Shown here piece after piece: positions 1 to 64,000 of a DNA stretch of 64,000 nucleotides. The notes below the pieces were generated by a model. That model made no database searches and was not told the origin of the DNA. It saw only the letters and a list, made by a program, of their open reading frames with translations. This stretch comes from Octopus vulgaris. Its lineage: Eukaryota. The stretch covers positions 63,612,001 through 63,676,000 of the forward strand of contig OX597826.1 of NCBI GenBank assembly GCA_951406725.2, given 5' to 3'. The stretch's first letter is position 1, and each line of letters begins with the position of its first letter. The position numbers and the translations under genes were made by a program.

Positions 1-1000
1 AATTCTAGCAATTTATTATCATCACATGTTTTAGCAGTAGAAGCATTCGGAGAAGAAACGAAACAACAGAGAATGGCTCTGTGTAGAATGGTGTAACTGT
101 AAGGCTTTACAGAAAAATATCTTAGATCTGAAACTGCCTGAAGATGGAAGCTAGCTATAAACAAGAAACATAGCTTTGTCATCATAATCATCATTTTAAC
201 GTCTACTTTTCCATCCTTGCATGGGTTGAACACAGTTTGTTGAAGCAGAGTTTCTATGGCTTCAACAAACTCTGTTCGATTCACACAACCAAGGCAAAGT
301 GGACATTACAGCTATGATGATGATGATGATGAGGAAGCTATGTTTCTTCCTTATAGCTGGCTTTCATCTTCAGGCAATTTCAGATCTGAGATATTTTTTC
401 CTAAAGCCTTATAGTTACACCATTCTACGTAGAGTCATTCCTATTGTCAACCCTCACATGTTTCCAAGTGAAATGATAGTTCCATATAACCAAATAATCT
501 TTACACAAAAGACTGGAAATGAAGGACACTGCCTGCAAGGCAGTAACACTCATCTACAACTATCATGCAATGTCAAAATACACACAAACACACACACAGA
601 GTTTACTGTTCCATTTTTGGTAGGACCGATAAAAAAAAAAAAAAGAAAAAAGAAGGATTCCATCCATCAAAAGAAGCAATTATCATTTAATACACAAAGC
701 ACTGAAGGTGGTGAGCTGGCACAGTCATTAAGCACACAAGGTAAAAAAACTTAATGGCATTTTATCTGTCTTTACTTTCTGAGTTCAAAATCTGCCATGG
801 TTGACTTTGTCTTTCATCCTTTAGAGGTTGATAAAATAAGTACCAGTGGAGCACTGGGGTTGACTTACCCCTTTCTGCAGCTTACTGGCTTTGTGCCAAA
901 ATTTGAATCCAATATACAAAGGACCTAAATGTGAGCTGCTATAAGTAGTCACACACACACACACAGTAGTCATACACACACACACATACACATTTATATA

Positions 1001-1395
1001 TGGAAGGGGTAGACCCAGGAAGATGTGGAACGAAATGGTGAGAGAGGATCTTCAGATGCCAAGTCTTAGTAAGGAAACGACAAGGGACCAGGAGATGTGG
1101 CGATTTTCTGCACTTGATAAGACTCAAGCTAAGTAAAAAATACAGGCCCATTCTTCCAGGTACCGTTGCCAATTAAAAAGAACCCATGCCAGGGCTGCAT
1201 TAATACACCTCTGCTGGTGGGACATAAAAAGCACCCAGTATACTCTGTTCAGTGGTTGGCATTAGAAAGGGAACCCAGCCATAGAAACCATGCCTCAAAA
1301 GACAGCTGGAATCTGGACAGCTCCCCAGCAGGCCAGTTCCATGTCAAACTGCCCAACCCATGCCAGCATGGAAAGTGGATATTAAACAATGATGA
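1001..1395 (+). mobile_element. RTE-clade LINE 3' end
   Basis: GRGRPRKMW...EDLQ...RDQEMWR C-terminal motif, followed by the conserved 3' UTR and a (GAT)n tail. Confidence 0.8.
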
Positions 1396-1685
1396 TCATC
1401 ATCATCGTTTAACAACCGCTTTCCATGCTAACATGGGTTGGACGATCTGACTGGGGTCTGGCGAACCAGATGGCTGCACCAGACTCCAATCTGATCCGAC
1501 AGAGGTTCTACAGCTGGATGCCCTTCCTAACGCCAACCACTCCGAGAGTGTAGTGGGTGCTTTTACGTGCTACTGGCACGAAGGCCAGTCAGGCGGTACT
1601 GGCAACGACCACACTCAAATGGTACTTTTTATGTGCCACCTGCACAGGAGCCAGTCCAGCGGCACTGGCAACGACCTCGCTTGAA
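1396..1685 (-). mobile_element. RTE-clade LINE 3' UTR, younger copy, tail-to-tail with the preceding copy
   Basis: Starts with (CAT)n and is the reverse complement of the 3' UTR seen at 30110-30293; CpGs retained. Confidence 0.8.
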
Positions 1686-1694
1686 TGATGATAA

Positions 1695-1728
<34 letters not shown>

Positions 1729-2660
1729 TATATCTTAAATAGAAACTTTCAGAGACATGAAATTAATCATCTTTAACAGTAAAAATCATAGATAATAAAG
1801 TATAAATATTGAGTTAAAAACATACACAATTATAGCTGGTGAGTTATTACACTAGTAGTGACTATAAAATAGATGACTCAAAAAATAAGAATTATCAAGA
1901 ATATATTATATGCATATATGCTTGTTTGTGTGTGTGTGTGTAGATAGATAGACAGATAGATAGATTGGTATGTAAGTAGGTATGTGTGTGTGTATTCTTA
2001 CATGGATATAATAAATATACACATAAATGTCTTCTGCAAAATAAATTATATATCATTATTTTGACTTCAATTACTTTACACAACAATATGTACATTACAT
2101 TTCTCACTTTCCCTATCTTCCTTTCAATCGTTTTTCTCTTCTCTTGGTTCTTTATGGCATTATGAAAACCAAAAATTTGATTAGAAATCATTGGAGCAGC
2201 CATTGTATATGCTTTGTTCCATTCTGTTATAAAACATATCTTCATACTTTCGAAGAAGGAAAAAAAAAAAAAACAGAAACAAAAGGCTCTAAAAAAAACT
2301 AAAATAAAATAAACAAGTCTCTAATTAAATGATTTTGCAGATGAAAGTGGAGAATCACTTTTCCTGTTTTTACCAAGAAAATTCTTTCTCGTACAGCTGA
2401 TTTTGGATATAATATGGTTTCCAAGTCTGTGTTTTATGATGTTCATGAAAGAATAAACAAGAGAGAAGTGAGGCATGCTGATTCTTCCAATACAGTGTTC
2501 GATATTCAATTTCCATCAAATGCTAACATAAATTTCTCTAATTGGCTATTATAGCCAAGAATTGCCCACCAGTTCCTCTTGCAGTTCATTGGGTCCTGTG
2601 CTCATATTGAATTTATTTAGTTTGCATAAGATTCCATTACTTTCTGTCGCTACAATATTA

Positions 2661-2748
<88 letters not shown>

Positions 2749-3929
2749 AGAGAGAGAGAGAAATACACACACACACCTGTTGTAACAGTCGTTATTGAAT
2801 AAAAATAAGAGTACCTAATACAACCATTGACAATAATAATGATAATACATGCTATAGAATGTATCATACATGCACACATCAACATTTAGCATCTGTGTTC
2901 CATGTTATTTAAGGACTGTACTGAAATCCAATTTCAGCCTTAACATGGTTTCTACAGTTGGATGCCTTTGTCAACCACTTTACAGAGTGTAGTGGGTGCA
3001 TTTTTCATAATACATGCACTTGTTGGAAGCCGAGACCATCTCAAACCAAGTGGGGGTGTAGTACTGAGGGAGGTGGCTTTGTGTCAGATGTCGAGAGGTT
3101 AAAGTATGATAGAAAGATAGGAACAGGTGTCCTGCTGTAGAAGAGATACATGGCTAGCTGGAAAGGGAGAAAAATTGGTGAAGATGAGGTGTCAGGTTAC
3201 AAGAAGGAAAGTATAAGAGAGAATAAGGACAGAGGATCAGGAATGGGTGGATGGTTAAGTCTGTAAGTGTCTAAACGGAGGGTGGAGACGGTTAGAGATA
3301 GAGATAGTGAATGGTGACACCAGGTGGAGGTGTGGTCAACTGTAACTCTCAGTTTGGGGGAGGAGTTAATAAGAATAGAAGTGGGTTTAGGAAGGGGAGG
3401 TGAACAAGTAGCAGTATATAAAGAGGAGTTGATGGGCAACAATATAAAACTAAGATATATGAGAAACAGGGAGATGATGTAAAGTGCTGGGGGGAGGGTA
3501 AGTCGGAGGTATGTAGGGGTGGATGCAGTGAGTGACAAAGGTAGGTGTGTGTGGCGGGGGGGGTGGGAACCATCTATGGTAGATATTAAAGGGTGCTCAT
3601 GGAAAAGGGGCATTCACTAGAAAAATAAAACAGTAAGGTATGACATTGAGAAAATGGGGTGGTTGACAAGGGAGGTGGTTCAAAGGAGATGGGGTATCTA
3701 TGAACACAAAAGGGGGAAGAACTATATACAGTTCTGTTTTCATATTAATTGCAGCAACTGAATAAATACTATTGCAGCTAGAAGAGTTATGGAAGGATGA
3801 ATGTTAAGACAGTCAGTTGTGGGGAAAGCTTGGTAAGGAAAGCTTGGATGTGGGGACATAGGCATAAATGATATGCTTTTAGAATCCTGTTTTTCACTGA
3901 GATGGTTGGGTCTTCTTAAGCATAGTGAA

Positions 3930-4310
3930 TTGTCAATCATCTCAGTGCTTTGTCAACTGTGAGGTTCAACAAACCGAGGTTGGTCCTGACAACCTCATCC
4001 CATGTCTTCCTGGCTCTCTTTCCTTAACAGGTTCCAACCACATTTAGCAATCAAGACTTTTTCATGCAGCTGTCCTCATACATATGCATCCTCATACATG
4101 AACACACCAGTACACCACATCTCATGCTTCTTATACCCAATTTTGTTCCCATCACATTTGCACTTTGTCATACATGCACTCTGACATTGCACATCCAGCA
4201 GAGCATGCCAGCTTTATTTCCTTTCTAGTCTTTGCATCTTCTCAGCATAAATGAGCCATGTTTCAGGACCATAGAGCATTGCAGTTCATGTGCATGTATA
4301 ATAATGCTTA
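3930..4310 (-). mobile_element. Degraded RTE LINE ORF C-terminal fragment
   Basis: Minus-strand TAMLYGPETW...MQRLER matches the RTE motif AMLxGSETW...LER; interrupted by stops and frameshifts. Confidence 0.6.
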
Positions 4311-4432
4311 CATATGATGCATCATACAATTTGCTTTCTCAGCCAATTCTTATTCCAGCAACTATACATATGCATGAATGTACATTTATGTAAATGTATG
4401 TATATTACATATATGTATATATATATATACAC

Positions 4433-4779
4433 AAATATGAGAAAGAATCCACTATGTGGACGCTCTTACGTTAAAGATAGATCTGCAAGGGTCTCAACCA
4501 CTAAGAATTGTTCTCAAGAAAAATTTAGCACACTATGAACGTAAGCGCGCATGACAAATGAAAAATAACAAAAAATATAGATTAACCCCATACAATTGTT
4601 TCACTGTTAATAAATTATGCAATTTTACTTACACAATTAATCTACAGATCATCAGTGAGGTTCGTCATAAAATATAATTTGTCGAACTGCACACCAGATA
4701 TTAACATAAGGTCAAAAATACGAGTAGTTTGGCCAATTATATTCGCAGTTATATTCAAATGCTCTCGTTCTAGCACACC

Positions 4780-4783
<4 letters not shown>
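4433..4783 (-). mobile_element. Penelope-like/retrozyme-like non-coding fragment carrying the hammerhead
   Basis: CpG-retaining ~350-bp block bounded on both sides by (TA)n and containing the hammerhead. No RT or GIY-YIG coding sequence is visible, so the class is inferred. Confidence 0.5.
4584..4662 (-). ncRNA. Type I hammerhead ribozyme motif (Penelope/retrozyme-like)
   Basis: Minus strand reads AACCUCA-CUGAUGA-U[19-nt arm, GUAAAA loop, 19-nt arm; 17/19 paired]U-GAAA-CAAUUG-UA-UGGGGUU. Stem I is 7 bp, both core motifs are intact, stem III is the palindrome ACAAUUGU, and the cleavage triplet is GUA. Confidence 0.75.
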
Positions 4784-4818
<35 letters not shown>

Positions 4819-4851
4819 TATGTATATATATATATGTGTGTGTGTGTGTGT

Positions 4852-4894
<43 letters not shown>

Positions 4895-5850
4895 ATGCAG
4901 GCGTGCACACACACACTATGTATGTAACTCATTCTCTCCAGTTTCATTCCCTCTTAGTTTTCTCCTCCCTATCACTATAGAGTTTTATACATATGTACGT
5001 CCATACAAACATATCTATACATGCATACATATGTGTGTGTGTGTGTGTGTGTGCATGTGTGTGTGTATTACTTTTAATTGACAGAAATTACAAAGTAACT
5101 CTAGGGTTGAGAATTTTGTGCACGGCACCAACCAAAAGTTTGATGAATGCCATGCACGAAATGTATGTACTGATGTTTTGAGTTCTATCTATCCTGTTTG
5201 TACCATCAAACCTCCCCATCTCTCTCTCCCTGATTTTTCCTAGAGCATTCTCTCAGCTTCTTTCTCTCCATTACTATTTATCAAGCTCTCACTCTATTTC
5301 TCTCTCATCCTTATTATCTTCATCGGTTTCTTACATTTTTCAGCTTTGTCAAAACAATGTTGTTTACAAAAGCTGAAAGCCTGCAATAATAGCTGGAAGA
5401 TTTTCCTTAAACAATAAAAGACCACCGCAGAAACCAAATCGCTCATCTACCCATCCACCAATCAACTGCATTGAATATAAAATAATACACACAATAAATG
5501 GCAGGAAGATGAAGTGATGTGATTAATTAAAGGCAATTGTTCTATCTCTGCTTTCAGCGAATGAATGAGGAAGAAAGAGGTAAGGAAAGTGGGGGAAAGA
5601 TGGAAGAGAGTCAAGGGTGATTAGAGTTATCTTCAGAGATGGGGAAGAGAAAAAGGCAGCTTCTAGCAGAGGAGCTGTTGACATTGTATATCTATCTATA
5701 CACAAAGGCCATCCTATTTTTATTTTCAGATTATCATTTTATCTTTTATCTTTTACTTGCAAAAGTCATTGGACTGCAGCCACATTGCAGTACCACAATG
5801 AAGGGTTTTGTCAAAGGTCAATCCCAGTGCTTTTTTTGGGTTTTTTTTAA

Positions 5851-6060
5851 CTCTTTCGCATTTAAACAGGCCACATTTGGCCCGAATATGCTACCTGCTT
5901 TATGTTGTAACCAGCCAGATCCAGCCTATCACACTTACCCTTCAATACCATTATAAAATATACATCAAAATTTTGAAACTGCAAAATAACGCATGATTAA
6001 CTAAAAACAATATGAATGAAAAGGCATTACATTTTAAAGAATAATCTGAATGCTAAAGTG
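5851..6060 (+). mobile_element. piggyBac-like MITE (TTAA target site)
   Basis: TTAA at both ends with degenerate CCCTTTAG/CTAAAGGG termini; same family as 6531-6741, 15801-16020 and ~37835-38055. Confidence 0.6.
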
Positions 6061-6530
6061 TTAAAGTCTGGTGCTTATTCTATCAATCTCTTTTGCCAAA
6101 ACCACTAAATTATGGAGAACACGAGGAAGGAAAGAAGGAAGAAAGAGAAGTGAGGAGGGAGAGAAGAGAGTAGGAAGAGGAAAGACAGGGAGAGGATGAA
6201 GGAGAGAGATGAGGAGAGGGGCTAGGAGAAGGGAAGAGAAAAGAGAGAGGAAGCTGAGAAAGAGACAAGTGGTAGGGAAGGACATAAACACAAAACACAC
6301 AGAAATACAAACACATACACATGATGGGATTCCACACAGTTTCCTTCTACCAAATTCACTTACAAGACATTGATTAGCCCAGGGCTATGGTAGAAGTTTC
6401 TTGCCAAAGGTGCCATATAGTGGATCTGAACCTGAAATCATGTAGCAGCAAAGTAAGCTTCTTAACCACACAGCCGTGCCCATGGCTACTGCAATGATGA
6501 CATTATCCAAAAGTATTCTCACATTTTCAA

Positions 6531-6741
6531 CCCTTTAGCATTGAGATTACTTTGTCAAATGTAATGTTTATATATTCACATTATTTTGAATTACTCATGC
6601 ATTATCTTGTAACTTTCAGATTTCAATGCGATTGCTTATTTTGACATTGTTGGCTAGGTGTGAGAGTCTGGATCTGGCCAGTTTGAACATAAAACAGGAG
6701 ATATATTTGGGCCAGATATGGTTGGTTTAAATACTAATGGG
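6531..6741 (-). mobile_element. piggyBac-like MITE, opposite orientation to 5851-6060
   Basis: CCCTTTAG...CTAATGGG|TTAA termini; interior is the reverse complement of the 15801-16020 family. Confidence 0.65.
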
Positions 6742-6840
6742 TTAAGACAGTAGGATGTAAATTCTGGGATATTTTGCTATTATTTCTAGCTGGTTGAGTA
6801 ACTACGCACTTACTCCCTCAACTACTTATCTATTCACTGA

Positions 6841-7135
6841 CTGGATTGGAGTGTTACTGTCATAGAAAGAAATATTGTGACGATAAACAGTTTGTTTACT
6901 ACCACCAAAGACAATGTCGTGGCTATGAAAAGGACTGTTAACTGTCACCAGAGACAATGCTGAGGCTATAATCAGTTCATTTAATGTAATCAGAGACAGC
7001 ATCGTGGCCATGACAGTTTGTTTACTGTTATCAGAGGTAGTGTTGTAACCATAAACAGTTTGTCTGCAGTCATTGGAGGCAGTGTAGTGACAATAAACAA
7101 AACAGCTTAGTGTTATTTGAAGCAGTGTTAGAGTC
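6841..7135. repeat. Degenerate ~42-bp minisatellite, 6-7 units
   Basis: Unit starts at 6883, 6925, 6968, 7010, 7051 and 7093; consensus approximately ATAAACAGTTTGTTTACTGTCATCAGAGGCAGTGTTGTGGCC. Confidence 0.75.
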
Positions 7136-7320
7136 ATTCATAACTATAAACAGGACAGGTAACCCTCACTCACTGACTCATCTACCAGGCTGTAAAGAAA
7201 CAACAGAAGCAGATAATTGCTAGACTACAATAAAACATTGTCTTTAAATCTTGTCTTTATATGAACAAGCTAGTGAGATATGTAATTTGGGAGATTTCTT
7301 TGAATCAGAAACACAATCTG

Positions 7321-7551
7321 TTTCTTTATTACCCACAAGGGACTAAACATAGAGGGGACAAACAAGGACAGACAAACGGATTAAGTCGATTACATTGACC
7401 CCAGTACGTAACTGGTACTTAATTTATCGACCCCGAAAGGATGAAAGGCAAAGTTGACCTCGGCGGAATTTGAACTCAGAACGTAACGGCAGACGAAATA
7501 CGGCTATGCATTTCGCCCAGTGTGCTAACGGTTCTGCCAGCTCACATCACC
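7321..7551 (-). mobile_element. tRNA-related SINE, family A (young subfamily)
   Basis: Near-identical to 16152-16381, 23301-23530, 31750-31969 and 62180-62396; B-box-like GAGTTCAAATTCC; 3' end GGGTAATAAAGAAA. Confidence 0.85.
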
Positions 7552-8591
7552 AACAAAAACAACACTTTAACGTTCACAAGGGCCAGACAGAATCTGTTTG
7601 GTAGATCTACAGCCAGGTGCCCTTCTGGTCACCAACCCTCATCTGTTTCTCATTAAGGTAATATTTCCCAATGATCAGATAGATTTGTATGGAAGACTGG
7701 AAACAAAGAACAGCACTTGTATGATGAAAGAGAAGAATAAGTAGTGAGCTTTGTTGTACACCTTTCTTCCACCAGGATCTTTTACATGAACAAATTGCCT
7801 TAATCTCGACTCTACTTTAACCTTCTTTTATGTTTCTCTGAATAATTCTTGAGACAATCAATTTCTTTGATATCAACAAATACAAAGTAAGGTTGTTTGT
7901 TCAGTATTCTTCGCAAATTACTGAATTAGCAGCAATTATGGATCCATATTCTAGAACAAACTCAAACTGCAATCTATCTCAATAGCATCCAGTACTAGCT
8001 TGTCGATGGTTCACTACACCATAACACCTTGATTATTCTGCTTATGTAAAAGAAAGAAAGAAAGGAAGGAAGGAAGGAAGGAAAGAAAGAAAGGAAAGAA
8101 AGAAAGAAAGAAAGGAAGGAAAGAAAGAGAGAAAGAAAGAAAAAATAAAGAGAGAGAGAGAGAGAGAGAAAGAAAGAAAGAAAAAGAGAAAGAAAAAAGG
8201 GAGAGAGACGTGAGGAGGGAGAGGAGAGAAGAGAGAAGGAAGAGGAAAGACAGGGAGAGGAGGAAGGAGAGAGGAGAGGAAGGAGAGGAGAGGGGAAGGA
8301 GAGAGGAGGAAGAGGAGAGATGAGGAAAGGAGCTAGGAGAAGAGGAAGAGAAAAGAGAGAGGAAGCTGAGAAAGAGACAGACTGACAGAAACAAAAACTC
8401 TGAGTGTGTGTGCGTGTGTTTGAGTGTGTGTGTGTGTGTGAATAGTATGAGCATGACTGTTTTATGTGTGCATGTGTGCATGCATCTACTTCTGTACATA
8501 TGCGTCTATGCACTCGTGCACCTGTAATCACAGAAGAGAGAGAGAGAGAGTGAGTTTGAGTGTCAGTGAAAATCAGAGGAAATTAACTCAC

Positions 8592-8754
8592 CTGGCTGTG
8601 AAAGTTTAAGAAGAGATGTATAAACATCTTGACAGTCTCTTTCACGTGGGACGATAAATGTGATAGCCATAAAGTTTTTGTATTTGATGTAAAGTGGGCT
8701 CCCCGCTGTCGTTATAGGATGTTTCTCTACACTTCCTATGTACATGTGAAGGAT
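8592..8754 (-). CDS. MTMR6: Myotubularin-related protein (MTMR6/7/8 group), next coding exon (probable exon 3), PH-GRAM C-terminal part
   Basis: Encodes ILHMYIGSVEKHPITTAGSPLYIKYKNFMAITFIVPRERDCQDVYTSLLKLSQP, matching recalled MTMR6 ILHHHIASVEK...CKNF...FIVPRERDCHDIYNSLLQLS. TTTTTTTCAG|ATC acceptor and CAG|GTGAGT donor at 8591; 163 nt, phase 0/1, in frame with the 32-kb exon. Confidence 0.94.
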
Positions 8755-8799
8755 CTGAAAAAAACAACAAGAAAAACATCATTACTAATGATGATGATG

Positions 8800-8833
<34 letters not shown>

Positions 8834-9536
8834 GTGTACTGCACACATCCTACGCAGAACACTTTCCATACAATAACCATCAGAGAGAGCATCATAACAA
8901 ATCACAGCACATACCCAAGGCACACAGAGCTGCGCTCGGTAGTGAAGTGAAAGCACGCTATAAAAATAAAACTACTGAATAATAATAATAATAATAATAA
9001 TAATGATGATAATAATAATACTGATGATGATGATAAGAATATATGATTACTAACAGTAGTGATGATGATAACAAAATTACAGTAGTAATACTAACAATCA
9101 TAAGAATAAAAGGTACTAAAAGCAATGATGATGATGATGACAGTAATGGTGGTGGTGGTGGTGGTGAAGATGATGACAACAACAGTGATAATACTAACAA
9201 TGGTAAAAATATAAGATTCTATTAGCAATGATAATGATGATGATGATGGTTGTGATAGTGGTGGTGATGATGATGATGACAATGATGATGTAGTGGTGGT
9301 GGTAAGGATGATGTTGATGGTGATGACGATATTCACAACACAAATATTTCTTATATGATTATTAAACATTTCCTTGTGACCTTATTATTACACATACAGG
9401 CTTAAAAGCATTTTCATTGAGCAAATTGTAGTTATTGATAAAAAAATTTTAATTAGAGAGTTTTTTGTTTTAGCATACAACTATATAATAACTCATCCAG
9501 AATGACTGAATATACCTATTCAGTTTTAGTTATGTA

Positions 9537-10025
9537 CTAGCAGTAAGAGCCCCTGGAGCAGACATGATGCTCGCTGTGAATTTTAAAAAATTCCTGCCAA
9601 TTTGTGAAAGATATTGTCGAAAATATGTCATCTTGAATTTGAACGCGATTTCCCAAATTGGCATGATTTTATCGATTTTTTCTGATGGTAAGGTATTGCA
9701 TGGTAAACTAACGTCAGAATTAAGTTTCTTAGGGTAACATTAAGCTTCACCATGAGTTTGGCCAAAATCGATTGCAAGTTGCGAAAACTACAACAGAAAA
9801 TGTGTTGCAAATAAAAAGCTTGGATTCTCGACCCCATGTCGAATTTATTAAATTTTTTCAGAACTGGGGGAACTTTTCAAAATTTTCGCTGCGTTAGTTT
9901 TGAATTATGACATTGGGCTAAGTGTGTGTCAAGTTTCATCAGAATCGGTTGAAAGCCGTGGTCAGGGTGAGGGTACAAGCAAACAGACACACAGACAGAC
10001 AAACTGCCGTTTATATAGAGAGAGA
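9537..10025 (-). mobile_element. Non-autonomous Helitron
   Basis: Minus strand begins A|TCTCTCTCTATATAAA and ends with a GAGCA-N7-TGCTC hairpin followed by CTAG|T. Inserted between A and T with no TSD; (CAGA)n-like repeat near the 5' end. Confidence 0.75.
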
Positions 10026-10412
10026 TTTGTCGATACATAACTAAAACCCCTGGACTAACACAACAGAGAAAACATTACAACCAGGCAGCACCATCCACAC
10101 ATACTACATATCTTCTATTTTACTGTGGGGTGGCCATGTATCTCTTCAATATCAAGACTCCTGTGCTTGTTCCTCTATCATACTTTAACCCTCCAACACC
10201 TGGCATAAAGCCACTTCCCTCTGTCTAAAATATCATTCCCACTTTGTAAGCAACAAAAAACACTCAATACACACTATAAAATGATTGGCATTAGGAAGGT
10301 ATCCAGCTATAGGAACTGCGCAGAAGCAAGCATTGGAGCTTGAAGAAGTCCTGTTGCTCACTGGACCCTGTCAAACCATTCAACCCATGCTAGTACAGGA
10401 AACAGATATTAA

Positions 10413-10631
10413 CCCTTTCGTTACTGTATTTATTTTGAGATGCTCTGTTTCTTTCAATTATTTTAAATATAACAAAGAATTTAGTAAAATAACATAGTTA
10501 TCATTAAGCTAGTGTTAGGAATATAAATTGCAACTAAGGTTTGGTGGTATATTTTGATGCAAAACTTATGAAAACAAGACATTTGTACTACAGAGCCAGA
10601 GCCGGTTTTGGACATATTAGTAATGAAAGGG
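10413..10631. mobile_element. piggyBac-like MITE, second family
   Basis: TTAA|CCCTTTCGTTAC ... GTAATGAAAGGG|TTAA (12-bp TIR, 1 mismatch), inserted at the TTAA of an RTE tail. Relatives at ~13410-13630, ~32954-33855 (interrupted) and ~58505-58695. Confidence 0.75.
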
Positions 10632-11084
10632 TTAAATGATGATAATGATGATTACTCCAGTGGCTGTGCGGTGGGTAGCTTGCTTACCAACCACATGGTT
10701 CTGGGTTCAGTCCCACTGCATGGCACCTTGGACAAGTGTCTTCCATTATAGCCTTGGGCCCACCAAAGCCTTGTGACTGGATTTGGTAGGCAGAAACTGA
10801 AAGAAGCCCATCATATATATATATATGTTTGTGTGTCTGTGTTTGTACCCCCACCATCGCTTGACAACCAAAGTTGGTGTATTTACATCCCCGTAACCTA
10901 GCAGTAGACCAAAAGCAAGACATTTAGATAATATCCTTAGTCTTGGTTGGTCAGCTTGGGAATCCATCTGGAAAAAAGGTTGTTTCTGATAGGGCTCTAC
11001 AGAGGAAATACCAAATGGAAACTACTCCAATGACCCTCCCAGAAATAGTGGGTGGCAAAAATGAATGAATGGATGGAAATATAT

Positions 11085-11232
11085 GTTGCATGTCTGTGTA
11101 AAGTGCATAAAGAAGTGCCAAGCTGTAATTGTGGAGGGAACCTGTGGAAGGGGTAGACCCAGAAAGATGTGGGATGAAGTGATGAGAAAGAATCTTCTGA
11201 CACTGGGCTTCACTAAGGAAATGACAAGGACA
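11085..11232 (+). mobile_element. RTE LINE ORF C-terminal fragment
   Basis: CIKKCQAVIVEGTCGRGRPRKMWDEVMRKNL, homologous to 29566-29751. Confidence 0.75.
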
Positions 11233-11710
11233 TTTTATTCTTACGACTACATTATTTAATGTATCCTCTACTCTTTTTCACACTTTGGCTCTGTTCAGAG
11301 GGGAATTTAGCTGCTTTTTCAAGCTAGTATAGAAATCAAACAAGCTTTTTCACAATGGTACATCGAACAACTTGATGAAATTTGTAGCAGTATTGGCCAT
11401 AAAATTTACTATCGTAGAAAAAAATCTCAGACATTTTGTAGATTTTTGTCTGTATTTTCTAGAAAAATCCTCATTCATGTCTTAATTAGATCTTGATTAA
11501 TTATGCATAAGCCAGTTTTGTTGGAATCAGTAGATAAAGCGTCAATAAATAACTAAACAGTCTGCTTGAAACAAGATTCCATCTTATTATTCAAAACTTA
11601 CGGCCATAAGAGAAATTATTTAAAAGACTTCTGCTATAGAAAACTGTTCTCATTCAATGTGTAACAGAAGATAAGACTTAAAACAACAACAAAAACATAA
11701 ACAGCGCTGC

Positions 11711-11741
<31 letters not shown>

Positions 11742-11952
11742 ACACACATACACACACATGCACAAACAACACTCATGGAAATTCTATATATTTTGAAAAT
11801 TCTAACATAGTTTGATAGTTTATTGAAAACCAAGAAATTATACACATTTATGTATTTCTTATGCAAGATTCCTGATGTTGAATCATGTGTTGAAATAGAT
11901 ATTGTTATACTTGAGAGTGGTCATATTTTGCCAATTAAACACATGCACTATA

Positions 11953-12249
11953 TCTTTATATATAAAATTGAAGTTGTGTGTGTGAGACCCTGTCTCCTCC
12001 GATTTAGATTCCTAACTACTCCCACATTTTGCGGTGCAGTTTAACCAAAAGCGGGTATCTTATAGTCGTCATTCATATCGAGCCCTTCTGGGTATTAGCG
12101 TGCGTCTACGATGAGTCTACGATTTAAAAAAAAATTTACCATCATTTTTCCGCATTTTTTATGATTTTTGCTCGGGTTATATAAGGGAAGTAACCTTCTA
12201 AAAATGCTTATATAGATATTTCCCGAGCAACGTTGGGCGATACTGCTAG
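11953..12249 (+). mobile_element. Non-autonomous Helitron
   Basis: A|TCTTTATATATAAAA 5' end; CCCGAGCAACGTTGGG hairpin at 12222-12237; CTAG|T 3' end. Confidence 0.8.
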
Positions 12250-12278
12250 TATTTTATATTTGGTCTTCACCTCAACTT

Positions 12279-12643
12279 TATTACCTCTACCTTAGCGAAG
12301 ATGGAGGTATTGTTTGTTTGTTTGTCCATGGACAAGATATCTCAAGAACTGCTGGATGGATTTGGATGAAACTTTCAAGGATGTTTGGCCTCATGATTGG
12401 CACAAACTAATTAGCTTTTGGAATTGATCCAGTACCAGACAAGGATTCTGGATTATTTTTTTCTGTTTTTTTTTTTTTACTTCATTTTTGAGAGCGATCA
12501 GGTTCATTTTTTATTATTCTCATTCGTGAAAGCTATCAAGTTTATTTCAGATATTCTCATTTTAAAAATCAGCTCTGGTTAATTGTTGAGAGGACGGTGT
12601 TGCCTTGGTGGAGGTTTGTGTTCTCTGTGTACTCTTGCTAGTT
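12279..12643 (+). mobile_element. Helentron-associated (HINE/DINE-1-like) non-autonomous element
   Basis: 5' TTATTACCTCTACC with nearby inverted ATGGAGGTA, then a (TTTG)n microsatellite; 3' sub-terminal GGTGGAGGT, short hairpin and CTAGTT end. Confidence 0.6.
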
Positions 12644-15600
12644 ATTACTTTAGTTTCTTTGTCAAAGCTCTTTTGTCAACCATCTTGTGACTGCATCAGT
12701 GACTCTATAGTGCATGTGTTTAATTGATGAAATATGACCATTCTCAAATATAACAAATCAAACCTTGTGTCAGAATTAGAATAATAATACTACCACCACT
12801 GCTGCCACCACCACCACCATCATCATCATTATCATCAAGGCAGTGAACTGACAGGATCATTACTGTGCTGGACAAAATGCTTAGCAGTATTTCTTCTGGT
12901 TTTACAGTTTGATTTCAAATTCTGCCAAAATTAAGCTTTGCTTTTCATCTTTTCAGGGTCAGTGAAATAAGTACCAGTTCAGCACTGGGATTGATGTAAT
13001 TGACTAGATCCCTCCCCCAAAATTTCAGGCTTTTATGTCTATAGTAGAAAGGGTTTTTATTTACTGCCTTCATCTTTTTTAGAGATTTTCTACCAAACTA
13101 ATTTGATTATTATTATTATTATTATTATCATTATTATTATTATTATTACAATTATTAAGGCAGTAACCTGGTAGAATTGTTAACAAGTCGGATAAAATGC
13201 TTGGCGACATTTCTCCTGGCATTTCACATTCTAAGTTCAAATGCTGCAAGGTCAACTTTACATTTTATCCTTTTGGGGTTGATAAAGTCAAGTACTGGGG
13301 TTGATGTAAATGACTTCCCTTCCCCCTCAAAATTGTTGGACTTGTGCCAAAATTAGAAAGAATTATTATCATTATGAAGTAAAAGAAAAGGAAAAAATTT
13401 TCCCTAATATCAACACTTTTGTTGCCACATTTCTGTTGAAGTGCAATACTGTTTTTTCGATTAATTTTGAAAATAATGAAAAATTTATTGAAATCACTTT
13501 GTCAGTGGGTGTTTGGAACATGATTTAACATGAAATTTTGACAGGAGGTTTTAATTTAGATTGCTTTAAACAGAGAATTCATATCACATAATTAAGAGAA
13601 GGCTCAGGCAGGGTGATGTCAAAAGTGTTAAGCCAAAGATTCAATATCAGAGAAGCAGTCCCAAAATTCACTGTCTTTTAACAGCTTCTGGACAGTAATT
13701 TCCATTCCTTCTTAATGTTTCTCACATGAAACAATTGTTGTATTGCCATTGTCAGCATCAGCATCATCATCATCATCATCATCATTTAATGTCTGTTTTC
13801 CATGCTAGCATGGGTTGGACAGCTTGACAGGAGCTGGCAAGCCAGAGGACTGCACCAAACTCCACTGTCTGTTTTGGCATGGTTTTTACAACTGGATGCC
13901 CTTCCTAATGCCAACCACTTTACAGAGTGGATTATATATTACATTCCAAAAACAATAATTAGTGAAGGCATGTGTCACAGTGGTTTGGGTGTTGCACTAA
14001 CAATCGCAAGATCATGGTTTCAATTTCTGGAGTGAAACATTTTATTTCAGTTCACTCAGCAGTAAATGAATAACCCTACGATGGAATGGTATCCCATTTC
14101 CAGGAAGTGCTATGTTCTTGGCGACCATGGAAACCAAGTGATTGGCTGGCCTTATAAATCCTAGAACTCCAGGGGTTACAGTCACTTTTTTACTTTTAAG
14201 GAATGATTAGTCATTTATTCAATCATTCGTGTATTCACCCTCTTACATCATGTAACCCTTTATGACAGTCACCCAAGTCAATGTGAGAGACTCTAGGCAG
14301 TAGATCAACCTGCAAGAAATAGCAACCAAATCTCCTTTAAATCACATCTTATCATCTTCCACAAGGAATGGATTCATTAAATCATGTAAGCTTAAATATG
14401 TCTAAAAAGAACAAGACATTAACAGCTGAAATGTATTTGATTATAGGTCTACTCAATCATAGTTAACCTGGAGCTAAACAGCAACATGACAACAATAAAT
14501 CTTTTAGACTTAGCACTCACAACACTCTAAAGGAAACAGCTGCAAGTTACTGTTCTGTGTTCCTGGTAAATGTTGACCACAGTTTATGTTTTGTTCCTGA
14601 CTTCAATTTCCTACTTGAGCTACTTCAGATTTCAAAAGATCAATAAACTGTAAATAAGTACAACGCCAGAGCTACACCATCATCATCATCTTCATCATTA
14701 ATGTCCATTTTTCCAAACTACCGTGGATCACATAGAATTTGTTGAGGCAGATTTTCTACTTCTGGATGCCCCTCCTGTTGCCAAACCCTCACCTGCTTCC
14801 AGGCAAGATATTTCCCCTTAGTCAGACATTGCTTATCATTGAAAACTGTAAACAAACAACATTGCTTGTATGACACTGGTGCTTGCTTTTGCAACCATCT
14901 CATGATGTCCAGATGGATGCATACATGCAAACACACTCTTTTAGTTTTTGTCAAACTAATCCACTTACAAGGCTTTGGTTGGCTTTGGAGCTACTATAGA
15001 AGACACTTGCTCGTGTATCACACAGTAGGATTGGATTTAAGACAACATGGTCTTGAAGCAAGCTTCTTAATCACACAGCCATGCCAATACGACAAACAAG
15101 CATTATATTAACTTGTAGTACTTGGCTCACATCTTTCTTAATGCAAAAAGCTATGAGAGACTAGTTTCCTATCCAAAGAGTGCAAACTGTTAATGGAGAA
15201 AAGGCTGGGATAAATACCAGTACACACTTTCTTTAATATACACAGCATTTCACAGAAGTTGATAATCAACCCAAGTCTGTGGCATTTGGAAAAACAAAAG
15301 TTGAATAAAACCTATTGAGTGTGCAATATTAAATGTTAACTTATGTGAGAGCAGTCGCACATATATATACAAGTGAGTTGAAAGTACAGAAGAGTTATTA
15401 AAAATATTAGAATATGTGTGGAGCTGATAGACATTCAGCTTGTCTTGGCAACAGTATCTTTTGATGCTGGAAGCACACATACACACATGCATGCAGAAAT
15501 ACATAGATAGAATGAGAAAGAAGGAGAGGATGGAGGGAAGGAGAGGGATTGAGAGAATGAAAGAGAGAGGAAAAGGAAGAAGGGAGAGAATGAGAGAAAT

Positions 15601-15800
15601 ATTGCTTTCAAATTTTGGCACAAGGCCAGCAATTTCAGGAGAGGGGCTAAGTTGGTTACATCGACCCCCAGGGCTCAACTGTGATATATTTCATTGACCT
15701 CAAAAGGATGAAAAGCAGAATTTGAAATCAAAACAATGACATACGAAATGACATTAAGCATTTTGTCCAGCATGCTGATTCTACCAGTTCTTGACCTTAA

Positions 15801-16020
15801 CCCTTTGGTATTTAAACCAGCCATATCCAGCCAAAATAGCTAATCTGTTTTGTGTTCAAACTGACCAGATCCAGGCTCTCACACCTACCCTACAATGTTA
15901 TTCTACATTAAGTAATTGCACCATCAACAACATTGAAGATATGAGATAATGCATGATTAATTCAAATCAATGGGAATCAATAGGCATTATGTTTGATTGA
16001 ATAATCTGAACACTAAAGGG
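15801..16020 (+). mobile_element. piggyBac-like MITE
   Basis: TTAA|CCCTTTGG ... CTAAAGGG|TTAA; several copies in the window. Confidence 0.7.
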
Positions 16021-16151
16021 TTAAATGAGAGAAGCATCAAAAAAACATGTCATGTTAAATAAGCTTTGAATCAGTAATGCCAAATAGGTAGTGCCGAAAT
16101 GGCTGTGCCAAGACACCATCTCATATCTGACAGGAATGGCAGTATATGTCT

Positions 16152-16381
16152 CTTTCTTTACTACCCACAAGGGGCTAAACACAGAGAGGACAAACAATGA
16201 CAGACAAACAGATTAAGTCGATTATATCGACCCCAGTACGTAACTGGTACTTATTTAATCGACCCCGAAAGAATGAAAGGCAAAGTCGACCTCGGCGGAA
16301 TTTGAACTCAGAACGTAGCGGCAGACGAAATACCGATAAGCATTTCGCCTGGCGTGCTAACGATTCTGCCAGCTCGCCGCC
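16152..16381 (-). mobile_element. SINE family A, full length
   Basis: Full head GGCGGCGAGCTGGCAGAATCG; CpG-rich; TSD-like AATGGC..TATATG on both flanks. Confidence 0.9.
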
Positions 16382-17571
16382 TTAAATGGCGATATATGGT
16401 TTGGTTGTATATCAGACCCATGGAAAAACAGGCCTGTCGAAATGCTCCCACTCTAAATATACTATATACAAACCATCGTTACTACACCAAGAATACCTTC
16501 ACCCAGCCCACTTGCATCCCATTCGTGTATATTGAGTGGATAGAAAGAAATGAATGAATGAAGATTACACAGTAATAGCTATTACTTAAAACTGGCAGAG
16601 AAGACATTTATTGTCAGAATAATTCTCCAAAGACATTACCATTCACTGCCATAATAGTAATAATAACCATATATTTCTATTCATTTAACATGAAAAAGAC
16701 AAACAAAGAGTGAATGCAGTAACAAGAGGTTATAGAGAGATAAAAAGCATTGAAACAAATATTTAATTACACAAGAATTTTAAAATAAAAACACATACAC
16801 AAACACAAAACAAAGCAAAGAACAAACAAATGATTAATCCCACTTGAAACAATTCATTGCTTGTTTTTCATGTTCTTCAGAATTTTTTTTATTGCCTAAT
16901 CATTTTCTTTTCTTTTTTTCCACTTTTTACTTTTGTCAATTGTAATTGTGAAAATTTTCAGAAAAAAAAAAAAAACTGCAACTGTCAATAAACTAAAACT
17001 CTAAAAACCAAAACCTTAATTCCAGTTGAATAGCGTTCTGTTTGAATAGAGAGAGCAATACTTCAAAACTAAATTCAAGACATAATGACTTGCCAACAGA
17101 CAAGGAGACTGAATGGAAAATTCTTGGCTGTCTTAAGTACATTACTTATTTTACAATAAAGCTTTCTTAGATGTAGATACTACTACTACTACTACTACCA
17201 TCATTATCATCATCGTTATTATAAAGTGTTGAGTTGGTAGAATTGTTAGCATGTCACACACGTTGCTTAACAATATTTTGTCTGTCTTTATGTTCTGAGT
17301 TCAAATTCCACCTAGATCAACTTAGCCTTTCATGCTTTAGGGGTTGATAAAATAAGCACCAGTTGAGCACTAGTGGTCAATGTAATCAACTTAGCCCCTC
17401 CCAATGAAATTGCTGGACTTATGCCAAAATTTGAAACCATTATTAATATTATTATTACCATCAGCATCCATGATTACTTTCATTATAAAGGTGTCGAGCT
17501 GGTAGAATCATTAGCTTGCCACACAAAATGCTTAGTAAATGAGGAGTAAATAGAAAAGCAAATGACATATG

Positions 17572-17875
17572 TGGAGGCACAATGGCCCAGTAGTTAGGGC
17601 AGCGGACTCGCGATCGGAGGATCGCGGTTTCGATTCCCAGACCGGGCATTGCGTGTGTTAATTGAGCGAAAACACCTAAAGTTCCACAAGGCTCCGGCAG
17701 GGGGTGGTGGCGACCCCTGTTGTACTCTTTCGCCCCAACTTTCTCTTACTCTTTCTTCCTGTTTCTTGGGTAACGCTGCGATGGACTGGCGTCCCGTCCA
17801 CCTGGAGGGAACACATACACCACAGAAACCGGGCCCATGAGCCTGGCTAGGCTTGAAAAGGGCGCATTAAAAAAG
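17572..17875 (+). mobile_element. tRNA-derived SINE with V-domain-like core, young insertion
   Basis: A-box TGGCCCAGTAGTTAGG, B-box GGTTTCGATTCCC, V-SINE-like CTGCGATGGACTGGCGTCCCGTCC, and a perfect 12-bp TSD AAATGACATATG (17560-17571, 17876-17887). Confidence 0.85.
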
Positions 17876-18236
17876 AAATGACATATGGTTTGGTTCCCAG
17901 ACACTTTATCGTTATGTTATTTTTCACTCTCACTTTACGAAACATTCATTTATCTGTTGTATGCATTTATATTGCAGCTGGTGAACAATAAGTTTGATGG
18001 CTACAGGTCGCCAACTGACCAGTCACTGCTTCACAGCATATCAGGTAACAACAAGAGTAACAAAAAGCTGTTTGACGTGGAAGATTAAATACCACACAGG
18101 ATACTTTGTATTTGAAAGTAACATTTTATCTGTTTACCTTCACTTTTTTTTTTAGTTCCTTTGCTGGGTTTCACATTATTCTGTGATATTCTTTTATTCT
18201 TTTACTTGTTTCAGTCATTTGATTATGGCCATACTG

Positions 18237-18590
18237 GATGTTGATGTACTTGACTCAATAGGTCTCCTCAAGCACAGCAGGTCACGTGCCACCAGCACAG
18301 AAGCCAGTCAAGGCGGCGCTGGCATCGGCCACGTTCGGATGGTGCTTTTTACATGCCACCGGCCACGTTCGGATGGTGCTTTTTATGTGTCACCGGCACA
18401 GGTATCACAACTACAATTTCCATTTGATATTTATTTTGATGTTGATGTACTTGACTCAATAGGTCTCCTCAAGCACAACAGGTCACCTTACGATCCAAGG
18501 TAAGCACAGCAGGTCGTTCTGCAATCCAAGGTGCTTTGGATGGGCTGGGGCTGTGCGAAACTGGTGCAGGAAACAGCCATGAACTCACAA
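18237..18590 (-). mobile_element. RTE 3' region fragment with internal 49-bp duplication
   Basis: Contains RTE 3' UTR repeat units; 18237-18285 is repeated at 18438-18486 with 1 mismatch. Confidence 0.6.
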
Positions 18591-18714
18591 TAATAAAACT
18601 GTGAAGGTCTATAAACATCGGATATAGATTTACAAACTCTACACTCCAAATTAACTGTTAATAAAAAAAAATATGAAAAATATAAAGTAAAACAGATAAA
18701 ACTTGAACATAGTT

Positions 18715-19105
18715 CTTTTACTCTTTTACTTGTTTCAGTCATATGACTGCGGCCATACTGGAGCACTGCCTTTAGTCGAGCAAATCAACCCCGAGACTTA
18801 TTCTTTGTAAGCCCAGTACTTATTCTATCGGTCTCTTTTGCCGAACCACTAAGTGACGGGGACGTAAACACACCAGCATCGGTTGTCAATGCTAGGGGGA
18901 CAAACACAGACACACACATACATATATATATATACATATATACGACAGGCTTCTTTCAGTTTCCGTCTACCAAATCCACTCACAAGGCATTGGTCGGCCC
19001 GGGGCTGTAGCAGAAGACACTTGCCCAAGATGCCACGCAGTGGGACTGAACCCGGAACCATGTGGTTGGTTAGCAAGCTACTTACCACAGAGCCACTCCT
19101 GCGCC
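18715..19105 (-). mobile_element. tRNA-derived SINE family B, full length
   Basis: Head GGCGCAGGAGTGGCT...GGTTCAGTCCC; central GTGAGTGGATTTGGTAGACGGAAACTG domain (resembles the Meta domain as I recall it); internal microsatellite; (GTAAAAGA)n tail; TAGTT TSD. Other copies near 36465, 45570, 52203, 54860, 55640 and 63440. Confidence 0.9.
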
Positions 19106-19923
19106 TAGTTGTTTATTTAATGAAACATGAATACAGTATTAAGTGTATGTCTTCAACCTGGTCGCTGGTACTTTATTCTGCTGCATCATATTGTTACAGA
19201 AAGCACTGGAAGATTTGCATTTTTTATTACATTTAATAAAAATCAAGATCGTTTATTATGCTTTGAAATCCATTTCAGATTTGTATTGATGAAACTGATT
19301 TAAATATGCAATTAATATTGATTGATTTGCAATCAAATAGTGTGCTGAAATTATGATTTCAAGTTGAAATTTAAAAAAAAGAAAATAATTTTTTTTTTTT
19401 AATTTGTTGTAGCAAGCAAATAACTACAGCAATATCAAGCATTGTTTCCATATTTGGAAATGCTTGTGTGAGTAAACAGTTATTTTCCCAGATTGAGTTA
19501 CAAGACATAAAAATAAATAAAAATCACTCATGATTAATCATTGATGCATGAAATGAGTTTATAGTTCAGAGTTTCCATTTTTTTTTTTTTTTTTTTTTTT
19601 AATTTTCTCAAGCCTTCAGATTCATAAGGTCAGTTATTTGGGTTCTATGGCATATAAGTGACTAAGATCTCAACATCCCCTCTGAATGGGAAACTGGACA
19701 ATTTTATGAGTCAAGGCCAGCAATTTTGACAGGGTGGACTCTGACCTTACCAGCTCTGGACAAACCATCCAGCCCATGCTGGCATAGAAAACAGATGTTG
19801 AATGATGATGATGATGTTGATGACGACGACGACGATGATGATGAAAGGAGAAGACAAGTTGATTACATGGACCCCAGTACTTGATTGGTACTTTATTTCA
19901 TTAAGTCCAAATGGATGAAAGAC

Positions 19924-20086
19924 AAAACTGACCTTGGGAGCATTTGAACTCAAAATGTTATAGAGTCGGAAGAAATGCTGCTAAGCATTTTGTCTGATGT
20001 GCTAACAATTTTCTAACAAGGTAGAGGTTAGTGAGATGGACAGGTGCAGTTAGAGGTGAAGTACATTCAACAAGTCCAGAGGAGCA
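19924..20086. repeat. Left arm of 163-bp inverted repeat
   Basis: Reverse complement of 21833-21995 with 2 mismatches. Confidence 0.95.
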
Positions 20087-21687
20087 GAGATTATTGCTGT
20101 GGTGAATATAGAGATATAGGGAAGACAATTCTATAATAAGTAAAGGTTAAAGAGCATTGAAGAGGAAATGAGTTTGTTTTCTTATCTTTATAAAGCAACC
20201 AAGTCATACCACTAGGCTGCTTCATATGAGAGTGCAACAAACTTAAGTACTAAACAATGTGAGGTGAAAATACTGAAGCAATGGACTGGGTACCTAACTG
20301 CTAGACTACTTCAGGTAACATTGCAGCAATATATTGTGTGTTAAGAGCCAGCAGACTACTTCAGATGACATTGCAACAGATGGTGTCAAACCACTTACCT
20401 CAGATGACAACATCACAAACCTAACCACTGAACTACTTCAGACTGGATACCTAACCCCACGGCTCACCTGCTAGGTGGACTTAGAAGAGAGATACAACAG
20501 AGCACTATTCCAACATCTTGAGACAGTGCTGTTGCACACACACACACACAGAAACACAAACACATGCAGACTTATATACACACATGCTAAGAAAGACTAT
20601 TTTACTAACAGATTGGCATAATGTTGCTCAAAGACACACTCCAACCTGTGACCCACAGTAAAACTTCAACCCTTGGCCAATAAATGTTTTGTATCTTTTC
20701 TCTGACTTTTTCTACTTCTACTACTACTACTACTACTTCCACCACCACCATTACTACAACTAAAGTAGCCAATATTCCTTGGATCTGATTGGTCTTGTGC
20801 TAACACCATCCAAGCACCCTTGACTCACTTGCATCCCCTCCTCCTCCTCTTGTCACTCACATTCTTTCCACCCACACCAGGATTGCACTAACCAAGAGAA
20901 CGGGGTGAGAGGGATGGGAAGGAGAAGGAAGAGAAGAGTAATGAGCTGAAAGGAGAGGGAAGAAGTAAATGAGAGAAAGAGAAGAAAGAAGAAAAAAAGG
21001 AGATGTTGAAAGAAGGAGAAAGGAAGATAATGAAAGGCAAAGAGATGAAGGAAGAAACAGATGAAGACAAGGAAGAGGGGAAAGAAGATACAGGAGAAAT
21101 ATAAAGAAGTAAATGATGAAGAAAGAGAAGAAAAAAAGAAAAACAGTGCCTGCAGTAAAAACTACAAGAACAAGAAATTCAACAACAACAATATCCAACA
21201 ACAACAGTCATAAATCTAAGTGAGATCCAAGTAAATCAAATTGGATCAGAAACCTTCTAAAAATGGATGTTTGCAGTCAAGAGTGAAGTTTTAAGTGAAT
21301 TAATCTGTAGTAAGTCAACTGTTCAGGAGTGGTGCACTCTACTCCTTCAGCTAAAAATTACCATTCCAAGAGAGTTAAAATATCAACCTTCTCTTTGATG
21401 GCTCCTACATTTCATTGTAAAGAAAAAAAGACAAAAAAACCCCCAAAAAAACACAGAAAGAGCAGAGTGGTGCAGTGGAAATGTTTTGGACCCATAATCC
21501 AGAGGTCCATAGATCAAAATTACAAGGTGCAGGCATGGCTGTGTGGTAAGAAGTTCGCTTCTTGACCACATGGTGCTGGGTTCAGTCCCACTGCGTGGCA
21601 TCTTGGCAAGTGTCTTCTAGTATAGCCTCAGGCCAACCAAAGCATTGAGAGTGGATTTGGTAGGCGAAAAGTAGCCTGTCATATATA

Positions 21688-22250
21688 TTGGGTCATCCCA
21701 TAAATAATGTGGGTTTTTTTTCAGTTGCATGAACTAAAAGTCAGAGGCGGACAAGTTAAACCACCTGCATCAACTTGTTATAAAAGCAGATAATAGTTTT
21801 AACTTTGTTCTTACTCTTAGTGCAATAATTTTTGCTCCTCTGGACTTGTTGAATGTACTTCACCTCTAACTGCACCTGTCCATCTCACTAACCTCTACCT
21901 TGTTAGAAAATTGTTAGCACATCAGACAAAATGCTCAGCAGCATTTCTTCCGACTCTAGAACATTTTGAGTTCAAATGCTCCCAAGGTCAGTTTTAACAG
22001 TTATTTTTCCAAAGCTCTAATGGAAGTGACTAAGGAGTATATCTGGCATATTTTGCTTTATGAGTTCAATAAAGGCAACAACACAACAGAAAGTGCAAGG
22101 AATATTAATGCAGTATATGGGGGTTGGACAATAATTGCAAGCCTGTATCAACGGTGGTTCCAGAAATTCCAAGCCAGAAACTACAACCTAGAAGATGAGC
22201 CTCATCCTGTAAGATCTGTAGAGCTCAACAAGGATGTCCTGCAAACCCTG
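21688..22250 (+). mobile_element. 5' fragment of a mariner DNA transposon
   Basis: TA|TTGGGTCATCCCATAAATAATG left end within a SINE (TA)n tract, followed by the transposase N-terminus. No right TIR; the host SINE resumes at ~22250. Confidence 0.8.
21833..21995. repeat. Right arm of 163-bp inverted repeat, inserted in a mariner fossil
   Basis: Reverse complement of 19924-20086; interrupts the mariner 5' non-coding region. Confidence 0.95.
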
Positions 22251-22262
22251 GGCCAGCCTTGA
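22020..22262 (+). pseudogene. Truncated mariner transposase (N-terminal HTH DNA-binding region)
   Basis: MEVTKEYIWHILLYEFNKGNNTTESARNINAVYG...QRWFQKFQARNYNLEDEPHP matches the mariner N-terminal pattern; no DD34D catalytic domain. Confidence 0.85.
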
Positions 22263-23300
22263 CACTATCAATCACCTTGAGAACTACGTTAAGGAAAAGT
22301 GAGTCTGTGGAGTGTTCAGCCATGTGCATGTTGATTTCATGGGCCAGCTGTTCCATTGATTGGATCAACAGGAACACTCATTCTCAGAACTGACACAGTG
22401 CAGGTTTAGCCCTCCCCATCCGATCACCCTGATCAGTTCTGAATGAGCAGACCAATGGACAAAGGCATTCAGCTTCAGCCATTATCTCTTCTTATTTTTT
22501 TTTCAGTGCATCTCTGACCACATTATCTAATATGCCATTCCTTGGCTGCTATTTCTAGTAGTTCAAGTGGCCTTGTTGTTGTTAAAGTTGTTTAGTCCCA
22601 AAATCAGATCTGATTAAACAGCCATATACAAAAGTATTCCAGCTTCAACCATCACCTTTTCCTTTTTTGTGTGTGTTTCCCTAACTACACTATCCAATAT
22701 TTCCTTCCTTCTTTGGCTGCTATTTCTAGCAAGTCAAATGACTGCATAGAAATTCATTACCAGGTTGTTGGTGGATAGCAGAAAAATTACAACCTTTTAC
22801 TGAACAAGAGGATTTACTACTTCTAAGCAGACTTGGTAAAGTATTTTAAGAGATTAACAATGATTTTTCTGAGATTATTTAAAGCAAAGCAGGCTTACAG
22901 AAAAGAATGATTACTTTGTCATTTCTGGATTAATGCAGCTAGCAAGTTCACTCGGTGCACATGAGACCAATTAGGGAACTGCTGTGTAGTTGCTTGAGGG
23001 GCTAAAAATAGCAGTCAAATCACCTTCGGATCAAACCCAACCATCTTACAAAAGAGGATGGTACATTGGATCATATAATCCAGGATACGCTATATCTGGA
23101 TGAAAAGATGAGACAGGCATGCCCGGAAAGCCTTTGATCATAGTTCTACTTGATTAGAGCTGAACTGGATTAAACAACATCAATTAAGTGTTCGAGACTA
23201 ATGTCTTATTATCCTTTTATTACCCTGAGGTTGATAAACTAATGGTTTTTAATTTAAGCACAAGACCAGTAATTTTGAGGGGAGAAGGTCGGTTGATAGC

Positions 23301-23530
23301 TATTTCTTTATTACCCACAAGGGGCTAAACACAGAGGGGACAAACAAGGACAGACATAGGTATTAAGTTGATTACATCGACCCCAGTGCGTAACTGGTAC
23401 TTAATTTATCGACCCTGAAAGGATGAAAGGCAAAGTCGACCTCAGCGGAATTTGAACTCACAACGTAGCGCAGACGAAATACTGCTAAGCATTTCGCCTG
23501 GCGTGCTAACGTTTCTGCCAGCTCACCGCC
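23301..23530 (-). mobile_element. SINE family A, full length, nested in an older SINE
   Basis: Consensus-like copy; TSD GTTGATA(G/A)C at 23292-23300 and 23532-23540. Confidence 0.9.
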
Positions 23531-24944
23531 AGTTGATAACAGGTCACTTGATAGCATTTACTGCAGTACAATATCCTGCATGGCTGAGTGGTAGGATGTT
23601 GCACTTATGATTGCAAGATCGTGGTTTCAATTCTTGGACTAGGTGGTGCATTATGTTCTTCAGCAAGACACTCCATATCACATTGCACCAGTCACTGAGC
23701 TGCAATAAATAACCTTGCAACAGACCTGCATCCCATTCAAAGAGAGTAATGTGATGTCCATCATTAATACACTATGGAAACCAAGGAACCAGCCTAATCA
23801 GGCCCTGGTATTTGTAATATAGCAAATGAATGAAGTACTTAATTGATACTTTATTTTATTGACCCTGAAAGAATGAAAGATGAAGTTGATTCAGGCAGAA
23901 TTTGAACTCAAAATACCCATCAAGTACTGGGGGATGATTTAATCAAATATACTCCACCTTTAAATTACAGAATTAATTTCTATTATTATTATCATTATTA
24001 TTATTATTATTATTATTATTTAAGATAATGAGGATAATTTGGCAGAATCGTTGGAGCATCAAACACAATATCATGTGGTAGTTCATCTGACTCATTTCAA
24101 ATCTCATCAAGGTCAACTCAACCTTTCATGCTTCCTGGGATTGATGAAATTAAGAACCAGTCAAGTACTGGGCTTGCTCGATTTAATTGATTCACTCCCA
24201 AAATTTCTAGCTTTGTGCATTTGTTAGAAGACAATGACAACTACCACCACCACCATCACCCCTACAACTACTACTAATAATACTACCAAAATCACAAACC
24301 ACCATTCCTATCACAACTACTGCTACTGCTCCTACAGAGATTGGTGGGTGGCTGAACCATTTTCCTTAATTGTCTTTCCTTTCTTTCATGCCTTTAATTT
24401 TCCTTTTCTCCCTATTATTCTTTCACTCTTTCAAATTTTCTTCTATGCAGCATTATTCTCTTTCATTCATTATGTTGTGAGTTTAAAATCCTGCTAAAGT
24501 TGACTGATCTGGGTTTGATAAAGTAAGTACCAAACAGGTCACAAGTCAGCGAATCAACTATCTCTTCTCCCAGGAGATTTGTAGCCTTGTCTCTAAGTTA
24601 GAAAGTATTAGTGGGGGAACAAAAAAACTTAGAACTTACCAGAACATATAGTCAAATGTTCTTTGTACCTGAATTTTGTAAATGTGTGGAAGAGAGAACT
24701 CAATCCCAAGCAATGTTTAAATGCTTATTTGAAGCTAAAACTCTTTTTGTTGTAACTCAGAGTTTCACATTCTAAAATATTAATCTGACATGAAATTTTG
24801 AATGCCAGCAAAAATGACTTCAACTTCAAATGTGTGCACACATGCACATGTACACATGTGTGTATATATGTATGCCTTTGCATGTGAGAGAGAGAGAGAG
24901 AGAGCACAGCTAATTCAGCAGAGAATTAACATTTATATAATGCA

Positions 24945-25345
24945 CTCTGGGTTTGTACAAGGATAAGGAACTACCAATGAGACAACTACAAAAGTTCTTA
25001 ACTGAGAAAAAGCCTCTATAACATTTGTTGATCTGGAAAAGGCTTTGACAGGGCATGAAGCTATATAGCAGAGCAGTTGTTTAAAAAAATAAGTATAAAT
25101 TAATGGAGTGTCTTCAGCAAAGAGTTTAGCATATGTGTCGGTATCCATCAGTAGTCAGTTTTCACCCTCACTTCCTTCCTTCATTTAGCATAGGAGTTTA
25201 AGACTAATTAATTGTTTATGGGAACTCTTGTATACCTATGACCTATTTCTCATAATTGAATCTGACAAGAAAAAAAAATAACATAAGAAATTCCAAATGT
25301 GGAAACAAGGTTGAGAATCAAGAATCTTAAAATGAACCAAGCAAG
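24945..25345 (+). mobile_element. Heavily degraded LINE reverse-transcriptase fragment (RTE-like)
   Basis: Collinear RT motif remnants across frameshifts: FVDLEKA(FD), VGIHQ*SV (GVHQGSVLSP) and WELLYTYDL (WELLYADDL). Confidence 0.65.
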
Positions 25346-26563
25346 CATGAAAGAGCTTCTTCCAGTTTCTGTCTACTAAATTCACTCACAAGGTTTTGGT
25401 CGGCCTAGGGCTATAACAGAAGACACTTGCCCAAGGTGCTACACAATGGGACTGAACCTGGAACCATGTGACAAGAAAGCAAGCTTCTTACCACACAGAC
25501 GTGCCTGTACCTAAATATGTTAAAAATATATTTACTAACTATATGAATACCACTCTCTCTCTCTCCGTGCTTATTTTGAAAGCTCACTGTTTATTGGCGC
25601 TGTTGTTATTTCATAGAAGATAGTTATAGTTCGATACAACTTTGATCATATTTCAAAGGCGGCTTTATTAAATGAGAGCCAGTTTAAATAATCTAGCTGT
25701 AAAATTAATCATAGAAGCAGACTTGACAGCAAACACCAAGGTATGTCATTACAGAATTTATTATTAACACCAATTTTATGTCTGTCTTTAATAAAACATT
25801 TCTCATTTGAATCTTTCCTTCTTACATAATTGCACCTCATTCTTTTCTCTCTACCTTCCTTTCTTACACCCTTTCTTCCTTCAATCCTTTGTCTGCCACT
25901 TAATCCAGCCCTTCCACTCCCCTGTGCATGTTATGTGAAATTATGTTTCCCAACTATTCTACAAAATAACAGTCATTTCTATTGCTGTTCTGTCATTCTA
26001 GAATCATCTAACATGGAAAAGACTAAGAGATTTCCCTGGAGTTTTACCATCATTGTGTCACTATCAAGCGTTTCATTGGCAAGATTTAATTAATATAGAT
26101 CTCATATCCAACTGCAGAAACACCACCAACATTCAACTTGGCACCATGACAGTCCGTACAGAATATCCAGGACTTCCAAAGACATGTTAAAATTAAAGGA
26201 CAGCAATCATATAGTAATTCACAGTGGGACATCGTTTATCAACAGATTCGTTATACCATTCTGAATGTGAAAAGGAATTATCATTCTAAGGTCTTAACTG
26301 ACTTTATGGTTCAAGATTAGGCCAGCACTATAGCAGGTATGTGAACCTAGTTCTGCTAGTTCCTGGAATAGCTTACAGGACAAACAGACCTTTATTTTGC
26401 TTGCCAAGAAAAATGAGTTCATGGCTTTTGGTGCTTTGGTATTGAAGTTAGCCCACTATGGTTAGATCACTTCAGTATGGCTAATTCTCTTCTGAATAAA
26501 CTGTAGCTATGACTACAAGCATTTTCACAACTTCAAAGTCACGCTTATTAAGAAAGATATTCA

Positions 26564-26603
<40 letters not shown>

Positions 26604-29565
26604 TAGGCAGTGAGTTGACAGAATCATTAGCACACCAGGCAAAATGCTAAGTGGAATTTCATCTGACTTTCCATTCTGAATTCAGATGTTGCTGAGGTCG
26701 ACTTTGCCTTTCATCCTTTCGGGGTTGATAAAATAGTACCAGTGGAGTACTGGGGTCAATGTAATTGACTAGCCCCCTTTCCCAAAATTTCAGGCCTTGT
26801 GCTTATAATAGAAAGGATTATTATTATTATTATTATTATCATTATTAATATTATAAGGATGGTAGATTGGTTATTTGATTAGAATATTAGAAAAAAATAC
26901 CTTGCAGTATTTGTCATAGGTTTTTGCATCCTGAGTTCACATACTGATAGGGTCAGCTTTGATTTTCATCTTTTTGGGTCTGCAGTCAAGTACTGGGGCT
27001 AATATATTTAACTAACCCCCTCCACTCAAGATTCAGACTTTGTACCTGTGTTGGAAATAGGTGGCAAGCTGGCAGAATCGTTAATGCGCTGGATGAAATG
27101 CTTAGCAGTATTTCGCTCGTCGCTATGTTTTGAGTTCAAATTCCACCAAAGTCAACTTTGCTTTTCATCCTTCTGGGGTTGGTAAATTAAGTACAAGTAT
27201 AATACTGGGGTCAATGTAATCAACTAGTCACCGTCCCCCAAAATTTCAGGCCTTGTGCCTTTAGTAAAAAGGATTGTTATTATTATTATTATGATTATTA
27301 TAACTAAAGATGCTGCCAGCCTAGATTTCATCATCTGTCTCTTTAGTTAGCAATAAAATACCAGTAATTACTAGGTTTGCACTCTCTCCTCAACTAAAAT
27401 TGCCATGTGCTTCATAAAACAAGCAAACAAGCAAGCAAAATCAATATTTCAAATATCTGTATAAAAGAAACAGCAACTACCACAACAACAACAAACTAAC
27501 AACTTAATAATGTAACTTATTAGTTAGACTGCGTGCTGAAGTGATCAATACTGTACCTATTGCTTACAAAACTTCTAAATATTATAACTGTGGGTTTTTT
27601 TTTTGTCTGCTGTCTACTGAAGACAACAGCATGGTTCATGAATACACTCACAAACACGCTCACAGAAAAGACATACAAAGCGCACGCACGCACACACACA
27701 CACACACACTCATTCATACATACATACATACATACGCCTCACATAATTTTCAGAAGTGGTTCGGTGGACTGTATGTAATTATGTAGCTTATATTCATTCA
27801 AAAAGACGGTTGACCAGGACTCATTAATGGCTAACGAGGTAGCATGCTTACTAGATCACTGCTTGCAAACACATGACAACAAACAGACACAAAATACACA
27901 CGCACAAACAACAACAAAAATCGCCGCTGCCACCACCACCACCACCATCATCTCTTCCTCCTTGCTTCCAGAAGATGTAACTACATCTCCTGAAAGCAGC
28001 TACCGAGACAGGATAGATAATGCACCTGTCAAAGCCATGCCAGCATGGAAACAGGGAAACAAAACTAGTGATGATGGTGGTGGTGATAATGATGGTGGAA
28101 ATGCTGATGTAGCTGCTGATGACGATGAGGATGATTCTGATGGTAATGATAGGGGTAGTGATGATGGTGAATAGAGATATGATGATGATGATGAGTAGGA
28201 GGATGGTTGCTGATGCAGGTGGTAGTGATTGTAGTAGTGGTGATGGTTTGGTTAATAGTGGTGGTGATGATGCTGGTGGTAAGCATGACAATCATTGCAA
28301 TTATGATGATGATGATGATGATGACTGTGGTGAAGGAGATGATATTAATGATTGTGGCAGTGTTGATGACGATGATGGTAGTAGTAATGCTGCTGCTACT
28401 GCTACTGCCGCCGTTCAAGAATTTGGACCTGGAGATCTCCATTTCCTGTAACTTCGAGGGCCACCTCCCAGTGGTGTCGGGTGTCAACGAAGAGCCCTCG
28501 ACTACAACAAGACGACCAAATTTTTTTTTTTTTCCAAGGTTCTGGGGTCTCCCATCCCTAAGCCCTAGACCATCACCTAATCACCCTTACCCGTCTTGTT
28601 GCTTAACAACAACAACAACAACTACTACAACTACTACTACTGCCAATGATGATCATGATAGTGATAAGGATGGTGGTGATAGTGGTAGTGATGAAGGTTG
28701 ATGATGGTGATGGCAGTATGCATGACGGTGATTATGGTTGTGTTAAAGGTGATGATGATGATGATGTAACTATAGACAATTTCGTGATATTTAAGTCCAG
28801 TTGAAACTTCCTGTTGCAGCAAAAATTAGTTTGCATACTGTTAATAGACACACATTGCACTTGGCAACATTTTGTGCACCTTGCTCACACCTGACATTTT
28901 GTTTTATAGCACTTGCCACTGCTGTTTGAAGACAATCTCTTCAATTAACATTGGCTAATATTTCTTCTTTCCATGGAGAATTTTAAGAAAACAAATTGGA
29001 TTTCATGACTACAAATAGAAAGTAAACTCTCTCTTCAGAGATTCCGATTGAATAATTTTTCTATTTTGCCAATTTTCGAGAAATGATCTTTCAATGCAGG
29101 ATGTCAAAAGCAAAATAAAATTCATAATTCATGACCCAATTCAGATCATACATAATCATCATCACCATCATCATCATCATTATCATCATCATCATTTAAC
29201 ATCTGTGTTCCATGCTGGTATGGGTTGGTCAGTTCAACAAGATCCATCTAGCTTGAGGGCTGTGTCAATTTCCAGTGTCTGCTTTGACAAGGTTTCTATG
29301 GGTGGTCTGAATGCCCTTCCTAATACCAACCATGTTTACAGGATATTGTGTATAAATGCATGCAGCAAACCATAAGTAACTGGACTGGACAAGTAACTGA
29401 GGAGATGATAGTTCAAGTCTAATCACCAGCACTGGAATAAGATCTTGCTGTGACATTTAGCTCTTTATGACTTTGTTGTTATTGTCATTTACCTCCAGGT
29501 TGACTTGGATGAAGCAAACCTATGATTGAAAACATTCCATTTGTGGCTATTTTATTTTACAGATA

Positions 29566-30293
29566 ATGAATGAAGACAGCTGTGTGGAGAAGTGTCACAC
29601 CCAAACAGTAGAGGAAACCTGTGGAAGAGGTAGACCCAGGAAGACATGGGATGAGCATGACCTTCAATCATTGGGCCTCACAGAGGCAATGACAAGTGAC
29701 CAAGACATTTGGAGATATGCCGTGCTTGTGAAGGCCCAGCAAGCAAAGTGAGATCATAGTCATGACCGATGCCAGTGTCGCATCACTGGCCCATTTAAAA
29801 ACACCCTTCAATTGTTAGGCAGTATGCTGTGCTTGTGAAGACCAGTTGAACCAAGTGAAATTGTAGTCATGCCTGATGCCAGTGCCGCCTGACTGGCACT
29901 TGTGCCAGTGACATGAAAAAAGCACCATTTGAGAGTGACCGATGCCAGTGCCACCCGACTGGTATTTGTGCCAGTGAGATGAAAAAAGCACCATTTCTGA
30001 GTGACCATGGATGCCTGACTGGCACCCATGCCGGTGGCATATAAAAAGCATCATTCAAACGTGGTTGATGCCAGTTCCGCCTGACTGAGTCCTGTGCTGG
30101 TGGCACATAAAAGCACCCACTACACTCTTAGAGTGGGGTTGGCATTAGGAAGGGCATCCAGCTGTAGAAACCTTGCCAAATCAGATTGGAGCATGGCACA
30201 GCCTCATAGCTTGCCAGTTTTCAGTCAAACCGTCCAACCCACACCAGCACAGAAAACGGATGTTAAAAGATAATGATGATGATGATGATGATG
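29566..30293 (+). mobile_element. 5'-truncated RTE LINE with tandem-repeat 3' UTR
   Basis: MNEDSCVEKCH...GRGRPRKTW...DQDIWRYAV*, then ~60-bp repeats (GATGCCAGTGCC...AAAAAGCACCATT), conserved tail and (GAT)n. Splits an older repeat at ~29475-30400. Confidence 0.85.
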
Positions 30294-30647
30294 ACAGTGA
30301 GTACACTAAGGACTAAATTATCCAATAAGTTTTTTTTTTTTTAAGATGACAGTGTTTTCTTTGTTAGCAAGGGTGAGAAATTTGGTTGCTATTTTATAAA
30401 TGCATAAATCTAGCTTTAAAAACATATCTATCTATATATTTATTATTATATTTGATAGCATATAAGATACACTTCACCACCCCAAAAAAGTCTGAAAAAA
30501 TCATCCCAGCATCTATATGTTAAGTTGAGTTTATATTACCTGCCTTAATGCACTAAAAGCATTTTTCTGAATGTGTTGTGAGAATTAGGGTGCATCTAAT
30601 ATGCCCATGCATTTTTTTTATGCCAACAAATATGATATATATATATA

Positions 30648-30866
30648 CAGGGTTGGCCAAAAGTCACCTGACAGTAAATCAAAACCATCTAATTCCAAGA
30701 TTTATGTTTAACAACTGAATGAATTTAATAAAAGCATCTAAATACGAAAATTGTTCAAACTAAAGTCCATCTTGAGCGACACATTTTTCCATCCGAATCA
30801 AATCAGAACTACAGATAGTATTTATGGAATTTTGATTTACTGTTGGGTGACTTTTGACCAACCCTG
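30648..30866. mobile_element. Tc1/mariner-type MITE
   Basis: 37-bp TIRs CAGGGTTGGCCAAAAGTCACCTGACAGTAAATCAAAA with 3 mismatches (two explained by CpG decay); TA on the left; 219 bp. Confidence 0.85.
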
Positions 30867-31295
30867 TGTGTGTGTGTGTGTATATCAGGAACATGCTATC
30901 AGTAATTACTCAGGGTAGGCACTTGGTGACCTTTATGTAGTAAAACAGACAAAAAATAAGCGAAATACAGGTGCATGACTAAGTTGAAGGCATATTTTCT
31001 TCTGCCTCTATAGCCCGTAAAGAAAATGTTGTTGTAGGAGTGTACGCAACATGTGTACTACAGCATTACTATGCATAGTTTAAATACTGAGATTGAAAGG
31101 CAAGGACAAATTAAGACTACCTAATCTACAAAAAAATTAAATATTTTGTATTTTATGCATAGTAATCAGAGTAACCTTCTTAATTTTATAGAATTAGGTG
31201 CATATTTTACCATAAAAGGAAAATGTTGCTATCAATCTATTTTATTCAAGGTAGGGTCTGCCTACCTTGCTGGCATGTCTGATGTGTATATATAC

Positions 31296-31335
<40 letters not shown>

Positions 31336-31749
31336 AGAGAGAGAGAGAGGTGTGAAATTACAAGTGCCATCTGATTGATGAGAGCTAAATGGTTGATTCA
31401 GTTGCTTAAAGCCATGCTAAAACACCAACTAGTCAGTCTGTCTTTGAAATATTTAACCTTGACTGAAACATTTCTGATGCAATCCTATCTTTTATTCAGT
31501 TAAAGTATGTACAGGATTATATTATCTAATGTATTCTTCCTACAGTTACTATGCTAAGTATGATTTTAGAGAAATCTGGCTGTTATTTCAAGGTGCTAAG
31601 TGATTATATAGATGCTCTTTCATGGAAAATAAAGTTAATAGGCATTATGGCAAACATTAGCACAAAGTTTCTTAATTCACACTTGCTCAAACTTGAGTCA
31701 GTTAAATCAGATTATGGAAGCTGAAAGATTCTGTAATCTGTAATCTTAA

Positions 31750-31969
31750 GGCGGTGAGATGGCAGAAACATTAGCACGCTGGGCAAAATACTTAGTGGTA
31801 TTTCGTCTGCCAATACATTCTGAGTTCAAATTCCATCGAGGTCGACTTTGCCTTTCATCTTTTCAGGGTCAATTAAATAAGTACCAGTTATGCACTGAGG
31901 ACTTAATCCATTTGTCTGTCCTTGTTTCTCTCCTCTGTGTGTAGCCCCTTGTGGGCAGTAAAGAAATAA
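31750..31969 (+). mobile_element. SINE family A, 23 nt from the exon donor site
   Basis: GGCGGTGAGATGGCAG head through GGGCAGTAAAGAAATA tail. Confidence 0.9.
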
Positions 31970-31992
31970 GATGTTGAAAGATTATAACTTAC

Positions 31993-32109
31993 CCATGTTT
32001 CCTTTTTCCGAACGTTGTCCACAAAAATCAGGTGGGTGGCGGTTAAGTGTAAAGTACCTTCCGATGACTTGCGAGGGTTGACACGATCCAACCATTTCAC
32101 ATTCTCAAC
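31993..32109 (-). CDS. MTMR6: Myotubularin-related protein (MTMR6/7/8 group), internal coding exon (probable exon 2), PH-GRAM N-terminal part
   Basis: Encodes VENVKWLDRVNPRKSSEGTLHLTATHLIFVDNVRKKETW, matching the recalled human MTMR6 segment VEQVKLLDRF...GTLYLTATHLLFID...KETW. Long pyrimidine tract then AAG|GTT acceptor (AG at 32111-32110); TGG|GTAAGT donor at 31992; 117 nt, phase 0/0. The paralogue within MTMR6/7/8 cannot be resolved. Confidence 0.93.
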
Positions 32110-35100
32110 CTTGAAGAAATGAAGAAAAAAAGAAGAGAAAGAATAAGAAAACAAGAATGGTGATTGAACTTCATAGAATAAAGGCATGGGATTCAAGTTT
32201 CACTGCAAAGCGAGATGAGGAATGGGTGAGGAAAATGAGTGGAAGTTGGTGAAGGAAATAACAATTAACTAGGATCTTTAAGATTTCATTTCTTTCTTTA
32301 TTGTTGTTGTTGTTGTTGACAGAAGCATTAGCACATTGGAGAAAATATTTAGTGACATTTCTTTTGGCTCTTTACATTCTGAGTTCAAATTCTGTCAAGG
32401 TCGACTTTGCCTTTCATCCTTCCAGGGTCAATAAAATAAGTACCAGTCAAACACTGGGATCAATGCAGTCAACCAGCACAACACCCCTCAAAATTTTAGA
32501 CTCTGTGTTTGTAGCAGAAAGTATTATTGTTATCGTTGTTTTTCGGTAGAAAGTTGTTTGTAGGGTGTGATGTGACCCCGATAACACTGAAATTGAAATG
32601 AACCTGGATATGAGTTCAATAGAAAGAATCAATAATAGTTTAGAATTCTCCACTTAACTCGACTTCCTTCACATCATCACAGCTTCAGTAAGAATTAAAG
32701 AAACGTCAGAAGAAATCGAAACGAAGAACAACAAAGAAGCTGGCAGGAGACGGTGAAAGTGAAGGTGTCAAATACGATGTTTGGGAATGGGAATATCACT
32801 AATTAACATCACTAATTAACTGAATTAAAGATTTATTTCGGAAGTACAAAAACAAGCAAAAAACCAAAAAAAAAAAAAAAAATACAAGGCACTGAAAATA
32901 CATTCTGGCTTTGTTTTTCTAACTTTATGTTTGACAATTTGAATTTTGTTTAACCCTTTTGATACTAACCTGCCTGAAGCTGCCCTTAGTTCTACAATAC
33001 AAACTTCCTGTTTTAAAGGGATCTAAATGAAAACCTTTCCTAAATATTTCATGTTAAACTGATCGGAATAGAGAGGTTATGTCATTGTTTGATTTGCAAA
33101 TGGTGACAAAAGGATTTGGACAAACAAAGCTGATTGGTTAACTAAATGATTAATCAATCAATCAACCAATTAACTGGTTAAATAGTTAACCAATTGTCAA
33201 ATAACAAACAAAATGGAACCAGTGCATGTTTTTATCACTAATATAATGACTTTTCTGACATAACACAAAATATGTTTCAAATACCAGTTTAACCATTCTT
33301 TCTACTATAGGCACAAGGCCTAACGTCTGGGAGAAAGAGGCTAATCGATTACATCAACCCCAGTGCCTGACTGATACTTATTTTATCAACCCCGAAAGGA
33401 TGAAGAGCAAAGTTATCCATAGTAGAATTTGAACTCAGAACATAATGACAGACGAAATGCCATTAAGCATTTTATATGGCAGGCTAATCATCATCATTTA
33501 GCACCGCTTTCCATGCTAGTATGGGTTGGAGGTTCAACTGGGGTCTGGGAAGCCAGAAGGCTGCACCTGGCCCAATCTGATCTGGCAATGTTTCTACGGC
33601 TGGATGCCTTTCCTAACGCCAACAACTCCATGAATGTAGTGGGTGCTTTTTACGTGCCACCGGCACAGGTGCCAGACTGAACTGGCAAATGGACATGGTC
33701 AGATGGTGCTTTTTACGTGCCACCGGCACGGTTTTGCCAAATTGCCACCTTAAACACTAGTTTAATAATAAAGGCTATTTAACTTTTTTTTTTTATTATT
33801 TCAAGACTGAAACTAAAGCAGTGTATTTCAATAGAAATATGATAATAGAAGAGTTAAACAACACCAAAATGAGTAACATTTTGGTTGTGCTATTGAGCAA
33901 CCACAGAAAACTCAATCTGTATGTGAGGCAACTTGACAAAAGCCATTTCCCCCTAAGCTATGTTCATAGGAGTTGTACTCAGCACTGCAATTCCAGTTAG
34001 AGCCAGGAAAAGAAAGAAATATGTAAGTTGTAAACAAAAAAAATTTCAAAAATTTATGTTATACAAAAAATTCAGGAGGGGGCATTTTTCTTTAAAAAAA
34101 TGTATGTGTATATATGCTTATGTCTGTGTGTGTGTGTGCATATACACAAAGACACACACTATATATAGTTTGACAAAGGCCAGTAGACCACAACTTCAAA
34201 ATCATTGTCAACCTACCTTCTTGTAAAAGTACAATAAACATGCACTCTACAAAAAGCATTGAATAATTCTTCAGTTTAATATTAAATTGCTTTTATTATA
34301 AATTGACACACACACACACACATTTATTATTATATATTGATTTAAAATTTTGGCACAAGGCCAGAAATTTCAGGGAAGGGTTAAGTCAATTACATCAACA
34401 CCAGTATTCAACTGGTATTTATTTCATCAACCCTGAAAGGATGAGAGGTAAATTCAACCTCAGTGGAATTTGAACTCAGAATGTAAAGGCAGACGAAATG
34501 CTGCTAAACATTTTGCCCAACATGCTAACAATTCTCTCAGCTCACCGACTTATGTATTATTATATATTACTACATGAGTGTAAGCTTTAAAAACACAAAA
34601 TCAAAATCACATCTCCGATGTGACTGAAGAAACAAATACTTAAAATATTCATCTTCATAAAGACAGACAGATAGATAGATATATAGATATGACAGGCTTC
34701 TTTCAGTTTCTGTCTGTCAAATCCACTCACAAGGCTTTGGTTGGCCTGAGGCTATAGTAAAAGACACTTGCCCAAGGTGCCACTCAGTGGAACTAAACCT
34801 GGAACCACAGGTTGGAAAGAAAAGTTCTTACCACACAGCTATGCCTGCTAACAACTCTATTCACCAACAAGAAGGACTTGTCTAAAGTTCTCGATTCTGT
34901 TGCATTAAAAAAATTAGCAATAAATCACTCTCTAGTTGGGCTGCCAGTCTATTGTGGTTAGCATCCCCAAAAGATTTGGCATTTATTCCACATCAACAAA
35001 TCACATACGAACAATCTGTCTTGCACAGAGGTGTAATAAAGCACCCAGAATAGATTGAATTTGATTATTTTCCAGCTTGTAAAGTTCAATATTTCATAAA

Positions 35101-36126
35101 GTTCAGTATTTCCTCAAACACTTCGCTTCTTCTACAAGAAACAATTTCAATCATTTTTTACTTAAAAAATAACCAAAAAAACTATACGTTTTAATTGAAA
35201 TATACCATTAACATTTCTAAACTCTGAATAAAATTTCAATAAAAAAATAATTAAAAATAATTTTTTTTTTTCAAATAAATAAATAAATGGCTGATCTGAT
35301 GAATACATTGAAACATAATTAAACATTTAACTGATATTTCATTTTAAAATGACATAATTTGATCTCTTGCAATTAATTAATTAAAAGAAACCACTGACAT
35401 TAGTAGCAGAAGCTATGTACATTAGCAAGTTACATTCATTTCGTTATCAAAATATAATTTTGCATGAATCCTCACCTCACATTGCAATATTTAATTGCAG
35501 GAATTAAGCAAAAAGCTGCTCTCATATTTATTGTATAAAGCAATAATAATCATATTGATTACTAATTTTCTTTTTTTCCATAGCAATTTTTTTTAAATTT
35601 CCAGTTCTAATTCTATAGTTGGGTATTTTCCATAACCTTGCTTCAACCACGTTTTGAGAATGAAATTTGATTTATGGAAATTATGTAAAAGTCTGTTCTA
35701 TATATATATATATATATATATATCATCATAATTTAACATCTGTTTTCCATGTGTGTATGTATATGCATTTACATATATATGTGCATATACACACCAAATC
35801 TTCATTCAAAGCCCTTTTTTCCATACTGGCATATGCTAGATGGTTTGACAGGAAACAATGAGCAAGAGGGCTGTACTGAGCTCCAATGTCTGTTTTGGCG
35901 TGGTTCATACACCAAGATGCTCTTCTTAATGCCAACCACTTTACAGAGTGTACTGGGTGCTTTTCATTCGGCACCAGCACTAGTGAGGTCACCAAGTAAC
36001 TAGCAAAACAAGACCCCTAAATTGAATGGAGTAGTGAAGAATGTAAAAGTATGATGGAGGTGCATACAGGAACAGGTATGTATACAACTCTTCAGGTATC
36101 TTGTTGAAGAGGTGAAAACATGACTT

Positions 36127-36179
<53 letters not shown>

Positions 36180-37349
36180 CATACACACACACACATAAAT
36201 GCACATTTCAACATGTGTTGATATAGTTGCTGTGGAATTTGGAGACTAAAGCTGTATAGAAACTCATCATGCATGTATGTATGCATGTATGGACTCATCT
36301 TCAGTAACGTTAATCAACAAGATATGTAAACACTGGCAAGGAAACTGGTAAACCGGTGCTCCAAACAGAAGTGCCCTGACATATTTACTTGGTCGAATTA
36401 GTACGTATGCACCCTTATTACCCTCAGCATAGTAGATGTTTGGATTTGAAATTGAAACATAGATGTGGCTGTGTGGTATGAAATTTGCTTCCCAACCACA
36501 TGGACCAGGGTTCAGTCCCACTGCGTGACACTTATGGCAGGTGTCTTCTGCTATAGTCTTGAGCTGACCAAACCTTTGTGAGTGGACCTATTAGATGGAA
36601 ACTGAAAGAAGCCCATTGCATATGTATTTTTGTGTATGTCTTCATCTTGCACCATTGCTTGACAACCAGTATTGGTGTGTTTACATCCCCATATCTTAGC
36701 GGCTCAGCAAAAGAAACCAACAGAATAACTACCAGGCTTTACAGAAAATAAAAATAAGTATCGGGGTCAATTCATTCAACTAAAATTCTTCAAAGCATTG
36801 CTCCATCATGGCCACTGTCTAAAGACTAAAACAAGTGAAAGATAAGAGATACTGTCTTTTGCTTTTAGCTTCCAGACAAGCGCAGCTGATTCTCTACACC
36901 TGCTTATAGCTTTCAACACATTCCACATATCTCTTTCCTGCTTTCCTTCCACAGGAAGTTATACTAGAATATGACCTTCTCCCATTGTCTGTTCAAGGTT
37001 TATGGAGGGGGTCTGAACACTGCCACTAATTGCTAATGAACTACTATTGATTATATCATCATTATTTTAACGTCCACTTTTCCATGCTTGCATGGGTTAG
37101 AAAAAAATTCGTTGAGGTAGATTTCCTATGGCTGGATACCAGCCATCATCGGTTTTCAAGAAAGGTAATATTTTTCCCCTTGCCGGATATGATTTCATTG
37201 AAGACTGGAAAAGAATGACACCACTTGTGTGCTGGTGATGCTTGTTTACAATTACCATGTGATAACACACACACACACATAAATATCCAGACCATGCTAA
37301 TATAGGAAAAAACAGATATTAACCTAATTGTGTGTGTGTGTGAGAGAGA

Positions 37350-37392
<43 letters not shown>

Positions 37393-37818
37393 TATTTCTT
37401 TATTCACCATAAGGTTGAGAAAAAGAGGGGCAAAACAAACGTTGGGGTCAGGGTATCGAATGAGACGAAACGTATGAATAAACAAAGAATTAAAATATAT
37501 ATACAATTAAATGAGAATGAGTGAATAACAAAAAATGAAGCAGAGGACGCGGTTGACCCCACAAACCACATACTCACACTGAAGACTTTGCTTTCTCCTT
37601 TTTTACATTCTCGATTAAACAGGTTCTTTCACTTGCAACATACTTGCTATAGACTTCCATCTTTTACGAAACACACTTTGTGACAGGCATTTCTTCACCA
37701 GCCTTATTTTCCATTTCATGTGGAAAACGAAAAAGTCGATTAGCTCGAGACTGGAGATAAACATGCCTGTTGCAATTCCTTTCACTCTCGTCTTCCATAC
37801 TACTTCTTTCGCCATAGC
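37393..37818 (-). mobile_element. Tx1/L1-like LINE 3' end
   Basis: ORF 37815-37615 MAKEVVWKTRVKG...LIDFFVFHMKWKIRL...LSQSVFRKRW resembles L1/Tx1 ORF2 C-termini and is homologous to 43481-43281; 3' UTR ends GGTGAATAAAGAAATA. Confidence 0.7.
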
Positions 37819-39018
37819 AAGAGAGAGAGAGAACTAGCATTTAAACTGGCCAAATCAGACCTAAATATTCCACATGCTTTGTGTTCAAACTGACCCACAT
37901 TTGGCCCCTCACATCTACCATACAATATCATTCTGATAATATACAATCACATCATTGAAATCTAGAAGCAGTGAGATAATAACGCATGATTAATTTAAAT
38001 CAATTTGAATAAATAAACATTATGCTTAACAGCAGAATCTGACTGCCGAAGGATTAAAGCCAGGTAGACAGAGCTGACAACACTTTCAATTGACTACCCT
38101 ACCTAACTTGCTGTTTACTCACTCACCCAGTCAGAATTCCTACAGCTTTCATTCCCCCACCATCCCAAAAAGGAAAAAAAATTCAAAATCAAAAATATAT
38201 ATAAAATGTAAAAAAAAAAACACGACTAATATAAACGCTTTTCTTAATAAATTAACATAAAAGATTTAAAATAAAATAAAAGATTTAAAATAAAACTGAA
38301 CAATCACAGTACATGTTCATAATATTACAGTGTAAGATAAAGGTTGAATGACTCAGAAGAAGAACAGATTTAAAACAACCAATTTTATTTGAAATTGTAG
38401 TTAACAGACTCAAAACTAAAAAAAAGAAAAAAAACAAGGAGGAGGAGGGAGAGATTGCAGAAAACTTTTGATTTTTCTCTCTTGACTTGACATGTTAAAC
38501 TAGACTAAAGCAATATAAACTTAATATTGTTTCATTAAGCAAGAAAACGCTTAGAAAATAAAATAGTAACAACAATAATACTAATAGATATACTACTACT
38601 ACTACTAATAATAATAATAATGTTTGTATTAATGACTATTCTTTTTTTAATTATTTTTTTATAACAATAATAAAATTTTCTTTATTATTGCCACAATAAT
38701 GATGATGATAATGATGATGATAATGATGATGATGATGATGAAGGGAATCACTTTTATAGAAGAGCAAATGGAAAAGAAAAGCAGTCGAGTCGATGGTGTG
38801 GGTGAGGGGGTGCATGGGGTGATGGAGAAGTGGTGGTGGAGGTAGAATCAATAAAGTTCAGAAAGAGACATAAAGTCAGTTCCTGAACAGATTAATATCA
38901 TGAAGTCTTATAGATTATATTGCACAGGTTGAAGTGAATAGAACACACTCTCCATTTCTCTCTCTCTCTCTCTCTCATACGTATACATATGTATATATAC
39001 ACATATATAAATATACAC

Positions 39019-39061
<43 letters not shown>

Positions 39062-39065
39062 TACA

Positions 39066-39097
<32 letters not shown>

Positions 39098-39099
<2 letters not shown>

Positions 39100-39241
39100 G
39101 AGAAATACCTCACTTTACAAGGACCTGCTTTATGAGACCCTGGGTTTATGAGTTTTTTACAAGTTTTGGTTTCTGTTTATGAGTTTTCGCTTTATGAGCA
39201 TTCTCCAGAAAAGAATTGACTCGTATATTGAGGCATTACTG
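39098..39241. mobile_element. Tigger/pogo-like MITE
   Basis: CAG..AATACCTC left end and GAGGCATTACTG|TA right end; internal TTTAYRAG repeats. Confidence 0.55.
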
Positions 39242-39274
<33 letters not shown>

Positions 39275-39277
<3 letters not shown>

Positions 39278-39450
39278 AAGGGAAAGTTTACGAAAATAAA
39301 TAAAAGACAAAGGCAGGTGGAGTACAAATAAATAAATGTATTAGTATAGTGCTCAGGAATAAAAAAAAGTCTTTTACGTTTCGAGCCTATGCTCTTTGAG
39401 AAAGATACACAGAAAGAAACAAGGAGAGAAACATGCATGTAGGAGCTATA
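39275..39450 (-). mobile_element. Penelope/retrozyme-like fragment with decayed minimal hammerhead
   Basis: Lies between (TA)n and (CA)n tracts. Minus strand UCUUU-CUCAAA-GAGC auag GCUC-GAAA-CG-UA-AAAGA at 39405-39370. Confidence 0.45.
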
Positions 39451-39453
39451 CAT

Positions 39454-39518
<65 letters not shown>

Positions 39519-39990
39519 AATACACACATACACGTCGTTCTTAAAAGCTATTAGATTTGTTGTGTACATAAACAAGAGAATGGTTACTTCTTTCTTTGGT
39601 ATTGGTCAAGTGATGCACATATTCCTGATAAAACCCCCAAAACGGTGGAAAATTGATAAAAGCTTTCCTTTATTTATAATTAAATATGTTTCTTCAATTG
39701 ACAGAGAAATAGATAAATTGGACATGTTTCTTTGTCTCCTATGTACACATGTACAAACACACACACGCACACACACACATATGCACACATGTTGAAGAAT
39801 ATGTATCTAATTGTATGTGTGAGTGTGCTCTTGGCCACAAAGGCTCAAACAAATTAAAGAATTGAAATATATATATATATATATATATTATTTGCATGTG
39901 TGTATGTGTATGTGTCAGAGAGAGAGAAAGAGAAAGGAAGACTCAGAGAATATTTAATGAGCTACTGCTAGCTTTCAAAAGATGGCAAAT

Positions 39991-40164
39991 AGGAGGAGGA
40001 GGAGGAGCAAGAAGAGGAGGAGGAGGGGAGGAGGAGGAGGAGGAGGAGGAGGAGGAGGAGGAGGAGGAGGAGAAGAAGAAGAAGAAGAAGAAGAAGAAGA
40101 AGAAGAAGAAGAAGAAGAAGAAGAAGAAGAAGAAGAAGAAGAAGCAGCAGCAGCAGCAGCAGCA
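39991..40164. repeat. Compound trinucleotide repeat (GAG)n(AAG)n(CAG)n
   Basis: About 15 GAG, 24 AAG and 7 CAG units, read from the sequence and the poly-E/K/Q translation. Confidence 0.95.
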
Positions 40165-41002
40165 AAAATAACAACAAGAAAGAGAGTGATTTATATCTTT
40201 CAATGATGAGGAAGAGAAAAGAAGAAAAAGCTGGCAAGGAGAAGGGGAGAAAGAGAAGAAGAAGAAATTGAATTATATATTTCAAAAGAGGTATTTCAAT
40301 CTATCTTATATAATTCAATCAGCACCAACTTATGTAAACATTACAACAAGAAAGTACTTAGAATTTACTCTGGTTTCCATTTGAAATGCAATTATTGCAC
40401 ATTTGGTACCAGTTTCAACAGTTACTATGGTTACTTGAACACATACATTGAATTCATACACACAGATTCCTTTACACATGTGTATACAATAATAACAACC
40501 ACCTTTATCACCACCACCACTACCACTGATGCTAACACTACCATCATCATCATCATCATCATCACCACCAACATCATTGTCTTTACTACTGCTTTTCCAT
40601 GCTGGCATGAGTTGAACAAAACTTTTTGAGGTAATAAATAAAAAGCTGGAAAACCTTTCTGATGCCAACTGTTATTTGCTTTTGAGGAAATAGTTTATTC
40701 TGGAGTTTTACACTTTAAATTGCAAAGTTGCTGGAGAGAGCATAAACATCACTGCAGCCCATGTGGTGCCAATCCCAAAACACAAACATTCACACACACA
40801 CACATGTATGGATGCACATGTGTACATACACAGGGAATGGGCTACTGTACAGCTTCTGTTTACCAAACTTCATTTACAAGTCTTGATGAACCTAAGGTTA
40901 TAGCAGAAGAAGCTTGGACAAGATGCCACAGAGTGGAATCAAACTCAAATCCATGTGCTTGCAAAATGAATTTCAAAACCAGACAGCCATGCCCATCTCT
41001 TT

Positions 41003-41041
<39 letters not shown>

Positions 41042-41127
41042 TATATGTAAAGGTAAGATCCAAGGATTCAGGTGTAGGAAGTTAATAAATCAGGATTTTA
41101 CCTGCTCCATTCCATAAATTTGGATAC

Positions 41128-41184
<57 letters not shown>

Positions 41185-42951
41185 TAAAGTTAGAAGGGTG
41201 GCAAGCTGAAAGAATCATTAGAACATTGGAAAAAATGCCCTGTAGTATTTGTTCCCCACTTTACATTCTGAGTTCACATCCTGCTGAGGTGAACTTTGCC
41301 TTTCATCATTTGGAGTTGATGAAGTATTGAGCAAGTACAAGGGTTGATGTTTTCAATTTTCCCTCTCCCTTCAAAATTGTTGGGTTTTTTTGCCCTAAAT
41401 AAGAATCAATTATAGTTAGAGTGATCTCCCTTTTTAAATAAATGTTCCTTGCAAACTACGAACTCGTAACCCAAGCAAATCATGATGAAACTATTAGTAA
41501 TGATATAATGGGCAATTATTCAGCTAACAAATAAATTATATTGTGCACACACATAGAGAGAAAGAGAGATCAATAAAACAAAGAGCAACACTGGCAATAA
41601 TCATGCAAATGTAACAACAACAATTAAAAAAAATGGCATTGCCATTTAAAAGATCAATAGCAATACATTAATCATATTAAGGACATGACCATAAGTTTGT
41701 AGGGAAAGAGAGGTATATAATCATAATTAATTGTATGTTGTTTTTGTTGTTTCACTTTGGATAAAGTCTTATCAAGCAGACCTAAGATCATTGCCCTTTA
41801 AGGCCAAAGCCTGAACATCTTTCATTGACACATAACGTACCTAGCACTATATGATCCAATGTAGTCCTTCATTTTAATGAAAGCAGAATGTTTTTTGAGG
41901 GAGAGTTAGCTGCTATGCACCTGGCAACTTATTTTATTTAGCCTTGAAGGACAAATTCCCCAGAAGTTGAGCAATTAACATAAAGAAGCAGAACTTAATG
42001 TTGTTTCAGATTTTACTTTGATCTCCACCATTTCTGTCGATAAAAGCAATCAATAACAATGATCATACATTTTTAGAGGATGATGTAGTCAATTTAATCA
42101 ATCTCATTAATTGAACAGTACTTATTTTATCGATCCTACCCTTGGAAAGATCAAAGGCAGAACTGGCCTCAACAGATTTTGAACTCAGAACAAAGGGATT
42201 AATTAAATACTGCCAGAATCATTAGCACGTCAGACAAAATGCTTGGCAGCATTTCTTCTCACTCATTGCATTCCGAGTTCAAATTCTACCAAGGTCGACT
42301 TTGTTTTTCATCCTTATAGGATCAGTAAAATAAGTACCAATAGAGCACTGGAGTGGATGTAATCAGCTTATCCCCTATCCTAAAATTGCTGACCTCATGC
42401 CAAAATTTGAAACCATTATATCTAACATCCTACCATTTCTTTCATACTTCTTATAATGGTTTCTTACTTTGGTGCATGGACACAAATTTGGAAGAAAGAG
42501 TATGTTGATGACTGAAGTGAGCCCTGCATGTGACTGACACTTATAATCCAGCCCTGGAAGAATGAAAAGCAAATTTAACACCAGCAGAATCACAAATCAG
42601 GACATGATATGTAACTAGATATTACAAAGTGTAAAGCCAGCAATGTTAAGCCATTTCTGCTCTTCCACCACCACCCAAGCAATAAATAAACATTCCTAAT
42701 TTAGACACAAAAACAGCAATTAAGGGACAGGGACAAGTCATGAGGACTGCCTCCACCACCACCACCACATCTCAATATTTGACAGGTACTTTATTTCATC
42801 AACATCCCACTGTATCCAGAGAGATGAAAGTTGACCTCAGCAGGATTTGAATTTGGAATGTAAAGAGCAGGAGCAATTATCATGAAGCATTTCTTCTGAC
42901 ACTAATGAATCTGTCAATCCACTGCTCATAGAAATGATGACGATGGTGATG

Positions 42952-43445
42952 ATTTCTTTTATTCGCCATAGGGGTACCAGACAAGGAGGAAATTACAAGA
43001 ACACTTCACGATTCATAGGGAGGGGGAGTAACACAAAATGGGAAGAAACAGAGAAGAGGGTGACATGTGAAAAAGTATATGTAGCATACAAAATATGTGA
43101 ATGCATCTATGATGCAGTCTTCTTGATACAGAGAACTCCAACTAGGACCAATCAAAGAACCCCATAGATCCAGGATCACCCTGACCACTAAGGGCACAAG
43201 CCCTTACCCAGCTGTTGTTCTTCAATCTGCTGGCACATGTTTAGAGTAGGTTCTTTCCTCACTAACCATTTTTACAACAGTCACCTACTTTTTGACAAAT
43301 TCACTGAGAGAAAGAGCACTTCTCTCTCTACCCTCACTTTCCTTTCCAAGTAGAACTCTGAGAGTTTTTGACCAAGGAAGAAGGTGTCTTTCCTCAAGTC
43401 TTTCAGCTCTGACCACTGCACATCTTTTGCCATAGAACAAACTTG
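42952..43445 (-). mobile_element. Older Tx1/L1-like LINE 3' end
   Basis: MAKDVQWSELKDLRKDTFFLGQKL...RKVRVEREVL is homologous to the 37.6-kb ORF; 3' end CCCCTATGGCGAATAAAAGAAAT. Confidence 0.65.
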
Positions 43446-45569
43446 GAAAGTTGAAATTTTCCCCCTTTTTTTTTTACACATGTCATCCTATTCTAATGTT
43501 ACAAATTTCCATAATACAGAATATACTGAATGGTAGGGTGCTTAGCTAAATGACTAACAGTATTTCATTTTTCATCCCGTGAAGTTCAGTTTTGAAATAC
43601 TTTATCTTTTCTATATATATCGTATATTCTCTCTGAAGTGATGGTCATCAAATAAGTACCAGTCATACATTAGGGTTGTTTCAATCAACAATCTCTCTCT
43701 CAAACTTAAAACCTTGTGGTAATGTAAGAAATCATCATTATTGCTTTACTTACTACAACTATCAGAACTACTACTACTACTACCCTAACAACAATACCAC
43801 TACCACCACCACCTACTACTACTACTACTACTACTGGGGGAAAAATCAAAATTTGGAATATTAATTTCAAGGTAGATCACAAAAGTAAATACAGAGATTT
43901 TTTTGAAATATTTATATTTGAAACACTTATTACTTATGTGATCAATATATTGAATAGCAAATAATGAACTTGACTGTTCAAGAGAGAGGGAGAAAGAGAA
44001 AGCGAGAGAGAAGGAGTGAAAAGAGAGTGAGGAGGAGAGACGAAGAACCTGGAGGCGGAACATGGCATTTCAGAAAGCTGTCACCAGCAGAAATAAAATC
44101 GATATTATCGTGAATGTATTCTAGGGCACATTGAAACATGCACGTACACACACACATACTGGTTTCAGGTCTCTGCATTCTTTAGTGAGATGTGAAATGG
44201 ATACAATTTGACATCGTTCATGACGTTGAAGAAAACAACAAACCCAAAGAAGAAAAGATTGACAAAGAAGATGGAGAGATGAAGAGGGTGGCGATGGAGA
44301 CGGAAATGGCAATGATGATACAGAAAATGGTGACGGTGATGGAAAAGCATGATGATGGCAATGAAGAAGATGGCGTTGGAGTTGATGGTGATGGTGATGA
44401 AGAGGATAGCAATGAAGAGGGTGGCAATGAAGAAGGTGGTGACAGTGATAAAAAATTGGTTTGTGGTGATGAAAAGGGTGGTGGTAGCAATGAGTAGAAA
44501 GAAGGAAATGAAGATAGCAAGGAAGTGAAAATGATGGTGATCATCATCACCAGCAGCAGCAGCAGCAGAAGCATCCTATAACCTCCATTTTCCATGCTGG
44601 CATGGGTTGGACGGTTTGACAGAGCTGGCAAGCCAGAGAGCTACACTGGGTTCCAGTCTGATCTGGCTTGGTTTCTACAGCTGGATGTCCTTACACTGTG
44701 TGCTGGTTGTGCAAGCACTTTTACATGACATTGGCACAAGTGCCTTTTACGTGGTACCAGTACAGGATTCTAGCATTGTAAGAAGGCAGTAGGCTGGTAG
44801 AATCATTAGCACACCAGGTAAAATGCTCAGAAGCATTTCATCCATCTTTACACTGTGAGTTCAAATTCCACCGAGGTCAACTTAGCCTTTCAAATGAAAT
44901 GCTTAGCAGTATTTCGCCCATCTTTACATTCTGATTTCAAATTCCACCAAGGTCAACTTTGCCTTTCATCCTTTCAGGGTCAATAAATTAAGTACCAGTG
45001 AAACACTGGGATCAATATAATCAACTCGTCCCTTCCCACTAATTTCAGACCTTGAGCCTTTAGTAGAAAGGATCATTATTATTATTATCATTATTATTAT
45101 TATTATTGAGGTCACTGGACACCAGACAAAATACCTTGTTTTATTCAGTTCTGAGTTCTAATCCTGCCAAAGCTGACTTTATCTTTCTGCTTTCTGGGAT
45201 CAAAAACATAAAGTGTCAATGAAATACTGGCGTTAATTTAATTGACCATATTTGGATGCTTCATGATGATGATGGTAATAGTAATCTCAAAATGACAGCA
45301 TCAATTACTTATACAGCGAATTACAAAATTATAATTAGACAGAGCAGTACCATTAGACAATTAAGAATGTCAACTAAACTGTGAGTAAATATTTTTAAAG
45401 AGGATTTCTCCGGCTGAAAATTAGTTTTAATTAGGATGGTAAACCTTGTACTTAATTCTCATTAACTTGTCTGGACAGACAAAGAGATTAGGCTTTCGTG
45501 AACATAATTTAATATGTACATTAAATGATGATCATCCCAAACTGGGATACTGGATATCATATATATACT

Positions 45570-45791
45570 CTTTAGTCTTTTACTTGTTTCTGTCATTTGA
45601 CTGTGGCCATGCTGAAGCACCGCCTTTAGTCGAGCAAATCGACCTCAGGACTTATCCTTTTTAAGCTTAGTACTTATTCTAGCATTCTCTTTTGCCAAAC
45701 CGCTAAGTTACGGGGACGTAAACATACCAGCATCGGTTGTCAAGCGATGGTGTGAGGGGGAACAAACACAGACACACAAGTACACACACAT

Positions 45792-45865
<74 letters not shown>

Positions 45866-46030
45866 GCACACATATATGACAGGCTTCTTTCAGTTTCTGC
45901 CAACCAAATCCACTCACAAGGCTTTGGTCAGCCAGAGGTTATAGTAGAAGACACTTGCCCAAGGTACCACACAGTGGGACTAAACCCGGAACCTTGTTGT
46001 TGGTAAGCTAGCTACTTACCACACAGCCAT
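45570..46030 (-). mobile_element. SINE family B
   Basis: Colinear with 18715-19105, with an expanded internal (CA/TA)n tract. Confidence 0.85.
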
Positions 46031-46033
46031 ATA

Positions 46034-46087
<54 letters not shown>

Positions 46088-49000
46088 GGATGTTAAATCT
46101 ATCACTTTCCATGGATCTAATTCATATCAAGCAGAATTTACCAATGAAAATTCATCAACTGCCACCACTGCACCTAGCACATCCAACAACACCTCCACCA
46201 TTAACACCCACAACTACCAACACTTCCACCAGCTAATGAAGTAGCCTATATGCAGTTGCTTGACCAGCTACAAACAAGAACCAAGTCACCTTCAAATCAC
46301 ACGTTATCATTTTTTTCTTTAAAAAGAATGCAATGAGTAATGTGATTAAAGAAAAAGGAAAAAAAGGAAACAGAAAATGATGGGATGATCATGGCGGGAT
46401 TGCCTTTGATCACTGGACTGTTCTGAGGTTAAATAACATCAACAATGACTATCATAACCATCTGGTAACATTACCACCAATAGCACCCCTCATCAACAAC
46501 AACAACAATTATTACATGTGAGCCAACAAGGGACTTCTACATGTTTATTGAACTTATTAGAAAGCGCAGCCAAATTTCCCTCATATCAAACTCTACCATC
46601 AAGGACACATGAGATAATGCAGTCCTAGTTAGTCCTATATATAATCCTGGACAGTTCTAAATAGGCAGGATATTTAGCCAGGATGAGAGAAAGAGAGAGA
46701 GAAAGAGAGAGATGGGGTAGCGGGAGAGTGTTTGTAATCATTGATTTGCTTGCTCAATCAAACTGACCTGGGGGCTCAACAACCTTTACTAAGTCTCTTC
46801 AATATTGTATCATTGTAACAGACAGGTGAATTGATAGATGAAAAGACAGGTAGGACAGACAGACAGGAATAGAGAGATAGGCAATCACAAATATATATAC
46901 ACATATCAAACAGATAGACAGAGACAGAGGGACAGACGAACAGACAGACAAACACTGTGTTGATTTTATCAACAATGTTACCATATAAGGAAATGAAAGT
47001 GCTTCAACTAATTATAGGATACATAAGAGGGCAATTTTAAAGATCAATGCACATGAAGGGGCAAGAGATAGATGTCTTTATTAATTACAGGATATACATG
47101 GAGGTAGTAATTTGGCTGCCATTTCTAACTGGTTGTGCAACCAGATGCCTTTCTGGCTGACTTGTTAGTTAAGCTGTTGCGTAGGTGGTGATAATGGTGG
47201 TGGGAGTGGGTCTTGATGTTGGTGATGGGAGACGGTGGTGTTGTCAGTGAGTGGTGATGGTGATGAAGGTGGTGGTTGTGACGTTAGTGATTGATGGAGT
47301 GTTAGGTGAGTGTTGGTGATACTGAGTGTTGTTGTTGTTGTTGGTGGTGGTGGTGGCACGGCATTAGGTGTTGGTGATAGTATTGGCGGCAGTGTTGATG
47401 GTGTCAGCAACTGTGCTGGTTCTGTTGATGAGCGACTCTATAGGTATTGATGCTGAGTGGACTCAATCAAGCTCACATTCAGCAGGTGTATGGCAAAACA
47501 AGAGTAACTAATCAATCACTATGGAACAATCCAGAGACAGCTGTATTCTTTATTTAGTTCCAGCGACAATATTGTCACTGATCTTTAAGTTACTATTGAT
47601 GGCTAGATACTGTTGTTGCTAATAATGGTGCCATTATTGGCAGCCAGCCATTCTTGTTCTAAGTGAGAGTGTTAGGGTTGGAAGCAATAGGGCTATTACT
47701 GCTAGTAATGATGCAATGTTTCATAGCATTGTTGCTACTGATATTGTTGCTATCCAGATATCATTGTTGCTAGCAATGATGTTATTGTTCATGACCAGTT
47801 GCCATCGTGGCAAGGGATGGTGCTATTGTTTCTAGTCAGATGTTATCGTTGGTGGTAATGGAGTCGGTATTGTTGTTATCCAGTTATCTATCACTGTTGT
47901 GAGCAACGGTGTAATTTGTAATTGTTCATAACTAGTTGCTCTTGTGACACGGTATGGAGCTATTGTTTTTAGCCAGATGCACTTGTTGCTAGTGATGGTA
48001 CTACTGAAAATACAGCAAACTGTCACTTGTACAGAATAACATTTATTGTCAGTTTTCTCAACACGTAAGCCCCACAGGCTATTCCATTGATATATTTATA
48101 TGACATCTACATCAGTATTCTTAGCAACAATAACACTGGCAGAGCTGTTACTTCACTAAACAGTTCCTATAAACTATTTTCTGTTGAGACATGATTCCTT
48201 GAAATGACTTCACCAAGGTCCCACACACACACATAGGACCAAAGGGAAAATAATATCAGTTCATTCAACAATGAAAGAGATGAAATGAAGATTAAATAAA
48301 AAAAGAAAAGAAATAAGAAATAACGCAATGTTGATGCAGTAATGAAAGACAAGTAACAGAGAACAGAAAAGTTATTTATTTTGGATTTAGTTATCAGCTG
48401 AACAAACTACATGAAAATGAAAATACACTGATGAATATTTTAATGTGTCAAAACATCAGAAGGTCTTATTCGTTTTTGTTTTTTCTAATCACAGGGAATT
48501 TCTTTTTAATACTTCATTACAATAAAAATCCCTTTCTTTATTTAGTGATAGTTTAGTAGATAGGGTTGGAAATAAATTTGGAGCTTTGTTATCACTGACA
48601 ATGATAAAAGATTTCGCACTCCATATAAAAGCAGATTTTATGAAAAGTATAAAAAAAAAAAGAAAACATGTGTTTCCTTTTTTTAAGCTTATCAGGGAAA
48701 TGTAGATGCAGCATAGCTAAATAGCTCAGAAGTTTGCTTCGCAATCACAAGGTCCTGGATTCAATCCCACGTAAGGCATCTTGAGCAAATTACTTTTACC
48801 ATTACCTTGGATTGATCCAAGTCTAGTGAGTAAAACTGGGTAAATGGAAACTGTGCAGAGGCCTGCCTGAAGGATTTCATCTGTTAATTCAAAGGTACAT
48901 CCTTGTCATACACTGTAGCTTGTTGATGATGCTTCAGATTATGCCTTACACACACACACACAATGAATTTCTATAGTTTTCATCTATTACATTACATTCC

Positions 49001-49809
49001 CATGGCATTGGTAAACTCACTGAGTCACTGTACAGTGAGATAGATACCAGAACCACAGATCACAAAGCAAGCTTTTAATTAAACGGCCTTGCCTATGTCC
49101 AAAAAGACAAGGATGATTTTAGTTTTGGCTTGAATCATCATCATCATCATCATCATCTAACGTCCACTTTCCATGCTGGCATGGGTTGGATGGTTTGATG
49201 TGGAGCTGTCTGTTGTGGCATAGTTTCTATGGCTGGATGCCCTTCCTAATACCAACCACTTAGAGTGTGCTGGGTGCCTTTTATGCGCCACTGGCATGGG
49301 GTCACTTACACAACACCAGCACAAGTGTGTTTATGCAGCACCAGCATGAGTACACTTTATGTGGTACCGGCATCAGAAAGGACAAGCCTGTATGTGTGGA
49401 GACATGGCTGACTTTGGTATTAACTCTGCCTAGTCAGTACTACACAGGGGATAAACAACAGCAACAAATCATTGAAAGAGACGTAATTTAGAGAAACATA
49501 ACAGTTCATCATTATCATCATCATTACTTTTGTCATTTTAATACCCTCTTCTCCATGCTTGCATGGATCAGACAAAATTAATTTGGTGAGGCGGATTTTC
49601 TACAGACAGATGCCATTCCTTGCACTAATCCTCACCAGTTTCCAAGCAAGGTAATATTTCATCCAGGCCAGATATATTGTCACAGAATATTAGAAATGAA
49701 TGACACTGCTTGTGTGACAGAGACAACCATTTTACAACTATCACAAGATATCATGACAATGAGAAAGACATACACCCCTTCCATATATATATATATATAT
49801 ATATATATG

Positions 49810-50062
49810 GTGATTGTCTACTCCTCATGCAGAGTTTAACCACCTCCTGTACCTACACCTTAGAACCATCATGGCATGTGGTGTGGCTTTTTAAACCAGA
49901 CAATGTTTTGAAAAGACACCCACATACATTGCATATCCAATTTGGACCACCAAGAGCTGCAGATAAGTTCTGATCCCTGTGGGTCTTAAAACGTCTTTTG
50001 AGGCTTCTGTTAGATTTGCAAACCTTCTGGCATACACTGCATTGAAAGGTGTGCACAGACAT
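49810..50062 (-). mobile_element. LINE (RTE/BovB-like) 3' end with two C-terminal C2H2 zinc fingers, inserted in a SINE microsatellite
   Basis: CSVC...(H>R)...H and CNVC...HTTCH fingers with no TGEKP linker; stop, short 3' UTR, then a (TA)n tail. Host SINE spans ~49520-50195. Confidence 0.6.
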
Positions 50063-51544
50063 ATATATGTAAGTGTGGGCTTCTTTCAGTTTCCATTTAC
50101 CAAATCTGCTTACAAGGCATTGGTTGTTCCAGGCCTATTGTAGAAGACAGTGGGACTAAGCCTGAAAGCAAATTTCATACCACACAGTCATATCTGTCCA
50201 TATTGTGTGGTAAAAAAATATGAAAGAGAAAATTTGCATTAGAGTGGTTTGAAGATTTTGAATGAACAGCAAAGATGCATTGCCCTATAGTCGAACAGTG
50301 AGGATGATAGCTAACCAGTTTAGTATTAGTTCAAAAGGTATTTTAAATGGCTGTTTATAATGTGATCTCAGAATTGATAATTGAAGCATTTGAATTAATA
50401 TTTGGCAATTTGAGGGTGACTATAAATGAGATTGGTTAAAAGGAAATGTGCTGAGTTTTGAGGTTATAAAAAAGAAAAAAATGCAGAGCTATGAGAGATG
50501 TGGAGATTGCATTTAAGGTCATCTGCATGTAGGCTTGGAAGTTACTAATATTTAAATGAGGGGAAGAGGAGATGAAAAACAGGGGGTTGGGAGGGAAGAA
50601 GAGACATGATGATAAGAAAGAAAGCAGAGTGAAAATGAGTGGAGAGAGAGAGAGAGAGGGAGGGAGAGAGAGAGAAAGAGAGAGAGAGGGAGAGAGAAAT
50701 TGATTGTGAAGGAAGAGAAAGTGAAGGGAAAAAGGGAGAGAGATGTGAAGGAAGAAAGGGAAAGTGAAGGGAGAGAGATGAAAAGTAAGAGAGAAAGATA
50801 GAAAGAATAAAAGATAGAAGTAAAGATCAAACTATGGCTAATAATAGAGCTCTCCATCATGGAAATATGGACTTTGAACTTACACAATGCTACACTTATA
50901 ACAGAGATATTCAGCGTTCCAGGAAAAAGAGCTGAACCATTCAGAAGAGTTTGTATATCGCCAAAAGATTAATTCTGACAAAAGCAAGCCATATTAACAA
51001 GCACTAGAGCAGAAAGATGAATTATGACCGAGAGAAAAGACCTCCCCAAATTAATAGCAACAGCAGGAGAGAACAGAGACTTCATCAAGCAGGCTGTTAC
51101 ACCTGGTTAATTATTAATTAATTATACTGCACATGTAATACTAAATTTACTGCCTTAGTACATCCAGGACTAATTATTGTAGTTGTGCACAAGTTTTATT
51201 GGTTTGGTAACAGAAGGCTAAACCTGCAATTTAGCAATGTAAACTGCTTATTTCAAAGTGACAGGGTAGTGGAGAGTAACTCAGCCGAGTACCAGGTAAA
51301 ATGTCTTGTGGCATTTAGTGTCATCTCTTTACATTCTAAGTTCAAATTCTGCTAAGGTCTTATTTGACTTTCATCTTCCCAGGTTTGATAAAATAAAGAC
51401 ATTAGCCCAATCAAAATAATTGTATCCCAACACAAAATTTGTGGCTGATTTTAAAAGTAAGCTTTAAAGAGGTTGTATATTGAGTGAGTGATTCAAATGC
51501 TGAACAAAAAAGAGATGAAGAGAAGATCCAAATCCCACCACAAG

Positions 51545-51985
51545 AACCAGCCCTTGTTGCAATGTGGTAGCCTATGTGACTTAATGATCCTGAAAGCTAC
51601 GCCAGCAGAGTGCAAGCCCCTGTTAAAGGCTCCCTTGTTAGGCAAATCAAAAGATAGAGGCCAGAATATGAACCACCTCTTCCTAGAAGAAAAAATAGTT
51701 TTGTGTAGGGCCGACTGCCCTACTTAAACAAAGTAGAAAAAAACAAAGCAAAGTTACAAGAAGCATCAATGACAATTCAAAGCCAACAAGAGCTGGGCGA
51801 AGACCTTCCTTTGGGGAAACATATGGCACAATGCAACAGAATCTGGAAGGAAACTGCAAGGCTGAAAGAAGCAGAAATCGAACAAGAAAGCAGTGGAAAA
51901 GATGGCCCAGAGTTAAGAACAGAGGAAAACAGTCATTGAAGGCCTCTGCACTATAGAGGGAGAAAAGGGTTAAAATAAGTAAGTA
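51545..51985 (+). mobile_element. Putative bipartite (internally deleted) RTE element
   Basis: RTE-5'UTR-like CCCTTGTTG...AATGATCCTGAAAGCTACGCC...GAGGCCAGA joined to an RTE-like 3' end GGCCTCTGCAC...GGGTT and (TAAG)n. Family similarity is from memory. Confidence 0.4.
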
Positions 51986-52202
51986 TGCTCTGAACCCCTA
52001 TTAAAGCAGTCAATTGACAGAATTGTTAGAGCATAAGATGAAATACCTTGCAGCAAGTATTTAGTTAATTGGCCCTTGGGGTTCACAATTCAAATCCTGC
52101 TGAAGTTGACTTTGCTTTTCAGGCTCCTGGTGTTGATAAAATGAGTACATGCATCTCCTTTCCTGTATTATGTGCATGTGTACAAAAGAAAATGATATAT
52201 AT

Positions 52203-52595
52203 AGGCATAGGAGTGGCTGTGTGGTGAGTAGCTTGCTTACTAACCACATGGTTCCGGGTTCAGTCCCACTGCGTGACACCTTGGGCTGACCAAAGCCTTG
52301 TGAGTGGATTTGGTAGACGGAAAGTGAAAGAAGCCCATCGTATATGAGTGTGTGTGTGTATACATATATGTATATGTATGTGTGCATATGTTTGTGTGCT
52401 TGTGTACCCCCTCCCCCATATCACTTGACAACCGATGCTGGTGTGTTTACATCCCCGTAACTTAGCGCTTCGGCAAAAGAGACTGATAGAATAAGTACTA
52501 GACTTACAAAGAATAAGTCCAGGGGTCGATTTGCTCGACTAAAGGCAGTGCTCCAGCATGGCTACAGTCAAATGACTGAAACAAGTAAAAGAGTA
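52203..52595 (+). mobile_element. SINE family B, near full length
   Basis: GGCATAGGAGTGGCTGTGTGG head to GTAAAAGAGTA tail. Confidence 0.88.
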
Positions 52596-53291
52596 TTGTT
52601 TCATCTTTCACTTTTGAAGTTGACAAAGACTTCCTCCTCATAGCTACCAACATCACTTCCTAAAGAGTGTCAAATACTGGAGATCACAATTATAGAAGTA
52701 ACTGTTATTACCCTGAAGTACACACAGTGCCACCCTGTACTGTATTACCTTGTTACCCAATTTCATGTTATCTTCCTACATACTTAGAGACCTTACCTTA
52801 CAAACAAGAAAACTAAATTATTGTTTAGCTAAATAGTAATAACAAGACATGAGTCAATGAGCTTCCCAGGTGATATTTCAATACACTTCTGACTTAGTGA
52901 GTAGTAGTACTTTCAAATGAATGTACAAATGAGAGTAGCAAAGTAGTACTTTACCCTTGTTTGTTAAACCTTACATGACAGACACCACCAATTCATATTT
53001 CAAAACTTTTATGTGGATACAGCTATCATCAAAGGAAAGTGAATATTTTACAGCACTTTTCAGTAATGTGTGAGTTTAACAAATATTAGAGTTTAATATT
53101 CAAAACGAAAATACATATAAATATTACTCTTAAAAAAAAGAAGAATCTTTGTTTTTTGCTTGTTTGGCATACATATTCATGCAACCATCTCCCACCATGT
53201 TTTGTGTGTGTGTGTGTACATGTGTGTGTATACATATATGTATATACACATATATGTGTGTGTATACAGATATATATACGTGTGTATACAA

Positions 53292-53328
<37 letters not shown>

Positions 53329-53641
53329 CACATACACGTACATATATACATATATGAAGGCACATGGCTTAGTGGTTAGGGTGTTGCACTCACAATTGCA
53401 AGGTTGTGGTTTTGATTCCCAGATCAGACATTGCATTGTGTTCTTGAGCAAAACACTTCATTTCACATTGCCCTGCGATCATTTTGCCATCTGACATGTG
53501 GCACACAGTGCACCTGTACAGTGAAGGGAGTGAGCTTATGTGAACACAAACATTTGATCAGCATAAACAAATCATCTGTGTGTTTGTTCAGCAAGATATT
53601 GCCAAACCCTCATATGTCAACTAAAAATGGGAGTCCATGAT

Positions 53642-53678
<37 letters not shown>

Positions 53679-54007
53679 ATAGATACATACACAAATATAC
53701 ATACACACATATATATCTACATACACACAAATATATACACACACATATATATATACACATATTTATATATATATACACACACACATATATATATATATAC
53801 ACACACATGTGAGTGTGTGGCTTCAAATTCTGGCACAACATCAGCAACTTTAAAGGAGTGGATAAGTCGATTACATCAACTCCAATGCTCAACTGGTACT
53901 TTTTATATTAAGTCCAAATGGATGAAAAATGAAGCTGAAATCAGTGGAATGTAAAGAGCTGGAAGAAATACTACTATGCATTTTGTCCAATTATGATATG
54001 TGTGTGC

Positions 54008-54056
<49 letters not shown>

Positions 54057-55092
54057 ATTATATGTGCACATGATATTTTCTTGAGTCTATCATTATGTAT
54101 CCCACTCTTTGCAGCAGGATTCACATCATTCTGCATAGTGAAGCATACAAAGAGCAAAAGCTAAGGTTCTTGTTGTGATGTGGAGAGATGCTTATTTTCC
54201 TGCAGGTGGTAACCATGTAATTTTCAGGAAAAAACCATTACATTCAAACTCACCACCACCAACAACAACAATAACACTATCAAAGCCAATACCAGATTGC
54301 CCATTTAGTTGGGTGTTGGTTAGTCCCCATCGGTCATTATACATTTACATTAGATGTAACATTTACATCAGTGGAGCTCGACTTTCTATCGGTTTGATCT
54401 CAGTAACTACCATGCTGGCTTATTTGACCAACACCTGCCCATGTCCTCCAAAACACCTCTCTACAAAATTACATCCATTAACATATAATGATGGTGCCAT
54501 GGTGAATGATGGTCCTTTGAACCATCCAAACTCAAAATACAAAATATCAAATGCAGGTTGGAGTTTTAAACCCCTATCTACTTTCCAGCCACTTCCACCA
54601 GCTGTCATCTGCAATAACAGTGTAAGGGAAACCTCAGGAAATTTCACAAGTGTAATTCAAGAAGTTCCTTTCTTTGTTATTATGAATAATCAATGAAAAT
54701 CTGTATACTACAAACGTTTGCTTAGGATTGTAAAACAGAATAAATCACATGCTGTGGTCAACTTGAAAGAACAAGACCACAGTGCTTTGGGTATTTATGG
54801 GTTGTTTGACCCACCATATGAGGACCTATTGATTGATCTGTCATCTCTTCTATCTTCAATCTTTTTACTTGTTTCAGTCTTGGTCTACAACCATACCATA
54901 CTAAAGTATCATATCTTGAAGGATCTAGTTGAACAAATCAAACCCAAATACTTATTTTTTAAAGTCTGAAACTTATTCTGCCTTTCTTGCTGAACCACTG
55001 AGTTGCAAGGACATAAACAAACTAACACCAATAGTTAGGTGGTGGTGATGGTGGAAGACAAACATAACACAAACAAAGACACACACATTCTT

Positions 55093-55148
<56 letters not shown>

Positions 55149-55156
55149 GTATCAAA

Positions 55157-55244
55157 TAGGAAAATGAATGAAATGAAAACTAAGGAAAGCTTCTAATAAT
55201 GCAGAAAGAAGCTTTCCTTATTTCTCATTTCATTTATTTTTCTA
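55157..55244. repeat. 38-bp inverted repeat with 12-nt loop (hairpin)
   Basis: 55157-55194 versus 55207-55244: 34/38 Watson-Crick pairs. Confidence 0.9.
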
Positions 55245-55811
55245 CTGCTGTACTACAATGCTTCAAGTGAACTACAACACTTTCTATGTATGTGTGTGTG
55301 TGTGTGTATACACACAGTGGCTTCCTTTCAGTTTCTGTCTATCAAATCCATTTGTAAGGCTTTGGTTGGCCCAAAGCTATTGTAAAAGATGCTTGCACAA
55401 AGTACCACACAGTGGTACTGAACCAAAGACCATGGTTGGGAAGCAAGTTTCTCAACCACACAGCAATGCTTGTGCCTGTAATTTCAGTCAGTACTTTCCA
55501 AAATTGTTTCCAGATGTTTGTTTTTCTATACATCACATATTTTGGGGGCTACAAATAATCACAGAATTATTATCTTCAAGAACGTGGTATAATGAATAAA
55601 TGCACTGAAAATGTAAAGAAATATTCTAGAAATATAGTTGCAGGCATCGTGGCTGTGTGGTTAAAAAGCTCACTTTGCAATCACATGGTTTTGGTTTCAG
55701 TACCACTATGTGGCACCTTGGGCAAGTATCTTCTACTATAGCCATCAGCCAAAACAATAACAGTACCTCATGAATGAATTTGATAGATGGAAATTGTGTG
55801 AAAGCCCATCA

Positions 55812-55846
<35 letters not shown>

Positions 55847-56639
55847 ATGCTTGTCTCCACCACCACCATAATCATTTAACAACTGGTGTTTGTTTTCATC
55901 ACCATAACTTTGCAGTCTGGCAAAGGAGACTGATTGAATAAGTACCAGACTTAAAATTAGAACTGGAGCTGCTTTGTTCAACTAAAACCCCTTCAAGATG
56001 GTGCCCCAGTATGACCACAGTCCAATGATTGCAACAAGAAAAAAACAGAGTCACCAACAAAATTTCTCACTTTAGTACATAACACATCAAAAGAAAATAT
56101 TAAAAAAAAAAAAAAAACAGATTAATTCCAAGACGGAATAATGCAATTACTAGAGAATATCTAAACAGACCAAAGTCTTTGTTATATGAAGAAACAAATC
56201 ATTAATAGACATTTCTTCATTAAATTAGTGGCAAATAATTGAGAAGACACAAAGAACAGAGATCTTTAAGAATCAATAACAGTTCATTAATTTTCTCTGA
56301 TACAAGCTGGCAAGAAAAACTATGGAAACAAATCCCAGGTGTGATGGAATATTTATTGAAATAAATGCAAGGTATAATGGAAAGCTGATGAGAAAACAAA
56401 GCTCAGGCATATTACATAACATATGCTAGAGCAAATTAATGAAAACAGGTGTGGCTAAGGTGCAGGTGTGGTTTCGAGTTAAGAAGCTTGCTTCCCAACC
56501 ACATGGTTCTGCATTCAATCTCGTTGTGTGGCACCTTGGCCAAGTGTCTTTGCTGACCAAAATATACTGAGTGGATCTGGTAGACAGAACCTGACAGAAG
56601 CTGGTATGTAGGTGTGTGTGCATGAGTTTGTGTCTCCTA

Positions 56640-56953
56640 TTGCGTGCTCAAAAGAGCTGTTCTTCACTCCTGCTCCAGAGCGTCAGCTGCGGGGTCATTC
56701 CGAAAAGCTCTATCTGCGACGATTTCATCTCAATCGAAGGAGAGGGGCTTTCTCCGTCCGGGTTGCGGATCCATGGAATAAGCTGCTAGACGAGATGGTG
56801 AAGATGCCAACGACCGCTCGGTTCAAAGTCTCCCTTGACCTCAAGTGGCCTGAACTCTTTACATGAACACCACCCTGTACTTAACTCCATGTCCCCCTAC
56901 ATGGCCTTGCTTTTTGCTTTTTGAGTCAAAAAATTAACTAACTAACTAACTAA
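56640..56953 (+). mobile_element. CR1-clade LINE 3' end nested in a SINE
   Basis: LRGHSEKL...RRGAFSVRVADPWNKL...FKVSLD is the CR1 ORF2 C-terminal motif; (TAAC)n tail; CpG-rich. Confidence 0.85.
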
Positions 56954-57581
56954 GTGTCAAGATTAAACAGCAGTGTCCTTTGATTCCAATCTCCTGCGAA
57001 AACATGTCTGGTCATGGAGGAATATTACCTTACTTGGAAAGAGGTGGAGGTCGATGACAGGAAGAGCATTTTGGGCATAGAAAGTCTGCCTCAACAAATT
57101 CTATCCAACCTATGTAAGCAGGGCAAAATTGGACATTAAAATGATGATGTGATAACCACAGATATGGGAGGATGTACGTGATGGCACACAGGTGCAGTAA
57201 CCACCAGAATGAAGAGAGAAGATGGCTCTGCTGGTGTTGTAATCACGGATGTGAGTGAAAAGTACATGGCAGTACAAATGTAATTACCACATGTTAGACT
57301 GTAAGAAAGGGAGTTGCAGACGTGATAACCAGATAACCACAGGAGTGATAGCTACAAGTGTCATGCAAAATCCATGACATGCTGGATATTTAATGCAAAG
57401 TTTACTTCAAATGTAAAATTCTGAGTTCAAAGAGAAAATTTAATACAAGCAAACTCAAAGATGGAGTAATATGTTTAATACAATATCATCAAAGTAAAAC
57501 AAGCCACAATTTATAGAATTGATTGTTTTATAAGCACCATCACCAACCAACAAAATGATAAAGAACAAATCATCATTATCA

Positions 57582-57633
<52 letters not shown>

Positions 57634-58769
57634 CATTAAGGTGTCAAGCTTTCATCATTGTGGGGTTGATAAAAGTGCCAGTTGAGCATTGGGATTAATG
57701 TAATCAACTGGTCCCCTTCCCTCAAAAGCCTCAGACCTTAAGCCTATAGCAGAAAGAATTTATTATTATTATTATTATTATTATCAAATCTTCAATCTTA
57801 GCAACATATGTACATCATCACATTACAACACAAAAATTTTCTCAGGGATAAACCAATTAATGCTTTTGATAGCTGAACATTTTCTCAAGTCTCATACGTT
57901 AAATATGTCTCTTGAGTTTGCATTGGCGCCGTAAGCTCACAGATTAATATAGCACATACATCAGGGTTCCTATATTCATAATGCGCAGTAACCATGCTTT
58001 GTTCTTGAACAGAATACATGATTATGTAGGAAATCTGAAACTAGTCAATTTCTGAAGCGGTAACCACTCAGGCATGAGGAAGAGGATTGAAATATATGTC
58101 ATCCTCCTCTTAACATTTCCTATAATCAAGATTATTAATGACTATGGAAGAAAGATAATGGGAATGGAGATAATGCCTGATATTGTTAGAGTGATCATTT
58201 GTTGATGTTGTTACACAGTAACAGATTCCCATAGTTAATAAGATATTGGCTCGCTCTGTTGAAAGATTAAGTGTTCAAATCCTATTATTGCCATTGTTCC
58301 TGGAAGACATGCTAAACACCTGCAATCTCAAACATGGTTGATCACCTTACAGTACTGAGTCCAAATTTTTCAAATGCCAGTTAACCTAGTCATGTTGATG
58401 TATCAGATGAGTTAGAATAACAACTCAATGATGGAACTCCTATGTAGTTGTTCAACCTGACAGAAATAGCAGCCAAATCTCTCCCGAATCACACATTACT
58501 GCTTTAACCTTTTTTGACAACAACCTGTCTATGACCATCCTTGGTTCTTTGATGCAACCACCCTGTTTTAAAGGGATCTAAATAAAAATCTTCCATCAAA
58601 GTTTGATGTTAATTTATGTCCCAAACACCGGCTTAACAATTGTGTCAAAAATTTCTTCCTTATTTTACAAATTAATTGAAATGCAGAAAAGGGTTAAAAA
58701 CCAGAAAAACCACACTGGACAATGTAATTCATGATATAAAATAAAAACAATATAATTGTAGTTGTGGCC

Positions 58770-58990
58770 AAGTGTCACGTAACTGTGCCAGTGTCACGTA
58801 ACTGGCACCTGCACCAGTGGCATATAAAAGCACCCATTACACTCTTGGAGTGGTTGGCATTAGGAAGGACATCCAGCTGTAGAAACCATGCCAAATCAGA
58901 TTGGAGCCTGGTGGAGCCCTCCAGCTTACCAGTTTCAGTCAAACCATCTAACCCATGCCAGCATGGAAAACAGACGCTAAATGATGATGA
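58770..58990 (+). mobile_element. RTE 3' UTR fragment
   Basis: Same conserved tail as 30110-30293. Further copies near 13780, 33485, 44560, 49140, 59190, 59960 and 62105. Confidence 0.8.
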
Positions 58991-61900
58991 ATCAGAAATA
59001 GAATGGCTTTGATAATAAGTTTGCTTACTCTCCCCTCTAAACATAGCTCCTCTACAACAAGAATCTGATCTGTTCCACTCCCTTTTCTCATAAGATAACC
59101 CTCATTAGCTTGCATACCTCCACCTCAAGGTTTTGTAGTCTTGCGAGCTGCATGGTGACCTAATTAGTGTCACTTGCGCAAAAAAAAAAAAGCACCCAGT
59201 ACATGCTGTAAAGTGGTTGGCATTAGGAAGGGCATATGGCCATAAAAACCATGCCAAAGAAGATACTGGAGCATGATGCTGTCCTTGGACTCACTGGGAC
59301 TTGTCAAACCATCCAACTTATGCTAGCATGGAACATGGATGTTAAAGATAATGATGATGGTGGTGGTGGTGGTGGTGGTGGTGGCGAATCAAGTAGCCCT
59401 AGATCACAACAAATTCTAATACTACCAGCTCAACAACCCTAATACTACCAGCCAAAGCCTTAAGAACCACTCCTTTAATACTTGGAGATATACAATACAA
59501 GTGTCAACTCAAGACAGATGTCTGATTGATTTAGATGTTAAGTTAATGCAATATGAGTAAAAAATTTATGTTTTTGAAATTTTGCGTGTTTGAAATTTGA
59601 AATGTCAGTGAGTAACATATGTAGAACACATTACCTAGGTTGTAGTAACATCTTGTTGACTAAATAACTAAACAAATAAATAAATATTGGCTAAGTGTAA
59701 ATCAATAATAAATTAAATCAATAGGTTGTATGAAATATAGCAAACATTAGATATTTTATATATGTACTGATACACGTAAGACGTCTGCTTTCTGACCACA
59801 TGGTTTTGGATTCAGGTAAGTGTCTTCTACTATAGCCTTGGGTATACCAAAGCATTGTGAATGGATTTGGCTGATGGAAACTGAAAGAAGACTGTCATGT
59901 ATATGTCATTATCATTGATTTAATATCCACTTCGTGCTGTGCCACAAAAGAAGCATTCATGTGTTGGTGCCACATTAAAAGCACCCAGCACACACTGTAA
60001 AGTGATTGGTATTAGGAAGGGCAACCAGCTGTAGAAACCATGCCAAATCAGACTGGAACTTGGTGCAGCTCTCCAACTTGCCAGCTCTAGCCAAACTGTC
60101 CAACCCATACAAGTATGGAAAATGGACATTAAAGGAGGAAGATTTCTCAGGCTTGCAGAAGTTGGATAGAATTTGCTGAAACAGATTTTCTATGGCTGGA
60201 TGCCTTTCCTGCCATCAACCCTTGCCTATTTCGAAGTAAAGTAATATTTTCCTATGGCCAGTCACGTTTACATGGAAGATTGGAGACAGATGACTCCATT
60301 TGCATGACAGTGACACTAGTCTATAACTATCACATTGTCAAGGCAAGGAGACCATAAAACACACAAACACATACACAATTATGTGTGTGCATACAATGGA
60401 TTTCTTTCAGTCACCATCTACCAAATCCACTCACAAGGCTTTGATCAGCTCAGGGCTAGAGTGGAAGACAACTTCCCCAGGTTCCACACAATGGCATATG
60501 ATTGGAAAGCAAATTGCATTGCACACAACCATGCCTACACACATATATATATGCACAAAATAGATGCTGCCCTCAGTGATGAACTATACAACATTGTGTT
60601 TATCTATCTAAGAGCTAGGGGAGTTCACCTGAGCATCTTGGTTGCACACATAGAAACAATAGTACCAATGAAGGAAGCTATAATTAACACAATACTTGCT
60701 TGGTATTTTCTCAACCCTGGAGGTGATCAGATGCAAAACCAGCCATAATACTGATTTCAAATTCTGGCACAAGGCCAGAAAGTTCAAGGGAAGGGGTAAG
60801 TTGATTGCATTAACCGCAGTCAATGTAATCAACTTATTTCATTGACCCCGAAAGGATGAAAGGAATGCTGACCTCAGCAGAATTTGAACTCAGAACATAA
60901 AGACTGATGAAATACCACTAAATACTTTGCTTAGTATACTAACAATTCTGCCAGTTCACTGTCTTAAAAAGTCAACCATAACATTGCAAACTGTGACTAT
61001 AAAGAGACAGAACTCAACCATCCACAGTCTACTAGGCAGAAAGATAGGTATATCTATCTCAGAATATGATACTACTCACTCATAACTTTTCATGTAAAGA
61101 AAGAACTTCAAGTCAGCTTTCATCAGTTCTAGAGTGTTGGTGTTGTTTACAGTGATGAATTATACCACATAGCTGTTAATTACATTGAGCAAAGTGGGCT
61201 CACCTAAGCATCATAAACATACACAAACCATAGTATCAATGAGAGAAACTATAGTAAATTATATCAACACCAATACTTGCTAGCTTCTCATTTTCTCAAC
61301 CTTGAAAAGGATGAAATGCAAAGCCAACCATAATAGCATCAACTCGGGAGAGAGGGAGAGAGAAAGTTTAATGCTACAAGACATTATCCGTTGCACTCCA
61401 CTGTTTCTGCTTTCCACCACTTACATAATTCTTTGAATATTATTTAGCAAAAATAAATCCTGACTTAATTTATGAGAACGGGTTTTTCGTATATCTCAGT
61501 ATATTCTAAATTAAAGAGGAAATATGTTGCCATTAAAGCAAATGCTTGAAGCCTATAAACATAGTGATATCATTAATGTAGAATAAAGAACATTCTCTCT
61601 TCATCTTATATTGACATATTATATACAAACTGTCAAATTAAAAAAAGGAAAAAAAAACTTCGGTAAATCCTATGCAGCAACAATTCAGACCAGTGCTTGC
61701 CATTTTTCTCCTTTTACCACATTTAATGGAATGAGAGAATAAAGATTTGGTTAATGCGTTGTTGCGTTTATATGAAGTATAATGGCTACACATATATGAA
61801 TACATAGGCACATAAAGATACACATGCACATAGGTACATACACACACACATGCACCCACCCTCCACAAACAGTGTGTGTAGTGTGTATGTGGCAAGTGTA

Positions 61901-62179
61901 TGTGTGCTGGTGGAGTGGAAAGGGTTAGTTTAGAAGGAGATTTATTAAGTGTGTGCCAAGTGAGATTGGATATAAATAAGGAAGCTTTCTCTCTGGAGAT
62001 ACTGTTCACATAAGCATCATGGTTAAAGTGTGGTGGAAAGGGGACTCTGCAAAATTGGTAGGGATTCTTTCTTGGTAAGGGACCAAAATAACTGGTTGCA
62101 ATGTAACGCCAACCACTCCGAGAGTGTAGTGGGTGCTTTTACGTGCCACCGGCACGAGGGCCAGTCAGGTGGTACTGGC

Positions 62180-62396
62180 AGAATCGTTAGCACATCAGGC
62201 GAAATGCTTACTGGTATTTCGTCTACCGCTACGTTCTGAGTTCAAATTCCGCTGAGGTCGACTTTGCCTTTCATCCTTTCGGGATTTATAAATTGAGTAC
62301 CAGTTATGCACTGGGGTCAATGTAATCGACTTAATACCTACGTCTGTCCTTGTTTGTCCCCTCTATGTTTAGCCCCTTGTGGGTAATAAAGAAATA
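62180..62396 (+). mobile_element. SINE family A inserted in an RTE 3' UTR
   Basis: 9-bp TSD GGTACTGGC (62171-62179, 62397-62405); the 5' end is joined through CTGGC microhomology. Confidence 0.9.
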
Positions 62397-62572
62397 GGTA
62401 CTGGCTACAGCCACGCTCAAATGGTGCTTTTCATGTGCCACCTGCACAGGAGCCAGTCCAGCAGCACTGGTAACGACCTCGCTCAAATGTTTTTTCATGT
62501 GCCACCAGTACAAGTGCCAGTAAGGCGACGCAGCTAACGATCATGCTCAAATGGTGCTTAAGCATTACATTT

Positions 62573-62910
62573 ACTCGCCTCCTTATGAGAGCTCAAAATC
62601 TCTCGTGGAAGCGACATCCAACCAAAATGCAAATATATGGGAAACTACCACCTGTGTCATCTCTTGTGAAAGGTAAGAGAGTCCAGTTTGCTGGACATTG
62701 TTGTAGAGCTGAAAAAGAGGTAATTTCTACTCTCCTCCTCTGGAAGCCATCTACTCGCAATGCCAGAGGGCACACACTCTCCTACCCTGATGTAATCTCC
62801 AGGGATACAGGCATCCAGCAACAGGACCTCCGTAATGCCATGATGGACCGTGAAGTCTGGCGTAGCATGGTAAATTCCATTGACTCGACCACGGTCGAAC
62901 AATGATGATG
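62573..62910 (+). mobile_element. 5'-truncated RTE-clade LINE, young insertion
   Basis: Open frame TRLLMRAQNLSWKRHPT...RVQFAGHCCRA...LLWKP...AMMDREVWRSMV...*; (TGA)n tail; 9-bp TSD ATTACATTT (62564-62572, 62911-62919). Confidence 0.88.
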
Positions 62911-64000
62911 ATTACATTTGATAGAGTAATCTGAATACTAAAGGGTTAAATATTTTTCCAGTTTATTAAATTATTTAAAATCAGTTTTGGTTGTTTTAAT
63001 TTTTTTTTTTAAATAGGCAACCAGAAAGCACAGATAACTTGTAGAAGTACAAAGTGTATAAGTAAATGCTTGATAAAAAAAAAATTATTTCAATGGAAAC
63101 TTCAATTATATGAGACACTACTGCACACAAAGATTATTACTCTCTCTCTCTCTCACACACACACACATTTATATATGTTGATGTGAGGGTACTTGGAAAG
63201 TGAAGGATGTTGAGCAGGAGAAATTTACATGTACGTTTCTTGTTACAAAAAAATAGACACAGGTAAAACCAAAGAAATTCCAAATAAGTTGGAGGCAATT
63301 ATAGAAGCCTTTCGTATACGTTTTAATTCTAACAGTGCCAGAATTTCAACAGATGACATGTAAATGTAGGAAACAGAGTTGAAATAGTTTCTGCTGGGGG
63401 AGGGGGGGAGAGGCAGCAAAAAAAAAAAAAGAGTAATAGCCAGGAATGGCTGTGTGGTTAAGAAGTTTGCTTTGCAGTCATATGATTTTGGGTTCAGTCC
63501 CACTGTGTGGAACCTTTGGTTAGGTTTCTTCAATAGCTCTGAGCTGACCAATGCCTTAGATGGAAACTGTGCATAAACTCATCATATATGTGCATGTCTG
63601 TGTGTGACTGTGTCCTTGTGTTTGTCCCCCACCACCACCACCACCACCACCACTTGACAACTAGTGATGGTTTGTTTACATCCAAATTTGTTTACCTCTC
63701 CATAACCTAGCTGTTCAGCAAGAGTTTGATAAAAAAAAAAAAGGACTGAGGTTCATTTGACTAAACCCTTCAAGGTGGTGCCCCAGCACCACTACAGTCA
63801 AATGATTGAAACAGAAAGTGAGATCACAAATATCTTTGATGTATAGTAAGTCAAGAAATTTTAAATAATTGAAATTATACGTTTAGTAAAGAGAACATCA
63901 TCATCACTGTTTTACGTCTACTCTCCAAGTATCACCAAGGTCAGAGTCAGCATGTATTTAGGGGCACCACTCATCCAGAAAGGTCAGAAGACCACATATT

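What the first reader, a model, noticed from the sequence alone, without database searches (positions are those of the whole stretch)
4584..4662. Intronic hammerhead ribozyme on the sense strand of the MTMR pre-mRNA
Seen: the minus strand folds into a type I hammerhead. It has a 7-bp stem I (AACCUCA/UGGGGUU), intact CUGAUGA and GAAA cores, an unusually long stem II (19-nt arms, 17 paired), a minimal palindromic stem III (ACAAUUGU) and a GUA site, with the predicted cut between 4591 and 4590. Established: minimal type I hammerheads with palindromic stem III typify Penelope-like elements and retrozymes and often work as dimers. Inference: it lies ~3.9 kb past the exon donor in the transcribed orientation, so it could cut the intron or mark a cephalopod retrozyme family. 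Caveats: stem II closes with U-U instead of the usual G-C, and there is no tandem partner copy in the window.
Basis: partly seen in the sequence, partly recalled or inferred. Interest (0 to 1): 0.8.

Follow-up and report, generated by a model that had tools for sequence, protein, structure and literature searches.

The report
Hammerhead retrozyme copy in myotubularin intron
The self-cutting RNA (hammerhead) motif is really there, but it is one truncated copy of a widespread 534-base repeat, likely spread by Penelope-type retroelements, that sits in an intron and is predicted to cut poorly without a partner copy, so it is likely a passenger rather than a regulator of the gene.

Summary
The motif at 4584-4662 (minus) is a real type I hammerhead on the sense strand of an 11.8-kb MTMR6/7/8 intron. 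It is not locus-specific. It lies in a 356-nt, 5'-truncated copy (4782-4427) of a dispersed non-coding repeat (family A, 533-534-nt unit; 98 exact hits to a 24-nt ribozyme motif), inserted in (TA)n. A younger sister family B (2,134 exact hits) forms arrays of up to 13 hammerheads. Across families A, B and C all 7 stem I pairs covary while the core stays nearly fixed. Insertions show the Penelope-like (PLE) signature: 24 of 24 end at one of two sites about 115 nt apart, and 14 of 24 carry a 5' inversion. Hydra-type PLEs in the same genome have the same long-stem-II hammerhead design and a 113-120-nt tail, so they are the likely mobiliser; no direct parent was found. The ribozyme is predicted to fold actively as a dimer, not alone. 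No partner lies within the 114 kb scanned, and this copy shows no sign of host selection. Verdict: a new, apparently undescribed cephalopod member of the non-LTR retrozymes; intron cutting is unsupported.

The parts
4427..4782 (-). 5'-truncated copy of retrozyme family A (unit positions 180-534 of a 534-nt unit), ending at the family's first fixed 3' end
   Evidence: 92% to a natural unit from L018 over 357 nt; 40 of 40 scored genome candidates match at 89-100%; 15 of 356 positions differ from the column majority
4584..4662 (-). type I hammerhead ribozyme motif
   Evidence: sequence and fold; covariation
4656..4662 (-). stem I, 5' strand (AACCUCA)
   Evidence: 7 of 7 stem I pairs show two-sided changes across families A, B, C
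4649..4655 (-). catalytic core CUGAUGA (positions 3-9)
   Evidence: position 7 varies (T41, G5, A1, C1 of 48 copies); the only shared core variant is U4C in 4 copies
4603..4648 (-). long stem II: U10.1-U11.1 mismatch, 17 pairs, GUAAAA loop at 4628-4623
   Evidence: folds; pair counts
4592..4602 (-). GAAA core and palindromic stem III ACAAUUGU (dimer-forming in prediction)
   Evidence: cofold minimum-energy structure equals the active dimer, -45.6 kcal/mol
4590..4593 (-). GUA cleavage triplet; predicted cut between 4591 and 4590
   Evidence: position 17 is A26, C16, T4, G2 of 48 copies
4584..4590 (-). stem I, 3' strand (UGGGGUU)
4784..4835 (.). (TA)n microsatellite at the 5' junction (target site)
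4381..4429 (.). TA-rich repeat at the 3' junction (target site)
8592..8754 (-). MTMR6/7/8-type exon (PH-GRAM domain); its donor opens the ~11.8-kb host intron
   Evidence: Pfam PF21098 E 4.7e-20

Best explanation
This is the hammerhead of a lone, 5'-truncated copy of a 534-nt non-coding repeat family (a non-LTR retrozyme) that likely spreads using a Penelope-like element's enzyme, most likely a Hydra-clade one, and that sits in a (TA)n tract of an MTMR intron where it is predicted to be mostly inactive. Mechanism. (1, inferred) Head-to-tail source copies are transcribed; two adjacent hammerheads pair through the palindromic stem III and cut out unit-length RNA, which likely circularises. (2, genomic signature shown, enzyme inferred) A PLE endonuclease/RT nicks (TA)n DNA and starts reverse transcription inside the RNA at two fixed sites about 115 nt apart, 163 and about 280 nt past the ribozyme cut. 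Priming on both strands gives the 5' inversions. (3, inferred) Running round the template gives partial tandems and arrays of up to 13 hammerheads; stopping early gives copies like this one. (4, shown) After insertion, copies decay neutrally, ribozyme included; the structure is kept by selection in the replicating lineage. (5, predicted) In the MTMR pre-mRNA the single ribozyme lacks its partner, so it cuts slowly or not at all.
For: Repeat family: 2,154 first-look candidates, 40 of 40 scored at 89-100%; 98 exact hits to a 24-nt ribozyme motif and 168 to a 27-nt 3' motif, 0 for the reversed controls. Unit of 533-534 nt, no long ORF in the unit. In 24 insertions picked only by the 3' motif (30 loci, 6 merged as the same insertion), 11 end at u529-534 and 13 at u98-129 of the next unit; 14 have a 5' inversion, and in 11 of those one arm ends at each site; 22 run into (TA)n, judged by eye. 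This matches the pLTR, inversion and tail signature of PLEs (PMC8557442) and the two internal RT start sites shown in vitro (PMC11167929). Covariation: 6 pairs with two-sided changes in 56 family A motifs. In 15 motifs from A, B and C, 12 of 18 pairs covary, score 0.445 versus 0.249 shuffled, 0 of 500 shuffles, slid controls <=0.12. Family B: 2,134 exact hits, arrays with 531-535-nt spacing, G10.1-C11.1 closing pair. Units are more alike within an insertion than between insertions (B 99.3-100 vs 92.2-98.8% means; A 94.4 vs 88.5%). Hydra-type PLEs here (YRDD, CxCx5C, CxxC, CxH) carry long-stem-II hammerheads, many with the same GAAAC-AAUU-GUA. Their two ends lie 35-39 nt (9 of 17) and 148-159 nt (7 of 17; 1 at 133) past the cut. 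Dimer fold -45.6 versus -34.4 for two active monomers; P(active monomer) 0.002; stem I probability 0.01 inside the 356-nt copy. Private substitutions: 2.10% in the ribozyme versus 2.08% outside in 47 other copies; 10 of 47 also have none in the ribozyme, as this copy does.
Against: No autonomous element with a pLTR clearly homologous to family A was found among 112 PLE-bearing loci (L084-L115, L181-L260). A-versus-Hydra tail similarity is at chance (423 of 1,000 shuffles) and the ribozyme-region similarity is weak (6 and 28 of 1,000, core included; 15 and 70 of 1,000 for the part after the cut). So the Hydra assignment rests on design and tail length. A Neptune-like family also targets (TA)n but has a 40-nt tail and no hammerhead that I could find. 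Circular RNA is not shown: homogenised source arrays would also give higher within-array identity. In the anole PLE, hammerhead cleavage was dispensable for insertion and needed protein. Eight of nine Xenopus retrozyme dimers did not cleave in vitro. Conversely, axolotl HHR_Amex2 cleaved 22% per hour as a monomer, so the lone copy may have some activity. Covariation counts are not corrected for relatedness, and the 15 rows were hand-picked for diversity.
Confidence: 0.82

Rival explanations
1. The unit is the pLTR (3' UTR) of an autonomous PLE that I did not find, and this copy is an ordinary 5'-truncated PLE end rather than a free-standing retrozyme.
For: This is the case for family D in the same genome, whose long-stem-II hammerhead lies about 600 nt after a Hydra-type endonuclease ORF. 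Only the best 150 of 6,136-17,647 PLE candidates were scored per search.
Against: Wherever family A or B copies extend 5', unit follows unit or an inverted unit, never a shared ORF end. tblastn with the Neptune-like ORF found only scattered, unshared fragments near A/B loci. The one pair 2.8 kb apart is an assembly duplicate across a gap.
Confidence: 0.08
2. The host has co-opted this copy: it cuts MTMR pre-mRNA co-transcriptionally and tunes expression, like the conserved intronic hammerheads of amniotes.
For: Sense orientation; intact core; 0 of 79 private substitutions in the ribozyme versus 7 of 277 outside; a U-U type motif can cleave as a monomer.
Against: 10 of 47 other copies also have zero private changes and 36 of 48 keep an intact core. 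Monomer fold is poor and there is no partner in 114 kb. The copy is about 4% from the family majority, so it is a fairly young insertion.
Confidence: 0.05
3. The tandem arrays arise mainly by DNA-level satellite amplification (unequal crossing over) after single insertions, and the ribozyme plays no part in making templates.
For: This is the scenario discussed in bioRxiv 10.64898/2026.07.22.740005; within-array homogeneity fits it.
Against: A 13-hammerhead array still ends in an inverted arm, with one arm at each of the two family 3' sites and TA-rich flanks (L082), as expected from one priming event. Compensatory changes in all stems show long-term selection on the RNA fold.
Confidence: 0.04
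4. A chance fold in AT-rich DNA.
For: No Rfam match; non-canonical stem II.
Against: 0 strict hits in 60 shuffles; cross-family covariation with a nearly fixed core.
Confidence: 0.01

Closest known systems
Metazoan non-LTR retrozymes, especially axolotl Rtz_353 with HHR_Amex2 (PMC7229834; passages and section 15 read)
   Same: Non-coding tandem unit with one type I hammerhead each; 2-bp stem III with tetraloop; U-U at the base of helix II; dimers favoured; low GC.
   Different: Unit 534 nt versus 330-350; stem II has 17 pairs with internal mismatches; circular RNA and cleavage not shown here; strict (TA)n targeting with PLE tails.
Vertebrate non-LTR retrozymes as non-autonomous PLEs (bioRxiv 10.64898/2026.07.22.740005; parts 1-3 of 5 read, supplements closed)
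   Same: PLE-derived, monomers dispersed, often in introns (44% in X. tropicalis), co-occurring with autonomous PLEs.
   Different: That study sampled no mollusc in its text (31 vertebrates, 3 insects, 1 coral) and argued from co-occurrence and pLTR homology. Here the insertion junctions themselves carry the two-site tail and inversion signature, but no homologous pLTR was found.
Hydra-clade PLEs, e.g. Hydra-1_Obim (PMC8557442; passages, section 11, supplement rows)
   Same: (TA)n targeting, hammerhead near the 3' end, fixed ends. The Hydra-type families in this genome share the long stem II, the palindromic loop III and a 100-120-nt tail.
   Different: Family A has no ORF. The hammerhead listed for Hydra-1_Obim has a short 7-bp stem II. 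PLE tails in the paper are 30-40 bp.
Poseidon PAc of Anolis (PMC11167929; parts 1-2 of 4 read)
   Same: Two internal RT start sites define the tail; both strands are cut and extended at AT-rich DNA.
   Different: PAc is autonomous, Penelope/Poseidon clade; its hammerhead overlaps the ORF start and is protein-assisted.
Ultraconserved intronic hammerheads of amniotes (title seen in the reference list of PMC7229834; details recalled)
   Same: Type I hammerhead on the sense strand of a large intron.
   Different: Those are single-copy, deeply conserved and fast monomers (recalled). This one is a young multicopy insertion with no sign of selection.

Membership tests
Type I hammerhead ribozyme | CUGANGA and GAAA cores, NUH site, three helices with stem I open | tested here: met
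Type I hammerhead ribozyme | Compensatory changes in helices with conserved core | tested here: met
Type I hammerhead ribozyme | G10.1-C11.1 pair | tested here: not met
   U-U in this copy and in most of family A (10.1 is T in 45 of 48); G-C in family B; U-U is a known active variant
Type I hammerhead ribozyme | Match to an Rfam hammerhead model | tested here: not met
   probably because of the long stem II (inferred)
Type I hammerhead ribozyme | Self-cleavage | not testable with these tools
   needs an in vitro assay
Non-LTR retrozyme | Non-coding unit with one type I HHR per head-to-tail repeat | tested here: met
   533-535-nt spacing; 5 of 48 A insertions have two complete HHRs in direct tandem; B arrays of up to 13 HHRs; no long ORF
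Non-LTR retrozyme | Two consecutive HHR units at this locus ('active' by the 2026 preprint's rule) | tested here: not met
   single partial unit; this copy is a monomer derivative
Non-LTR retrozyme | Expressed as unit-length circular RNA | tested here: inconclusive
   only contigs from runs guessed to be RNA; end-to-start joints also occur in the likely DNA run
PLE-mobilised element | Partial tandems (pLTR-like), 5' inversions, optional tail at one end | tested here: met
   24 of 24 end at one of two sites; 14 of 24 inverted
PLE-mobilised element | (TA)n target preference | tested here: met
   22 of 24 by eye; window flanks
Derivative of a Hydra-clade PLE | Sequence homology to the pLTR of an autonomous Hydra element | tested here: inconclusive
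   same HHR design and tail length; tail similarity at chance and HHR-region similarity weak; only a sample of families seen
Autonomous PLE | RT and GIY-YIG ORF | tested here: not met
   none in the unit or shared upstream of copies
Host-domesticated intronic HHR | Purifying selection on this copy | tested here: inconclusive
   0 of 79 private changes is not unusual (10 of 47 other copies)
Host-domesticated intronic HHR | Orthologous conservation in other species | not testable with these tools
   no relative genomes are held for G000

The most novel reading that the evidence does not exclude
This genome holds a young, massively amplifying retrozyme clan (families A, B, C) with a distinct long-stem-II hammerhead shared with Hydra-clade PLEs. 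Whole arrays of up to 13 hammerhead units are written into (TA)n sites in one twin-primed event by PLE reverse transcriptase rolling round a 534-nt circular RNA. The insertion junctions would then be direct genomic proof of the rolling-circle retrozyme model, and family B with a near-identical active PLE would be a ready system to reconstitute it.
Probability: 0.45. Interest if true: 0.62.

Novelty: new member of a known kind. Interest (0 to 1): 0.4.

Why it matters
As an MTMR regulator it probably does not matter. As a marker of a family it has moderate value. How animal retrozymes move is still argued from co-occurrence and phylogeny. Here a non-coding hammerhead repeat carries the two-site tail and inversion marks of PLE reverse transcription, and a very young sister family and intact PLEs sit in the same genome, which makes the circle-template and partner questions testable. 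The 17-pair stem II variant escapes Rfam, so such motifs are probably undercounted.

Tried and rejected
Rfam: no hammerhead match. Autonomous parent at G000:C6:126.49 Mb (two HHRs 2.8 kb apart): a 98% duplicate across an assembly gap, no ORF. Two-ORF Neptune-like PLE (781 aa, RT plus GIY-YIG, 98-99% identical copies): no similarity to the unit, 40-nt tail, no canonical HHR seen in its pLTR. Youngest Hydra-type family (717-aa ORF, ~2.59-kb tandems): short-stem HHR variant, ~70-nt tail, no homology. An intron inside the ribozyme (GTAAGT in loop II to an AG about 100 nt on): no such joint among the joints listed for 4 runs of contigs; not excluded. Pile-up of 5' truncations at the ribozyme cut: 1 of 24 exactly at u372 and 5 of 24 within u372-401; too few to call. 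Expression: no RNA holder listed; runs laid were contigs with a guessed RNA label; no conclusion. The tail D comparison used a mis-extracted stretch and is discarded (family D tail length comes). Pfam does not recognise the Hydra-type ORF; the assignment rests on motifs and by-eye likeness to the published alignment, not on a tree. Earlier scan findings: 3 look-ups, nothing returned. No covariance model was built; orientation bias in introns was not tested (no annotation).

Full report
1. On the minus strand, 4662-4584 reads as a type I hammerhead: 7-bp stem I, CUGAUGA, a U-U mismatch, a 17-pair stem II, GAAA, a palindromic ACAAUUGU stem III and a GUA site, with the cut between 4591 and 4590. 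It folds better than 199 of 200 shuffles. A pairing-aware scan finds only this motif in the window and no strict hit in 60 shuffles. Rfam does not detect it. The exon at 8754-8592 is MTMR6/7/8-type. The next exon found is about 11.8 kb on and phase-compatible, and phosphatase exons follow on the same strand. The motif is therefore sense and intronic.

2. It is a transposon copy. The surrounding 341 nt match 40 of 40 scored candidates out of 2,154 at 89-100%. Exact motifs give 98 and 168 hits with 0 for reversed controls, a lower bound on copy number. Copies with two hammerheads set the unit at 533-534 nt; the unit has no long ORF. The window copy covers unit positions 180-534 (4782-4427) between TA tracts.

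3. The junctions carry the PLE signature. In 24 insertions chosen only by a 3' motif, all end at one of two sites: the unit end (11) or 98-129 nt into the next unit (13). Fourteen have an inverted 5' piece, and in 11 of these the two arms end at the two different sites. Twenty-two run into (TA)n by eye. The selection cannot see ends upstream of the motif. Craig et al. describe partial tandems, inversions and a one-sided tail for PLEs (PMC8557442 and its preprint; passages, section 11 and supplement rows). Frangieh et al. show that the tail lies between two internal RT start sites and that both strands are cut and extended (PMC11167929, parts 1-2 of 4).

4. The ribozyme fold has been under selection in the lineage. 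In 56 family A motifs, 6 of 25 pairs change on both sides; position 7 and position 17 vary as the NUH and CUGANGA rules allow. A sister family B, first seen in contigs, has 2,134 exact hits, many in arrays with 531-535-nt spacing. One array holds 13 hammerheads with units 98.7-100% identical and ends in an inverted arm. B has a fully changed stem I (UUUUGG/CCAAAA) and a G-C closing pair. A third family C (~450-nt unit) is more distant. Across 15 hand-picked A, B and C motifs, all 7 stem I pairs and 12 of 18 pairs covary. These counts do not correct for relatedness. Inserted copies decay neutrally: 2.10% private changes in the ribozyme and 2.08% outside.

5. The likely mobiliser. The genome has intact PLEs. 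A two-ORF Neptune-like family targets (TA)n but has a 40-nt tail and no hammerhead that I could find. Hydra-type families (motifs) carry a long-stem-II hammerhead, often with the same GAAAC-AAUU-GUA, and tails of about 100 nt (family D) and 113-120 nt (L212 type). Against a firm assignment: no pLTR homologous to family A in 112 PLE loci examined, tail similarity at chance, and weak similarity around the ribozyme. Each protein search scored only 150 of 6,136-17,647 candidates.

6. Activity in the intron is doubtful. The active monomer fold has probability 0.002, and inside the 356-nt copy stem I is disfavoured (0.01). Two copies cofold into the active dimer as their minimum-energy state. No second copy lies in the window or in the 40 kb downstream and 10 kb upstream that I fetched; this does not cover the last exons of the gene. 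The copy's clean ribozyme (0 of 79 private changes) is matched by 10 of 47 other copies. On the other side, axolotl HHR_Amex2 has the same U-U and 2-bp stem III and cleaves 22% per hour as a monomer and far better as a dimer (PMC7229834, passages and section 15), so slow cleavage is possible. Minimal PLE hammerheads are weak in vitro (PMC4209133, parts 1-2 of 4), and 8 of 9 Xenopus dimers did not cleave (bioRxiv 10.64898/2026.07.22.740005, parts 1-3 of 5).

7. Mechanism. Shown: repeat family, unit, two fixed 3' ends, inversions, (TA)n targets, covariation, neutral decay. Inferred: dimer cleavage of tandem transcripts, a circular template, PLE-driven twin priming, a Hydra-clade partner. Higher identity within than between insertions fits a single monomer template but also homogenised source arrays. 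RNA evidence was not obtainable.

8. Novelty. The class is known, and its PLE origin has been argued in a 2026 preprint. I found no description of a cephalopod retrozyme: 'hammerhead'+'octopus' (20 of 51 listed, only Craig et al. relevant), 'retrozyme'+'cephalopod', 'octopus'+'Penelope'+'hammerhead ribozyme', and an octopus repeat annotation (PMC13282606, parts 1-2 of 3 and its supplement, 0 hits for hammerhead, ribozyme or retrozyme). Repbase, Dfam, that paper's Zenodo library and the preprint's supplements were not visible and could already hold the repeat. Verdict: new member of a known kind, with an unusual long stem II; interest 0.4.

Noticed in passing
G000, e.g. L082 (C1:40,931.5-40,938.7 kb) and L061-L080: Family B retrozyme: 2,134 exact motif hits, 534-nt arrays of up to 13 hammerheads at 98.7-100% unit identity, canonical G-C closing pair; looks recently active and is the better experimental target.
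   Followed up: partly
L261:1332-1410 (-) = G000:C30:12,975,245-12,975,323: A single family A copy with a fully Watson-Crick stem I and G-U closing pair, about 0.75 kb 3' of a chitin-binding peritrophin-A exon (Pfam CBM_14) on the same strand. A 21-nt junction motif unique to this locus comes from the loose end of a 451-nt contig at depth 285 in run X1 (RNA is a guess), and run X2 of another organism label has a near-identical loose end. It may lie in an expressed 3' UTR or intron; monomer fold is also poor.
   Followed up: partly
L231-L260, e.g. G000:C1:57.209-57.222 Mb: Very young Hydra-type PLE: 150 of 150 scored hits 100% identical over 100 aa, 717-aa ORF, ~2.59-kb head-to-tail tandems, hammerhead with CCGAAGA core, ~70-nt tail.
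   Followed up: partly
L104-L107, e.g. G000:C6:133,343-133,350 kb: Young Neptune-like PLE with a separate 479-aa ORF1 overlapping a 781-aa RT/GIY-YIG ORF, ~500-nt pLTRs, no canonical hammerhead seen.
   Followed up: partly
L109:~4860-4900 (+) and L111: An autonomous PLE (RT plus GIY-YIG) whose 3' UTR holds a short-stem-II hammerhead with the same U-U closure, CCGAAGA core and AGUACU palindrome.
   Followed up: no
L166-L180; L172:2516-2612 (-), L172:1008-1104 (+); L216:~3787 (-); L228:842-1115 (+): Further hammerhead repeat families (family C, ~450-nt unit, and others 63-65% like family A), so the clan is larger than the three families analysed.
   Followed up: partly
window 4633-4625 (-): A GTAAGT donor-like hexamer in the stem II apex is kept in most family A and many family B copies; no matching splice joint was listed in contigs.
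   Followed up: partly
unit positions ~175-190, window ~4782-4770 (-): A TTTGGCGCGC motif (E2F-site-like, recalled) is conserved between families A and B in otherwise AT-rich sequence and may be part of an internal promoter; this copy is truncated at it and has it mutated.
   Followed up: no
L081 = G000:C6:126,492,050-126,497,530: A 2.7-kb segment duplicated at 98% on either side of an N gap; probably an assembly artefact.
   Followed up: yes
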